Assembly (NCBI RefSeq): GCF_004010195.1
Contig: NC_057739.1
Location: 35,972,163 to 36,036,162 of the forward strand
Source of the DNA: Chiloscyllium plagiosum
Taxonomy: Eukaryota
Direction of reading: 5' to 3'
Length of the DNA: 64,000 nt
Shown here: in pieces, positions 1 to 64,000 of the stretch
Layout of the letters: each line of letters begins with the position of its first letter
Numbering within the stretch: position 1 is the stretch's first letter
Notes under the pieces: generated by a model
Databases searched by the model: none
What the model was told of the DNA's origin: nothing
The model's input: only the letters and a program-made list of their open reading frames with translations
Position numbers and translations under genes: made by a program

Positions 1-745
1 AATGGAATCAATTTAGGTAAATGGGCAGTACAGAGAGATCTGGGTGTTCTTGTACACCAGTCAATGAATGCAAGCATGCAGGTACAGCAGGTAGTGAAGA
101 AGGCTAATAGCATGCTGGCCTTCATAACAAGAGGAATTGAGTATAGTAGCAAAGAGGTGCTTCTGCAGCTGTACAGGGCCCTGGTGAGACCACACCTGGA
201 GTACTGTGTGCAGTTCTGGTCTCCAAATTTGAGAAAAGACATTCTGGCTATTGCGGGAGTGCAGCGTAGGTTCACGAGGTCAATTCCTGGAATGGCGGGA
301 TTACCTTACACTGAAAGACTGAAGCGAATGGGCTTTTATACCCTTGAGTTTCGAAGATTGAGAGGGGATCTGATTGAGACGTATAAGATTATGAAAGGAT
401 TGGACACTCTGGCAGTAGGAAACATATTTCACTGATGTGTGAGTGCCGAACCAGAGGACACAGCTTAAAAATACGGGGTAGACCTTTTAGGACAGAGCTC
501 AGGAGAAACTTCTTCACCCAGTGAGTGGTGGCTGTGTGGAATGCTCTGCCCCAGAGGGCAGTGGAGGTCCACTCTCTGGATTCATTTAAGAAGGAGTTGG
601 ATAGAGCTCTCAAAGATAGTGGAATCAAGGGTTATGGAGATAAGGCAGGAACAGGATACTGATTAGGAATGATCAGCCATGATTATATTGAATGGCGGTG
701 CAGGCTCAAAGGGCTGAATGGCCTACTCCTGCACCTATTGTCTAT
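1..745 (+). mobile_element. CR1 LINE 3' portion (ORF2 C-terminus plus tail)
   Basis: ORF 64-435 contains LYRALVRPHLEYCVQFWSP...RLRGDLIETYKIMKG, the typical CR1 ORF2 end, followed by a 3' UTR ending cctattgtctat. Confidence 0.92.
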
Positions 746-829
746 TAACTCTTTCTCTACCTGCTCGTACCTTATACACTTTCTCAAAAGCATACCCATG
801 TTAAGTGATTCCACAACTGGACAGTTTTT

Positions 830-1497
830 AGAGTCATAGAGATAGACAGCATGGAAACAGACCCTTCCGTCCAACTCGTCCATGCCAACCAGATATCCTA
901 ACCTAATCTAGTCCCATTTGCCAGCGCTTGGCCTACATCCCTTGAAAACGCTTCCTATTCATATACCCTTCCAGATGTCTTTTAAATGCTGTAATTCTAT
1001 CAGCCTCCACCACTTCTTTTGGCAGCTCATTTGATACACGCACCACCCTCTACGTGGAAAAGTTGCCCCTTAGGTCTCTTTTATATCTTTCCCCTCTCAC
1101 CGTAAACCTATGCCCTCTAGTTCTGGACTCCCAGACCCCAGGGAAAAGACCTTGTCCTATCCCAGCCGCTTATGATTTTATAAACATCGAGAAAGGTCAC
1201 CCCTCAGCCTCCAATGCTCCAGGGAAAACAGCCCCACCCTAATCAGCCTCTCCCTATAGCTCAAACCCCCCAACCCTTGTAAATCTTTTCTGAATCCTTT
1301 CAGGTTTCACAACATTCTTCTGATAGGAAGGAGACCAGAATTGCACGCAATATTCCAAAAGTGGTCTAACCAATGTCCTGGACAGCCACAACATGATCTC
1401 TTAACCCCTATACTCAATGCTCTGACCAATAAAGGAAAGCATACCAAACACCACCTTCACTATGCTATCTACCTCCAACTCTACTTTCAAGGAACTA
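830..1497 (-). mobile_element. CR1 (HER1-like) 3' fragment
   Basis: Reverse-strand CR1 tail (gagtcatagagat...gaaacagacccttc) and ORF2 end; same family as 24108-24500, 34524-35010 and 40395-41502. Confidence 0.88.
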
Positions 1498-2214
1498 ATC
1501 CTCAGTGTGCAAAGAATTACACTGATAAAATTATTTAGGATTGTCAGTCATGTTTGCCCTGGAACACTTGTGTTTACTGGAAGTTACATATATTAGTACA
1601 CACTTTGTTCTGTGTAATTAAAACAAACATGTATGCATATTGAGTTTAAACTCAACAATATAAGTGACAGTTTTAATTTTGTTCATTTCTCAAGGCAATG
1701 TCTTGGCCAATCTGATTCAACCTACCTCATTCAAAATTGAAACAAAGTTTGGTGGTTAAATGTCAGTCACCTTTATTGCATTATTCATTGCAACACCCAA
1801 TACCAGAATCCACTTGCAAACTAATCAATATTCTTCTCTGACATTGGCATTGCATGCGAATTGGCCTGATGAGTTCAAGATAAAAAGCTTTGACAAAATG
1901 GATTTGATGCTCATTAAAAAATCATAAACAAGAATTTGAACCCATATATATGAAGTCAAAATTGCTTGTTTGGATGTTGTTTCTCTATTTCCTCCCAGTG
2001 ATTTTTGTGCTGCACATCCTAGCTTTAGCTGGTACTCTTTCATTCTGAGCATAGTGCAGCTTTCATCAGCCACCTAATGTGGTTTTGTCTAGTACACCCA
2101 CTACCTCTGCTTAATTCATCAATGAAGTTCCTGGAGGGAAGAGAAGCATTTTGAATCCATGGCCCAACAATAAGGGCTGTTCCTTTATTAGGCCGAATCA
2201 CCTAAAATAAGATC

Positions 2215-2470
2215 ACAAGACAATAAGAGAATCAGGAGTAGACCATTCAGCCCTTTGTTCCTGCTCCACCATTCAACAGGGTCATGGCTGATCCAACATT
2301 CCTCATGTCCAATTTCGTGCCCTTTTGCCATAACCCTTGATTCCCTGATTGATCAAGAATCTATCCATCTCAGCACTCATTAGAGACAAGGACTCGGCCT
2401 GCACTGCTCTCTGTGCTAACGAGTTCCAAAGATTCCTCCTCATCTCAGTATTAAATTTGCACCCCTTTAT
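2215..2470 (-). mobile_element. CR1 3' fragment
   Basis: Minus translation NLWNSLAQRAVQAESL...EMDRFLINQGIKGYG matches the CR1 ORF2 terminus. Confidence 0.8.
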
Positions 2471-2704
2471 TCCTGGAAGTCCCAACAGACCAGATGGGAG
2501 CATGAAAACAGAACACGCCATCCTGGCCTAGTCACCAGGGTTGCCACCAGAGTTAAAGTCATCTGGAGGAATACATAGTATTGAGGGAAAAGGTTGATGA
2601 CAGGCACAACGCTCCCAGAAGAAGTGCCACCATCTTCTCTCTAATACCTCACACTTACTCTAACATTGCTACTGTATCCACCTCACACTAATGTTCACTC
2701 TTTA

Positions 2705-2902
2705 CCCCAGAGGGCAGTAGAGGCCCAGTCTCTGGATTCATTTCAGAAAGAGTTGGATAGAGCTCTCAAAGATTGTGGAATCAAGGGTTATGGAGATAAG
2801 GCAGGAACAGGATACTGATTAAGGATGATCAGCCATGATCATATTGAATGGTGGTGCAGGCTCGAAGGGCAGAATGGCCTACTCCTGCACCTATTGTCTA
2901 TT
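2705..2902 (+). mobile_element. 5'-truncated CR1 tail, same subfamily as 1-745
   Basis: Near-identical to 549-745 (ccccagagggcagt...cctattgtctat). Confidence 0.85.
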
Positions 2903-4823
2903 CATGCTCCACTACTCTCACTATTGTCTACGGCATCCCTCACTTGCTTGTATCTTTCCCAGTCTCTGAGACCAACAGCCCTGGGTGCCTTCTATGTTGT
3001 CTACTCACTCGCTCGGGACACCTCCCAACTTGCACTAAAAGCAGATGTACAACCAACTTACACTTTCTTTAATAACTGCCTCTCTCTCATTACATGAGGA
3101 AGACAACACACAATAGGACAGAAAATGTGAAGACAATTAGTGGGATGTGCCACATTCAGCTCCTCACCCTCCCATGCAGGTCATGGGCTGGTATTGGAAA
3201 CCACAATAGACTTACTGTGCCAGGATCTCTTGAGCAATTGTTATCCTCCTTGACTTGACTAAGGCTTGCTGACAATCATGACAAGCTTTTTTCCTTTGTA
3301 TCTGCGCTAAATGGCAAAGCAAGACAGAAATAATATGAGCCTGGTATCTCTAGCTGAGGGAGCAATGCGTAAAAAGGCAAACCAAGTTGGTGCAAAGCAG
3401 GGACACCGTGAAAAACAGGAGGAGGCAGTAAGAAGTGACCAAGGAGGATTCTGGGAGAAAGTGTTCAGTTAGCACACTGCCAACAAGATCATGGAGAGCC
3501 CAGTATCAAAGAACAGTGGGTAAAAAGGGAGGAAGTATAATAGTCTTGGTTAAAAATAGTGCCATTGTCCTTGAGTGAAATGCAATTCCGGAATTAGAAT
3601 TTATATGCTTGGAGGCAAGAAATAGGAAGGGACTGATAACCTTGCTGGGTATTTATTATGGACCTCCAAATAGTCAGAAATAGAAGAGAGCATTTGTAGG
3701 CAGTTAATAATAATCTGCAGGACAAGAAGGATTGTAATAGTTAGTGATTTCAATTACCCTAAGTTGGACTAGGAAAGAGGTAGAGTGTGGAGTATGGAAG
3801 GGGAGATATTCCTGTAATATGTACAGAAGGATTTTCTGGAATGGTACATCTCCAGTCCTATCAGGGAGGGAGTAGTGCTGGATCTGGACCTAGGAAATGA
3901 GGCAGGTCAAGTGGAGAATATCAGAGTGAGGGAGCATTTAGGAAATAGCAATCATACCATAATAAGGTTCAATATTAAATTAGCTAATATAAAAAAATCA
4001 GTCTATGATTAAGATCCCAGACTGGAAAAGGGCAAATTTTAGGGGTCTAAAAGTTGAACTGGAGCATGTTAATTGGAATTGTATTTTGGTGGATAAAACA
4101 GCGGACTAAAAATGGGAGAACTTCAAATGAGAGACGAATAGGGTGCAAGATAGATACACACCTATAAGAAATCAATGTAGGGTGTCCGAAGCTAGAGTAC
4201 CTTGAATGACTAAGGATATTAATGAGAAAATAAGGAAGAAAAAGGAGGCACATGATGTATACCAAAATAATATCAATACAAATCAGGAAGAATCTCTCAA
4301 ACGCAGAAGACACAAATACTAAAATGTTCTTCAAAAATATTAACAGTAAAATATTAGTGAAGGATGAAGTGTAGCCCGTAAAGAACAAGCAGGGTAAACT
4401 GTTCAGTAAAGCACAAGAATGTGACAGAGGTACCAAATCAATATTTTGCTTTTGTCTTTACCAAATTAGGAGATGGTGACAATGGCTTAGTTGAAAAACT
4501 GAGCAGTACAGTGACAGATAAAGAACAGATGGTAAAAAGGCTGACAGCACTCGATGTCACCAGGTCTTGATGGGATGTATCTTAGATCACTGAGAGACGT
4601 AAGAAAGCAAATCATGAAACTATTGATAGAAATTTTCCAGGCCTATCTGAATATCGGATTAGTCCCAGGGGACGGAGGATTGCAAATGTGACACCACTGT
4701 TTAAGAAAGGAACTACAGACCTATCAGCTTGAAATCAATGGTAGGGAAACTGATGGGAAAATGGTGGTGAGGCCATAATAACGAAATGAGGTAAATAGAG
4801 AAAAAGAAGTCAATACTCAAGTC

Positions 4824-5480
4824 TGGGCGGCATGCTGGCTCAGTGGTTAGCACTGCTGCCTCACAACACCAGGGATCCGGGTTCAATTCCCGCCTCGGGC
4901 TTTCAGGGTACTAGGACCCGTTGGGCATAGCCTTAGAATGAGATGGGGGTCAATTTAGAACGGAAATGAGGAGACATTTCTTCAGCCAGAGAGTGGTGGG
5001 CCTGTGGAATTCATTGCCATGGAGCGCAGTAGAGGCCGGACATTAAATATATTCAAGGCAGAGATTGATAAATTTGTAATCTCACAGGAATTAAGGGATA
5101 CGGGGGAGAGTGCAGGTAAGTGGTGTTGAAATGCCCATCAGCCATGATTGAATGGTGGAGTGGTCTCGATGGGCTGAATGGCATTAATTTTACTCCTATT
5201 TCTTATGGTTTTATGGTCTTAATTGTTTGTGTGGAGTTTGCACATTCTCCCCATGCCTGCATGGGTTTCCTCCGGGTGTTCCGGTTTCCTCCCACAGTGC
5301 AAAGGTGTGCAGATCAGGTAAGTTGGCCATGCTAAATTGCCCTAGTGTTAGATGCATTAGTCAGGGGTAAATATAGGGTAGGGGAATGGGTCTGGGTGGG
5401 TTAGTCTTCGGAGGGTCAGTGTGGACTTGTTGGGCCAAATGGCTTGTTTCCATACTGTAGGGAATCTAATCTAATCTAAT
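4824..5480 (+). mobile_element. HE1-type tRNA-derived SINE split by a CR1 3' fragment (about 4900-5220)
   Basis: Head gggcggcatgctggctcagtggttagc...ggttcaattcc (A/B boxes); the body resumes at about 5222 and ends in (aatct)n. Confidence 0.85.
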
Positions 5481-5738
5481 CAACATGGCTTTGTCAATTC
5501 TTGGTCATCTCCGACAAATTTAACTATGTTCTTTGACACAGTGATATAGGTACTGGATGAGGATAGTGTTGTGGATGTTGAATAGTTAAACTATCAAAAA
5601 GCATCTGATCCTGTGCCACATGGCAAGTTGGTTAGCAAATCAGAAATCGTTGAGATTTTGTGCATTGCTCAGATTGGAGAAAAAGTGAGTGGTGGTCCCC
5701 AGGGATCAGTGTTGGTACTCTTGCTTTTTCTTATTTAA

Positions 5739-5876
5739 TAGAGGAACCTTAATTAACCGAAGGACATGGGTATTTCATTTGGGGTTAATCGAATTCCAGA
5801 TAATCTAATGCCGGTTAACATAGTTTAGCTGAACTTTGAGACATTGCGATCTTGCCGGTTAATCCAGGTGCCTCTG
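5739..5876. mobile_element. Short Tc1/pogo (Tigger-like) MITE inside the CR1
   Basis: Imperfect terminal inverted repeats tagaggaaccttaattaaccg ... cggttaatccaggtgcctctg followed by TA; interrupts the CR1 RT region. Confidence 0.6.
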
Positions 5877-7415
5877 TATAAACTATTTGGAGATGAGTGT
5901 TGAGTGCAAAATCTTTAAATTTGCAGATGGTACTAAGCTAGGGAGACCAGTGAATTATGAGGATAATGTTGAGTGACTTCAGAGGGAAATTGACAAATTG
6001 GCCAAATGGGCAGACAGCTGGTAGATGAAATTCCATGCAGTGAAATCTGAGGAAATGCATTTTGGTAAAAGAAACACAGAAAGACAATATCATCTCAATG
6101 GTACAACTTTCATATGCATGATGCCCTGAAGGAAACCAGGCAAGTTGAAACAGTTGTTAAGGCAGTTTACAGGATCCTTACATTTATAAAAACAGGACCT
6201 AAATAATAAAAGAAAGCTACACCTCTACAAGTCATTTGTCAGACCACTTTTGAAGTATAGTGTTCAGTTCTGGGCACTGATTTAAGGAAGAAAGTTAAGG
6301 ACCTGGAGAGAGTTCAAAGAAGATTTACTAGAATGAGGGAATTTTAGATACAAGGAAAGACTGGAGAAATTAAACTTTTTCACCTTGGAGCAGAGAAGAT
6401 TAAGAGGTGATCTTATCAAGGTTTCAAAATTATGAACAATTTTGACAGGGTAAAGAAGGATATTTTGTTTTCACTAGTTGGCATGTCAGTAACTAAGGGT
6501 TACAATTTCAAAATTGTCAGCAAAAGAGCTAGCAGGGAAATGAGGAAGAATTCTTTTCTCAGGAAGTTGCTGGATTTGGAATGTAGTGCCTGGGAGAGTG
6601 GTGGAGGTGGACTCCATAGGAAGTTTCAAAAGAGAGCTGGATCTATATATTCGAAAGTGGTGAGTTTAGATGGCTACAGATATAGAGCGAAAGAATTGGA
6701 TTAGATAGGTAGCTCTTTCTGGAGCCAGCAGAGACACAATGGGTCAAACGGCCTTCTTCTGTACTGTAAATTTTGATGATTCTCTACCTTTAGAGTGAGT
6801 GAGCACTCTGACAGCAAGTGAAGAGCTGAGAGATGCAATCTGGTGCAGTCCATGAGCTAGATAAGTACAAATTGTCCTGACTGCAGCATTATAATTATTG
6901 TTGCCAGTGCCACATTGAAGTGCAGGAGAGTCCTATAAGTGAATCGGAGATGTGCCATGAGGGTTGTTAGAGGCTGGCAAATCTTGGATACCAATGTCTC
7001 TGTGGCCAGTGCCACAGATTTTGATGTGTGGTGTTCAACACGGTGGTTGTTTGGAGCAAACAGCAAGCTGAATCTGTAAGGTGCCTGCATGTTTCCATGT
7101 TGCGTTTTCATCCAGCTTGTTTCACAAGTTTGGTAAGATAGAAAGCTAAATATTAACAAGATGAATTGGGCCATTAACAAGGCATTTAACATGCTTTAAT
7201 TACTGTCAGTTGGCAACTCACTGCTGCCTAGCAAGACACTCGCCATGCCACTAGAGAAAAACATAAAAGATACGCAATATGCGTCTGGCCAGACTTCTCA
7301 ACTGATTCTGCCACACATCTCACCATGGTACACATCGCTTAGACTGCTGTAGATTTCATTTGATGCCTGACATCTGCACACACATTCAGATAATCAAGAT
7401 TCCTCTGTATTTGGA

Positions 7416-7990
7416 ACTTCAAGCTTTGGAACACTGCTCCTTCATCAGGTAGCTAATGGAGTAAGATCATAGGACGCAGAATTTGTAGCAATAGATCATA
7501 GTGTCATACACCGATGCAATATATTGAACAAACAGACTGTTGTTAAGATTTTCATCTTTTAGCTCCCACTGATTAGGTGATGCTAGAGTTATGATATAAT
7601 TTCACAGTCATCAGCACTGAATGACTGAACGCTGATATCCTGTGATATGCTGCAGTATAAATGGGACAGTTTCTGCCATCTATTGATTTGGATGATCAGT
7701 TTTTTTTAAACCCAGACTTGAAAGTGAATAATGCTTTGATTTGTTATCGAATTAAACTGGTCATACCAACAGTAATGGAAACAACCATTCTAAAAGATGA
7801 AAGACTTAACAGCAATCTAGGTTTGTTCAATATATTGCACCAGTATATGACATTATGATCTTTTGCTATAAATTCTATATCCTATGATCATACTCCACGA
7901 GCTACCTGACGAAGGAGCAGTGCTCCAAAAGTTTGTACTTTCAAATAAACCTGTTGGACTATAATCTGATGTTGTGTGATCTTTAACTTT
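7416..7990. mobile_element. Penelope-like fold-back remnant (inverted arms about 7416-7561 and 7790-7935) with decayed hammerhead cores
   Basis: The arms are reverse complements. The right arm has ctgacga-aggagc-agt-gctcc-aaaag and the aataaacctgttggactataatctgatgttgtgtga tail; about 230 bp of unrelated spacer. Confidence 0.7.
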
Positions 7991-8599
7991 AAATGAGTTG
8001 GATGAGCTCATTTGTTAGTGTACAACTAGTAGCTGCTCTGTTTAAATTTTAGTTTCATATAAACACAAATCAATTTCAACATTTGAGCTGCGTACAACCT
8101 GTCACTTTGATGCAACAAAGCAAAGAAAAATTAATTTCACAGCAATTCATTAAGACAGAATGGACAAGTATATCCACGTATCTTTTGGACAATGCAGGAA
8201 TTCTTTTAATTAAGAGATGTAACCAATGAAGAATCATGACTTTAGAATTGGCACTCAAAACAGAGCCACCAATCATAGTTACATATTGATCTATTCCTCT
8301 TTTGTAATGAAATAATATATTTTAAAACCATGCTAAAAACAGCAAGTTATTCATTTTAAAACACTGAATTTTAGACAAAGTTGAGACAAATGTCCCAGAA
8401 TTTCATCATGACGATCCTGGACCAGCATTCTGTGCACATAACAACACAAAAAATAATGCAAGAAAGGTAATTACATTTGTTTTACATCGTGGAATTACTC
8501 CCTATTGAAGATTTTTGGTTAGACTTTATACTATGATGCAAATTTTCACCTATGGTGCCAAAATTACAGCTCCTACCTTACAAAAAAAGCATTGAACAC

Positions 8600-9000
8600 A
8601 CTGAGCTCATCAAATATTTTGGTCACCTAGTCCTGCATAACACAGAAGTGTTAGTTGAGAAACTGATGTGAAATGAGATTCAGAGTCAATCAAAATCAAT
8701 GCAGTTCTCACCTCCAAGTTCACAGATGCTTACCAAAACTTAACTACAAGTTTACTATTGAACTTCTTTGATAACCTTCATCTGTTACTTCAGATGAAAG
8801 AGTTTGCATTCAAACTAATATTGTGGTTTATTTTCAATGTCAGCATGCTTAGTATTGAAGTGGTGTTTTAGTTTATTTGATTTCACACCATCTTGAGCAA
8901 GACATTTCAACATAAATGGCATATCACGGTGACAACTTTTTGTCAGATCAGAAAGTATGTATTCCAAGTCCAAATAGGTAAAACCATTTCCCCTGTTTCT
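8600..9000 (-). mobile_element. Decayed hAT (Charlie/Buster-type) transposase N-terminal fragment
   Basis: Minus ORF contains CLAQDGVKSNKLKHHFNTKHADIENKPQY, resembling the Buster/ZBED5-type LSNESMKPSKLKRHLETKH...KP segment. Boundaries approximate. Confidence 0.6.
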
Positions 9001-9493
9001 CCTTTTCCTGCCTCCAATTGCCCCTACACAGAATCCACCATTCTCAAGTTTTGGCTTCAAAAATGTGCATGGCATTCCTTCATAAATATCAAACATCAAA
9101 AGTCACAGTCACTTTAGTCATACTGCATACTGCACAGTAACATCATGTACAACACCAGTAATACTCAAAACAATACATAAAAAGGAAGTGCACCAGAAAC
9201 AGCTCAGATTAGTCCATTTTCTACTTCGAGAAACCACCAGAATTTCAGACATTTCATGCTGTTACTCGATCACTCTATATCAATCTGCTAAACCTAAGCT
9301 TGCTTGGTACCTTTAAAAAAACTTCAGTCTTTCGATGCATCTCCTCTGGCTATGTAATAGTGCATCAGTGACAATCTATCATGGCCAGTGTGTGTCCTCC
9401 TGTTCTAGCCAATAACCTTGATTGTCCAAAACAGAGACTTCCAATTGACTAACTCCTTTATGCTTCCCTCCCTATAGGATCACCCACCAGATG

Positions 9494-10091
9494 GGCAAAA
9501 GTGAAGACTGCAGATGCTGGAGATTAGAGTCAAGATTAGGGTGGTGCTAGAAAAGCACAGCAGGTCAGGCAGCATCCGAGGAGCAGGAAAATCGATGTTT
9601 CGGGCAGAAGCCCTTCATCAGGAATGACTCAATAAAAGTTCCGTCTTGCTGCTTGCTGGCCCAGGTGGCTCTGCATGTGCTCTGCTGGACTTCACCCCAA
9701 ATAAAGATGGTAGTCATATAAGCAACTGCTGCACTTTGGCTCTGATATAGATGGTAACTACATATGTGCCCAGCTACATAGGTGGTGGCTGTTTAAATGA
9801 GGCTGTCGCCAAAAGAATTCCTGCATTTGCTACACTGCTTGGAAGCAAAAATGGGAACAGTAGCTTTTTATTTGTGACATAGGGCCTTCACTGGATATTT
9901 ATGAACCATACCCCTATCCCTATGCCATGGTACAATGCTCTCTTCCACAGAGAAAAAGCAGGACAAGGGCTTGGTAGGCCACCACTTCATCATTCCTGAT
10001 GAAGGACCCCTGCCCGAAACGTCGATTTTCCTGCTCCTCGGATGCTGCCTGACTTGCTGTGCTTTTCAGCACCACTCTAATCTTGACTCAG
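9494..10091. mobile_element. Penelope-like inverted-arm insertion enclosing a copy of nearby sequence
   Basis: Arms 9494-9625 (minus) and about 9991-10088 (plus), each with a hammerhead core. TSD cccaccagatg at 9483-9493 and 10092-10102. The filler 9626-9988 is the reverse complement of 10410-10755. Confidence 0.85.
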
Positions 10092-10149
10092 CCCACCAGA
10101 TGACCTATTTTGGATTAAGAACATAAAAAACAAGAATATCAATGTCCAC

Positions 10150-10206
10150 TATATGTCATAATATGTCATAATATGTCATAAAATGTCATAAAATGTCATA
10201 AAATGT
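10150..10206. repeat. 10-bp tandem repeat (A[T/A]ATGTCATA) x about 5
   Basis: atatgtcata x3, then aaatgtcata x2. Confidence 0.9.
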
Positions 10207-11136
10207 GTTAAAGAAATTGTTGCAAACTATTCTGTATGGCTACCTTTGTATTTCACGACAATTAATACTGCAATTCCTTCAAAACTTCTTTTTAAAAACT
10301 TTAAATCAACATTTCCCAAAGTGTGGATCACATAAGGATTTCAGAAACAGCAAATGGGATCATAAGCTCCCCTTCCAACAAGACTGGGTCCTACACTATA
10401 CTGAAAGTCGAAGTGGTGGCCAGCCAAGATCTTGTCCTTATTTTTTCTCTGTGGAAGAGAGCTTGGGACCAGGGCATAGGGGTAGGGTTAGGGGTATGGT
10501 TCATAAATAGCCAGTGAAGGCCTTAAATAAGAATCTACTGTTCCCACTTTTGCTTCCAAGCAGTGTAGCAAATGCAGGAATTCCTTTGGCGACAGCCTCA
10601 CTTAAACAGCCACCACCTATGTAGCTGGGCACATGTGTAGTTACTATCTATATCAGGGACAAAGTGTATCAGTTGCTTATTTGGGGTGAAATGCATCAGA
10701 GCACATGCAGAGCCACCTGGGCCAGCAAGCAGCAAGACAGAACTTTTATTGAGTCTTCTGTCATGGGAGAATATGGAGAGATTCACTGAAACCTAAGTAC
10801 ATAAAATAGTAACATTTAAAAGTATATTAAAACTTACATTTTCATACTTACGATGCATTTTTTCATCTATAATATGAAAACTTTAATAAGTACGTACTGA
10901 ATATCACTATGCTACATTATTTTTGTTTTGGTTTTGTTGTCATCAGAGATCAGATTAATTTGCAAATGTAAAAGGGAATCATACTAGAAAAATAGATTGG
11001 GCGCTTTAAATCTTGCCTCCTCCTAGGATGGACTTATTATTCACAAAAGAGCTGGGATAGGATCCAGATAACTGATTTAGAGGTAGCAAGACTGATAATG
11101 CAAGGACAGCCTTATCTAGGAATAAAAACAATGAAA

Positions 11137-11403
11137 ATCAATTCCAGCCTCGGGCGACTGTCTGTGTAGAGTTTGCATATCCTCCCCATGTCTGCATGGG
11201 TTTCCTCCGGGTACTCTAGTTTCCTCCCACAATCCAAAGATGTGCAGGTCAGGTGATTTAACCATGCTAAATTGCCCATAATGTTAGGTGCATTAGTTAG
11301 GGATAAATGTAGGGGATTTGGTGTGGATGGGTTACTCTTCAGAGGGTCAGTGTGGACTTGTTGGGTCGAATGGCCTGTTTACACACTGTAGGGAATCTAA
11401 TCT
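11137..11403 (+). mobile_element. 5'-truncated HE1-type SINE
   Basis: Begins at tcaattccagcctcgggcgactg and ends in aatctaatct. Confidence 0.85.
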
Positions 11404-12279
11404 GAACATGATTAAGAAGGTATTCAAACCTACTGCCTATCACCCCCCCTAAAAAACACCCACTGTTGATACAGTTGTTGACAGTTTCACTCGATAATTT
11501 AAACCAATTCCTTTTCTTTTTACAGATTACCTTTGTACTTGGTTATAGAATAGAGCTAGTTTTCCAGCATAATATCTTACCTTAATTAGGAATAAGTGGA
11601 GGCAGTTAGCTTTACTCTTCCTTTAGAAGGATTATGGCAATTTTAGGGAAAGCAGGTGTCTCGATATACTTAAGGCACTTTAGATGCTTCACAGCTTTTT
11701 AACTGTATACTGCATGTCCATCTGCCTCACCTATGTTGGTGAGAGGCAAATAGATAACCAAAATAAAAGATTTTCTTTTAAAAACTCTTACATCCTCCAT
11801 AGAGATTAATTAAAAATAAAGGAATTCCCAAATGACCAATGGAAATAACCGAAGGACAGGATTTCACATTTGAAGACCTTATGTAACCAGTAAACAAATA
11901 TCAATTTGGAGCAAGTATCAATTAATGGGCAGTTAATTGTAATTAGGGTGTACAATATATTATAATTTGGGAATTTAGATTTTTAAATGGAGATGGGTGG
12001 ATATTGGTTTTAGTTCTGTGAAGATAACCTTTAAAAAAAATACATCATTTCCAAAAATGTCACATGACCTATTGAGCCTCATGTGAACTACCAAATGTAA
12101 TCAACAGAAAAATAAAGCTTACGATCTATCAAGCCAGATTTTATTCAGGGATTTGACTTGTTCAGTATTACCATCAACTGATAAATACACTAAACTAAAG
12201 GTATTTCTACATTAAACAATGCAATTGCAAGATGTCTTACAACTCCTTTTGCTTCTGACAGAAGTGTAACCTTACACAA

Positions 12280-12966
12280 TGTTATGACAAGAGGTAAACC
12301 CCCTCTGTTAATTTTAAACCAGCAACACAGACAAGATTTATCCCGTGTGGTAATCTGTGAAAATTCAAAGAGGCCAAGAACTAGTCAAAGTAAAAAGTAA
12401 CAATTTTATTTCTTAAAGTATAACAGAGAATAATTAGCTAACAACTATTTACAACTCCTTCCTCTAACCTATCATATATTTTCCCTTTTAAAAACTAGTC
12501 CGATAAAACCCCCAATTAAAATTTATAAAAATTCTAAGTTCAAAACCAGCCAGTTGTCAAATCTTGGTATCTTCTGCTATAGATTTTCTTCTTCTTAGTA
12601 TTTCTATTTCACAGGTTACTGATCAATAAAGGTACCTCTATGAAAGCTATTTTTCAGACAACGTTGGTGGCTTAGTAGTTGTCTCTCAACTGTTCAAGTT
12701 TTCCTGGTCTTATACCCCAAAGTATCAGAATGTGTCATTTGCTTTTAATATTGTCAATATACTAAATTCAAATTTGATTAGAGTTTGGTATTTTTGGGGG
12801 TAAATTTAAACTGGTTGGCCGCATTTGAATTTGTTTTTGTTTCCAGGCAACCAGCTACTCTAGCTGCTGGACCACATGTTACATTGTAAATTCTCCAGCA
12901 CTCTGTGTGCCTCTCTAAGTCCTTCACTGCCTTCAAGGAACAGTACAATTCTGCACCTTCATAACA
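12280..12966 (-). mobile_element. Probable solo LTR (Gypsy-like), about 690 bp
   Basis: Inverted termini TGTTATGA...TCATAACA. On the minus strand a TATA-like ggggtataag (about 12709-12718) precedes AATAAA (about 12405). No clean TSD. Confidence 0.65.
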
Positions 12967-15521
12967 CAAATAAGTTGCAGGTTCTTCCTGGCTCTCCAGC
13001 AGGCTTAATGTTTTCCATTATACCAAGTCAAGACTTCTAGTGTACTTCAAAAGTCATTCCACTTTCCCTGAGTTCTACATACTTGACTTCCACCACCTTC
13101 AAACTCCGAAAGTCATGTCCATTCTGTTCTTTTCCTTTGGAACAGAAAAGCTATTCTCATAAACATCCTGCTTGTTTGTTGATAGAAAACAGTCATCTTC
13201 CCTTTATAGCAACAGCTGTTTTTTTCTCCACACAGCAGTAGCTGCTTTGTCTTTCTCACTGTAGCTCAAACAGATACACTATGGACAGATAAGCATGAAA
13301 CTATCATTTAATTTCAATGGGTTGCTGCTTGTAGCTTATCCCCATCAAAATCAGACCAATGGGAATGTTTTCAAGCTGATGTGCTTCTGATATTACCAAT
13401 TTTACATTAAGTTAAAAGGAGACACATTAAACTTGGATTTGCTTGATCTGCTTAAAAGTCAGAGATACCAATAGTATAAGAAAAGGTCTGGCCAGTTACA
13501 ACGATGTGTATTAATACTCAGACCTGGAGATACTTCAAGCTTGCAGTTCAATCAGGTATCTCTATTGATGTTTGAAATACCCTCATGCATACTTCACTTA
13601 CCCTGGTCTGTTAAGTAAAATGCACCACCTCCTACAATCCTTGAACAAAGTGGCACAAAAATATCTGATCTCTCTGGCATGCATGTCCCCATTTCCAATG
13701 TCAAGTTTGAATCTGGCAGCAAGTCAAGAGGATCACCAGGCATCCAGCAACAGTGATGTTATCAAGTAGAGTCAGCATTTTCACAGACAGCAAACTAGGA
13801 AGCAAATTGCACTAATTATTCACTAGTTTTTAATACATTTAACAGAGAACAAGGTGAATGACTGAATCATACAGATGGGATGAAGATAGGAGTGTCAGAA
13901 ATTTTAAAACATGTTTTAAAAATGTGGAATTTATAACGGATAAATTTGACTTCCACAAATATAAAATTACTTTTGGTTAAGTGAGACTGTTCAGTGTAAT
14001 TATGACTCCATGAAAACCTTAGTTGCACCTGAATGAATAAAATGTAACTTTTTCCAAGGGTTTGTACAGCAAAAATCACAGCACAAAAATGCACGTTCTC
14101 AATAATTTAGTGATTTCCAATTGATTGTAAACTGAAGAAATTTCAACAGTATACTCAAAAGGAGAGAAATGGAATCACTAAAAGCGATTTTGGGATTTCT
14201 ATATTTAATTATGCTGTCAATTTGAGAGGGGTAATTGTGATGAATGCTGACAGTTTTGCTGTATTAACAGAAAATCAGGACCATGTAGTTCATCACTTAG
14301 TACATTAACAGATTCTCCCAGGTTAACTGGCCTGACCATGCCACCTGATCAACAGCAACTTCATAGCAAAGGCCAGGTTTGCAAATTGTCAATAGCATGT
14401 TATTCAGAGAATTACTTCTTACCTTCAATTTCCAACAGATAAATCACACTCTATACAAGTGCATTGCTCATTCTTCATAATCAAATGCATGAATAAGGTT
14501 ACATGATCTAAATGCCTGTGCATCGTGTTGCCGCAACAGCAAAGTATTTTCTATTAAAGAAGGCTTGCATACAGGTTACTGGAATTTGGCCTTAGTCTAC
14601 TTTCCCATAGCTAGCTTGAACAATATTGACAAAGATGAGTCACTATCCAATTTTACTTTTTACAGGAACAAAGGCAAAATACTGCAGATGCTGAATATCT
14701 GAAATAAGAACAGAAAATGCTGAAGAAGCTCAACAGGTCTGGCAGCATCTGCAGAAGAGGAAACAAAGTTAAAGCTTGGAGTTCAATATGCCTTTTTGAA
14801 GAGTTTTTCCAACGTTTTGTTTTTATTTCCTTCTTGCCCATCCTAGTTGCTTAATCTAACAAATCTCTGGGCATTATGACAGGGCTTCTTTTGATACAGA
14901 TGAACAAGGATGAAACATACACATTGTGCAATCAGGTGCTCAACAGCACAATAAATCTACTCCAAACTGATGATTAAAGCAAACCAACAAATTTCAAGAA
15001 AACCCACTACACACACAAAAAGCCTTTAGATAAATCAGCAATCGTGTTCAGAATTCTAATATATTCCACAATGTTCCCCTTTGATGACCTAATTGCAGCA
15101 TAATCATTCAGCATATCCTGTTAAATGATTACAGAGCAGTTTTCTGCAACAGTAATTTTGCTACACAGCAGTCCTTTGACAAAGTACCCATGGGCCCTTG
15201 AGTATGGTAAGATGTTGCTGGAGTTTCAACACCTTCCCATTTATCTACTCAGAATGCTCATCAGTTTCCTATCACTAATGTAGCCAGGACCACCCTACTA
15301 ATTAGGGATTTCACAGTCATTTAAAGCCGACTGGGAAGAATCCCAGAGCCCAGTGACATAGTTCATTAAGAACAGTGCTTTAGAATTGTTACAGACGTTC
15401 CTGGTTCAGTAACTGAAATACTAAAGCTGTGACATGGTTTTGTTTGGTCACTGCCTGGATGCTTGATTGTGAGCATGGTTTAAGGACTAATTCATTCATA
15501 CAAAATTGTGAACAGAACTGT

Positions 15522-15855
15522 GGGCGGCATGGTGGCATAGTGGGCGGCATGGTGGCACAGTGGTTAGCACTGCTGCCTCACAGCGCCTGAGACCCGGGTT
15601 CAATTCCCGACTCAGGCAACTGACTGCGTGGAGTTTGCACGTTCTCCCCATGTCTGCGTGGGTTTCCTCCGGGTGCTCCGGTTTCCTCCCACAGTCCAAA
15701 GATGTGCAGGTCAGGTGAATCGGCCATGCTAAATTGCCCGTAGTGTTAGGTAAGGGGTAAATGTATGGGTGGTTTGCGCTTCGGCGGGTCGGTGTGGACT
15801 TGTTGGGCCGAAGGGCCTGTTTCCACACTGTAATCTAATCTAATCTAATCTAATC
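15522..15855 (+). mobile_element. Full-length HE1-type SINE with duplicated 20-bp head
   Basis: gggcggcatggtggca(t/c)agt occurs twice; A/B boxes; (taatc)n tail; flanking direct repeat cagaactg. Confidence 0.92.
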
Positions 15856-15859
15856 AGAA

Positions 15860-16050
15860 CTGAAGACCATGTAGTCATCAGCGAATATCTCCACTTTTTA
15901 CTTTATGATGGAGGGACAATTATTGATGAAGCAGTTGAGGCTAATTGGGCATACAATACTGCCTGTGGAACTCCTGCAAAAATGTCATGGGGTAGAGATG
16001 ATTAGCCTCCAAGAACTGCAAGCTTTGTGCTAGGAATAAGTCCAATCTTT
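15860..16050 (-). mobile_element. L2/CR1-group RT fragment
   Basis: Minus strand reads GVPQ.../LNCFINNCPSIIK...VEIFADDY (RT core motifs, frameshifted). Confidence 0.7.
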
Positions 16051-16139
16051 CATTACCAGCGACTGTATTCATTATCAGGAAGGACAGTTGGAATTAATTA
16101 ATTAATGTATCTGTCAATAAACAACTAACAAATACAAGG

Positions 16140-16760
16140 TTAAATCCTTGCTCGGAGGAAAGCAAATAATAAGTGTTGAAAAAGGAGCTGCACTGATGAA
16201 CTTCAAGTGGATGAATGCTTGCCATAATCCGGATACAGACATGGAGCACCAGAACTGATTTCTTAATCAATGGGCACTTGCTGTTATAATTGACCAAGAT
16301 AATGTTTTCTGAAATCTTGACAAATTTACAACAAACATCTGTCTTCGGTGCAAAGGACCTACATGGAACAGCTTTGGGCACGTAGTCAACCTTGATGTTC
16401 CAGAAGAAGTTGAAAATTAACTTGAGTGCGCATCCTCAAACATTCTGATTTTACCTCAAAATAAATCTTGGCCTGCTGTCATCTCATTCCTTGCCAAGTA
16501 CATGGATACTCTGCCCCTTGAAGGATTATGTTCCAAATTTTGTGTTCAGTGGTGAAGCAAAGGCACTTGCTGCTAAGCTCCAAGAAGGTTGCTTACAGAG
16601 AATACACAATCAGTTTTACAGTTGACCATCTATCTCATGTACAGGAACACCAAACAATTTGAAAATTGGGTAGAGAACGAGAGACAGAGCAGCCTGTCCA
16701 GAAGCTTCCAAACTCGCTCTGCACCTCCTTGACCTTCTTGAACTGCTGCAGTCAGTGTGG
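16140..16760 (-). mobile_element. Decayed L1/Tx1-clade ORF2 fragment
   Basis: Minus strand about 16430-16360 reads KLIFNFFWNIKVDYVPKAV, resembling the IF-x-F-x-W post-RT motif of L1/Tx1 elements. Boundaries approximate. Confidence 0.5.
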
Positions 16761-17309
16761 TGAAACTGCTTCAGTAAGGAGTGGCAGGATTTTCACTCAC
16801 TGATCTGAGTCAGTTACAATCATTTTGTTTTTATATCCCACCTTTAACAGAATAAAAACATGGAAAATAGGGACTTGAGTAGGCTATTGTGGAGTTCGAT
16901 CCTGCTCCACTATTCAGTGTGATCATGAATGATCAATCTGCTCAATAGCTTGGACCAATACTCTTTGACCGCTTTAGCCCTCAGAACTATATCTTCTTGG
17001 AGATATTTTTGCCTCAATTGCTTTCTGTGGCAGCAAATTCCGCAGGCTCACTGAGTGAAGAAATGTTTTCCTCAACTCAGTCCTAAACAGCCTACTCCTT
17101 GCTTACTTTCAGTGACTTGTGTACAAGGACACCAGATCTCCTTTCTCATTTCTCTTTCGTAAATTCATGATGACTGACTCTGTCCAATCCTGTCACTATT
17201 TTTCAGTGTTAGGCTAACCAGTCGATAATTCTTTAATTTGTTGTCTTTTAATTCCATCAATTTCCCCAAAACTAATTCCCCATTAATACTGATTTCTTTC
17301 AGTTCCTCC

Positions 17310-18046
17310 CTCTCAAAATACAGAGGCACGGGATTGAGAGTGATGTAGTGGTTTGGATCAGAAGATCATTAGCTGAAAGAAGACAGAGGGTGGTGGTTGA
17401 TGGGAAATGTTCATCCTAGAGGTCAGTTACTAATGGTGTATCGCAAGGATCTGTTTTGGGGCAACTGCTGTTTGTCATTTTTATAAGTGATCCAGATGAG
17501 GACATAGAAGGATGGGTTAGTGTTGGGATAAAGAATACTGGACTAATGGTAAGATACTTGGTAGTGTAGATGAACAGAGACATCTTGGTGTCCATGTATA
17601 TAGATCCCTGAAAGTTTCCACCCAGGTTGATAGGGTTGTTAAGAAGGCATACGGTATGTTAGCTTTTATTGGTACAGGAATTGAGTTTCGGAGCCATGAG
17701 GTCATGCAGCACTGTACAAAACTCCAGTGTGGCCACACTTGGAGTATTACATACAGTTCTGGTCACCACATTATAGGAAGGATGTGGAAGCTTTGGAGGA
17801 GATTTACTAGGACGTTGCCTAGTATGGAGGAAAGGAAAGGCTGAGGGACTTAAGGCTGGTTTTGTCAGAGAGAAGAAAGCTGAAAAGTGACTTAATAGAG
17901 ACATACAAGATAATCAGAGGGTTAGATAGGGTGGATGGTGATGGCTAGCATGAGAGGACATAGCTTTAAATTGAGGGGTGATAGATATAGGACAGATGTC
18001 AGAGATAGTTTCTTTACTCAAAGAGTAGTAGGGCCATGGAACACAC
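17310..18046 (+). mobile_element. CR1 element, 5' part, interrupted at 18046 by an LTR element
   Basis: RT and C-terminal motifs (QGSVLG, RGHSFKLRGDRYRTDVRDSFFTQRVVGPWN). Stops at catggaacacac; the continuation is on the minus strand at 22050-22226. Confidence 0.88.
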
Positions 18047-19066
18047 TGAGAATGTGCATAGGGAATGAGCAGGTAGGGAAAGAGTTAGGTTTTGAATTTT
18101 GTGAAACAAAAGGTTCAGCTAGAATGACTTTAATCAGATAAGCACTTTCAGTAAACAATGAGATGCTGGAGGCAAGGGTAGTGGATTGCTGAGGTGAAAA
18201 AGTTTCATTATGTAAAGCCATTTAACAAGATAAAGAAGCATTCATTATGTAAATTCAGTTAAACAAGGTGAAAAGCATTCATTATGTGAAGCCAGTTAAG
18301 GTTAAGAACATTCACTGTATAACACCAGATGGCTTAATCTCTACTATTGATACTCACTGATTGCAACAGTCACCCAATCAATTTGAATGTATCCTTATCC
18401 GGATGGTGCTCCCTGTAAGTGATTATATACAGTAATTCCTTGAGGAGAAAGTGAGGACTGCAGATGCTGGAGATCAGAGCTGAAAATGTGTTGCTGGAAA
18501 AGCGCAGGTCAGGCAGCATCCAGGGAACAGGAGAATCGACGTTTCAGGCATAAGCCCTTCTTCAGGATTCCTGAAGAAGGGCTTATACCCGAAACGNTCA
18601 TCTCCTCTGCTCAGAAGCTCTTCAGCCACATTCTCAAACAGACTCGCTACCACAGCCATATCTCCTTCCTCAGCACCTGCCTACGGAACCGACTTATCCT
18701 GCACGGACTCCGGACTACGTTCCGACCAACAAAACTTGGACCCAACCAGGACAACCAGTACCTACAACAAATCCGAAGCCTCCAGCAACAGACCTCCCTC
18801 CGGATCCTTCGCAATTCCTGAAGAAGGGCTTATGCCCGAAACGTCGATTCTCCTGTTCCCTGGATGCTGCCTGACCTGCTGCGCTTTTCCAGCAACACAT
18901 TTTCAGCTACAGTAATTCCTTAAGAATCTACTGTTCGAGAGAAGACCGAGCACTCATGTCCCTGTGCACATGTCCCTCCAGGACCCGGAATAAAGATGAA
19001 GGAGGTAAACCTATACTGTGCTTCTGAGCGTTTTGCTTCAACTGAGGCGGGGACATGACGACAATA
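18047..19066 (+). mobile_element. 5' LTR (about 550 bp plus a 470-bp nested insertion) of an ERV/Gypsy-type element
   Basis: TGAGAATG...GACGACAATA. Colinear with the reverse complement of 22227-22776; AATAAA near 18988; immediately followed by a PBS. Confidence 0.88.
18442..18908. mobile_element. Penelope-like fold-back insertion nested in the 5' LTR
   Basis: TSD acagtaattcctt at 18429-18441 and 18909-18921. Inverted arms carry three hammerhead cores; the interior encodes a PLE N-terminal-like HISFLSTCLRNRLILHGL. One N at 18597. Confidence 0.85.
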
Positions 19067-19067
19067 T

Positions 19068-19085
19068 TGGCATGGTCAGCAGGAT
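19068..19085 (+). other. Primer-binding site, tRNA-Ser-like
   Basis: TGGCATGGTCAGCAGGAT, separated from the LTR end by one nt. 15/18 match to TGGCGTAGTCGGCAGGAT, the complement of the vertebrate tRNA-Ser 3' end (recalled). Confidence 0.75.
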
Positions 19086-19339
19086 CCAAACGAATAGTTG
19101 CAATCGGACGGTGTTACCGATTGCCCGGAACATTAGTATCTCGAGGCAGACAGGCCCCACAAAGCAAAATTTTAAACCTCGGTCAATATTTCTGTGTGCC
19201 GGAAATAGTCCCCTTGTTCGATCGCTCTCTATTCTATGGACGCCTCGAACGGTAATTAGTTCAGTCGAGAGAGACAGTTTCGCAAGCACGCTGACAAACA
19301 GAAGTTCGAGTCGTCTGCTCTGTATTGGGGGGGGATTTA

Positions 19340-20075
19340 ATTGAGGACCAAGTCCTTTGCGTTGTACCGGGGTTTAGGTTCCCGGGTTAAAGAGGTCACG
19401 ACCTCCGCGCTGTATTGGGCTTCGAGTCCCCTGGGTCAAATTCAAGTTCAAGTCCTCCGCGCTATTTTGAGTTTTGGGTCCCCAGGTTTTATCGAGGTTC
19501 AAATCCCCCACATTGTACTGGGGTTTGCGTCCCCCTGGGTTAAATTCAAGTTCAAGTCCTCCGTGCTGTATTGGAGTTTGAATCCCCTGGATTTTATTGA
19601 GGTTCAAGTCCTCCGCGCTGTATTTGGGTTTGGGTCCCCAGGATTAAATTGGGGTTCAAGTCCTCCGGGTTTTATCGAGGTTCAAGTCCCCTACGTTTTA
19701 TTGAGGTTCAAATCCTCCACGCTGTATTGAGGCTTGAATTGCATGGATTAAATGGATGTTCAAGTCTTCTGCGCTGTACTGGGGTTCAAGTCCCCCATGT
19801 TTTATCAAGATTCAAGTCCTCCGCGCTGTATTGGGGTTCAAGTCACCGGGGTTAATTTGAGGTTCAGGTCCTCTGCACTTATTTGGCATGGGGGGGTGGT
19901 TAATTGAGGTTCTAATCTTCCGCGCTGTGTTGGGGTTCGAGTCCCCGGGTTAAATGAGATTAGAGTCCTCCACACTGTTTTGGGGTTTGAGTCCTCTGGA
20001 TTTTAGGGAGGTTCAAGTCCTCCACGTTGTATTGGGGTTCGAGTTCTCTGTGTTTAAGTGAGATTCGCAACCTCC
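19340..20075 (+). repeat. 26-bp minisatellite (about 28 units, 52-bp higher order) in the LTR-element leader
   Basis: Core GGTTCAAGTCC recurs at multiples of 26 nt (e.g. 19601, 19653, 19679, 19705, 19783, 19835, 19861), with alternating cctccgcgctgtattgg and ccccgggtt.aattga spacers. Confidence 0.88.
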
Positions 20076-21666
20076 AGTCCCCGTGAGGAGTAAAGTGAGA
20101 AAGGGGTTGAAAACACCCTAATGGTGAAATTTGAGGCTCTGTGAGCCTTTGTTCTGGGGGAAAGAAAGTGGCTTGGACTGTGGCGTTGTGTGGTCCACTG
20201 TGAGGGCTTTCTCTTTTCCTAAGTGTAATTTTAGTGAGAGGATGCTAAAAACAAAATGAGAAACGCTGAAATTAAGGCTGTACTAATACTTGGGTTGAGA
20301 AAGGAAAGTTTCAATGTAAATTGTGCCATGCTGAGAGTGTTTGATGTTTAAAGGTTTTGGTTTGTTAAAACACTGGTTTGGAAAATCCTTTTAAGTAACT
20401 GTTTTACCTTGTTTGAATCAGGATCTCTATTCAATGTGCTTTGTGGGCTATGTAATGGGGCAGATTGTGTTTTTACATTAAAATTGTACAACATTATGTC
20501 CTTTTTAAAATTATCAAACTTGTAACCTTAAAACAAATTGATTGATTTAGTGTCTTTAGCCCCTGACTTGTTTCAAATTCCACAATACCTGTTTAAAAAG
20601 ACCATTGGGTCACTGCTCATGCTTTAGCCAGATGAGAGTATTGAATCATAATATCTTTGCTGCTATGCTTTTACTGCTGAGTGTTCACAAAAAGAAGAGT
20701 GCATTTTGAGTTTGATGCTTTGTGAAGATTTTAGAGAATATTAGAACCTGAGGCTGAGCTGTTTCAGTTCTGTTAATTATTGTTAAGACTTCATTGGCCC
20801 CCTTCATATTGCAAATTCAAAGAATGTTGATCTCTACCAAAGTTGCCACTGCAATTCCGACTGTTTTATTTGGGAAGTTTCATTTGGGGAACATACTTTA
20901 ATATATTCTGCATTTGTTTCCCACAAATATTTTAAATCTTAACTGAAACGGCCTCTTCAATTGCTACAACACAGGAAATGTTTTGTTGTTTTCTTGTTGT
21001 TCTAGATTTTGGAAATACTTTTCCTGACGGCTTTCACATTAGCTAAGTATCAATTTGTTAAAGGAAAATAATTTTTGAATAACCTGAATGGGGTCCCCCG
21101 AGGATTTGATTTTAGGACAAGTGATTGTTGTTTATAATTGACTGAATTGCTTAGGCAGTACAATTTAGAAGTTTATGGATTGTATAAAACTTGATAATGT
21201 CATAATTCGTTAACAGAGTAACAGACTTCAAGAATTCAAAGCATGTTGAAATAGGCATACACTATTTAGTGTAATTAAATGTGTGACTGTCTTCACACTG
21301 ATAACCACCTTGGCAAAGAAGGAATGAGAGAGGAAATGCAAAGATACTTTCAGCAGCTAACATCTTCTCTAGAGTTTCTCCATTCACCGATAAAGCACGC
21401 CTTCGGACCGCCGCCCACCCCTCCACAACCTGATCCAACGGATTCAATCAGCTCCCCAGTTATGAACAGTGAAGAAGTTAACAACAGTGAAGAGCAGATC
21501 GTACACTTTTCGTCAGTGGCCTTCCTGTGGACATTAAACCATGTCAGCTCTACCTTGTCTTTCGATCATTACATGACAACTGCCAGTTGGCTTTGTTACT
21601 TTTAACAGCAGAGTGGGAACAGCAAGGAATGCTGTGCTCACCTAGCCTGCAGCTGCAGGTGCTGCA

Positions 21667-21912
21667 CTGAGGGGCAACCTTTTCACACAGAGGGTGGTGG
21701 GTGTATGGAATGAGCTGCCAAAGAAAGTGGTAGAGGCAGGTACAATTACAGTTTTTAAAAGACGTTTGGACAGGTACATGGATAGGAAAGATTTAGAGGA
21801 AAAGGGCCAAATGCAGATACATGGGACTAGTTCAGTTTAGGAAATCTGCTCAGCACAGACAAGTTGGGCCAAAGTATCTGTTTCTGTGCTGTATGACTCT
21901 GACTCTATGATT
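21667..21912 (+). mobile_element. CR1 3' fragment at the left inversion breakpoint
   Basis: ctgaggggcaaccttttcacacagagggtgg...tatgactctgactctatga; its upstream bases lie on the minus strand at 23220-23230. Confidence 0.85.
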
Positions 21913-22049
21913 CTGAAAAATTCAGTGGTTTTAACTTTCTGGCTTGTTATCTGTTAATATTTCAATTCTACTGCCTACTTATTGCTGCTACCTGCTATGT
22001 GCCAAGGCATCCCTTTGGCTTGGGCTAGTTTTAAACTGCTGTCTGAAAA

Positions 22050-22226
22050 TAGAACATAGAACATTACAGTGCAGTGCAGACTCTTTGGCCCTCGATGTTG
22101 TGCCAACCTGTGGAACCAATCTGAAGCCCAACTAACCAATACTATTCCATTTTCATTCATATGTCTATCCAATGACCATTTAAATGTCCTTAAAGTTGGC
22201 GAGTCTTATACTGTTGCAGGCAGTGC
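22050..22226 (-). mobile_element. 3' end of the CR1 interrupted at 18046, now on the opposite strand
   Basis: Minus strand gcac-tgcctgcaacagt...actttaaggacatttaaatggtcattggatagacatatg...tgttctatgttctat continues the CR1 WN-x-LP frame. Confidence 0.85.
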
Positions 22227-22776
22227 TATTGTCGTCCCATACCCGCCTCAGTTAAAGCAAAATGCTCAGAGACACGGTATAGTTTTACCTCTTTCATCTT
22301 TATTCCAGGCCCTGGAGGGAGAGAGAATTAATGCCCATGTGGACAGGGACATGTTTCTCAGTCTTCTCTCTCAAACAGCAGATTCTTGAGAAATTATATA
22401 GTCACTTACAGGGAGTAGCATCCAGATAGGCAACATTCAAATTGATTGGGTGACCTTTAGAATCAGCAAGGGTCAATAGTAGAGATTAAGCCATCTGGTG
22501 TTTTACAATGAATGTTCTTAGCCTTAACTGGCTTCACATAATGAATGCTTTTCACCTTGTTTAACTGACTTTACATAATGAATGCTTCTTTATCTTGTTA
22601 AAAGACTTTACATATGAAAGATTTTTCATCTCAGCAACCTACTACCCTTTCCTCCAGCACCTCATTGTTTACTGCAAGTTCTTATCTGATCAAAGTCATG
22701 CTAGCTGAACATCTTGTTTCACAAAACTCAAAACCTGACTCTTTCCCTACCTGCTCATTCCCTATGCACATTCTCA
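22227..22776 (-). mobile_element. 3' LTR of the same element, inverted; PPT at 22777-22788
   Basis: Reverse complement of the 5' LTR. On the minus strand it is preceded by the purine tract AAAAGGAGGGAA and followed by GCAC (compare ACAC at 18043-18046, a 4-bp TSD with one transition). Confidence 0.88.
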
Positions 22777-24107
22777 TTCCCTCCTTTTATCATTTCATGT
22801 TAACCTATGGCATTACCAGTTTTCATAAGACTCTTGGAGCCAGTATTTAAGCAAGTTATTGATACACGCATGCAGTGATTATAACAACAAAAAAACTACT
22901 AATCCAATACAGTAAATAGAATTTGAAGAATCCTCCAACATAGGAAAAAGCTCACCAATAAAGTTCTTAAATCCACAGTCCTTTGTGACCACTCCACCCC
23001 CTCTAAGTCAAGTGGAAACGAGCCATTTCTCCAGAATCTCCTACAGTAAAGTCCAACCTGAAACAAAATCCAGTCTGTCCTACTACATCACTCTACGGAG
23101 AAATCTGAATTCTTGGGTAAGGGCAGTTAAATACTTAACAACACTGACGAGACTTCTATCCTTCCGGAGATGCTTCAGATGGAGGATACCAGCACATCAA
23201 CTGTAATTTTGCCCCTCAGGCCCCTCTTAGATAGAGTCATATAGCATAGAAACAGACCTTCAGTCCAACTAGTCCATGCCAACCCATTTCCCAAACTAAA
23301 TAAGTCCCACTTGTCTCCTTAACATATTCTGATTTTCAAACAGTAAACTAAACAATTATGATTAAGAAGCTAAAATCAAAATAAACAAATTTAAGAAAAT
23401 ATTTTCGTCGTGAAGAAGCTTGATATTCTACAATTATAATTCGTTTTATCGGTAAGTATCTTGGTTGGCCCAAATTCTGAAGACGCCATGCTTAAAACCT
23501 ACTCACACTTCTCTCAACAGCATGCAATTGTTTTGAGGAGTTTTAAAGTGAGATTAAAAGTGCAAGAATTTATTTTTGTTTTGCCAAATCATGATTGAAT
23601 TAGAGGGTGCAGTTTTTAGGAACCTTTACAGCAAATGCACTGGAGAGAAACAGAACTGGTGATAACAACATCTGACTTTCCACATTCTTCTACTCATGTG
23701 CCAACTTCCAAAGTTGATATTGGTTTAACTGCAGTAATGGTTCTGAGCATTGACATGTTTTGCAATCATTATCACAATAATATCCAGGCTAATAATTTTT
23801 CAGAATGTAAAGGATTAATCAGAGAGAGGAGGGAATCATGTAGTGGACTGGTTTAATGGGATTTGCTTGTCTAGTAAGTGAAGCTCTTTTTTTTTGCATA
23901 AAAGTTTACTAAGTGTAATGTGAGAGTGGAGGTTTCTAACCTTCAGTTGAAAAGTTTGTTATTCTAAGCCACAATGAACCCCTACTCACTATTGGCTAAT
24001 GAAAGTGAATCAAAGAACTTTACTGAAATTGTTAGCTAAAATAAGATCCAAATTTGATAATGAATTAAAATTTCATCTCAGTAAAGAAAATTAATTTGAA
24101 CACACAT

Positions 24108-24500
24108 TCATAGAGATGTACAGCACGGAAACAGACCCTTCAGTCCAACTTGTCCATGCCAACCAGATATCCCAACCCAATCTAGTCCCAACTGCCAGCA
24201 TCTGGCCCATATCCCTCTAAACCCTTCCTATTCATATATCCATCCAGATGCCTTTTAAATGTTGCAATTGTACCAGCCTCCTCAACTTCCTCTGGCAGCT
24301 CATTCCATACAAGTACCACCCTCTGCGTGAAAAAGTTGTCCCTTAGGTCTCTTTTATATCTTACCCCTCTCACCCTAAACCTATGCCTTCCAGTTCTGGA
24401 CTCTCCCACCCCAGGGAAGAGACTTTGTATATTTATCCTATCCATGCCCCTCATGTTTGTATAAACATCTATAAGGTCACCCCTCAGCCTCTGACACTCC
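24108..24500 (-). mobile_element. CR1 3' fragment
   Basis: ORF RLRGDLIDVY...FFTQRVVLVWNELPEEV...GLEGYGP plus tail. Confidence 0.9.
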
Positions 24501-25160
24501 AAAATGCTTATTAATTAAGAATTTTGATTTTAGCTTACTAACTTGATAATCTGTGCCTTATATGGACTGTTTCTAAACTCTCAATCATATCAGATAAATT
24601 AGTTGTCAAACAGCAGGAATAAAAATGGTATTAAGGGAAACAAGTGGTACCCAAGCAAGAGATTTGGTGGGCTTTCCAAGAAAGAGACATCAGTTAGCTG
24701 GTTAAAACTACAGCATGTTTGATTATGCAACGTTTCTACCTCCTCCCACTGCTCTTCTGGTCTACCATACATTGTTCCCTCTTTCCACTACATCATCAGT
24801 GGCAAAATCTTCAACCTCTTGCTTCTGCCATTCTGGAATGCTCTGCTAATAATCTCCATATTAAATTTCACCTAACCCTGATTCTAAATTCAGAGTATAT
24901 GCACAAAATGGTTGAATTCCAAATTTAATTTGCGAGAGAGCAACTGCTGTCCTCAACTTAAAAGGGCAATTACAGAGATGTGATCAAAGAGTTGTCTAAA
25001 ATGGGCTGGGAAAACAGGCTAAGGGACAAGAGAATGGATGAACAAATATTCCAATAGATATTTCCTAACGCTTAGAAGAAACATATTCCAGACAAAATTG
25101 ACATAATGCAAAGGATGAACTACCTGTGGTTTATAAAGATGGTTAAGTAGAGTTCCAATC

Positions 25161-25467
25161 CTCATTTCCCCTCCCCCCACCTTGTCTCAGTCAAATCCCT
25201 CGAACTCAGCACCGCCTTCCTAACCTGCAATCTTCTTCCTGACCTCTCCACCCCCACCCCCACTCCAGCCTATCACCCTCACCTTGACCTCCATCCACCT
25301 ATCGCATTTCCAACGCCCCTCCCCCAAGTCCCTCCTCCCTACCTTTTACCTTAGCCTGCTGAACACACTTTCCTCATTCCTGAAGAAGGGCTCATGCCCG
25401 AAACGTCGATTCTCCTGCTCCTTGGATGCTGCCTGACCTGCTGCGCTTTTCCAGCAACACATTTTCA
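25161..25467 (+). mobile_element. Penelope-like terminal repeat with hammerhead core
   Basis: C-rich tract then ctgaagaagggctcatgcccgaaacgtc (about 25380-25407). TSD agttccaatc at 25151-25160 and 25468-25477. Inserted in an old CR1-like region. Confidence 0.8.
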
Positions 25468-28400
25468 GTTCCAATCAAAAAGTAAGGTATACAAAGTGGT
25501 GAAAACTAGAAGCATGGCACAGGATTTGGAATTTGTTTTTAGGAACTTAGAGAATTTTTAAATAGATAGCTACAAAAATAATAAAAAATGAGAACATTGA
25601 TTATAAAAATAAATAGACAAGAAATACCAAAACAAACAACAAGAGCTTGTATGGGTATACATAAGGAAGACAGTTGCTAAAGTAAGTTTGCAACTCTTGG
25701 AAGAGGAATTAATAATGGGGAACAATGAAATGGCAGATAATTTAAATCAATATTTCACATTGGTCTTCATAGTGGAAGATACTCTAAACATCCGAAAAAT
25801 AACAGATAAGCAATGTGCTAATGGGACAAAAGATGTTGTAGCACTGTTTATAATAACAAACAAATGGAATTTCCTCCCTAATGGCATTGAGAGTGCAGCT
25901 AGACCAGATGTACTGCAACTGTTAAAGGTGGCAGCTCATCACCACCTTAAAGGCAATTAGGGATGGGCAATAAACGTTTGCCGAGTCTGTGATGCCTACA
26001 TCCTGTGCATGAATTAAAAAAAAGCTAAAGAAAGACCTTATGGCCTGCTTTTAAGGGTATCAAATGAGCTGGTTGCAGAAATAGTTGAGACATTGGTCAA
26101 AATATTCCAGAAATATAGTCTGACAGGTGCTTGGGAAACTGGTCAACCCAATGGACTTGAGGACATTTTCCCCTTTAGACTCATGCACAAAGTCAGTCCT
26201 GGTTGGTGGGATGAACATTTCCTCTCTGCTCGCTGTAATGCTCCCATGAGGAATAAGGTTAGACAGTCGCAGACCACTTCCTTTTTGGCATAAGCCCAAA
26301 ATATAACCCAGTAAATTAACAATGTTATTTACAAAGGTCATAACCAATGTAGGAAATGGAAAAAAATAGAGGACAGAAACCAATTTTATGAATAGTATGC
26401 ACTTAAAGTCAATTTTGAGATAAATGTTTCAAACAAAATAATAGGAATTCCTTTTGAGGAAAAGCATCAAACAGTTTGGCAAATTGATCTGACATTTCAG
26501 CATTTATTATTCAAAATATACACATGCTAAGAGAATCAAAGAATGAATCACACAGTTGGTGAGAACGATAGCAAAAGTTTTTTTCCTCTCTCTCTCTCTC
26601 ACACACAGCACTGGTCTCCTGGAGGCTGGAATAAGTTCAAAGGCAAGCATTTCGAAACAACAGATTTCTGTACATGCATTCAGTTTAACTTACCAGAAGT
26701 TTTCTTTAAATGAGAACTACTGAAAAGGCCTTCAGATTCTTTTTCAAAGTCAAAGACAATCCTAACATCAACATTTTCCCATGAGTGAAGTACAGTTTGG
26801 CCTCAACTGCTCAATTGTCCCCTTTGTAGTTTGGTTTGTGGAAAACAAAATTCCCAATCTAGGTGATGCCATGATTTTATTCTGACAATAAGGAAGAAAA
26901 TAAAACACCATCTTGTTTGTAAATTTGAATTATGAAACTATAGTAGTATCTGACCAACACTGTATATCATTTTTGTTTTACAGTGGAGATAAACTGCATG
27001 TGCAATTACCACTTTCCTGCAGAGATCAACAGTAATGATTTTAAAAGGCCTCTCATACACTCATGAATCTGACATCAGAGATCACTCAGGTAATACATAC
27101 AGTGAAGTAAATGTAAGAATAGAATAAACTAACATATATAAATAACTGAAGGAATTTAAAAAGAGAAATTTCACCCTACAAAATTAATCTCTCTTGACAC
27201 AGTAAATTCCCATTATCAAAATCCAGCAATGCACAACATCCTGTCCAATGAAATGTGAAATGGTTGAAAGAATAATTATTTCTTCAAAAGTTTCAAAAAT
27301 GTTCAACTCACAGCATTAGTCAAGGAAACCTAAGACTCGACAGCAACAGACAGACAATAACAAGCATTGCTGTGGAAGTTTACCCAAAATAGACACTAAA
27401 ATCAAAACGAAATCATGGTTAAAAGTAGAACTGAATAGTCCCTACATGAGCATTCGGTATTAATTAAACTATTACATAATGCACCTTTAAATTTGGCAAT
27501 AGAAAGTCAAAACAACAGTTGCTCAGATGGAAAAGCTTCTCTATTAGTGAGGCTCAAAGTTCTTACAACAACTCTTCTGCTAATTCAATCTAAGTTCACC
27601 TGCCAAGACTTTACTTCAATGAACTGAGCCAGATTTTCCCACACAGAATGTTCAATGTGACTAGCAAAGATTCAGTGTTCAACCAACAACATGCTATTGT
27701 GCAGTATTTGGCTCATTACATGGAAATAGATACATTAAACACCACATACACACCCCTAGCCCAAAACTAAGTGGTATTGATCATGCTCAGCTGCAAAAGA
27801 AAAGATGTAGCTATAATTTCAAGGCATGTAATTCAACTGAAGAGATTAAATAATGCACATCAATATTGTCCAAGTTATTAAGTAACATGAACACGAAAAA
27901 ATTACAGGAAGAAAATATTTAGAATAATTTGAAAATATTCAATTGCCATCGGTAACTCAATCATGTACAAAAGTTGAAAAGAATTAGCAACTTTTATTAT
28001 AAACCTCATCCAATCTGACTCAAAAGCTGAAAATTATCATGGAGCAAGACAGCCAAAGAAGTGGATGCTTACAGCGTCAGTCACAGATGATAATGATGCA
28101 GGCATGTATCTTTTCACTATTTCTCCATTCCTTTGGATGGTGAGGACTTACTTCCACACCATTTGAAGGGCGCTTTAGAAGATGATCCTGTTCTACCTAA
28201 GACAATGAATACTTTAGAAACTGTGTGATTTTTAAATATAAAATTTAATTTTTAGAAACAAAAAATTGTGTGAATGAAGCTACATTAAGAACAGTATAGG
28301 TCACCAAAAGCCAGTAAGCTGTGCTCAAGATCAAATGCAGATTGGAAACTATGGATAACCTATAGTTCAGCTTCATCCTGTGAACTTAAACATGAAGTCT

Positions 28401-29512
28401 TTGTCCCAATGTACAGTATGTATAAATTAAAAATACTGACCTGACAGATGGGTCCTTATTAAATTTGAAGCGCGTGGCCTTTCTTGAAGAATACAATAGT
28501 CTACATTTCGATTGACTATTCAACTTTTTAAAGAATAAAACAAAATATACGATGATCCTTTACGCTTTCTCTACTTCGGGAGTCTTTTTCTCTACTACTG
28601 TTCTCTATGAACCATGCGTGTCTCTCGCAGCAGGCACAAAACTGACTCCCACATCTTTGCAATTCTGCAGCTGTTGAAGAGCATAACCGTGATCCATGTT
28701 GACTCTACAATTTTCATTTCCTCTCTTACGTCAGATGCCTGCTACATATTACTTCCACACCCAAACCACAGAGATTCAGAATTCAGACTTGCAGGTTACT
28801 GCTCTGCGATAAAATCTTTAAAACTCTCTTAGTTCAAAGGAGATGGCATGTAAAAGTCATTTCAAAGTTGAGTATTTATAAACAGTTGTTCATATAATAC
28901 ACTATACTTAAATTGATGCAACATTTGTATATTTTTAAAATAAAGGCATGCATCTGTAAACAGTTATGGTTTTGTCATTTCCGCCTATCTGAAAGGAATG
29001 CTGATTCCAGAAGTGTGCACAGCAGCAAGCAACTACAGCTCCAAGAAGAACGCGAAAAAATATCAATGGTGACAAACCCATGCTACAGGAAAAATCATTC
29101 AAAGCAAAGTAAACACAACTTACTAATGAAGAAATTACTTAATATAGTGACTGAAAAGGCCGTACTCAAGAAGTACATAATCATTAACAGTTTCCATTTA
29201 CTGACGTACTCAACTGCACATAAAACAATGGTGCATAACATCTGGGACATTCATTTGTAAATATTCAGTATTCTCAAAAGGCTTTGAAATAGCATCATCC
29301 CACTGACAGCCACAACTGTAATGTTAATTTTGACCCACTTAGTAAATAAAAATCTGAACATAATTAAGTGAACTTTGGGGTTCAGCTGGGAGGAAATGCA
29401 CTGCCTTCCTGCATTCCTAATTCAGTTACATCCTAGTGTAGTCCCAAGCCTGAGTGATTTGTAGCTTTTAAATTTTATGGACAGTCCAAATCACAGAAAA
29501 TATTCAAGTCAA

Positions 29513-30268
29513 AGTCTGTGAGAAGATTTGTAGCTCGGGTGCTCGTTGTTGTGGTTCTGTTCGCCGAGCTGGGAATTTGTGTTGCAGACGTTTCGTCCCC
29601 TGTCTAGGTGACATCCTCAATGCTTGGGAGCCTCCTGTGAAGCGCTTCTGTGATCTTTCTTCCGGCATTTGTAGTGGTTTGAATCTGCCGCTTCCGGTTG
29701 TCAGTTCCAGCTGTCCGTTGCAGTGGTCAGTATATTGGGTCCAGGTCGATGAGCTTATTGATAGAATCTGTGGATGAGTGCCATGCCTCTAGGAATTCCC
29801 TGGCTGTACTCTGTTTGGCTTGTCCTTTAATAGTAGTGTTGTCCCGGAATGAGGACATGCCGCAACCCAAAGGACTAGCCACACTACCATACNNNNNNNN
29901 NNNNNNNNNNNNNNNNNNNNTAGTGGTTTGTATCTGCCGCTTCCGGTTGTCAGTTCCAGCTGTCCGTTGCAGTGGTCGGTATATTGGGTCCAGATCGATG
30001 TGCTTCTTGATTGAATCTGTGGATGAGTGCCATTGCCTCTAGGAATTCCCTGGCTGATCTACAGATTCTATCAATAAGCACATCGACCTGGACCCAATAT
30101 ACCGACCACTGCAACGGACAGCTGGAACTGACAACCGGAAGCGGCAGATTCAAACCACTACAAATGCCGGAGGAAAGATCACAGAAGCGCTTCACAGGAG
30201 GCTCCAAAGCACTGAGGATGTCACCTAGACAGGGGACGAAACGTCTGCAACTCAAATTCGGCGAACAG
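29513..30268. mobile_element. Penelope (GIY-YIG 3' end) multi-arm fold-back insertion
   Basis: TSD aatattcaagtcaa at 29499-29512 and 30269-30282. Two minus arms and one plus arm (REFLEAWHSSTDSINK.IDLDPIY), hammerhead cores, N gap 29893-29920. Confidence 0.88.
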
Positions 30269-31429
30269 AATATTCAAGTCAAGTTACAAGGGCATAGAGA
30301 GTGTAAAGTTGAAAATGTGAAAAGTTTCCCATAGTGGAGAATGGCTGTTCCTTAATACAGTGCAAATTTGTCCCTTTTGATAGCTGAAAGAGTTTACTGA
30401 GCAAAAAGCAATGTCATATAAGATAAGAAGCTAGTAGAACAGTCAGACAAGTAGGAAGTACATTTTAGCCTGGATAAATTGAGGTGATATTTTGGGAGTG
30501 AAATCATAGTTGCAGATTATTTGACTAGCTAGTTCTATAAAGTACAAAACCTTGTCTAACCTTTAATTCTGTACTAGTGCCCTACAGTTTTCCCATCAGA
30601 GTCCATACTTAAATAACTGGTCTCTTCACAACTAAAATCTAAGTTACAAACCATTTATCACCAGTTGCCCTCTGTGCACTCTTCAGTGCTTTCCTGCTCT
30701 TTTAAATTAAAATAAAAAAATACCCCAGGTCTCTTTAGATGCTGTTAGGACCAGCTGCAAACTTAAGTGTTTTCAGTTGATTCAAATGTACAAATTTATT
30801 TTCTTTTCCTTTTCATTCATGGCATTTTTTCAAAAAGTTGGAGCATTTCATATTTCATGTAATATTCTAAATGTGACTTTATCAAGAAGTGATCTTGGGT
30901 TAGAATAGTCTGTTAAATTGTAATTAAATGAATGTTTGATACAGCCCAGATATCTGCTTCACATTAATTGAAGACTTTAGAGACAATCAAGAGCAATATA
31001 TTGGGATCCTTTTTCACTCTTACCAAAGGCCACTGTGATCCCAAGTTTTGTTTTTCTGTTCAAACATACACAAAAGTCTGGTATTGTTCAGCCATTCAGT
31101 AATTCAAATTTCCCCAAAATAATTACTTGTCCCAAGTACAGTCTATTCCTCAAAGTCTATTAAATCAATTGTTTAATGGTTCAGCTTTTATTAGAAAGAC
31201 TAAATTCAGTCATTGCTGTGCTATTAACCTTAACTCAATATAATTAGATAATACTCAATTTGCATTTTAGCATAAAATATAACAGAGTAGAATTTATTTC
31301 CCAAATTCTAACCGATTAAATAAAGACCAGTCCAGAAAATAGAGTTGAATGATAAAACTAAATTTAAAAAATATACTTTCACTGTTTTTCTTTCAAAGCT
31401 CCATTGCGGGATGTGGACGTCATTAGCTG

Positions 31430-31817
31430 CCGAGCTGAAAGGTTGGAACTGGGATAAAGTGGGGAAGGGGAAATGAAAAAACTAGTGAAGTCCAGGCTTC
31501 CAACTCAGCACCACCCTCATGACCTTTCCTACCTGTCCATCTTCCTTCATACACCTATTTACTCCATCCTCCTCTCTGACGTATCACCATTACCCTCACC
31601 TCCATCTACCTATTGCAATCTCAGCTACCTTCTCCCCAGCCCCACCCACTCCCATTTATCTCTCTACCCACTCAGCTCACAAGCCTCATTCCTGATGAAG
31701 GGCTCTTGCCTGAGACGTCGATTCTCCTGCCCCTCGTACGCTGCCTGACCTGTTGTACTTTTCCAGCACCACACTCTCGACTTTGATCTCCTGTATCTGC
31801 AGTCCTCATTTTCTCCA
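31430..31817 (+). mobile_element. Older Penelope-like terminal repeat
   Basis: C-rich tract, decayed core ctgatgaagggctcttgcctgagacgtc (about 31692-31719) and tail atctgcagtcctcattttctcc. Confidence 0.7.
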
Positions 31818-31849
31818 TCACATATGTGTCAACTCTCTAAATGAGCAAA

Positions 31850-34330
31850 ACGACCAATGACATCCTTCCGTCTATTCCCTGCAACCCTGCATATTGTTTC
31901 CATGCAAATAATCAAGTAATGCACTAGTGAATGTCTCACTCTACTGCACTTTCAGACAGGCATTCCAGATCCGAACCATTTGCTGTTTGAAAATATTTTT
32001 TCTCACATCACACTTACTTCTTTTGTAAATTACTTTAAATCTGTGCCCCCTCATTCTCAATCCCTTTACCATAATACAATAAGAAATAGGAAAATGAGTA
32101 GGCCATTTGGGCCCTCAAACCAGCCCTGCCATTCAATAGAACCCTATGTGTTACAATGAGATCACCTTTCATTCTTCTGTATTCCAATGAGTTCAGTTGG
32201 AACCTGCTTAATCTTTGCTCATAAGGTAATCTCTCTGTACAGAGATCATTCAAGTAAACCTTTTCTGAACTGCCTTCAACTAAATAATATTTTCTCTTAA
32301 GAGGTCCAAAACTATTCTCAGTACTATAGACATTGTCTCATTTCACCAGCACTTTGTACAATTGCAGTATTTTCTTTATTCTTACATTCCAATGCACTTG
32401 AAATAAGGACCAATGTTCCATTAACCTTTCTGACTGCTTGCTGCACCTGTGTGCTACCTTTTGTGTTTCATGCAAAACACACCCAACTCATAGAATCATG
32501 CAGTACAGAAACAGATCCCTCAGTCTAACTCATCCGCATTGACCAGACATCCCACTCTGACCTAGTCCCATTTGCCAACATTTGGCCCATATCCCTCTAA
32601 ACCCACCCTATTCATATACCCAACAAGATGCCATTTAAATGTTGGAATTATACCACCTCAGCCACTTCCTCTGGCAACTTGTTCCATGTACACCCCACCC
32701 CTGCATGAAAAAAGTTACCCTTCAAGTCCTTTTTAAACCATTCTACTCTCACCCTAAACCTATCCCCTCTAATTTTGGACTTGCCACACCGCAGGGAAAG
32801 GATCTTGGCTAGTCACCCTATTTATGTCCCTCATGATTTTGTAAACTTCTAGGTCACCCCTCAACCTCCAATGGTCCAGAAAAATGGCACCAGCCTATTC
32901 AACCCCTACTTATAATTCAAACTCTCCATTCCTGGCAACATCCTTGTAAATCTTTTCTGAATCTTCTTAAGTTTAACAACTGCCTTCCTATAGAAGAGTG
33001 ACCAAAATTGAATGCAGTGTTCCAAAAGTGGCCTCACCAATGTACTGTACAGCTGCAACATGACCTCGCAGCTCCTGTATTCAATATTCTAACCAATAAG
33101 GCAAATATGCCAAATGCCTTCTTCACCACCCTGTCTGCCTGCAACTCCACTTTCAAGGAATTATGCACTGCACTCTTAGGTGTCTTTGTTCGACAGGGCC
33201 CTATTATTAACTGTTTAAGTCCTGCCTTGGTTTGCCTTATCAAAATGCAACACCTCACATTTATCTAAATTAAACTCCATCTGCCACTCCTCAGCCTATT
33301 GGTTCATCTGATTAAGGTCCCATTTTATTCTGAGATATCCTTCTTCACTGTCCACTACACTACTAATTTTGGTGTCATCTGCAAACTTACAAACCATGCC
33401 ACCTATATTCACATCCAAATCATTTATACAATTGCCGGGCGGCACAGTGGCTCAGTGGTTAGCACTGCTGCCTCGCAGCACCAGGGACCAGGGTTCGATT
33501 CCAGCCTTGGGCGACTGTCTGCGTGGAGTTTGCACATTCTCCCTGTGTCTGCATGGGTTTCCTCCGGGTGCTCAGGTTTCCTCCCACAGTCCAAAGATGT
33601 GCGGGTTAGGCGAATTGGCCATCCTAAATTGTCCATAGTGATAGGTGCATTATTAGGGAGTAGGTGAATGGGTCTGGGGGGTTACTCTTAGGAGAGTCAG
33701 TGTGGACTTGTTGGGCCGAAGGGCCTGTTTCCACACTGTAGGGAATCTAATCTAATCTAATCTAATCAAAAAAGTGTTGTAAAACAGTAGACCAAGCACC
33801 AATTCTTGTGGCATACTGCTGGTTTCAGGCGTCCAGTCTGAAAAGCAATACTCTACCACCATCCTCTGTCTCCTACCTTCAAGCCAATTTTGTACCAATT
33901 GGCTAAGTCCCCCTACATCCAATGTGATCTGACCTTACTAACCACCTTTTTGTGTTGCAGTTTTTTCCATTTAAATCATTCTGTTCTTCTGTTCTCCCTT
34001 CCAAAATGAAATACTTCACATTTTCCCAGGTCATATAACAACTTTTCTGCCTACTTACTCAACTTATCAACATCTCTCTATTAACTACTTGTATCCCTAA
34101 ATGGGAACGGTTTCCCTCAACTATCCTATTCATATCCTTCATGATTTTATCTTTAATCAAGTCACTCTCAACCTTGTCCTCTACAATGAAATCAGCCCTA
34201 ACCTCCTGTCAATCTTCATAAATGAAGTTACTCACTTCTGGAATTATCTTTGTAACCGTTGAGCACTCTATCCAATCCATTCATATCATTTCTGAAGTAT
34301 GGTGCCCAAAACTGTACGCACTACTCCAGC
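31850..34330 (-). mobile_element. Nest of minus-strand CR1 fragments (younger copy about 32490-33945, itself interrupted by a SINE)
   Basis: RRMKGDLI, VKKAFGIFA and FADDTK motifs and several CR1 tails on the minus strand. Confidence 0.8.
33437..33766 (+). mobile_element. Full-length HE1-type SINE
   Basis: tRNA-like head with A/B boxes and (aatct)n tail. Confidence 0.92.
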
Positions 34331-34523
34331 TTTGGAAATTTGACAATATAAATAAAAATAATATGTCATAGATGGATTAACATTCTGTTGATAAATTAGT
34401 TTTCAAGATTTGTCTTGAAATTATTCAAGATTATAATCTTAGGAGAAGTAATTATATCAGTGCAAGATTTCTTCTTTCGAGGAAGATCGAAGAAACTTCA
34501 CATTCCTAAAGTAGTGGATGATA

Positions 34524-35010
34524 GAATCATAGAGTTGTACAGCACGGAAACAGACCCTTTGATCAACTCATCCACGCTGACCAGATTTCCTAGATTAATC
34601 TAGTCCCATTTGCCAGCATTTAGCCCACATCCCTCTAAACCCTTCCTATTCCTAGACCCATCGAGATGCCTTTTAAATGTTGTAATTGTACCAGCCTCCA
34701 GCAGCTCATTCCATACATGCACTGCCCTCTGCATGAAAAGTTGCCTCTGAGGTACCTTTTAAATCTTTCCCCTCTCACCTTTAAATTACACCCTCTAGTT
34801 TTAGACTCCCCCATTCCTGGGAAAAGATCTTGTTTATTCACCCTATCCATGTCCCTCATGATGTTATAAACCCCTTTAAGGTCACCCCTCAGCCCCCAAC
34901 ACCCCAGGTAAAATAACCCCAGCTTATTTAGCCTCTTACGATAGATCAAACCCTCCAACCCGAACAACATCCTTGGAAATATTTTCTGAACCCTTTCAAG
35001 TCTCAGAACT
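34524..35010 (-). mobile_element. CR1 3' fragment
   Basis: LERVQK...LRGDLKGVYNIMRDMDRVN plus tail. Confidence 0.88.
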
Positions 35011-35309
35011 TCCATAGGTGTCATGAAGTAAAAAAACATACAAGGACACTGAATGGAGTAGGATTGATAGGCTGAATGGCTTTCTTGCATTGTCAATTTC
35101 CTTGTTAAATGATTTGCAAGTGTACTAATCTTAAACCCACTACTGTACAGTGTCAGCATTACACAATCATAGGCATTACAGATCTGGCAAGCACTAGGTA
35201 AACTAGATGCCTTGCATCAGCTGACTTGTGAATGATTCACCAAATCAGATGATCATCTGACACAAAATTCCACAATCTAAAGATTACAAAAAAATATGGC
35301 CAAGGATTT

Positions 35310-36200
35310 TTAAAATATTCATTCATGGGGTGTGGGTGCTGTTGGAATGCCTATCCCTAATTACCCTCAAGAATGTTGTGGTGAGCTGTCTTGAACCATT
35401 ATGTTTAATTTGGCATTTATGGTATTGTCAGAAGAAGGAAATGTCTCAAGCAGACATCACAATGGGTTTCCTCAAGCAGAGCAATTAGTGTTCTGTTAGT
35501 TTTCTTGCTTGGCCAATATAATCAGCTGCAAAACCACAATTACAATAACGTCTATCTATATAGCATCTTTAACAAAGTAGAAAGTTCCAAAAGTACTCCA
35601 GACAGTCATCGGGAAAGAAATGAAGGCTGAGTCAAAAGTGAATACAGAAAAAAAATAAAAAGCTTGATCAAGAATGTGGGTATTAAAGAAGGTCTTAAAG
35701 GAGAATGTTGATTTTGTCATTGGTGTGTAGTTACATCCATAGTGCTGTTGGGAAGAGAGCTCCAGGATTTTGATTCATTTTCCTGAAGGAACCACAATAT
35801 AGTTTTCAGTGATAGGATGATGTGCATCATGTAGGTGAAGTTGTAGGTGGTTGTATTTCCATATATCTACTGCCCTTGTCTTTTTAAATCTACAAGTTGG
35901 GGATTGGGAAGGTGCTTCAGTGCAGCTTGTAGATGGCACATAATGCCCACCTCTGTGTATCAGTGGAGGAGGGAGAAACTGTTGAAGCTGGTGAATGGGG
36001 TGAGTGCCAATCAAGGAGACAACTTTGTCCTGGGTAGTGTCAAGCTTCTTGTTTGTTGCAGCTGAACTCAGCGGGGTAAGTTGAAAGTGTTTTATCATAT
36101 GCTTGCATTATGTCTTCTATATGGCAGACAGGCTTTGTCGAGTCAGACAGCGAGTTACACACATTATTCCCAGCGTCTAACCTATTCTTGTAACCACCTT
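35310..36200 (-). mobile_element. Decayed L2/CR1-group LINE 3' region
   Basis: Minus ORF SAATNKKLDTTQDKVVSLIGT resembles an L2-type ORF2 C-terminus; fragmented. Confidence 0.55.
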
Positions 36201-36664
36201 TCCTAAGATCACCTAACATGGCTCAGTTTCAAATTATGTTCATAATATTCATAATATATCCAAGTAACTTGGGATATTTTGTACTTCATATAATCTCTGT
36301 AATAATAAAGCATGATATAAATGCCAGTTGCAAATATTTTTGTGTTGCTTTGTTTCACAAGTTTAAATACTTTCTCAGAAAAATCTGTCAGTTTCCATAT
36401 GCTTTTGAAAGCTATTATTTAGAAAGAATGCAGTAGGGAAAACCAGAAAAGACCATTTGGTCAATGTGATTGGTCTCAGACTTTACTATGAATACTCATC
36501 AAATAATTTTCTTACTAGTCAATTCCAAAAACCACCATGTGAAAGCTATGTCTGATTTGTCTATACATTTTCCCCTCTGCCTCCTTATGGTCACTGTTCG
36601 ATTCTTGAAACCAAGTAAATAGTTTATTAAGCTTGTATTAATCTTATCAATTTTCAGTCTTATA

Positions 36665-36894
36665 CAGGGCGACCCCCGTATCCATGGAATAGTTTCCCGC
36701 AGTTTCAAATATCCTCGGTTTACTGTGGCCTGAACATATTACAGGGAACCTTCCGGAACCAGGGATCAGAGGGCTGCAGGGAAGGATAAGTTTCCTGTTG
36801 AAACGAATGGGTTCACTCCTATCTGTGGTTTCTGGCTTCTGTGGTAGGTTATGGAACATATCCCCTGCAGGTACGGGATGGGGAGGAACTACTG
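36665..36894. mobile_element. Tigger/pogo-like MITE
   Basis: TA|cagggcgacccccgtatccatgg ... cctgcaggtacgggatggggaggaactactg|TA: imperfect TIRs with TA flanks. Confidence 0.65.
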
Positions 36895-37813
36895 TATTCT
36901 ACTGTAATCAAAATTAGTTTCTGTAGTTTCTTCTCAAATCTCAAATGTCCTATTGCCAGGCATCAAACAAATGATTCATTGTTGTACTTTTCCAATACTT
37001 TGCTTTCCCCTTTTTCCTGCAAAATGGTAACCAAAACTCCACATCGTACTCCAGATGGAGCTAAATATTGCCTTGCTAAGAACAAAATATTTTACATGTT
37101 ACACCCCACCTCAGTATCTTAGAATTCTATCGACCGTTGCATATGAAGTATACAGATCCTACATTACAGACTGCACTAAAACTCGCAGATGACAGATCCT
37201 GAGCCAGCAAGCTCATTATATTATAAACAGACATCATCACTTCCACAAAGTAACACTGACTAGCCAAAAACAGATCTCATCCACATGAAAGTAGACCTAT
37301 TTCTCTTAACATTGGATCTTGCTAAACCAAATGACAGCACTTTACATAAATTTAGTGTAGGACATATCTGTAGGCAATGGATGTTTTGACAGCTTGATTT
37401 TAAGCAAATGCGTAACCTTGTCAATGATTCGGTATCCTTGTCAATTTTTCTGTGCCAAGATGAATTCTTTAACATAACAAACAATTGAACATTTATGGTA
37501 TTACTAGAAAAAGAATCTGTCCTGTGCACATCGCAGTGTTTTCGCCTACCCAGTCCCTACATTCTACTGCAAGTTCTCTTCTTTGGTCAATATAATCGAC
37601 TGCAATATCACAACAATAACTTCTACTTTATGGCACTTTTAGCAAAAGAATATTCTAAAAGAACTTCAAACATTAAGAAGGAAAGAAACAAAGGCTGAGC
37701 CAAAGGAGGATATACAAATGATGATCAAGAACTTGAACAAAGGTGGAGGTTTTAGAAAGATTCTAACCAAGTTAGAAAGATTTAGACTGAAAATTCCAAA
37801 GCATGCAGCCTGG

Positions 37814-38075
37814 TTGACTAAAGGCACAGCCTTAATGATAAGGCTGAGGAAGCAAGAATGCACAGAAGGCTGCAGGGTCAAAGGGATATAAAGGCAGTGA
37901 ATGTGTTTCTAGTGCTGAAGAAATTTATGAGGAGAAAGTGAGGTCTGCAGATGCTGGAGATTGACTAAAGGCACAGCCTTAATGATAAGGCTGAGGAAGC
38001 AAGAATGCACAGAAGGCTGCAGGGTCAAAGGGATATAAAGGCAGTGAATGTATTTCTAGTGCTGAAGAAATTTAT
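37814..38075. repeat. 115-bp direct duplication separated by a 32-bp Penelope terminal tag
   Basis: 37814-37928 and 37961-38075 differ at one base. The spacer gaggagaaagtgaggtctgcagatgctggaga matches the start of the 18442 insertion (one mismatch). Confidence 0.92.
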
Positions 38076-40394
38076 ACCTTGAGAAGTTTTACTGTTGTCA
38101 AATGAAAGAGATAGTGCTATGATTGTGACCAACCTCTGATTTGATCATGTTAAAAGTAATTATCAATGGGTTAACACCGCACTATCTTTAGAATTAGAAA
38201 TAGATTTTATTGTCACATGTAGACTACCATAGAAAGTGAAACGATAAAGATGTAAAGAATATTAAATACTGAAATTAATAATCTCTGATATTCACTGATG
38301 ATCAAGCTTAACACTTAGTTTAAAATACATGGAAGTATAGTGACAACCAGCCAAATTAATGTGTGAAAGGTACATTTTTGATTTAAAGTGTCTTGTAACA
38401 GTGAAGATGACTTACTATATTTATATATATAAAACTATTATACACACACATCTACACATTTACCCAAAACTATAATATATTTATATAGGTGACATTAACA
38501 GTACAAGCTTATATCTATCTAAGTGGTAAACATACATTGTGATTTTTCGAACTTGACAATACTGCATCAACAAATTAGGAATGCATCAAACTGTAAAGAT
38601 CATTGTGGTCCAACCAGTCAGTTCAAATATAAAATAACACAATAACAAGGTCATTTTCACTGTCTTCAGTTCTACAGTTCTATTACTCCTGACCAAATAT
38701 GGCAAGGTCAAATTTTACTTAAGTTTGAAATTTATTGCACTGAGTGTTAATGCTGTACAATATGTAACTGAAATTAGGAGACAGAAACAACAATTAATAA
38801 AGCAAACATGTTTACATTTCTAATTGACCTTATTAAGAAAAGACAATGAAACAAGTAATGTGATGTTCAGAAACTGCAAAAAAAACTTATTTTCAAAATC
38901 TTAAATGGAACACAGTTTAATTTACATGTCTAAAAGATCACAGCTCATTTTTCTGTGAAGTCTTTCAATTTTTCCCCTTGCCAATTTCAACCTTGTTCAG
39001 AACTACCAGGCAATTTGTGCCACTAAAACTAGAGTGGAAATATGTTACTAAAGCAAAATAATACAAATACTGAAAATTTGAAATATGCAGCAGCTAGGCA
39101 GCATTTGTGTTAAAAAACAAAGTTCCTGTTTCAGGTTAGTGACCTTTTATTGGTTCCGATTTCTAATAGATTTTCTTTACATGAAGGGAAACGGTCTCAG
39201 GTTTGGCTGTTGACTTCATTTTGGCTTAGTCCTCAAAAGCTGTGGGAGTAGCAGACCAACAGACTGGTTGCCCAACCCTTTTCTTTCCATTGCAGGGAAG
39301 TCTCAAACCAGGCCATCCAAATCATATATATATATGTATATCTTATATTGCTAACTGAATGGACTACATAATTCCACATCATTCAGGGACATTATATCAA
39401 CTTTAAAGTTGCAACACATATTTAAAAAAAACTAGCCAATAAATGTCAGCATAACTTTTTCAGGTATGTGCAATACCTGAACTGACAATGTAGTTACTTG
39501 CATTTGCATTTACCTTATTAAGTAGTCTGTCAAATATTCTGGTAAGCAGAAACTGCTTTGAAAATGAAGATCCAACATCAAGTTTGATTTGTTGATACAA
39601 CTGAAGGTGGAGTTTAGTTCTTTGCAGCATGCTGATTAATTCTACAATCAACTCTGCCTCTAAGTTTTGCTCCACAACTTAACAATATCTTTTTCATACT
39701 CCCTCAGCCTATATCATTTGCAATGATTCAAGTCAGACTATTGGTGTCTGTAGCTCCAGTGTTCTGAAACAAAACAGCACACAAAACACAGAGTACAAGA
39801 ACAGGACTCAGCTGACTTCATAAACTATTCAAGTTGTGTTTTTATGGTTTAGCGTTTCCCCTAACTGCTTGACTGCCCCTTATCTTCACCATAAGCAATC
39901 ATTGTTGTTGACTTGTGCAGAAGTAGTTTTAAAGTCTCACTTGGTTTCCTATTAATCTGCATATTAAGGAAAGCTATATCATCGTACTTATTGTACTTAG
40001 CAAAGGATATTTCTCTATGTAAAAACAGAAATTCTCAGAATTTTATTATGCATTGAAATTATTTCTAAATTCTGATTTTGATCCTTACATAGTTAATTGT
40101 AGTTCAGTGATATGCAAATCTGGCTATATCTTTTCTAATAGATTTAACCTTTTCTCTCATTCTGTTTGGTGAAGATCTACACTTCCATTCACTCACCGTG
40201 TTGCTGGTTGTTATCTGTCCTCTGATGCTCTGTGTACCAGGCAGACAGCCCTCTGTGCTCGATCCCCACCAACTCTGGGTACCTTGTACTCTCTTAGCGC
40301 CATAGGAGCAGTTGCCAACACTGAAATTTCAGAGGTAGAATTAATTAGAAAGCTAAATGACTTGACAATGTGGAATGTAATGCACTTGGTCAAA

Positions 40395-41502
40395 GTTTAT
40401 CCGACTAACAATGGATCTCCACAGAAGTTTGACCAGATGGGCCAATGGGCTGAGAAGTGGTAGATGGAGTTTCAGATAAATGCAAGGTGCTGCATTTTGG
40501 GAAAGCAAATCTTAGCAGGACTTATATACTTAATGGTAAGGTCCTAGGGAGTGTTGCTGAATAAAGTGCAGGTTCATAGCTCCTTGAAAGTGGCGTTGCA
40601 GGTAGATAGGATAGTGAAGGTGGCATTTGGTATGCTTTCCTTTATTGGTCAGAGTATTGAGTACAGGAGTTGGGAGGTCATGTTGCGGCTGTACAGAGGT
40701 GGAGTTTAATTCAGTTAAATGCAAGGTGCTGCATTTTGGGAAAGCAAATCTTAGCAGGACTCATACACTTAATGGTAAGGTCCTAGGGAGTGTTGCTGAA
40801 CAAAGAGACCTTGGAGTGCAGGTTCATTACTCCTTGAAAGTGGAGTCGCAGATAGATAGGATAGTGAAGAAGGCTTTTGGTATGCTCCCCTTTATTGGTC
40901 AGAGTATTGAGTACAGGAATTGGGAGGTCATGTCACGGCTGTACAGGACATTGGTTAGGCCACTGTTGGAATATTGCATGCAATACTGTTCTTCTTCCTA
41001 TTGGAAAGATGTTGTGAAACTTGAAAGGGTTCAGAAAAAGATTTACAAGGATTTGCGAGGGTTGGAGGATTTGAGCTATAGGAAGAGGCTGAACAGGCCG
41101 GGGCTGTTATCCCTGGACTGTCGGAGGCTGAGGGATGACCTTATAGAGGTATACAAAATTGTGAAGGACATGGATAGGGTAAATAGACAAAGTCTTTTTG
41201 CTGGGGTCAGGGAGTCCAAAACTAGAGGGTATAGGTTTAGGGTGAGAGGGGAAAGAGACCTACGGGACAACTTTTTCACACAGAGAGTGGTACGTGTATG
41301 GAATGAGCTGCCAGAGGAAGTGGTGGAGGCTGGTACAATTGCAACATTTAAGTGGCATTTGGATGGGTATATGAATAGGAAGGGTTTGGAGGGATATGAG
41401 CCGGGTGCTGGCAGGTGGGACTAGATTGGGTTGAGATATCTGGTCGGCATGGTCGGGTTGGACCGAAGGGTTTGTTTCCATGCTGTACATCTCTATGACT
41501 CT
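40395..41502 (+). mobile_element. CR1 3' portion with an internal tandem partial duplication
   Basis: ORF 40627-41424 is CR1 ORF2 C-terminus; about 40465-40697 is repeated with indels at about 40700-40945. Confidence 0.9.
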
Positions 41503-44500
41503 AAGTTTGTACTTTATCCCAATCCTTGCTCTCAGCAACCTCCCCATTCTAGCATTTTAGTCCTGATTCATGTTCATTAAAGCTCTGTATTAGATTCTTC
41601 AATAACACAATTTTAAGTACTGCAAACTGTAAATCATCATGATAGATATGCTATTATTGAAATTCATTCATAACAGAGCTGGTATGACACCATATAAACA
41701 GAACACAGGAGCGACACTGAGACCCACTCCTATTACTAGGTACTTTACCACAAGATATTCCCACCTAGCCATCTCAAACTTTAAGTCTAATGGATTATTT
41801 CTACTTGGGAAATGCAAACCTGTAATTGACAATGTAAGGATCATACTATTTAACAGCTTCCACTTGTAGAATATACTGAATCGAAGGAAGGATTTGAAGA
41901 AGTCATATTGGACTCAAGATTTTAACCGATTCTTTTACCATAGATGCGTTCAAACTTGCTGAGTACTATGCTTTCATTAAGAAAGTTTTCACACTGGTTT
42001 CTTCCTGGAATGTCACATTTGAAACTCATGAAGATTTTTCCACTGATATTTTTATCTCCCCTAACTTTATAATATGTAACTAAATTATAAATTCTAATGC
42101 ACGTTCTAAACATATCCTGAATTGTACCAAAATATTACTTTCAATGACGCAAACTATTGTCCAGTTCATAAGTTATTAAATGTGAAGATGAGCTTTACCC
42201 CTTGGCTTAACTGATAAATTAAAATAGTCATTTCCATAAACTTCAGGATTATACAAACTTCTGTCCTGAAAACTGATTTTGACAAAAACAGACGTGAACG
42301 AAAAATAGCCCATTCAGTTCTCCAGTGTTGCTGTCTATTATATAGGTATTAATCAAATTCATCGAAGGTCAGATAAATTATGGAAATTAAGCGACAGGAA
42401 TAAAAAAAACTGACATTCCATATAACCATAAAACTCAGCAAATCTCCAAACAAAAAAATAAGAGAAATAATTCATAACCTGTTCTCATACAATATACTTC
42501 TCATTCTGTTGTTGATCAGCAGAATGTGTATTACACCTGTAGGCTTAACAAAACTTCTGTTAACGTTTTAACTTTTCCCCCCAGAAACTGGAAGGTCAAA
42601 CATCCCAGATAAGCTCACAATTCTATCTTATATATTCTATATACAGGCTTAATGACTCCGTCTGAGCTATAAGATCAGAAAGCTTCTCGGTTAAGTCTTC
42701 AATCTAATGCTTCCCAACCAGATTTCTCCATCAACAGTGAACCCTATTGAAGCCTGCAAAGTGTTGAGAACCCCAAGTGAGACTTGTGGGGAGAGAAATA
42801 CTTGCTAAAGTGGAGGGGAGGGGTTACATATAAATGAAAGCACAGTTACGACTTGATAGGCCTCAGTGGTGGTCATTATCGCTGCAGAGCTTACATTTTG
42901 GGAAACCGTTTTCTGGACTACTGTAGATTGTTATCTCCCAGTGATAGTGCTGAATTTGGCCACGGAATACAAGATATAGGGAGAAGAAAAATCCAACCAT
43001 CACAGGGTACACTGACAGTTACTAGGACTGCAACAGGTGTGGACAGAATCTGGTTTGCTTGGCAAGAAAAATCAGTCAAGATTTACACGCAAACGCCATA
43101 TATGTGGACAAACTGTCCAAAAACAATAGCTGCCTGGGGAATTGCACTCCAATTGCACAGATCAACACTTTCAAAAGTGGTGTTTTGGGAAGAGATTGTA
43201 AATTAAAGCAATTTATGCAAGTAACTGTGTTTCCTTACCACAACACCACAGTGCACACATAATACATTGTTTTGCAGTGGGAGAATGTAAGATACTGCAA
43301 TTATGTAAATGTTCATGTTCATCTCCATTTATCCACAAGCATCCCAAATTCGTCAATCACTTTCACTGTCCTATGTCTTGTTGCTATTAGCAAAATATTA
43401 GCTTAGATTGTTCGATTGGCATTATGTTAATGTTAGTAGTGGCTACTTAAAAAGATTATAGCATTTGGTATTAAAAAAAAGCACTGTGCATCTTGGAAAG
43501 TATACCCAGCCTGGAGGCTTGGTTTCTTCCCACTAGACATTTTGCAAGCCAATAACTGAGAAGTAGGGTTGGTCTGACTGGATAAGTAGCTTCAACCCCA
43601 TCTGTGTTCTGAACAGGTGAGCTGCATGTCTTTTGCTGGTTAAAAATCAGCAGCATTCCTGAATATACCTCGGACTACATTCTCACTGAACAATTGCTGC
43701 TTAAACCTCAAAATTGGGTATTTGAAATACACTTAATATCAGAATACAGACTCTGTGAATTTCTACACTAGTTTTGTTTGAAAACTTAAATTACATACTG
43801 TGTTTCATACTTGTTTCAGGTTGATCAAAAAAAGCTTTGATAGCCAGAAATGGAAGAAGTTCCTATACACAGCATTTGTATGGTGATGCATCAATATCAG
43901 AAGGGTTTATAATCAACATCGTTCTGTTTACACTCTTTGTGCAGTGTCAGTGCTGTGTTTATAATCAGAGTCTAAGCTCTTAATCAAGGGAACACTGACC
44001 TTTGACAATTTCACGTTCAATGAAACAGAAATAGGGATAAATTATGTATCAAGACTGACGGGCAATGGAGTCAATAATTAGACTTCAAAGGGAGTCTTAA
44101 ATATAGATTTCAAACTGAACAAACTTAACCACAAAGATTAAATTCTGTGATGGATATACTCATACTCATTTGGTCAATAGTTGCACTGCTCCAGTTTTTC
44201 ATATCAGTTGAAATTTACAATCTGACACAAGGGAGGAAAACAGAACTTTAGTGACTCCCATAAATTTGAAATGGGCAGCCTAAAACAACATTTTGGGAAT
44301 AGGAAGGTCATGGTTGCATTATTACATTGTTATAATTCTCAACTTTTCTGCCATTTCCACCATTGACCCTGGAGGAAAACAAAAAGTACATTTTCCAAGT
44401 TCTATGCTATAACAGAGGGTGCATGTTTATTTCTCCTTCCTCTTATATTCTTCATAGATTTAAATACTATGAAATGAATTACAGTATAAATGGCAGTTAT

Positions 44501-46759
44501 GTGGTAGTCATCTACATACCTGGTAAGTTCAGATATTTTAATATCAGCTGTAGAAACAGAATTACAAATTGAGAACAAAAAGAATAATCAGGAGGGCAAA
44601 AGCATCACAGCTATAAGTAGTACTCCATTTTAAGCAGTACTCCTTCGTTCCTTTACTTTCTCACCTGCAAAATGGGTAAATAAACTTATGAGTTGGTCAC
44701 TAACTTACATTACTTTTAAAATTGCCTTCAGGACAAATCATCAGAGTTGCTCCTTTAATGTGGGGAAAAGGCTTCATTATGAAGATATAACCAAAACTGA
44801 GGGCAACTTATACCACATCACATTTCTGCTGTTTTGGTATTATCCTATACCACATGCTGTGTTGGATAGCATTGCTGAAAAGGAAAATTGGTGCTTTTGG
44901 CTCAATGGTGCATTTATCCCTACTGCTCATCACATGGTGAACTCTATTTATTTTAAGCCTTTGTTAAAATGGACATGCTCACAAGAAGACTGTTATAGGT
45001 CTCCTTGATAATGAAGCAACAACTAGTTGCAGAGTCAAAAATGGATAGACCTCCATAACTCTACAGTGACAAAGATTGAAAAGGACCCCGAATGCACAGG
45101 GAGAAAAATATCAGCTAAAACTAAAATCACAGGTGTTTTGAACAACCTAGAACAATTTTACATCAAGTCAGAAGCTTCATTCTACTGCTAAAATAATAAA
45201 ATCAAAAACAGTAAACAAAGTTAACGAACAGGATGGGTAGTTGCTACGCCTCAAATACTATTAGGTCTTGGCTCCCAAGTTTGTCGTCAGATTCACTGCA
45301 CCACACATCTTAGAACAATTGCATGTGTAAAGCTTGGCAATAGAGTACAACACAATAGGAAGAGTCTAGCCAGTTGATGAGAAGTTTTCAATAGAACTTC
45401 CTTTTATATCAGACAGTATGACTGCCAGGCGGCTCCAAACTCCACAATTCTTCCAGTATCTTAATCCCAAAGCACAGCAAGATTTTGACTTTCAATATAG
45501 AACAAGGACATTTTAAAAGGATGTCAGTGAACCTTACCTTGAACTTATTGTTCTCAGATCTCTTGCACAATAGAGGCACTGTGACCTCCATGTCTGCAGC
45601 TTCATCAAAATGGAAATTTTAGATGAGTTTAAAAATAGTTTGCTTTTATAAAATGATGTGTTGTCTAAATATTTATATATTATCTGGAAACATGGAATGT
45701 CAGAGGCCTAATGCAGTGTAGCTTTTAGTAAGTTGGCTCCAATAGACAAAAACAAATAAAACGTTAAGCGGAGACATTGTGCCCACCATCTCAAGATGCT
45801 GCAATACTCGCAGATAGGTTGAGGTACTATTGCTCACTTATATCTAAATGCACTCCTTTGACACAAATGTAAACTCCAAAGGACAAAGGTTTATCAGCCA
45901 GGTATACAGCTTTGTGCTATTCTTAATTTAAGAGGTTATACTGTGGAACTGGTTTTGTTCACTAACATTTCACAGGAAAATGCAGTACTGGAAGTATTCA
46001 ATAATTCCATATTTTACTTGCATAATTAGTCTTGCATTTCTTTTGCTGTATAGAAGGGCAAAGATATTTTTATTTGCTTGCCTGGGCTCATTTTTGAGGC
46101 GAGGACATTGTTGCATCAAATGACAAAGGGCAAAATGTTAAGAATGCTAATTACCTATCAACTGCAATGATATATCGATAATGAGATAACACAAGTCTTG
46201 CTACAACAGAAAATTACACAACAACCATTTTGCTTCACTAAAATTACAACATTACAAAGCAACTTTCTTTCTCCATTTGTACACATTATCCATTGAACAG
46301 CATTAAATCTCACATGAAAAACAATCCAAATTTTCAAACAGAATGACTGTCACTTAGTAAGCAAAATGTCTTCAGTAGCTGTGGACCAATGGCAGGGGGA
46401 AAGATGTGGCAAAATTATTATTGCTACCTCAAGACCTGGGTGCAATGAGGGTATAAAATCACCTTACTTATCCCAGTTTTTGTGTCAATTTGTAAGGGAC
46501 TTTTATCGGCTTTAATTAAAAATACAAATCTACGTAAAAGTGACTGAACTTACTTTTCTCCAAGAATACTATGTTGGCTTTTTGACAAAAAAAAGGAACC
46601 AAACATTGACCAGTAATTCATTGTATAGCATGACAGTTGTTCATTTTGAAACAGGTTTCCACATGATCCCCGCATGCATCTCCCTCACAAACTACTTTTC
46701 AGTCTTGGAAAATGTTGAGAATGATGGCTCCTCTGTGGAGGCCAGAGTCAAGGCACTGT

Positions 46760-46940
46760 AGACGGTCCAGCTGCTCAGAGACAGAAAAAGAAGTTTGGAA
46801 GGACAATGGCATTCAGGGATTTGTTATGAGGGAAGTTGTTGGGTACCTCTGCAACTGTCAACGTGACTTCAAGATGGCATATTATCTCCCAGATATCAGG
46901 GTCATAGATGTCACAGAACAACTACAGGGAATTCTGAAAG
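46760..46940 (+). mobile_element. CR1 ORF1 (SGNH-esterase-like) fragment
   Basis: CNCQRDFKMAYYLPDIRVIDVTEQLQGILK resembles the CR1 ORF1 motif R.V.CLPGARV.DV...L..IL. Confidence 0.6.
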
Positions 46941-46943
46941 ATG

Positions 46944-47450
46944 ATGACCAGAACGAAGGACCCAATACCCAGCATGAGCAAAACCAATGTAATGTACAAA
47001 ATCCCATGCAAGGACTGCACAAAACACTACATAGGACAAACAGGAAGACAGCTAACGATCCGCATCCATGAACACCAACTAGCCACGAAACGATACGACC
47101 AGCTACCCTTAGTAGCCACACACGCAGATGACAAGCAACATGAATTCGACTGGGACAACACTACTATTATAGGACAAGCCAAACAGAGAACAGCCAGGGA
47201 ATTCCTAGAGGCATGGCACTCATCCACAGATTCAATCAATAAGCACATCGACCTAGACCCAATATACCGACCACTGCAACAGACAGCTGGAACTGACAAC
47301 CGGAAGCGGCAGATTGAAACCACTACAAATGCCGGAAGAAAGATCACAGAAGCGCTTCACAGGGGCGTCCCAAGCACTGAGGATGTCACCTAGACAGGGG
47401 ATGAAACGTCTGCAACACAAATTCCCAGTTTGGCGAACAGAACCACAACA
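46944..47450 (+). mobile_element. Penelope 3' end (GIY-YIG endonuclease plus terminal repeat)
   Basis: NVMYKIPCKDCTKHYIGQTGRQLTIRIHEH...REFLEAW; hammerhead core at 47374-47413. Confidence 0.92.
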
Positions 47451-47640
47451 GGTTTAAATTCTTGATGCAATGGCCCTTTTGTTTCCCCCATCACTGCTGG
47501 CTGTTTTAGTTTTGCCAGGACAGGATCTTTTTTGTGTCTATAGTCTGATATTTCCACTGGCGACCAGTGGGAGACAGCCCAAGGCACTTACATTTGCCAC
47601 TTGGCCTCCTGGACAGTGTTCCAACTTGCAAATGCACACA
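47451..47640 (-). mobile_element. Gypsy pol fragment (RNase H end to integrase linker)
   Basis: Minus strand KLEHCPGGQVANVSALGCLPL (compare ANADALSRLP), then KDPVLAKLKQ. Confidence 0.65.
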
Positions 47641-47644
47641 CTGA

Positions 47645-49300
47645 GGTGTGGTCGTTGGTTTGCTCACCAAGCTGGCTGGTTGACACGCAAACGTTCCGTC
47701 ACCATGCTATGTAACATCATCAGTGCGACTTCGGTGAAGTGTTGTTGTTCCACTCTATTTGATAATTATATGGTTTGTTAAGGTGGGTTGTGTCATTCCA
47801 GTTTTGCTCTGCAGTGGTTTGTATATGGGGTCTATTTCTACATGCTTGATGGCATTCTGAGTTGAAAACCAGGCCTCTAGAAATTCCCATGCATACCTCT
47901 GGTTAGCTTGTCCTAGATTGGTTACATTGTCCCAGTCAAATTGATGGCGTTCATTGTCTGTATGTACTGAGATAAGGGAGAATTGGTTGTGCCATTTAGC
48001 TGCTAGTTGGTGTTTGTGTATCCGGACTGTTGGTTTTCTTCCGGCCTGTTAGATGTGGTATCAATGGCAGTCTTTACATAGGATTTTGTATATTACGTTG
48101 CTCCTGCATGTTGTGGGTATGAGGTCTTTCATCCTTGTAATTAGTTGGCATACTGTGGCTGTCGGTTGGTGTGCAACAATGATTCCTAGTGGTTGTAGGA
48201 ATCTGGTTGTCATTTCTGATATGTTCTTAATATAGGGTAGAGTGACCAGTGTATTAGGGCATAGTGTCCTCTTGGTGCTGTCTGTCCACTCGTCTGTGAA
48301 GACCTTATGTAGGTGTTCTTCCTCATTTTTGCGAAGCTCTGGTAAGTTGCAATGCGTTATAGCTTTTTTAAATAGTGTCCTGACATTAGCTCTGTTTGTG
48401 GGTGTTGGGGTGATTGCTGTTGTAATTAAGGATTTGGTCCACGTGGATGTTCTTCCTATAGACATTGGTTAGAAATTCACTGTTGGTCACTCGTCCCACC
48501 ATGATGTCTAGGAATGGGAATTTATTGTTGTATACCTCTTCTCTGGTGATTTTAATACGGTGAGTATGTTATTGATGAGATGGTGTGTTTCTTCTAACTT
48601 TGTGCATTTGATGATGGCAAATGTATTGTCCACTGTCAGATCTATAGCTTTGGTTGGATCAGGGGAAGGGCTGTGTTCCAGTCTTTGCATGACTCCTTCT
48701 GCTGAGTCCTGAGATGGGTGATCCCATGGGTGTGCCATTGACTTTTTGATATTCTTGGCCATTAAAGACGAAGTGAGTCGTGATGTGTAAGTTTAGTAGT
48801 TTGAGCATATTGTCCTTGCTGATGGAGTTGTTGGGGTTCAGCGTTACTGGTTCTTCTAGTAAAGCGGTGAGGATTTCTTTTGCTCGTGGAATGTCAATGG
48901 AAGTGAAGTGCTATAACATCAAAGAAAACCATAATAATTTCATTGTCATCCATTTTGATGTTGTTGAGGAATTCCCAGGCTGAGTGGATGGTGGGGGTTG
49001 ATCCATCTATGAGGTGTTTCAGTCTCCGTTGTAATTCCTTGTGTGTCAGTGCACCTGGTAGGGAAACCATGGGCCTGAAGCGGTTGTTTGGTTTATGCAT
49101 CTTGGGGAAATCAGTAAAAGTGGAGGGCGCTGGTTTCATTCTGAGGTAGTCTGTCTTGGTTATCTGTCCAGTCTGTTTGAGGTTTTTCAATGTATAAATG
49201 ATCCTGTTTTCTAACTGTGGCATGCGGTCTGTCACCACCTGTTGGTATGTGTCGATGTCTGCTATGCCGATGATTTTTCAATATAGAGATGCTGGTCTGG
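47645..49300 (-). mobile_element. Older degenerate Penelope element (RT plus GIY-YIG)
   Basis: PKMHKPNNRFRPMVSLPG, MVFFDVIAL, VDNTFAII, TLPYIKNISE, SNVIYKILCKDC; hammerhead-like core at about 47686-47725. Confidence 0.88.
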
Positions 49301-49564
49301 GACGGACAAAGCCAAAAATCACACGATACCAGGTAATACTCCAACAGGTTTATTTGAAACCGCAAGCTTTCGGAGTTCCACTCATTCCTCAGGCAGCTAG
49401 CTCAAAACCAACTATGGAAAGAGTAAGGCCCACTAGCAACCATAGAGGTGATCTGTCTGTAGACCCAGGACGCATAAGCACAGTCCTCAATGAATTCTTT
49501 GCATTGGAGTTCACAAAAGAAATGGTCAAACAGGTATAGAGAACAGAGTGGAGGACGGTGAAAT

Positions 49565-49572
<8 letters not shown>

Positions 49573-49602
<30 letters not shown>
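49573..49602. repeat. (GA)n microsatellite
   Basis: Run of about 14 GA units. Confidence 0.9.
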
Positions 49603-49608
<6 letters not shown>

Positions 49609-50089
49609 AGTTTAGTAGCTTAAAAAAAATGGATAAATCTGCAGGCCCAAGTGAGATGTATCCCCCTCTATTGAGTGAGACAAAGATGGAGCTATCTGGG
49701 GACTGAGCTGCTGGGGCTTCCTGATTACCTCCTCAAAAAATTCAAATTTATCAAACATGACATTCCTTTGACAAATTCATACTGACTATCCATGATTAAT
49801 TCATGTCTCCAAGTGAAGATAGATTCCATGTCTCAAAAGTCTCTCCAATAAATTTCCCACCACTGAGGCTGCACTTAATGGTGTCTAATTTCTTGGTTCG
49901 TCCCTTCCTTTTCATTATTAAAAAAAAACCTCAGCATGAACCTCTGAGGTCCATTAGCGGCAGTAACTTCCATAACTGAAAGTCAATGAGTCAGCACACT
50001 GATTGGCATGCACAGACCCTTGAAGTGGCTGCACAGCCACACAGCTTGGATCGAACATTGTACTGATATCTGCTCCTTTGCCTTTCTCA

Positions 50090-50312
50090 ACAGAGTCAAA
50101 GAATCATACAGCTTGGAAACAGACCCTTCAGTCCAACTTGCCTCTGCTGACTAACCTAGTCCCATTTGCCTGTGTTTGGCCCATATCCCTGCAAACCTTT
50201 CCTATTCATATACCTGTTCAAATGTCTTTTAAATGTTGTATCAGTACCTGTATCTACCACTTCCTCTGACAGTTCATTCCATTTACATGCCACACACTAT
50301 GTGAAAAAGTGT
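50090..50312 (-). mobile_element. CR1 3' fragment
   Basis: gaatcatacagcttggaaacagacccttcagtccaac... tail. Confidence 0.8.
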
Positions 50313-51029
50313 ATAAGCTTCACTTTCTACTTTTATAAAGTAAGTATGACTGACACTGATTTATGGATCTATAATTATTTTTCTTCCACATCTCCAAAAG
50401 TTATTGCACATAAAGACGAATCTGTGTAATTATTAGGGTACATAATTTGTGCATTTCATGAAGGGATCATACAGACAAGACAAAGTGTAAAACACCTATA
50501 TAAAAGCAGAAATCTAAAAAATTACAGCAAATGATGTAATAATCAGCAGGTTTGGCAGCATATCTTTGGAGAAAGAAACTGAATTAAAGTGTTGAGTTGA
50601 ACAGGACTCTCCTTCGAGTCAAATGACTCCTTTTCAGAATAGTCAGATTTGACTTCAAACAATAACTTTTTCTGTCCCCACAGATGGTGAGACTATTTTT
50701 AAGAAAAATACATATGCTTGGCCCATAGAATTACAAGCAGAAGCAGTAAACTATTCTTTTCTTCCAATGATACTCACCGAAATCAAAAATCCCTTCCCAA
50801 TGTCTGATTTTATCCAAGTGACAGTGGAGAGGACATCACTGGGTACTCACCTCGTGCTCAAGAAGGGAATCTACTGCCAGTATATTATCAAAATAAATAG
50901 ATTGTGGATGTATTCATTTTTAAGGCTTCTAACCATGCTAGTATCTTCTCTCTCTCTCTTTCTGTTTATTTCTTTAAATATTTCACAGTCCTTTATCCTG
51001 AAATCTATACTATTTCCATTGTGTCAATT

Positions 51030-51705
51030 TTCACAAAGTATTAATAAAGAGGGCAATGCATTTGATTTGGCCCACATGGGCTACAGCAAGACTTTTGATA
51101 AGGTAGCAGATTGGTCAAAAATGTAAGGATGATGTAAGAGGTATGTTTCTGTGATTGAAAGATTATTTCCAGTGGGGTTGCACATGTCTGAACATTGGGT
51201 CAGGTAATCATGCTATTTATGGCACATGTGAATGACTTGGACTTAAATGTAGAGGGTATGATCAAGAAGTTTGATATAGTGCAAATAGGGAGGATAACAA
51301 TAAACTGCAGGAGATCAATGACCTGGCCAAGAGCAGGGAGGTTACGTTAGAACTGATTAGGCCATAACTGGAGTTAATGTGTGTAATTGTGATCACCACG
51401 TTGTAGATTGCACTGGAGAGGGTACACAAGAGATTTACTAGTATGCTGCCCAGGTTAGTTCTATAGGATTATGAGGAATATATATATATATACGGTAGAA
51501 ATGAAGGCACTTTTCTCATTTATAGATTTAAGGTAGGAATAGAAAATTAGAATGAGAATTGAAATTTCACATGGAGGATGGTGGGAATTTGAAATGCTCT
51601 ACCTAAAAAAAGTGGTTGAGTGAGAAACATTTGTAACATTTAGATGTCCAGTCCAGACACACTGAGCTGAATGGTTTCCTCTGTGCTGTAAGCATCTATG
51701 AGTTT
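51030..51705 (+). mobile_element. Heavily deleted CR1 RT/3' remnant
   Basis: YSKTFDKV (compare FSKAFDKV), ALERV.KRFT.MLP and tail. Confidence 0.65.
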
Positions 51706-53289
51706 ATGATTGAACTTGCTTTTAATAACAAACTCGTTTCTTGTCAATGACCATGAACCAGCAAACGACAACAAGCATCCTCACACATTTGGTCCACAGT
51801 CACCAGTCCTTTGGCTTCCTCACTGTTGATATACCAACTCTCTATCAACTCAATTATGGCTTCAATCAATTCTCAACTGAATCACTGGACAGCTACTCGA
51901 TGATGACTCTGGCCAATATGACAATGAACATTTTAGCCTTGCTAAGTACCCTTTTTCCTGTAGCTCAGTTGAAGAAATAAAAGTCTTCAACAGCGAATAG
52001 CAATTGAGGATAGCAACCCATTGTTGAATGGCAGATTGACATGTTGTTAACCTGAACTTTAATCAATCAAAGCAGCATTAACAGTTGTGTTTGATCTTGT
52101 CTTCACCACATGTCTACAGAGAAAAGCTTTTGCAGCAGAGACTGCTGGGCAACAAAATACCTGCCTACTTATTAGCTCTGCATACATACTTAGTCACAAT
52201 GAGGTGACAGTGTAATTCAGTCTAGTAGGTGATCATCACAACAGATTACTTACTGCACTGGAGCCTTTCAGTTGTCAGACTCTAAACCATCCAAATTCTG
52301 TATACTTTTAAATCTGATCATCTACCGCTTCTGGATTTATTGCCATTTTGATAACAATTCATTGTGTATGTATTTAATGGTTTTAATGCAATGAAATATC
52401 ACAAGATGCTTAGCAGGAACATTATAAAACAAAATGTGATACTGCCCCAACAAATATATATTATGTTAGATGACTAAACATTTGGTCAAAGAAAAAACAT
52501 TTAACTTGTGCCTTAATAGGAGGAAAACAAGAAGGAGAGGTGAAGACATATAGCAAGGGTTTTAGAGAATTTCAGAGCTCGAGGTCGAGGTAACTGAAGG
52601 CAAAGCCACTAGTTGTGGAGAAATCTAAAAGGCCAGGACTAGAAACACCAAGATTTCTTAGAGATGTGCACCCAGAGGATATTACAGAGATCTGGAGGTA
52701 CAGAGCATAGAGGGATTCAAAATCAAAGCTCATAATTGAGAGTCAAGATGCTGCTTGAACAGGAGTCAATGTAGATTAGCGAGGATAGATAAATGAGACT
52801 AGCTGTGATTTGAAACATGGGCAAATTTTCAATGTCCTCACATTTTCAGAGGTGGAAAATATGATTCACCAGATGAGAATAACTAAATGACAAAATAATT
52901 ACTAGGTGTTGCATTTCAGATGCCCCAATCATGGCAGTTCCATTTCACATCTACTGTTCCCCAAACTATGCCTTCTAAACGCTGCAAGCATTTGCCAACC
53001 CTGAGTTAATGACCAAGAGCAAACCAACTATAATCAATGTGCATTGGATTTGCAAAAATCACTAATGCCCTGATTACCAGACTGACTGATACTGATTCCC
53101 CAGCTGTCAGTTCATGGTCAACAAAACCATGGTTGTTAGCCAAAGACACCAAAGTCCAAACTGCAGGCTCATGGCTACCAGAGTGGCCAGCTGACTGCTA
53201 TCTGTATATATGGCGACCAATATATTCCCACCAGAACTCTAGCTGTTAATCCCAGCAAGTTCCAAGTGTCTAGCCATTGTCAGCAGATT

Positions 53290-53762
53290 CCAGGTTGCAA
53301 TTCTCATCTAAGCCCAGTCAAGCAGGAATTCAACACAAGTCTGAGCTGTCAGTCACTCCCAGTAGATCCCAGGATGCCATTCTTATCAGAGCCGCCCTGC
53401 CAGCAATTGCCCAGAATCCAGACAGCCAGTCATTCCCACAAATCACATGCTGCCAGCCATTCCCAGCTGATCCTGGGTTATTACTCCCAAGTGATTCCAG
53501 TCTGCTGGCCATTGCCAGGTGATCCCAGCCTACCAGCCATTCCCAACTGATCCCAGGATATTACTCCCAAGTGATCCCAGTGTGCCGGCCATTCCCAGCT
53601 GATCCCAGAGCATTACTCCCAGCTGATCACAGACTGCCGGGCCATTCCCAACTGATTCTAGTGTATTACTCCCAGCTGATCCCGGTGTACCGGCTATTCC
53701 CAAGGTTCTACTCTCAGCTGATCCCAGTCTGCCGACAATTCTCAGCTGATCACGGGATCCCA
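53290..53762. repeat. Minisatellite with core TCCCAGCTGATCCCAG (alternating about 23/28-bp units)
   Basis: Repeated ccattcccagctgatcccag and attactcccaagtgatcccag units, best preserved at 53455-53760. Confidence 0.85.
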
Positions 53763-53861
53763 AACTCTGGAGGTGTAAAATCCAAGCTGATGCCGATGAA
53801 CACTAAGCCAGGGCAGTTCATTGACTGAAAGAAACACACCGCGCAGCCAGTCCCAGCTCAC

Positions 53862-53990
53862 CTCCCGAGCAGCGGGCCGCACTCTGCCTCCGCGGGCTTT
53901 ATTCACACGGGCCAGTCCCTGTTCGGAGTTAATTTGTTTGTTTAGTGTTTTTTGGTGAGGGGGGGAGCAAGGAGGGGTATTCTCCCCTCA
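53862..53990 (-). other. Probable non-coding first exon of a divergent minus-strand gene (LRRC8A by synteny inference only)
   Basis: Minus-strand donor GAG|GTGAGC (plus-strand ctcac 53857-53861) at the left edge of the CpG-rich region. Human KYAT1 is head-to-head with LRRC8A, whose first exons are non-coding. No LRRC8 coding sequence is visible here. Confidence 0.45.
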
Positions 53991-54384
53991 GGAACAAACA
54001 TTCCCCCTCCCCGGAGGAAGTGACGTCACACGCGAGCCGGAAAGGGCACGATCCCTGCTGGCTGCAAATCCGCCAGTTGGAGATTTTGCGCCAAAACTTG
54101 AATAGTCCAGTCGATCAGTTCGTTCGATTTTGGTTCAGTCAATTTCCTCAGTGGAAAACAAAAACCGAACTCCAACCCGACCGAATATCCGAACCGTCTT
54201 CATTTTTTTCCGCGGACGTGGTTGTTTGCAGGGTGGGTGGTGGGGAGGAAATGAAGATGAGTGTGTGATCTCTCTTTGGGTCCGGGGTGCCGCGCGGAGG
54301 TTGGGCCCTGGACAAAGGATCCGCCCCGTTGAGGTTTCCCTACCGCGAGAAGGTCCGCCCTGCGAGCGGCTCCCCCGACCCAGG

Positions 54385-54450
54385 ACAGAGTGAAGGCGGC
54401 GATATTGACATCAATCATAAGGGTCTCGTCTCGGTCTCCTGTGCGCCTGC
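54385..54450 (+). other. Probable non-coding first exon of the KYAT1-like gene (5' end approximate)
   Basis: Donor TGC|GTGAGT at 54450/54451 at the right edge of the CpG-rich region, downstream of GC boxes and upstream of the KYAT exons. Confidence 0.55.
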
Positions 54451-54717
54451 GTGAGTAAATGCAAAACGATCCACTTGACAATACGTGAAAAAAATTAAAG
54501 GGGGCGAGTAGGGAATATAGCAGTATAAGTAAAGGACATGATGTTGAGGTGCCAGTGTTGGACTGGGGTGGACAAAATTAAACATCATTTAACACCAGAT
54601 TATAATCCAGTCTGTTGGACGATAACCTCGTGTTGTGATTTTTTTTTAAACAAAGTAAAAGTCTGAAAGATGAGTTTGACAGGTAACGCAAACACCTTAG
54701 ACGGAAGCTTCTAGATG

Positions 54718-56466
54718 GTAAAAACAATGACTGCAGATGCTGGAAACCAGATTCTGGATCAGTGGTGCTGGAAGAGCACAGCAATTCAGGCAGCATCCGA
54801 GGACAGGCAAAATCGACGTTTCGGGCAAAAGCCCTTCATCAGGAATAAAGGCAGAGAGCCTGAAGCGTGGAGAGATAAGCTAGAGGAGGGGGGGGGTGGG
54901 GAGAAAGTGGCATAGAGTACAATAGGTCAGGGGGGAAGGAGATGAAGGTGATAGGTCAGGGAGGAGAGGGTGGAGATCGTCAGGAATGTGGTGAGGGGGC
55001 AATGGGGCTGAAAGATAAATACTGGGCTGGGCTGGTGGGAGGGTCACTGGGAAGGCGATAAGAATATGTAGGTGGGATTGATTGTGATATGTCGGAGGGG
55101 AGGGTGGAGTGGATAGTTGGGAAGGAAGATGGACAATTAGTTCAGTTCAAGAGGGCAGTGCGAGGTTGAACGGTTGGATCTGGGAGAGGTTGGTGAGGGG
55201 ATATTTGGAATTTGGTGAGGTCAACGTTGATACTGTACAGTTTGAAGTTTCCAGCTGTCCTATCACCTATCCACTTCACCGTCCTCTCCGACAGATCACC
55301 ATCACACCCCACCTGCATCTACCTATCGTCTTCCAAGCTACCTTCCACACAGCTCCATCCCCACTCTCATATTTATTTCTTCGCACCCTTTCCTCTCCCT
55401 TAACCCCAACTTTCCTGATGAAGGATTTATGCCTGAAACGTCAACTCTCCTGCCCCTCGGATGCCACCAACTTGCTGTGCTTTTCCATGACTACACTATT
55501 CAACTCTCATCTTCAGCATCTGCAGCCCTCACTTTCTCTCGGCCNNNNNNNNNNNNNNNNNNNNNNNNNNNNNNNNNNNNNNNNNNNNNNNNNNNNNNNN
55601 NNNNNNNNNNNNNNNNNNNNNNNNNNNNNNNNNNNNNNNNNNNNNNNNNNNNNNNNNNNNNNNNNNNNNNNNNNNNNNNNNNNNNNNNNNNNNNNNNNNN
55701 NNNNNNNNNNNNNNNNNNNNNNNNNNNNNNNNNNNNNNNNNNNNNNNNNNNNNNNNNNNNNNNNNNNNNNNNNNNNNNNNNNNNNNNNNNNNNNNNNNNN
55801 NNNNNNNNNNNNNNNNNNNNNNNNNNNNNNNNNNNNNNNNNNNNNNNNNNNNNNNNNNNNNNNNNNNNNNNNNNNNNNNNNNNNNNNNNNNNNNNNNNNN
55901 NNNNNNNNNNNNNNNNNNNNNNNNNNNNNNNNNNNNNNNNNNNNNNNNNNNNNNNNNNNNNNNNNNNNNNNNNNNNNNNNNNNNNNNNNNNNNNNNNNNN
56001 NNNNNNNNNNNNNNNNNNNNNNNNNNNNNNNNNNNNNNNNNNNNNNNNNNNNNNNNNNNNNNNNNNNNNNNNNNNNNNNNNNNNNNNNNNNNNNNNNNNN
56101 NNNNNNNNNNNNNNNNNNNNNNNNNNNNNNNNNNNNNNNNNNNNNNNNNNNNNNNNNNNNNNNNNNNNNNNNNNNNNNNNNNNNNNNNNNNNNNNNNNNN
56201 NNNNNNNNNNNNNNNNNNNNNNNNNNNNNNNNNNNNNNNNNNNNNNNNNNNNNNNNNNNNNNNNNNNNNNNNNNNNNNNNNNNNNNNNNNNNNNNNNNNN
56301 NNNNNNNNNNNNNNNNNNNNNNNNNNNNNNNNNNNNNNNNNNNNNNNNNNNNNNNNNNNNNNNGCTCTCTGCCTTTATTCCTGATGAAAGGCTTTTACCC
56401 GAAACGTCGATTTTGCCTGTCCTCGGATGCTGCCTGAATTGCTGTGCTCTTCCAGCACCACTGATC
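54718..56466. mobile_element. Composite Penelope-like fold-back insertion spanning an assembly gap (N 55545-56363)
   Basis: 16-bp TSD cggaagcttctagatg at 54702-54717 and 56467-56482. Near-identical inverted outer arms with hammerhead cores; a more diverged inverted pair inside. Confidence 0.85.
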
Positions 56467-56714
56467 CGGAAGCTTCTAGATGCCAGACCCTTGGGGGCAC
56501 GGTTGTTTTTTGTCAAAAGAGATTTTATTTTAAATAACGGTTTTCATACTGCTTAAAATATTTTCTTTTTTTGATTACAGAGCGTCACCTGTTATGGGAG
56601 ATACTACTCAAGTCGCATTATTGTGATTGTAAACACGTTTTGGGGGTGGCTTAGGTTTGGCAACGTGTGTGGAGAGAAAACACTCTTAAACATTCGAGTA
56701 GTTAAAACCTAGAA

Positions 56715-56995
56715 CTGGGAATGCTGGAAATGTGAAACAAAAAAGTAGTGGTGAAATTCGGCAGGTCTGGCAGCATCTGTGGAGAGAGAATATTTGAGTG
56801 CTGAAGTCCCTGGACTCAAAACATTAACTCTGTTTTCTGTCCTCAGATGCTGTCTGACCGCTCGAGTTTCTCGAACAATTTATTTTGTTTTAAACAATTT
56901 GTTTTGTCTTCCACAACTACCAAACCTGGCGAATCTCCCCAGAGATTTGTGTTTTTATTTCACATATCCAAAGTCTGCAGCTTTGCTTTTTTTTT
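56715..56995. mobile_element. Old inverted-arm Penelope-related remnant (relatives at about 14665-14830, 39055-39150, 50515-50700)
   Basis: gcaggtctggcagcatctgtggagagaga ... acattaactctgttttctgtcctcagatgctgtctgacc, with partial self-complementarity. Confidence 0.5.
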
Positions 56996-58678
56996 GAGTC
57001 ACATTTGTGATCTAGTGTGACAAAACATTCAAATCCTATAAAAAAAAAGGAAAGGAGGCCATTTGTCTGTCATGTCTCTTGTGCAGACTCTCCAAAGGAG
57101 CAGTTCAACTGCAGCTACTTCCTGCTTTTTATGTATAGACCTGCACATTCTTTGTTTTCAGATAATGCAATTCCTCCTGAATGTCTTGATTGTGTTTGAT
57201 TCCTATACACCTTCGCAATGCAAAATCTTCACCTGTCACTGCATAAGGATTGTTTTGTTCTTTACCTGAAGTTTGTGCCCTCTGGTTTTCAATCTGGCCA
57301 CCAACGACAACACATTTTCCTTATCTGAAAGCTAGGTAAAATAAAGTTGCCTGGTGTGAAATACTGGCAACCAACTTGTGGAAAGGATGTGAATCAAAAT
57401 GAGGAACCTGTTTCCTTTTGGGTGGATGGCAGTACATAAACAAAATCAATTTAAGTCTTTACACAATTTAAAATAAAGCTTAATTTAGTTTTTAAGAGTG
57501 GAGGAAACTCATCCAACACTGAAGTAGCACCATGTTGTTATTGTTGGATGTGCCAGCTTTTGGATGAAAGGTTAAAACATGTTCAGATGGGTGTGAATGA
57601 TTCCACAGAACTATTGTTAACAGAAATTTCGCAGTGGTGCAAATAATAAGGAAAGATGAGGCAAACAAACTTAGAGCTCCTTGGAATGAATAAAGAGAAA
57701 TTTATTAAGTTAAAGAAGAAAAAGTGTGCGTTTAATTGGTGTCAGATAGAAAATGCAATTGAGAATATTTAATAGAAGCTGAAAAAAGATGGTTCAGAAA
57801 GGATATGAAAAATAAATGAGTTGCAAAAATGAATTACAAAAAGAAAAGACTAGCAGCCAACATAAACGGGAATCGCAGTCATCTACAGGCATATAAACAA
57901 TAAAAGAGTGGTGAAAGGAGAAGTCCAATTAGGGACCATAATGGAATTTTATGATCTGGAGAAATGAATGGCATGAGACGTAGTAATATTATTGAGAACC
58001 TGAAAGAACTTGGTTAAATTTATATAGTTGATATGCTGTCCGTATGTTCAGCATATATTTTTTCTTTTATATAACTCCTTCCTCATAATGGACCGATGTC
58101 TGCAGGAAAATGGATGCAAAACTGCTGCATTTAAAAGCTGTTTTTTGACGGCATTTAATTCAGTTGAGAGATATTTAATTTTATGTAAAATATTAATTTG
58201 GGAATTTCATTGACATATTCCTTGTGCTAAATAAAAATTAACTGTGAAAAAAATTAAATTGCCATTAATTTTGTGCTGATTACCATTATTGTAAACCACT
58301 TTGAAAAATATTTCTATGGTAATTTGCAATTATGTAGCATCTTAACATAGAAAAACATGTCTCAGTGGACTTCAAAACAGATAACATTTTTGCAAACTAT
58401 AAAGAACGCTGTTCAGTATGCATTAATGTAAACTTATGCAAAGTTAGTGAAAATCACATTGCTTGTAAGCATTTTGTAATACAATATGAAACCCAGATTC
58501 ATTTTTTGCATTAAAGTTCTTCCTGTTGTATTATTGTTCATTGAACAAGAATGGTATCCTGCTGAATATGTCTAATAACTATAAGTTTATTTAGTGCATG
58601 TACCTTCATGTCCAGCAGATGGTGGTCGGAAGGCTAGATGAATTGTAAATAGCCCTAATTACAGAAGAGATAGCAGAT

Positions 58679-58750
58679 ATGCTCAGGGGACCTGCACACA
58701 TAATCATAAGAAATAACAGTTTGATTAGCAACATTTTGCAGAGGAAGAAG
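58679..58750 (+). CDS. KYAT1: Probable upstream KYAT1 exon encoding a mitochondrial-targeting-like leader, MLRGPAHIIIRNNSLISNILQRKK
   Basis: ATG 58679 is open for 24 codons to the donor AAG|gtaaac (phase 0) and joins in frame to GTA ATG ATG of exon 61591. Five basic residues, no acidic residues. Acceptor uncertain (candidates end at 58594, 58618 or 58664). Confidence 0.6.
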
Positions 58751-59779
58751 GTAAACAATTTTTTTTCTGCAGTTATTTAGCTATGAAAATTTGAGGGTGA
58801 AAGAAGGAAGACATCTTTAGTAATTCCTTAAAGTATAAATGGGATGACTAATGTAGTGAAACATTTGTACAGAATAGGATCTCACAACAATGACAAATTA
58901 ACTTGTTTTTGATGATGTTGCTTGAAAGAAGGATGTTGATCTAAAAATTGGGCACATTTTCTCTGCATTTTCCACCTAATCAGACAGGACTTTGGCTTTA
59001 TAGTTCATCTAAAAGATGGTCTGTCAGTAGCACAATGCGTTTTCAGTCTTAATAATGTTCTCACCTTCTAATGAGTCTTGCTCTCTATGTGCCTTATTGA
59101 GAAATGATATGACTATTCAAAAATTATTTGTAATATGGAAAAAAATTGTTTCCACATGTTCATTTTACCATTTGACAGTGTTTAAAATGATAAAACAGTA
59201 ATCGACAGTCCAGACAGAAATAATAGAGAACAAAAGATTAAAGATATCCAGGATTCCAGTTAGCATCTGAAGATAACAGATAAATAGTGATATTTTGCCT
59301 GTCTTGTTTTCGGTCTGATAACAGCTGCAATGTCTGATTGAGTTATTTGAGGTCATTCATGTAACAAAGTCATTTGTGTTAATCCAGTCAGTGGAAAAGA
59401 ATAAAGGAATCAAAGTTGATTATGAAGATTGATGACACAGAATCGTGATTTCATCAGAGGGGAATTCAGTGATACGAGACTTCAGTTTGGTGGATAGAAA
59501 GTTGGAAGTTTTAAAAAGTCATTGAGGTTAGTGGAGTGGTAGAGATGGTTGATGAATTTAGCTTTGTTATTTCTAGCTACAGGTACGTTATTTGAAGTAG
59601 GGTGATTGTTGCAAGCCAGCATACACTGCAGAGGTCTTGAAATAAATAAAGACACAATATACTTAAAGTCACATCTTGGACTGACGTGTGCACTATTCCC
59701 CATTGCATGCCCAAAAGTCCCTCGACAGTTTGCGTTCACTCCTGTTTTTGTGAGATGATGCTTCTTGTTTCTCAGTGGT

Positions 59780-60112
59780 GGGCGGCACGGTGACACAGTG
59801 GTTAGCACTTCTGCCTCACAGCGCCAGAGACCCGGGTTCAATTCCCGCCTCAGGCGACTGCCTATGTGGAGTTTGCACATTCTCCCCGTGTCTGCATGGG
59901 TTTCCTCCGGGTGCTCTGGTTTCCTCCCACAGTCCAAAAATGTGCAGGTTAGGTGAATTGGCCACGCTAAATTGCCCGTAGTGTTCGATGCAGGGGTAAA
60001 TGTAGGGGAATGGGTATGGGTGGGTTGCGCTTCGGCGGGTCGGTGTGGACTTGTTGGGCTGAAGGGCCTGTTTCCATACTGTAAGTAAGCTAATCTAATG
60101 TAATAATCTAAA
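59780..60112 (+). mobile_element. Full-length HE1-type SINE in a KYAT1 intron
   Basis: tRNA-like head, conserved body, degenerate (taatc)n tail. Confidence 0.92.
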
Positions 60113-60796
60113 CTAATGATATAATATGTAGTGCTCATTCCCTTCAGCGTTTTGTTTCATTATACCTTCATTTTTCATTACTGATGCTCTGTCTATTTAT
60201 TATTTGTATCTGCCATCTTGTCTCATTGTAAGCATGCTTTCATTCTAGGATGGCTTTTGGTTTAGGCCTCTTTGCTTGACCTGAGCACATAATCCAACTA
60301 GTATTTCATTGTATAACTGAGGGATTGATTGTGGGGAAATACCAACTTTTGTATGAGTCATTAAACTGAACTTCATCTTCCTATTTAGGTGGATATCAGA
60401 GATCCTTTGGTATTCTGCAGAAAAGAGGTTGAGAGAGTTCCCAATGTCTTTATCAAAATCTATTCCCCAACACCACCATATGAAAGGAGTATTCAGTTAC
60501 TTGTCTCATCATTGTGGGTTTTTGTGCAAATTTATTGCCGTGTTGGTCGACATAACAACATCAGTTTCAGAAGTACCTGTGATTGCAAGTTTAATAAAGG
60601 ATTGGCCCAATGTTTTTATATCTCTTACATATCCATTTTATAGCAGATATTCTGTACTTTGTAATAATCTCTTTCAACTGATGTGTGGCTTGCTGCCTAG
60701 ATCTACACTTCTGCAACAGTATAGCAAATACTGCCATGTGTTACATAAAATTTTGCATCACAGAAACAGGCCATTCTGACCAACTGATCTCTGCTG

Positions 60797-60915
60797 TTCT
60801 AGATTTGAGTGGTGCTGGAAAAGCACAGCAGGTCAGGCAAAAGCCCTTCATCAGCTTTTCCAGCACCACTCTAATCTAGACTCTGATCTCCAGCATCTGC
60901 AGTCCTCACTTTCAC
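60797..60915. mobile_element. Collapsed Penelope-like inverted-arm insertion
   Basis: tctagatttgagtggtgctggaaaagc ... gcttttccagcaccactctaatctaga plus tail; TSD ctga(t/c)ctctgctg at 60784-60796 and 60916-60928. Confidence 0.8.
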
Positions 60916-61590
60916 CTGACCTCTGCTGGTGTTTATAATTTCAATGTCCTCCCATTTGACATCATTTCAGCCAATTAGAATACCCTATTTACTTTCCCCT
61001 TGTGCTTAACTAATTTCCACTTAAAAGGTCTGAACTGTTTTTTGGTGGCCAGTTCTCCATTCTCACCATCCTCCAGCATTAAAAAAAAATTAAATTTATT
61101 ATTTGATTTATTAGTAACTAGTTAAATTTATGGTCCTGAGGTTTGAACTTTGCTCCAAATGGAAACATTTGTAAATTGGCCCTATCAAACTCACCTCTCA
61201 GTCCTACTAGAGAAGTCGGCCCTACTGTTTTATTTGACCTAATGGGTATAACATCTTAGTTATTGAATCCCTAAGATTTTTTTGCACTTTTTTCGAATCC
61301 CTCTATATCCTTTTTTAATACAGACAGACCTCCAACTGCCATCTAAGTAAGGATTTGTTGAAGTTTAACAATACTTTTTAAATTTTGTTCCTTTAGACAG
61401 GAAGCTCAATGGCCAATTGTTTGTGAAATTTTGTTTCCTTTATTCAGGAATGTTCAAACATTTGTTTTTGATTAGTGTCTTGATCATGTACAAGAGATAA
61501 TTAAATTTTTTGTTACGGTTAGTTGTTGTTCTTTATTTAAGTGCTTGAATTTGGCAATTGTAAATTAAATCTATTGTCTATGTTGTTTAG

Positions 61591-61649
61591 GTAATGATGT
61601 CCCAGCAGATTCATTCTCGGAGAATTGAAGGATTAGACAAGAATGTTTG
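61591..61649 (+). CDS. KYAT1: Kynurenine aminotransferase (KYAT1/CCBL1-like) first conserved coding exon, (VM)MSQQIHSRRIEGLDKNVW
   Basis: Acceptor tgttgtttag|, donor |gtaaat, 59 nt. ATG at 61597 gives MSQQIHSRRIEGLDKNV-W, colinear with human KYAT1 MAKQLQARRLDGIDYNPW and KYAT3 KRIEGLDSNVW (recalled sequences). The split Trp codon (TG/G) is completed by the next exon. Confidence 0.9.
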
Positions 61650-63274
61650 GTAAATTGATGGTTTACTTACGGGAGAAGTTTACTGAGTATAAAAAGACAT
61701 TGAGGAATCTTGTCTATTGCTAGATATCAGTGGATGGAATATCGTGGTTCAATATAACTCGTTATGGCAATTGCAAGATTTTTCACATTGCATACTCAAG
61801 AGTGATTTTGTGAAATTCTCTACAATTGTGCATCTCAATTTTTGTTAAAAATAACTTTAGGGTTGCTTCAAATTTGTTTTACAAAAGAAAAATCTTAAGT
61901 TGCATGTAAGTGGACTTAGTAGCACCTGTTCTGTGACCAAAGTGTCCTTAACGATTCTTTGTACAGATGCTGATGCACATGTTGTCTACAAGAACAGGCA
62001 TGGCACATTGTGGCAGCAGTCAGTATTCAATGCTGATCTGACGCAAGTAGCTCTATTGCATGTTCTCACCTAAGCTTGCATGTTGTATATGTATTGAATA
62101 GCAGGAAGGATCCCTACAAGCACTGTTGAAAGGGATAATTAAACGTTTACAGCTGTGGACCCTTTGCTCACTTCAAGACTAATGTGTAAACTTCTTCCTC
62201 TAGACATGGCTGTATGAATAGGAAAGCCCCTTGAAATTAAGCATGACTGGGGAAATGAGAAGAGGATATGTGAAGCAGGACCAGCTGCTAGAATGGGGTG
62301 ATAGGCTCTCTGGAAGAGGCCATTTCCTCATAGCGTCCATAGATAGCAATTTTCCTACCTGGACCTCAGCCAGAAACAATATGGGATATCTGCATTTCTT
62401 CAGGATGGTATTCTCTGAAATCTGTGACTGCGATCATAATGGCAAAGGCCGTACTGCCTGTGACTGTGACAGTGACTGTAATAATTAACTTTTCTATGTT
62501 GCCTTCCAAGCTGGTGCTGGAAATATTAGCACCACTTTGCTGTTCACTGTTGTTAAGGGGGCTCTCTATTCAAAATGTCAGATACAAGTGGAATGAGCTC
62601 CTGGTTTACTCAGATTACTGCCTTCTTCGTTGTCCAATGTCCATTGACTCAACCCACATTGCTTTCCAGTTTCCCAGCACCTGCTCCATCCAGAATGCAT
62701 CTCTGATTTTAGAGAAGCAGCCTAGCTTTAAGCATTCCTTTAAGAAGTGCTAACATGTATCAATTTTGGACCATTTATTGATTTTGCAATCAGTCAGCAT
62801 TGTGATACTATGCAGCCTGTGTTTCCGCTGAATGGATGCAGGCTAATTGCACCTGTGTTCAGTCATTACCCAATTTTGCTCCCAGTATGCTTCAAGGACT
62901 CTTGTAGAACAGTAGTAGTGTCTGTATGGACTAGGAGGTCCCACCTGGTCCAGAGATGTATTATAATATATCTGAATAGGTGACTGAAAAACATTCCTAG
63001 AAAGTTTCAAGTTCCACTGATGATGCTGCAGTTAATTTTGGCAAGATGCAAAAGAAGGTGATTCAGTCAATTCTTGTAAGGCAAAGAAAAATCTGAAATT
63101 TTGTTTATTCGACCACTCTTGAACACGTTAGTAGTCAGTTGCAAAACAGAATTGCCAGTGGTACGTGGTATCTAATGACTTGCTCCCTTTATAGCAAGGT
63201 ACTTGTGTTGAGTTGTATCAGAGAAAGAGATGTGGAAGCAGCTAAAGGGAATTCTGATGTGTATTTATTTTTAG

Positions 63275-63416
63275 GGTTGAATTTACAAAACTTGCTGCTG
63301 ACCATGCGGTTGTCAACCTAGGACAAGGATTTCCTGACTTCTCCCCTCCAAATATTGTAAAAGATGCTTTCACAAGGGCCATAAACGGTGACTTCAACCA
63401 GTATACCAGGGCTTCT
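63275..63416 (+). CDS. KYAT1: KYAT1-like coding exon, W-VEFTKLAADHAVVNLGQGFPDFSPPNIVKDAFTRAINGDFNQYTRAS
   Basis: Acceptor tttatttttag|, donor |gtgagt, 142 nt, phase-compatible with the previous exon. Contains the VNLGQGFPDF motif and NQY. FPDF, AF and GDF favour KYAT1 over KYAT3 (FPDI, EEL, DSL). Family is near certain, paralogue less so. The gene continues beyond the window. Confidence 0.9.
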
Positions 63417-64000
63417 GTGAGTATTTACTTTCAATAATATATCAAAACATAAGATTATCTGGTGCACTGCAGTTATTGAACTAACTTTGAAGAACAATTT
63501 TAGTATATTTTGATACTAACCACTTATCTTGAAGGGATACTCCCAAAAGACATTTGTTTGTCCTGCTGGATGACTGAATGTTCAGTATGGTAACAAAATG
63601 TGCAAGGTTATGGAATGCTGAATGTAAGTTCTAACAATCCTTTGACTTTTTCATTGAGCCAAATGATCATTAAAAATCTGTTCTGCAGAATTTTTTCAGT
63701 CGTGTTGATAATCATTCATACCAACATGTTGAAATGGCTATGAGTACCCCAACAAACAAGTTGGCGATGATGAATTAGAAAGAAGTAACCTCACCACCAC
63801 TTATCCTATCGGTAATGGCACTGTGCTGGATAATGTAGAGAAGATTCATAATCTGTTTTGAGTGTGTCTAGTGCATACTTACAGTTGGCCTGTGCAACTC
63901 TGAGCACAAGACATGTAAAATCACTTGCTTCATACTACTGTAGCAGAGGGGATTACCCTGTGTCTAAACAGAAGTCATGCCATTTTTACCAGTACATTAA

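Follow-up and report, generated by a model that had tools for sequence, protein, structure and literature searches.

Insertions of Penelope-like elements (PLEs) are marked by an inverted, 5'-truncated copy, a one-sided tail of 30-40 bases, a target-site duplication (TSD) and a hammerhead in the pLTR (PMC8557442, Craig et al. 2021; PMC3846280), and long TSDs are also described (PMC9977147). In purified form, a lizard PLE protein cuts each of the two target strands and extends it, and reverse transcription starts from two sites that bound the tail; the same source calls the later steps of integration unvalidated and gives the hammerhead cut site by position only (PMC11167929, Frangieh et al. 2024). 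In Adineta vaga, unrelated host DNA has been found between Penelope pLTRs within TSDs (PMC3846280, Arkhipova et al. 2013). For other retroelements, the ends of R2 cDNA prime on the cDNA or, less often, on the nearby rDNA target ahead of 5' junction formation (PMC11371274, Zhang et al. 2024, PRINT), whilst local inverted duplications of 52-220 bp made up 4 of ~1,200 somatic L1 events (PMC10191854, Nam et al. 2023) and have been modelled as self-annealing of a resected end (10.1101/2024.12.14.628481, Mendez-Dorantes et al.).

In the present study, we analyzed a 64-kb stretch of DNA (hereafter, the window) that holds a TSD-bounded unit at 9483-10102, and this site belongs, as a Penelope-type variant, to a class of templated junction that is already known. 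With endonuclease-positive (EN+) PLE units it shares head-to-head arms, a 33-base one-sided tail, an 11-bp TSD and a hammerhead core near the inner ends, but its centre is inverted neighbouring host DNA, whereas theirs is element sequence or nothing (PMC8557442, PMC11167929). As in the A. vaga captures, foreign sequence lies between pLTRs in one TSD-bounded unit; there, however, a gene was copied to a new place or the spacers were of unstated origin, whereas here the source lies 307 bases from the target and is inverted (PMC3846280). The likeness to R2 is that a cDNA 3' end appears to prime on its own cDNA or on the nearby target before joining, as in R2 snap-back junctions, but the R2 system was engineered, in human cells, with one cDNA per site and an rDNA target, whereas our unit arose naturally, is a fossil in the germ line and has two cDNA arms with, on our reading, both kinds of priming in series (PMC11371274). 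With the L1 events it has in common an inverted copy of target-adjacent sequence and a 2-base homology, explained by a resected 3' end that self-anneals; in those events a bare genomic end folds back via a small hairpin (PMC10191854; 10.1101/2024.12.14.628481), whereas the priming end here would have ~100 bases of cDNA attached and would pass over 307 bases, and the copied stretch, at 346 bases, exceeds theirs in length. A preliminary description of the locus had presented such capture as apparently new for sharks. This novelty is smaller than supposed, since the same type of junction has been published for R2 and L1; a search of the open-access literature turned up no report of PLEs capturing local DNA in inverted orientation, nor any on shark PLE junctions.

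Results

Anatomy of the insertion

An exact-match search revealed identical copies of the 11-bp TSD, CCCACCAGATG, at 9483-9493 and 10092-10102 on the plus strand. Even if 25x25 positions of slack are allowed, an 11-mer would match by chance next to the two outer ends with a probability of ~2e-4. Between the two copies lie, in order, a tailed arm (arm A, 9494-9627, minus strand), a 363-bp filler (9626-9988, minus strand), base 9989 and a tail-less inverted arm (arm B, 9990-10091, plus strand), and there is no ORF in the 9483-10102 unit. Arm A is the 3' end of a very high-copy Penelope-like family, as seen from 8 other copies in the window, raw-read depth and a regular expression for the hammerhead core (9621-9594); its element sense is the minus strand. 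Alignment of the arms sets off its outer 33 bases (9494-9526, minus strand), the "tail" of the element 3' end, which are missing from arm B and whose size fits the one-sided 30-40-base tail of PLEs (PMC8557442). Arm B, defined by alignment and by its own core match (9996-10023), has the plus strand as element sense and is an inverted copy of 9527-9627, with 94 matches, 6 transitions and one 1-base gap (9527-9627 vs 9990-10089). The exact TSD and the alignments bear out the earlier reading of a single TSD-bounded unit made of an arm, a filler and an inverted arm. The unit is genuine, old and well preserved.

To its right lie 307 bases of host DNA (10103-10409), with a 10-base tandem repeat at 10153-10206 and no plus-strand GAAG, followed by the donor (10410-10755, plus strand), a 346-base stretch of low-copy host DNA that joins its flanks without a break in relatives. 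BLAST and alignment showed that the filler is the reverse complement of 10410-10755 (E 1.5e-117), the 339 aligned columns comprising 311 matches and 28 substitutions, alongside gaps of 17, 7, 6 and 1 bases, in agreement with the original account of an inverted copy aged by substitutions and indels. Its nearby location also stands, and the distance given as ~320 bp past the right TSD is corrected to 307 bases after the TSD and 318 after the arm. The 17 extra bases of the filler resemble sequence 44 bases downstream (9700-9717 and 9744-9756), and the difference is either a filler insertion or a donor deletion.

Sensitive BLAST and nhmmer searches of the 64-kb window found no third copy of the filler or donor, and the next matches had E >= 0.005 and were 17-mers or weaker. 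A 16-base donor match to 18921-18936 (E 0.17) was taken as chance. An inverted match of 150+ bases within 1.5 kb was found for 8 of the 171 N-free 363-base tiles; the filler/donor pair accounts for 3 of these tiles and three other element-like pairs for the remaining 5.

Copy number of the arms and the filler

The copy number of the filler and arms was estimated from read depth in 4 runs (X4, X5, X12 and X19) of 24 from three organisms, mapped at 80% likeness. X19 represents raw reads of organism A (~4% of the run), and X4, X5 and X12 are contig runs. In X19, depth over arm A was 76,000-83,000, as compared with 0.23, 0.28 and 1.54 in three inner filler bins and a mean of 1.2 in 12 flank bins, with arm-touching bins, the tandem-repeat bin and the last two bins left out (values given 0.04, 0 and 0). 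This depth ratio suggests roughly 10^4-10^5 arm copies. X19 has no reads over 10420-11120, donor and right flank alike, and is uninformative on the donor. Filler and donor depth versus flank depth in the contigs was 4-14 vs 5-14 in X4, 7-51 vs 0-34 in X5 and 0-148 vs 30-82 in X12; such contig depths are not copy numbers, yet they are orders of magnitude under the arm depth. Filler depth was at flank level in all four runs, none of which displayed extra depth from a third copy at 80% likeness, although contigs show presence rather than absence.

The reads of the arm family also tell the filler from the element. Family reads run to ...GGAATGA and then diverge, leaving loose ends at 9627. In X19, the loose ends behind 9625 and 9627 (15,847 and 18,488 reads, respectively) have a sequence unlike the filler, and the consensus of the loose contig ends, GGCTTGTG..., differs from the filler in all three contig runs. 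Because the reads of other family members continue past 9625-9627 differently, the filler is not element consensus; nor is it a high-copy repeat, its depth being that of the flanks against ~80,000 for the arm. Of these two alternatives, both raised in the preliminary description, neither was borne out, and the data support a filler of low-copy local DNA.

Assignment of the arm family

The core pattern CTGAnGA...GAAAC occurs in both arms, at 9996-10023 (+) and 9621-9594 (-). Rfam returned 0 matches at gathering score in the 64-kb window and no hammerhead family among the 4 matches at E<=5 in 9400-10800. The hammerhead-like stems of the arms are imperfect, folding of the arm RNA gave z of ~ -1.1 to -1.4, and the minimum fold is not a hammerhead. 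The term hammerhead-bearing, as originally applied, holds for the arms at core-motif level only. On the tail side, loose ends show that reads of the family stop at either of two positions, 9494-9506 and 9541-9545.

A 73-aa frame within 18600-18818, in the sister unit at 18428-18921, has 12 relatives, the best of which (88%) is labelled a Hemiscyllium protein. None of the 12 had a Pfam match, no long relative was found, and no RT or GIY-YIG domain was linked to the arm family via these relatives. Judged by its structure, on which membership rests, the unit looks like a Penelope-like insertion. Two arms with their 3' ends outward would be expected, because the PLE protein extends both strands from two RT starts.

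Junctions of the filler

Comparison of the junctions with each other and with family reads revealed a 2-base microhomology at the left junction (9626-9627, plus strand), where GA is common to the element end and the donor. An extended imperfect homology was considered here as well and was rejected, its pairing ranking 14 of 52.

The right junction (9985-10004, minus strand) forms a hairpin, CTTCATCA-GGAA-TGATGAAG, according to junction and fold analysis. On the minus strand it reads ...CTTCATCA-GGAA-TGA/TGAAG/TGGTGG, and the five bases after the element boundary complete the hairpin on the arm's own CTTCA. The last four bases of the hairpin, GAAG at 9988-9985, are the first four of the donor (10410-10413), while base 9989 is in neither the donor nor the aligned arm; both the additional base and the 4-base donor match are accounted for by the hairpin. 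Position 10410 is the first GAAG in the right flank, the others being 10454 and 10516 (3 sites in the first kilobase). The frequency of TGAAG is ~0.001-0.002 per position. In pairing energy for the hairpin end, 10410 ranks 8 of 67, and 10516 offers TGAAG. The predicted fold of the bare cDNA end has -1.7 kcal/mol, which becomes -6.5 after the five bases are added, and the three-pair start of the hairpin differs from the predicted minimum-energy fold of that bare end. The hairpin interpretation of the right junction was made post hoc.

The donor borders carry a direct repeat, AGTC, before the donor (10406-10409) and at its end (10752-10755), with p ~0.006 for a fixed register. This repeat is left unexplained by the fold-back reading that we favour below.

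Age and orthologues

The filler/arm-B junction is bridged, with 31+ letters on each side, by contigs from a second sample of organism A (X4), from organism B (X5) and from organism C (X12). Given that contigs of all three bridge this junction, the structure is real and predates the A/B/C splits. In addition, a contig of organism B bridges the left flank and arm A, and a contig of organism A (X4) runs from arm B to the donor. No empty site was seen: none of the 15 joints listed for X4, X5, X12 and X19, with 1,570 more beyond the listing, skips the whole unit.

The JC distance is 0.088 (0.058-0.127) for filler and donor and 0.063 (0.023-0.138) for the arm pair, and flank distances are 0.018-0.027 between A and B and 0.032-0.047 between A and C. 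Divergence of the arm pair and of the filler/donor pair is alike (Fisher p=0.53, a comparison with little power). Such equal ages, calculated from the two alignments, would fit one event, and, as the intervals are wide, there may also have been two separate events. The filler came with or after the insertion, because it begins and stops exactly where the two arms have their inner ends. Among the 40 of 158 difference rows listed, 19 fall in the filler: 5 move toward the donor base, 13 move away from it where filler and donor are equal, and 1 does neither. At 5 listed filler sites, B and C share a base that differs from the window, and at 4 of these it is the donor base; the variant at 9847, common to B and C, moves away from the donor.

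Other units in the window

Local host filler was located in one (9483-10102) of the six two-armed units examined in the window. Of the others, the 18.4-kb and 29.5-kb units (the latter interrupted by a gap) hold element sequence, the 54.7-kb unit has element sequence of greater age plus a gap, the 60.8-kb unit has no centre, and the 7.4-kb unit has a centre of 227 bases. Sister units with the same plan have exact TSDs of 14 bp (18428-18921) and 16 bp (54702-56482) or an 8-bp exact core (60789-60928). The centre of the 18428-18921 unit is the element's own ORF start, joined at GTC after the hammerhead core, and in the tiny 60789-60928 unit an internal jump takes the tail-less arm to the hammerhead end, after which the tailed arm begins.

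Several further observations concern the same window. About 550 bases of low-copy DNA are inverted-duplicated 3.2 kb apart (18047-19066 vs 22227-22776, 90% and 77%). The 18428-18921 insertion sits in the left copy, and the right copy lacks it and forms an approximate empty site (7 bases vs 12 expected). The inverted duplication spanning 18047-22776 may mark an inversion with a duplicated breakpoint, and we suspect that it splits a CR1 element between 18 and 22.8 kb. A second PLE-like family is represented at 29499-30282 by inverted arms, a 14-bp TSD, another type of hammerhead core and a central gap; a related sequence at 46938-47450 has a translation that resembles GIY-YIG by eye, with no Pfam match at E 0.01. 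An older pair of inverted arms (84%) of a third family, with no clear TSD, lies at 7408-7947, and its 227-base centre has no source within the window. A 32-base, tail-only piece of the arm family (37929-37960) is found between the two copies of a 115-base direct duplication (37814-38075); these copies differ at one base, and the target duplication is unusually long, and young. Finally, 19326-20076 is a diverged 26/52-base tandem array of ~750 bases.

Discussion

What the sequence supplies is anatomy alone, namely the TSD, the arms, the filler, the microhomologies and the hairpin, and from it we infer the order and polarity of the steps. On balance, we favour a single event in which two-ended reverse transcription was probably followed by snap-back DNA synthesis on the cut chromosome. 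More specifically, the endonuclease would make an 11-base staggered cut, and each 3' end would prime reverse transcription, one at the tail start and the other 33 bases further in, with both cDNAs stopping a few bases beyond the hammerhead core. The end of the arm-B cDNA, ...CTTCATCAGGAATGA-3', could then pair with itself (3 bp, GGAA loop) and add TGAAG, and the new GAAG end would re-prime at 10410 on its own resected strand. Outward synthesis to 10755 would copy 346 bases, after which the product would be joined to arm A via GA and the gaps filled. Either the element RT or a host repair polymerase might carry out the self-pairing, re-priming and outward synthesis.

The near end of the donor is joined to the near arm, which is the junction order expected from a same-strand fold-back. 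The features of a snap-back junction are likewise present, i.e., an inverted copy (the 5-base hairpin and the 346-base donor) and microhomology (GAAG and GA). An L1-type fold-back directly beside the TSD was not found: arm B lies between the TSD and the filler, and 307 bases are skipped. Both the geometry and the nearest GAAG agree with cDNA priming on its own strand; they also agree with the opposite polarity, which can be drawn with arm A priming at 10755 and copying towards the break, and which gives the same junctions. Capture during integration, as first proposed, is supported in part, by a local, low-copy filler that meets the inner ends of the arms. The proposed path of the polymerase from element to chromosome and back finds less support: each arm is more readily taken as a cDNA of its own, started at one of the two cut ends.

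Other explanations of the same anatomy have to be considered. Either a local RNA or the opposite DNA strand over 10410-10755 might have been the template to which the RT jumped from an arm end, and the product might then have been joined to the other arm; we regard this as rather unlikely. It is the account to which the polymerase switch of the preliminary description comes nearest, and it would be the same event with another template or polarity. The geometry admits both polarities, and 2-base pairing, as at the left junction, resembles RT template jumping; the extended pairing there is imperfect and unremarkable in rank. Template switches on RNA are likely in the arm family, given the element-ORF filler of 18428-18921 and the jump within the element at 60789-60928. 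The right-junction hairpin, however, would still need DNA, and no host exon was seen nearby. Pfam was run on 149 stop-to-stop frames, those with at least 50 aa in 1-22,132, and none reached its cut-off; this is a weak test, as 21 more such frames follow up to 26 kb and shorter ones fall outside it. A nearby pre-mRNA has been co-inserted once with L1 (PMC10191854). It is less probable still that a near-perfect two-arm hairpin came first and that its palindromic centre was later broken and mended with an insert templated by nearby DNA. Palindromes can undergo centre-break repair, the arms are predicted to pair very stably (~ -117 kcal/mol), and in many family copies the arms meet directly or nearly so (joints from 9622-9627 to 10011 in each of the four runs; 60789-60928). 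Here, though, the arms end at the family's usual stop (9627 and its equivalent, 9990) with neither arm deleted, and the ages of arms and filler agree, a point that weighs against late repair to the extent that differing ages are expected only after a long delay; the delay may have been short.

The direction of copying might also be reversed, with the filler coming from another locus or an RNA and 10410-10755 having been copied afterwards from the filler loop and placed in an AGTC site. At its boldest, this idea would have the filler derive, as cDNA, from an RNA fragment cleaved at GUC on either side. GTC is the hammerhead cleavage triplet, and both donor borders follow GTC, in line with the AGTC copies before and at the end of the donor. 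This pattern was spotted post hoc, however, and the TC of the far border is already demanded by the GA microhomology; moreover, TTCTG after the far GTC cannot pair with stem I of the arm, and no run has the depth of a third copy at 80% likeness. We consider this reversal very improbable. We hardly credit at all that an unrelated repeat or a fault of the assembly accounts for the filler: apart from gaps in the window assembly and arms of a very high-copy family, no support for it was found, and it is at odds with the flank-level depth of the filler, with the bridging of the filler/arm-B junction in X4, X5 and X12 and of arm B to the donor in X4, and with copies that are 8% diverged and carry indels.

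The two-ended, snap-back event that we favour is described for one locus, and a single site does not establish a genome-wide process. The suggestion that these elements generally give rise to local inverted duplications of host sequence goes beyond the window, where local host filler was located in one of six two-armed units. We tentatively raise a broader idea, which we hold to be possible yet doubtful, that two-ended reverse transcription by PLEs leaves an open central junction that is recurrently closed by cDNA-primed fold-back, possibly by the element's RT. If true, tens of thousands of family copies would hold a large fossil record of short inverted host duplications with fixed polarity, and the last, still unsolved step of PLE integration could be read directly from it.

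No functional effect is apparent for the 9483-10102 site. The joining of two inverted PLE arms is an open step, for which a hairpin-then-flank junction predicts both the polarity and the reach of resection. If such events are frequent, they would copy pieces of promoters, introns or exons, inverted, next to their source.

What the first reader, a model, noticed from the sequence alone, without database searches (positions are those of the whole stretch)
21667..23219. 1.55-kb inversion readable to the base, with an 11-bp inverted repeat at both breakpoints
Seen: the two LTRs face each other. The CR1 cut at 18046 resumes on the minus strand after the second LTR, with matching TSD (ACAC/GCAC). 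CTGAGGGGCAA at 21667-21677 recurs as TTGCCCCTCAG at 23209-23219. Flipping the segment restores LTR-PBS...PPT-LTR in direct orientation, the interrupted CR1, and a second CR1 (taagaggggc|ctgaggggcaaccttttcac). Inference: a microhomology-mediated or staggered-break inversion, younger than all three elements.
Basis: seen in the sequence. Interest (0 to 1): 0.7.

Follow-up and report, generated by a model that had tools for sequence, protein, structure and literature searches.

The report
Small inversion with repair-error scars
A 1.5-kilobase stretch of decayed mobile-element DNA, likely from a shark or ray, lies flipped relative to other copies of the same elements, and short copied pieces at its ends point to a likely one-off DNA-repair error, an ordinary kind of mutation.

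Summary
The inversion is real relative to the repeat families it cuts. The two LTRs face each other. A LINE split by the LTR element resumes on the minus strand with a 4-base overlap. In 4 of 4 sequencing runs laid, other copies of the LTR element cross from the left internal part to 23198 on the opposite strand.

The breakpoints need correcting. LTR-family sequence stops at 21669 and 23198, so likely only CTG of the 11-bp inverted repeat pre-existed on the left; the rest is LINE sequence duplicated by the event.

Best reading (0.55): one template-switch or alternative end-joining event, with 3-bp microhomology left and a duplication plus templated insert right. Rivals: coupled to the LINE's insertion (0.17), staggered break plus later deletion (0.13), assembly artefact (0.09), pre-existing 11-bp repeat (0.06).

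No listed contig spans either present junction, so an artefact is not directly excluded. No gene is seen to be affected. A well-resolved example of a known class; low interest.

The parts
17521..18046 (+). LINE 1 (CR1-type; label recalled), 5' part, cut by the LTR element; probably starts near 17330 (by eye)
   Evidence: Reverse-transcriptase C-terminal frames; matches to other in-window LINE copies; contiguity with 22226
18043..18046 (+). Left target-site duplication of the LTR element (ACAC)
18047..19066 (+). Left LTR, itself interrupted by a later insert
   Evidence: 469 of 524 aligned bases equal to the right LTR, K2P 0.114
18428..18921 (.). Later insert in the left LTR with a 14-bp target-site duplication (18428-18441, 18908-18921) and inverted ends; Penelope-like (label recalled)
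19068..19085 (+). Primer-binding-site-like 18-mer starting TGG one base after the LTR (tRNA not identified by any search)
   Evidence: Sequence directly
19349..20066 (+). 26/52-bp tandem array in the leader of the LTR element
20067..21669 (+). Non-coding internal part of the LTR element up to the left breakpoint; multi-copy family
   Evidence: Summed contig depth about 480-2800 over 20900-21606 against 7-9 on the unique flank in X1 (not a copy number); no Pfam family at cut-off in 9 frames
21667..21669 (+). Left breakpoint: CTG, likely 3-bp microhomology shared by the LTR element and LINE 2
   Evidence: Joint 21669 to 23198 in 7 contigs of 3 of 4 runs; LINE homology starts at 21667
21667..21911 (+). 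LINE 2 (CR1-type 3' end), main part, inside the inversion; first 11 bases are the left arm of the inverted repeat
   Evidence: 66-74% identical to six other in-window copies
21744..21753 (+). Likely template of the 10-base insert (AATTACAGTT), 66 bases from the 11-mer
   Evidence: Only occurrence in 64 kb; 0 of 6 other in-window copies carry it, best 8 of 10
21670..23198 (-). Inverted core, 1529 bases
22045..22226 (-). LINE 1, 3' part with tail; GCAC duplication at 22223-22226
22227..22776 (-). Right LTR, now inverted
22777..22788 (-). Polypurine tract next to the right LTR
   Evidence: Sequence directly
22789..23198 (-). 3' internal part of the LTR element; ends at the right breakpoint
   Evidence: Both opposite-strand joints end at 23198
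23199..23208 (-). 10-base likely templated insert at the right junction
   Evidence: Exact inverted copy of 21744-21753; chance 0.0002-0.002
23209..23219 (-). Right arm of the 11-bp inverted repeat; native LINE 2 sequence still attached to its upstream bases
23220..23230 (-). 5' tip of LINE 2, left outside the inversion
   Evidence: 7 of 10 to four in-window copies; 8 of 10 to the loose-end majority at 21667 (by eye)
23231..23313 (-). LINE 3, a separate short CR1-type tail abutting LINE 2
   Evidence: 76% to the LINE 2 tail, 80% to other copies

Best explanation
The segment 21670-23198 lies inverted relative to other copies of the LTR element and LINE that it cuts, and was likely flipped by one error-prone repair or replication event that likely created the 11-bp inverted repeat rather than using it. 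Shown: the inversion relative to the families, the two ends of LTR-family sequence (21669, 23198), the LINE origin of the 11-mer, and the 10-base copy of 21744-21753 at the right junction. Inferred: a DNA end at the left break annealed through CTG to the opposite strand near the 5' tip of LINE 2 and copied about 1.53 kb backwards to the break point. It then returned to the original strand 84-87 bases early, copied 10 bases, skipped 66 and resumed at the 11-mer. This is the 1-3-4-2 template-switch geometry with one extra jump, as in microhomology-mediated break-induced replication or polymerase-theta end joining; the enzyme is not identified. Likely order: LINE 1, LTR element, then the inversion, after LINE 2 was already in place. 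No function is expected.
For: Opposite-strand joints 21669 to 23198 (X1 2 contigs, X19 1, X10 4, X3 0) and 21613 to 23198 (X1 1, X3 1, X10 2, X19 0), 'both' = 0. The 10-mer is unique in the window with its partner 66 bases from the 11-mer; chance 0.00024 for a 100-base neighbourhood, 0.002 allowing 800 sites. It matches this LINE copy (10 of 10) and none of six others (4-8 of 10), and LINE 2 has 18 private bases in 228, so the copy was likely taken from aged genomic DNA. All 21 duplicated bases are identical, which has probability 0.10 at the LTR pair's divergence and 0.009 at 20%. In organism B, record 22 of X19 (15 differences in 296, depth 8.19, like 8.39 on the unique flank) stops at 21669 and runs on for 34 unlike letters, as an orthologue lacking the left junction would. 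Same signatures in print: PMC5453318 (type 1-3-4-2) and PMC8421209 (templates within 100 bp), passages read.
Against: No listed contig spans either present junction; only 32 of 170,687 pieces and 15 of 582 joints were shown. That other copies join 21669 to 23198 with nothing between is inferred: table 5c showed 12 of 193 rows, none for these joints. The X19 record-22 tail was not shown and its depth (8.19) differs from the X19 joint row (6.2), so its orthology and orientation are inferred. The return and skip junctions show no clean microhomology (zero extension on either side of the 10-mer). The right break lies 11-22 bases inside a LINE 5' junction, which chance gives about 0.6-0.7% of the time and which this model does not explain. 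Published four-point events are short local mutation clusters, not 1.5 kb.
Confidence: 0.55

Rival explanations
1. The inversion arose during insertion of LINE 2: the 5' end of the new cDNA joined a second break 1.5 kb away through CTG, while the reciprocal end, after copying 22 plus 10 bases of the cDNA, joined the other side of that break.
For: All duplicated and templated bases come from the 5' 98 bases of LINE 2, and the break lies 11-22 bases inside its 5' junction (chance about 0.6-0.7%). L1 intermediates make inversions and templated inserts at the reciprocal end (PMC11702581, passages) and recombine with distal breaks to give an inversion (PMC13526784, passages).
Against: LINE 2 looks aged (66-74% to other copies, 18 private bases in 228), yet the 21 duplicated bases are identical and include copy-specific letters. 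The likely orthologue in organism B, about 3-5% diverged, lacks the left junction. LINE 2 may, however, belong to a subfamily not sampled in the window. No paper found for CR1 in sharks (0 papers).
Confidence: 0.17
2. Two double-strand breaks, blunt on the left and staggered by 84-87 bases on the right, were filled in and end-joined, giving an 87-base inverted duplication from which 66 bases were deleted later.
For: The 10-mer and the 11-mer stand at the right junction in their original order and orientation. One-sided inverted duplications are described for 12 inversions, shortest duplication 46 bp (PMC1885836, passages).
Against: It needs a second event exactly inside the short duplicate, with no microhomology at the deletion. 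Sequence alone cannot separate it from a one-step template switch.
Confidence: 0.13
3. The arrangement is an assembly artefact, a mis-oriented contig with gap-closing errors.
For: The window has three N runs and palindromic joins beside two of them, typical of short-read assembly. No listed contig of organism A spans either junction, and the best runs hold only 0.41-0.50 of the sampled words.
Against: No N lies within 3 kb of either junction. The junction homologies (3-11 bases) are far below usual assembly word lengths (own knowledge). Both junctions are reciprocal, lose no LTR-element bases (inferred) and include a 10-base insert, which a misjoin would not be expected to make.
Confidence: 0.09
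4. The 11-mer pre-existed in both the LTR element and LINE 2 and the inversion was an exchange between these two inverted copies.
For: The 11-mer is exact and sits at the LINE start. The letters between the two sides of the family joint were not displayed, so a diverged version in other copies is not formally excluded.
Against: Alignments of other copies stop 3 bases into the 11-mer on the left and 10 bases short of it on the right, with 'both' = 0, in 7 contigs of 3 runs. The intervening 10 bases have a template in LINE 2.
Confidence: 0.06

Closest known systems
Four-point template switch, type 1-3-4-2 (Loytynoja and Goldman, PMC5453318; passages read)
   Same: Inverted spacer flanked by a newly made inverted repeat; 23% of 794 human-chimp events in that paper.
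   Different: Here the reversed fragment is 1.5 kb rather than a short mutation cluster, and there is one extra jump of 66 bases.
MMBIR-type templated insertions (PMC8421209; passages read) and polymerase-theta end joining (recalled)
   Same: An insert of 10 bases copied from within 100 bases of the original break; 3-bp microhomology at one junction; germline occurrence.
   Different: No clean microhomology flanks the insert; the polymerase cannot be identified from sequence.
Staggered-break inversions with inverted duplications (Ranz et al., PMC1885836; passages read)
   Same: Sequence from one breakpoint is duplicated in inverted orientation at both ends; the repeat is a product of the event.
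   Different: Duplication of 8-11 bases (87 if later trimmed) against 46 bp to 1.9 kb; inversion of 1.5 kb against chromosomal scale.
Human balanced inversions without breakpoint repeats (10.1101/2021.12.20.472354; passages read)
   Same: Belongs with the 28% (51 of 183) lacking inverted repeats of 50 bp, attributed to alternative end joining, MMEJ or MMBIR.
   Different: Non-human vertebrate; not an L1 twin-priming inversion, which makes up about 85% of human inversions under 2 kb.
LINE-insertion-coupled rearrangements (PMC11702581, PMC13526784; passages read)
   Same: A break at a LINE 5' end with microhomology and extra LINE-derived bases at the other junction.
   Different: Shown for human L1 in cells; here a CR1-type copy that seems older than the inversion.

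Membership tests
Template-switch / alt-EJ inversion with duplication | Segment reversed relative to the ancestral order | tested here: met
   Family joints in 4 of 4 runs; LINE 1 halves contiguous
Template-switch / alt-EJ inversion with duplication | Only short microhomology at the junctions | tested here: met
   3 bases left, none right; direct family join inferred from a cut table
Template-switch / alt-EJ inversion with duplication | Insert templated from within about 100 bases of a break | tested here: met
   23199-23208 equals 21744-21753 inverted, chance 0.0002-0.002
Template-switch / alt-EJ inversion with duplication | Insert flanked by microhomology | tested here: not met
   No extension on either side; at most CAA with two extra A (by eye). 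This lowers the strict MMBIR label
Template-switch / alt-EJ inversion with duplication | Junctions present in primary reads | tested here: inconclusive
   No listed contig spans them; tables cut
Inversion between pre-existing inverted repeats (NAHR or 11-bp microhomology) | Repeat present at both sites before the event | tested here: not met
   LTR-family sequence covers only CTG of the 11-mer; longest nearby homology is 79 bases at 76% between LINE tails, not at the breaks
Staggered-break inversion | One breakpoint's sequence duplicated and inverted at both ends | tested here: met
   11-mer and 10-mer both native to LINE 2
Staggered-break inversion | Duplicate contiguous with its source | tested here: not met
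   66 bases missing between the two duplicated pieces
LINE twin-priming 5' inversion | Inverted piece is part of the LINE transcript, inside one pair of target-site duplications | tested here: not met
   The inverted piece holds an LTR, LTR-internal DNA, half of another LINE and unique DNA
LINE-insertion-coupled inversion | LINE insertion and inversion of the same age, with an empty site in the uninverted allele | tested here: inconclusive
   Break near the LINE 5' end but aged copy with identical duplicates; state of the site in organisms B and C not visible
LTR retroelement (class not assigned) | Two LTRs, primer-binding-like site, polypurine tract, target-site duplication | tested here: met
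   LTR ends read TG and TA rather than TG and CA
Endogenous retrovirus or Gypsy element | gag, pol or env remnants | tested here: not met
   0 of 9 frames and 0 of 8 ORFs reach a Pfam cut-off; 0 homologues for the 108-residue ORF among longer proteins. Class stays open
CR1 clade LINE | Placement by Repbase/Dfam consensus or RT phylogeny | not testable with these tools
   A sister copy (40618-41421) hits 67 proteins, named ones being reverse transcriptases or uncharacterised proteins mostly of sharks, rays and turtle; the name CR1 is recalled

The most novel reading that the evidence does not exclude
A fossil CR1 retrotransposition intermediate in a cartilaginous fish: LINE 2's insertion was resolved at a second break 1.5 kb away, inverting the DNA between and leaving cDNA-derived pieces at both junctions, so that CR1 elements would drive local germline inversions as human L1 does in cells.
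Probability: 0.17. Interest if true: 0.4.

Novelty: new member of a known kind. Interest (0 to 1): 0.2.

Why it matters
Little by itself: it lies in decayed repeats and no gene is seen to be touched. It is a clean teaching case that a short inverted repeat at inversion ends can be the scar rather than the cause, and that multi-copy repeats give the ancestral state without an outgroup genome. If organism B is uninverted it is a usable lineage marker. It would matter more if a genome-wide survey showed such inversions clustering at CR1 5' ends.

Tried and rejected
Own-genome search: no genome is held for this window. Metagenome scan with a 20-base stretch beside the right break gave 1 locus, L001, matching only 25 bases (23173-23197) with no homology beyond; set aside as chance. 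Coding remnants in the LTR element: none at Pfam cut-off (weak Sperm_Ag_HE2 and DUF5318 hits below cut-off dropped), none in a homologue search (weak evidence). Pfam on six other window frames: 0 of 6. Rfam: 0 matches in 64 kb. Hairpins at the breaks: z-scores -0.28, -0.91 and 0.80 for 3 stretches, no unusual structure. Other exact inverted matches of 8-9 bases between the two ends (6 of 8 listed) are LINE-tail homology or chance. Absolute dating was dropped: the shark rate found is per generation (7e-10, PMC10587355, passages) and the species was not determined. Earlier scan notes: 3 answered look-ups, nothing. Twin priming and recombination between the LINE tails were rejected (see membership test).

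Full report
Setting. The window is repeat-rich, about 39% G+C, with N runs at 18597, 29893-29920 and 55545-56363. No genome is held for it. A LINE frame at 40618-41421 hits 67 proteins; named hits include reverse-transcriptase or uncharacterised proteins of Mobula, Leucoraja, Stegostoma, Chiloscyllium, Mustelus, Hypanus and a turtle, so the host is likely a cartilaginous fish. The names CR1 and Penelope-like are recalled and come from no call. The flank 23241-23900 differs from runs X1 and X3 by one letter and two gap letters, so the window is organism A.

The 11-mer at 21667-21677 and its reverse complement at 23209-23219 are exact, unique in the window and not extendable. The LTRs (18047-19066 and 22776-22227) lie on opposite strands; 469 of 524 aligned bases agree, K2P 0.114. 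A primer-binding-like site follows the left LTR and a polypurine tract precedes the right one on the minus strand. LINE 1 stops at 18046 and resumes at 22226 on the minus strand. On the intact copy at 24100-24520 the halves overlap by four bases, the ACAC/GCAC duplication; three other copies gave shorter alignments, one no better than its control. Independently, the loose-end majority of 102 contigs at 22223 in X3 matches 18016-18045 at 25 of 30 (by eye). The bases upstream of the 11-mer in six intact LINE copies fit 23220-23229 (7,7,7,7,5,4 of 10) and not the present left flank (0-2 of 10). An 11-bp inverted match somewhere in this region is common (42% of 1899 trials), but with one end fixed at the LINE start it is 0.00045.

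Other copies fix the ancestral order. I laid 4 of the 24 listed runs (X1 and X3 of organism A, X19 of B, X10 of C; all contigs, likeness 85) on 20900-23900. The LTR element is multi-copy in all four. Two opposite-strand joints are among the 15 of 582 rows shown: 21669 to 23198 (2, 0, 1 and 4 contigs in X1, X3, X19, X10) and 21613 to 23198 (1, 1, 0, 2), both with no shared letters. So the window's copy is the inverted one, and family sequence ends three bases into the 11-mer on the left and ten bases before it on the right. That nothing lies between the two sides is inferred: table 5c shows 12 of 193 rows, down to depth 53, and four X10 contigs summing to 208 would very likely have appeared there had they carried letters between.

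Bases 23199-23208 are the exact inverted copy of 21744-21753, which lies inside LINE 2, 66 bases from the 11-mer; each occurs once in the window. Chance is 0.00024 for a 100-base neighbourhood and 0.002 for 800 sites. None of six other in-window LINE copies has this 10-mer (4-8 of 10), so it likely came from this copy. In the ancestral order that template lay just inside the right break and in the orientation the insert has now. The anatomy is thus: left junction with 3-bp microhomology; inverted core of 1529 bases; right junction with 10 templated and 8 duplicated bases. The 11-bp inverted repeat is likely CTG plus a duplication made by the event.

Mechanism. The simplest single event is a template switch: a 3' end at the left break anneals through CTG to the opposite strand, copies the segment backwards to the break point, returns 84-87 bases early, copies ten bases and skips 66. 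[quoted passage not shown] All of these steps are inferred. Against it, the insert has no clean microhomology and published four-point events are short. A one-sided staggered break (PMC1885836, passages) followed by a 66-base deletion gives the same product in two steps. In humans 51 of 183 resolved balanced inversions lack breakpoint repeats, and the complex ones are ascribed to such repair (10.1101/2021.12.20.472354, passages).

Age. The inversion is younger than LINE 1 and the LTR element. All 21 duplicated bases are identical (probability 0.10 at the LTR pair's divergence, 0.48 at 3.4%), which is weak support for youth. In organism B, three X19 contigs are 95-97% alike with depths 8.19, 8.57 and 8.39, against 87-90% for the five other listed X19 pieces; the one at 21374-21669 stops at 21669 with 34 letters left that do not follow the window. 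The simplest reading is an orthologue without the left junction, which would put the inversion after the A-B split. Its tail was not shown and it is not the contig of the X19 joint row (depth 6.2), so this is inferred.

The strongest rival. The right break is 11-22 bases inside the 5' junction of LINE 2, which chance gives about 0.6-0.7% of the time for 9-10 such ends in 63 kb (a test chosen after seeing the data). All extra bases come from that LINE's 5' part. L1 intermediates produce inversions and templated inserts (PMC11702581; PMC13526784; passages). An insertion-coupled event is therefore credible (0.17). Against it, LINE 2 has 18 private bases in 228 while its duplicates are exact, though it may belong to an unsampled subfamily. 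A search for CR1, retrotransposition, inversion, shark genome and breakpoint found 0 papers; one for endogenous retrovirus, shark, Chiloscyllium and LTR listed 3, none on this element by title or abstract start. Supplements were not read.

Artefact. No listed piece spans either present junction (32 of 170,687 shown), and the assembly has palindromic joins beside N runs elsewhere. But no N lies within 3 kb of the junctions, and reciprocal junctions with 3-11 bases of homology and a templated insert are not what misjoins are expected to give (own knowledge). I put this at 0.09.

The LTR element has no recognisable coding remnant and its class is open. No RNA family or unusual hairpin marks the site.

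Noticed in passing
window 18428-18921: Penelope-like insert (label recalled) in the left LTR with a 14-bp target-site duplication, inverted terminal pieces (18478-18567 / 18816-18908, 96%) and a 57-base near-palindrome at 18540-18596 ending at a single N; family copies recur at 9490, 25217, 31498, 54714 and 56364.
   Followed up: partly
window 29547-30270: Repeat with a 240-base self-inverted stretch (29921-30160, 88%) directly after a 28-N gap and 91-95% alike to 47152-47450; likely a Penelope-type inverted end, perhaps partly an assembly join.
   Followed up: no
window 37814-37928 and 37961-38075: Direct duplicate of 115 bases at 99% identity; recent duplication or assembly overlap.
   Followed up: no
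window 40471-40696 and 40710-40946: Tandem duplicate of about 230 bases at 88% inside a LINE copy.
   Followed up: no
window 19349-20066; 18192-18314 and 22524-22625: The LTR element has a 26/52-bp array in its leader and a 37-bp array in each LTR; its LTR ends read TG and TA rather than TG and CA.
   Followed up: partly
window 21613 to 23198: A second opposite-strand joint in 4 contigs of 3 runs suggests a subfamily of the LTR element that differs or is shorter over 21614-21669.
   Followed up: no
P0001 and P0005: The best relative of the window's LINE frame (83% identity) is labelled Proteus mirabilis and another Klebsiella pneumoniae, on contigs of about 1.6-1.7 kb; likely vertebrate DNA contaminating bacterial assemblies.
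   Followed up: no
window 746-786: 41 bases 85% alike to the start of the LTR, on the minus strand between two LINE tails; a short LTR remnant or a related purine-rich motif.
   Followed up: partly
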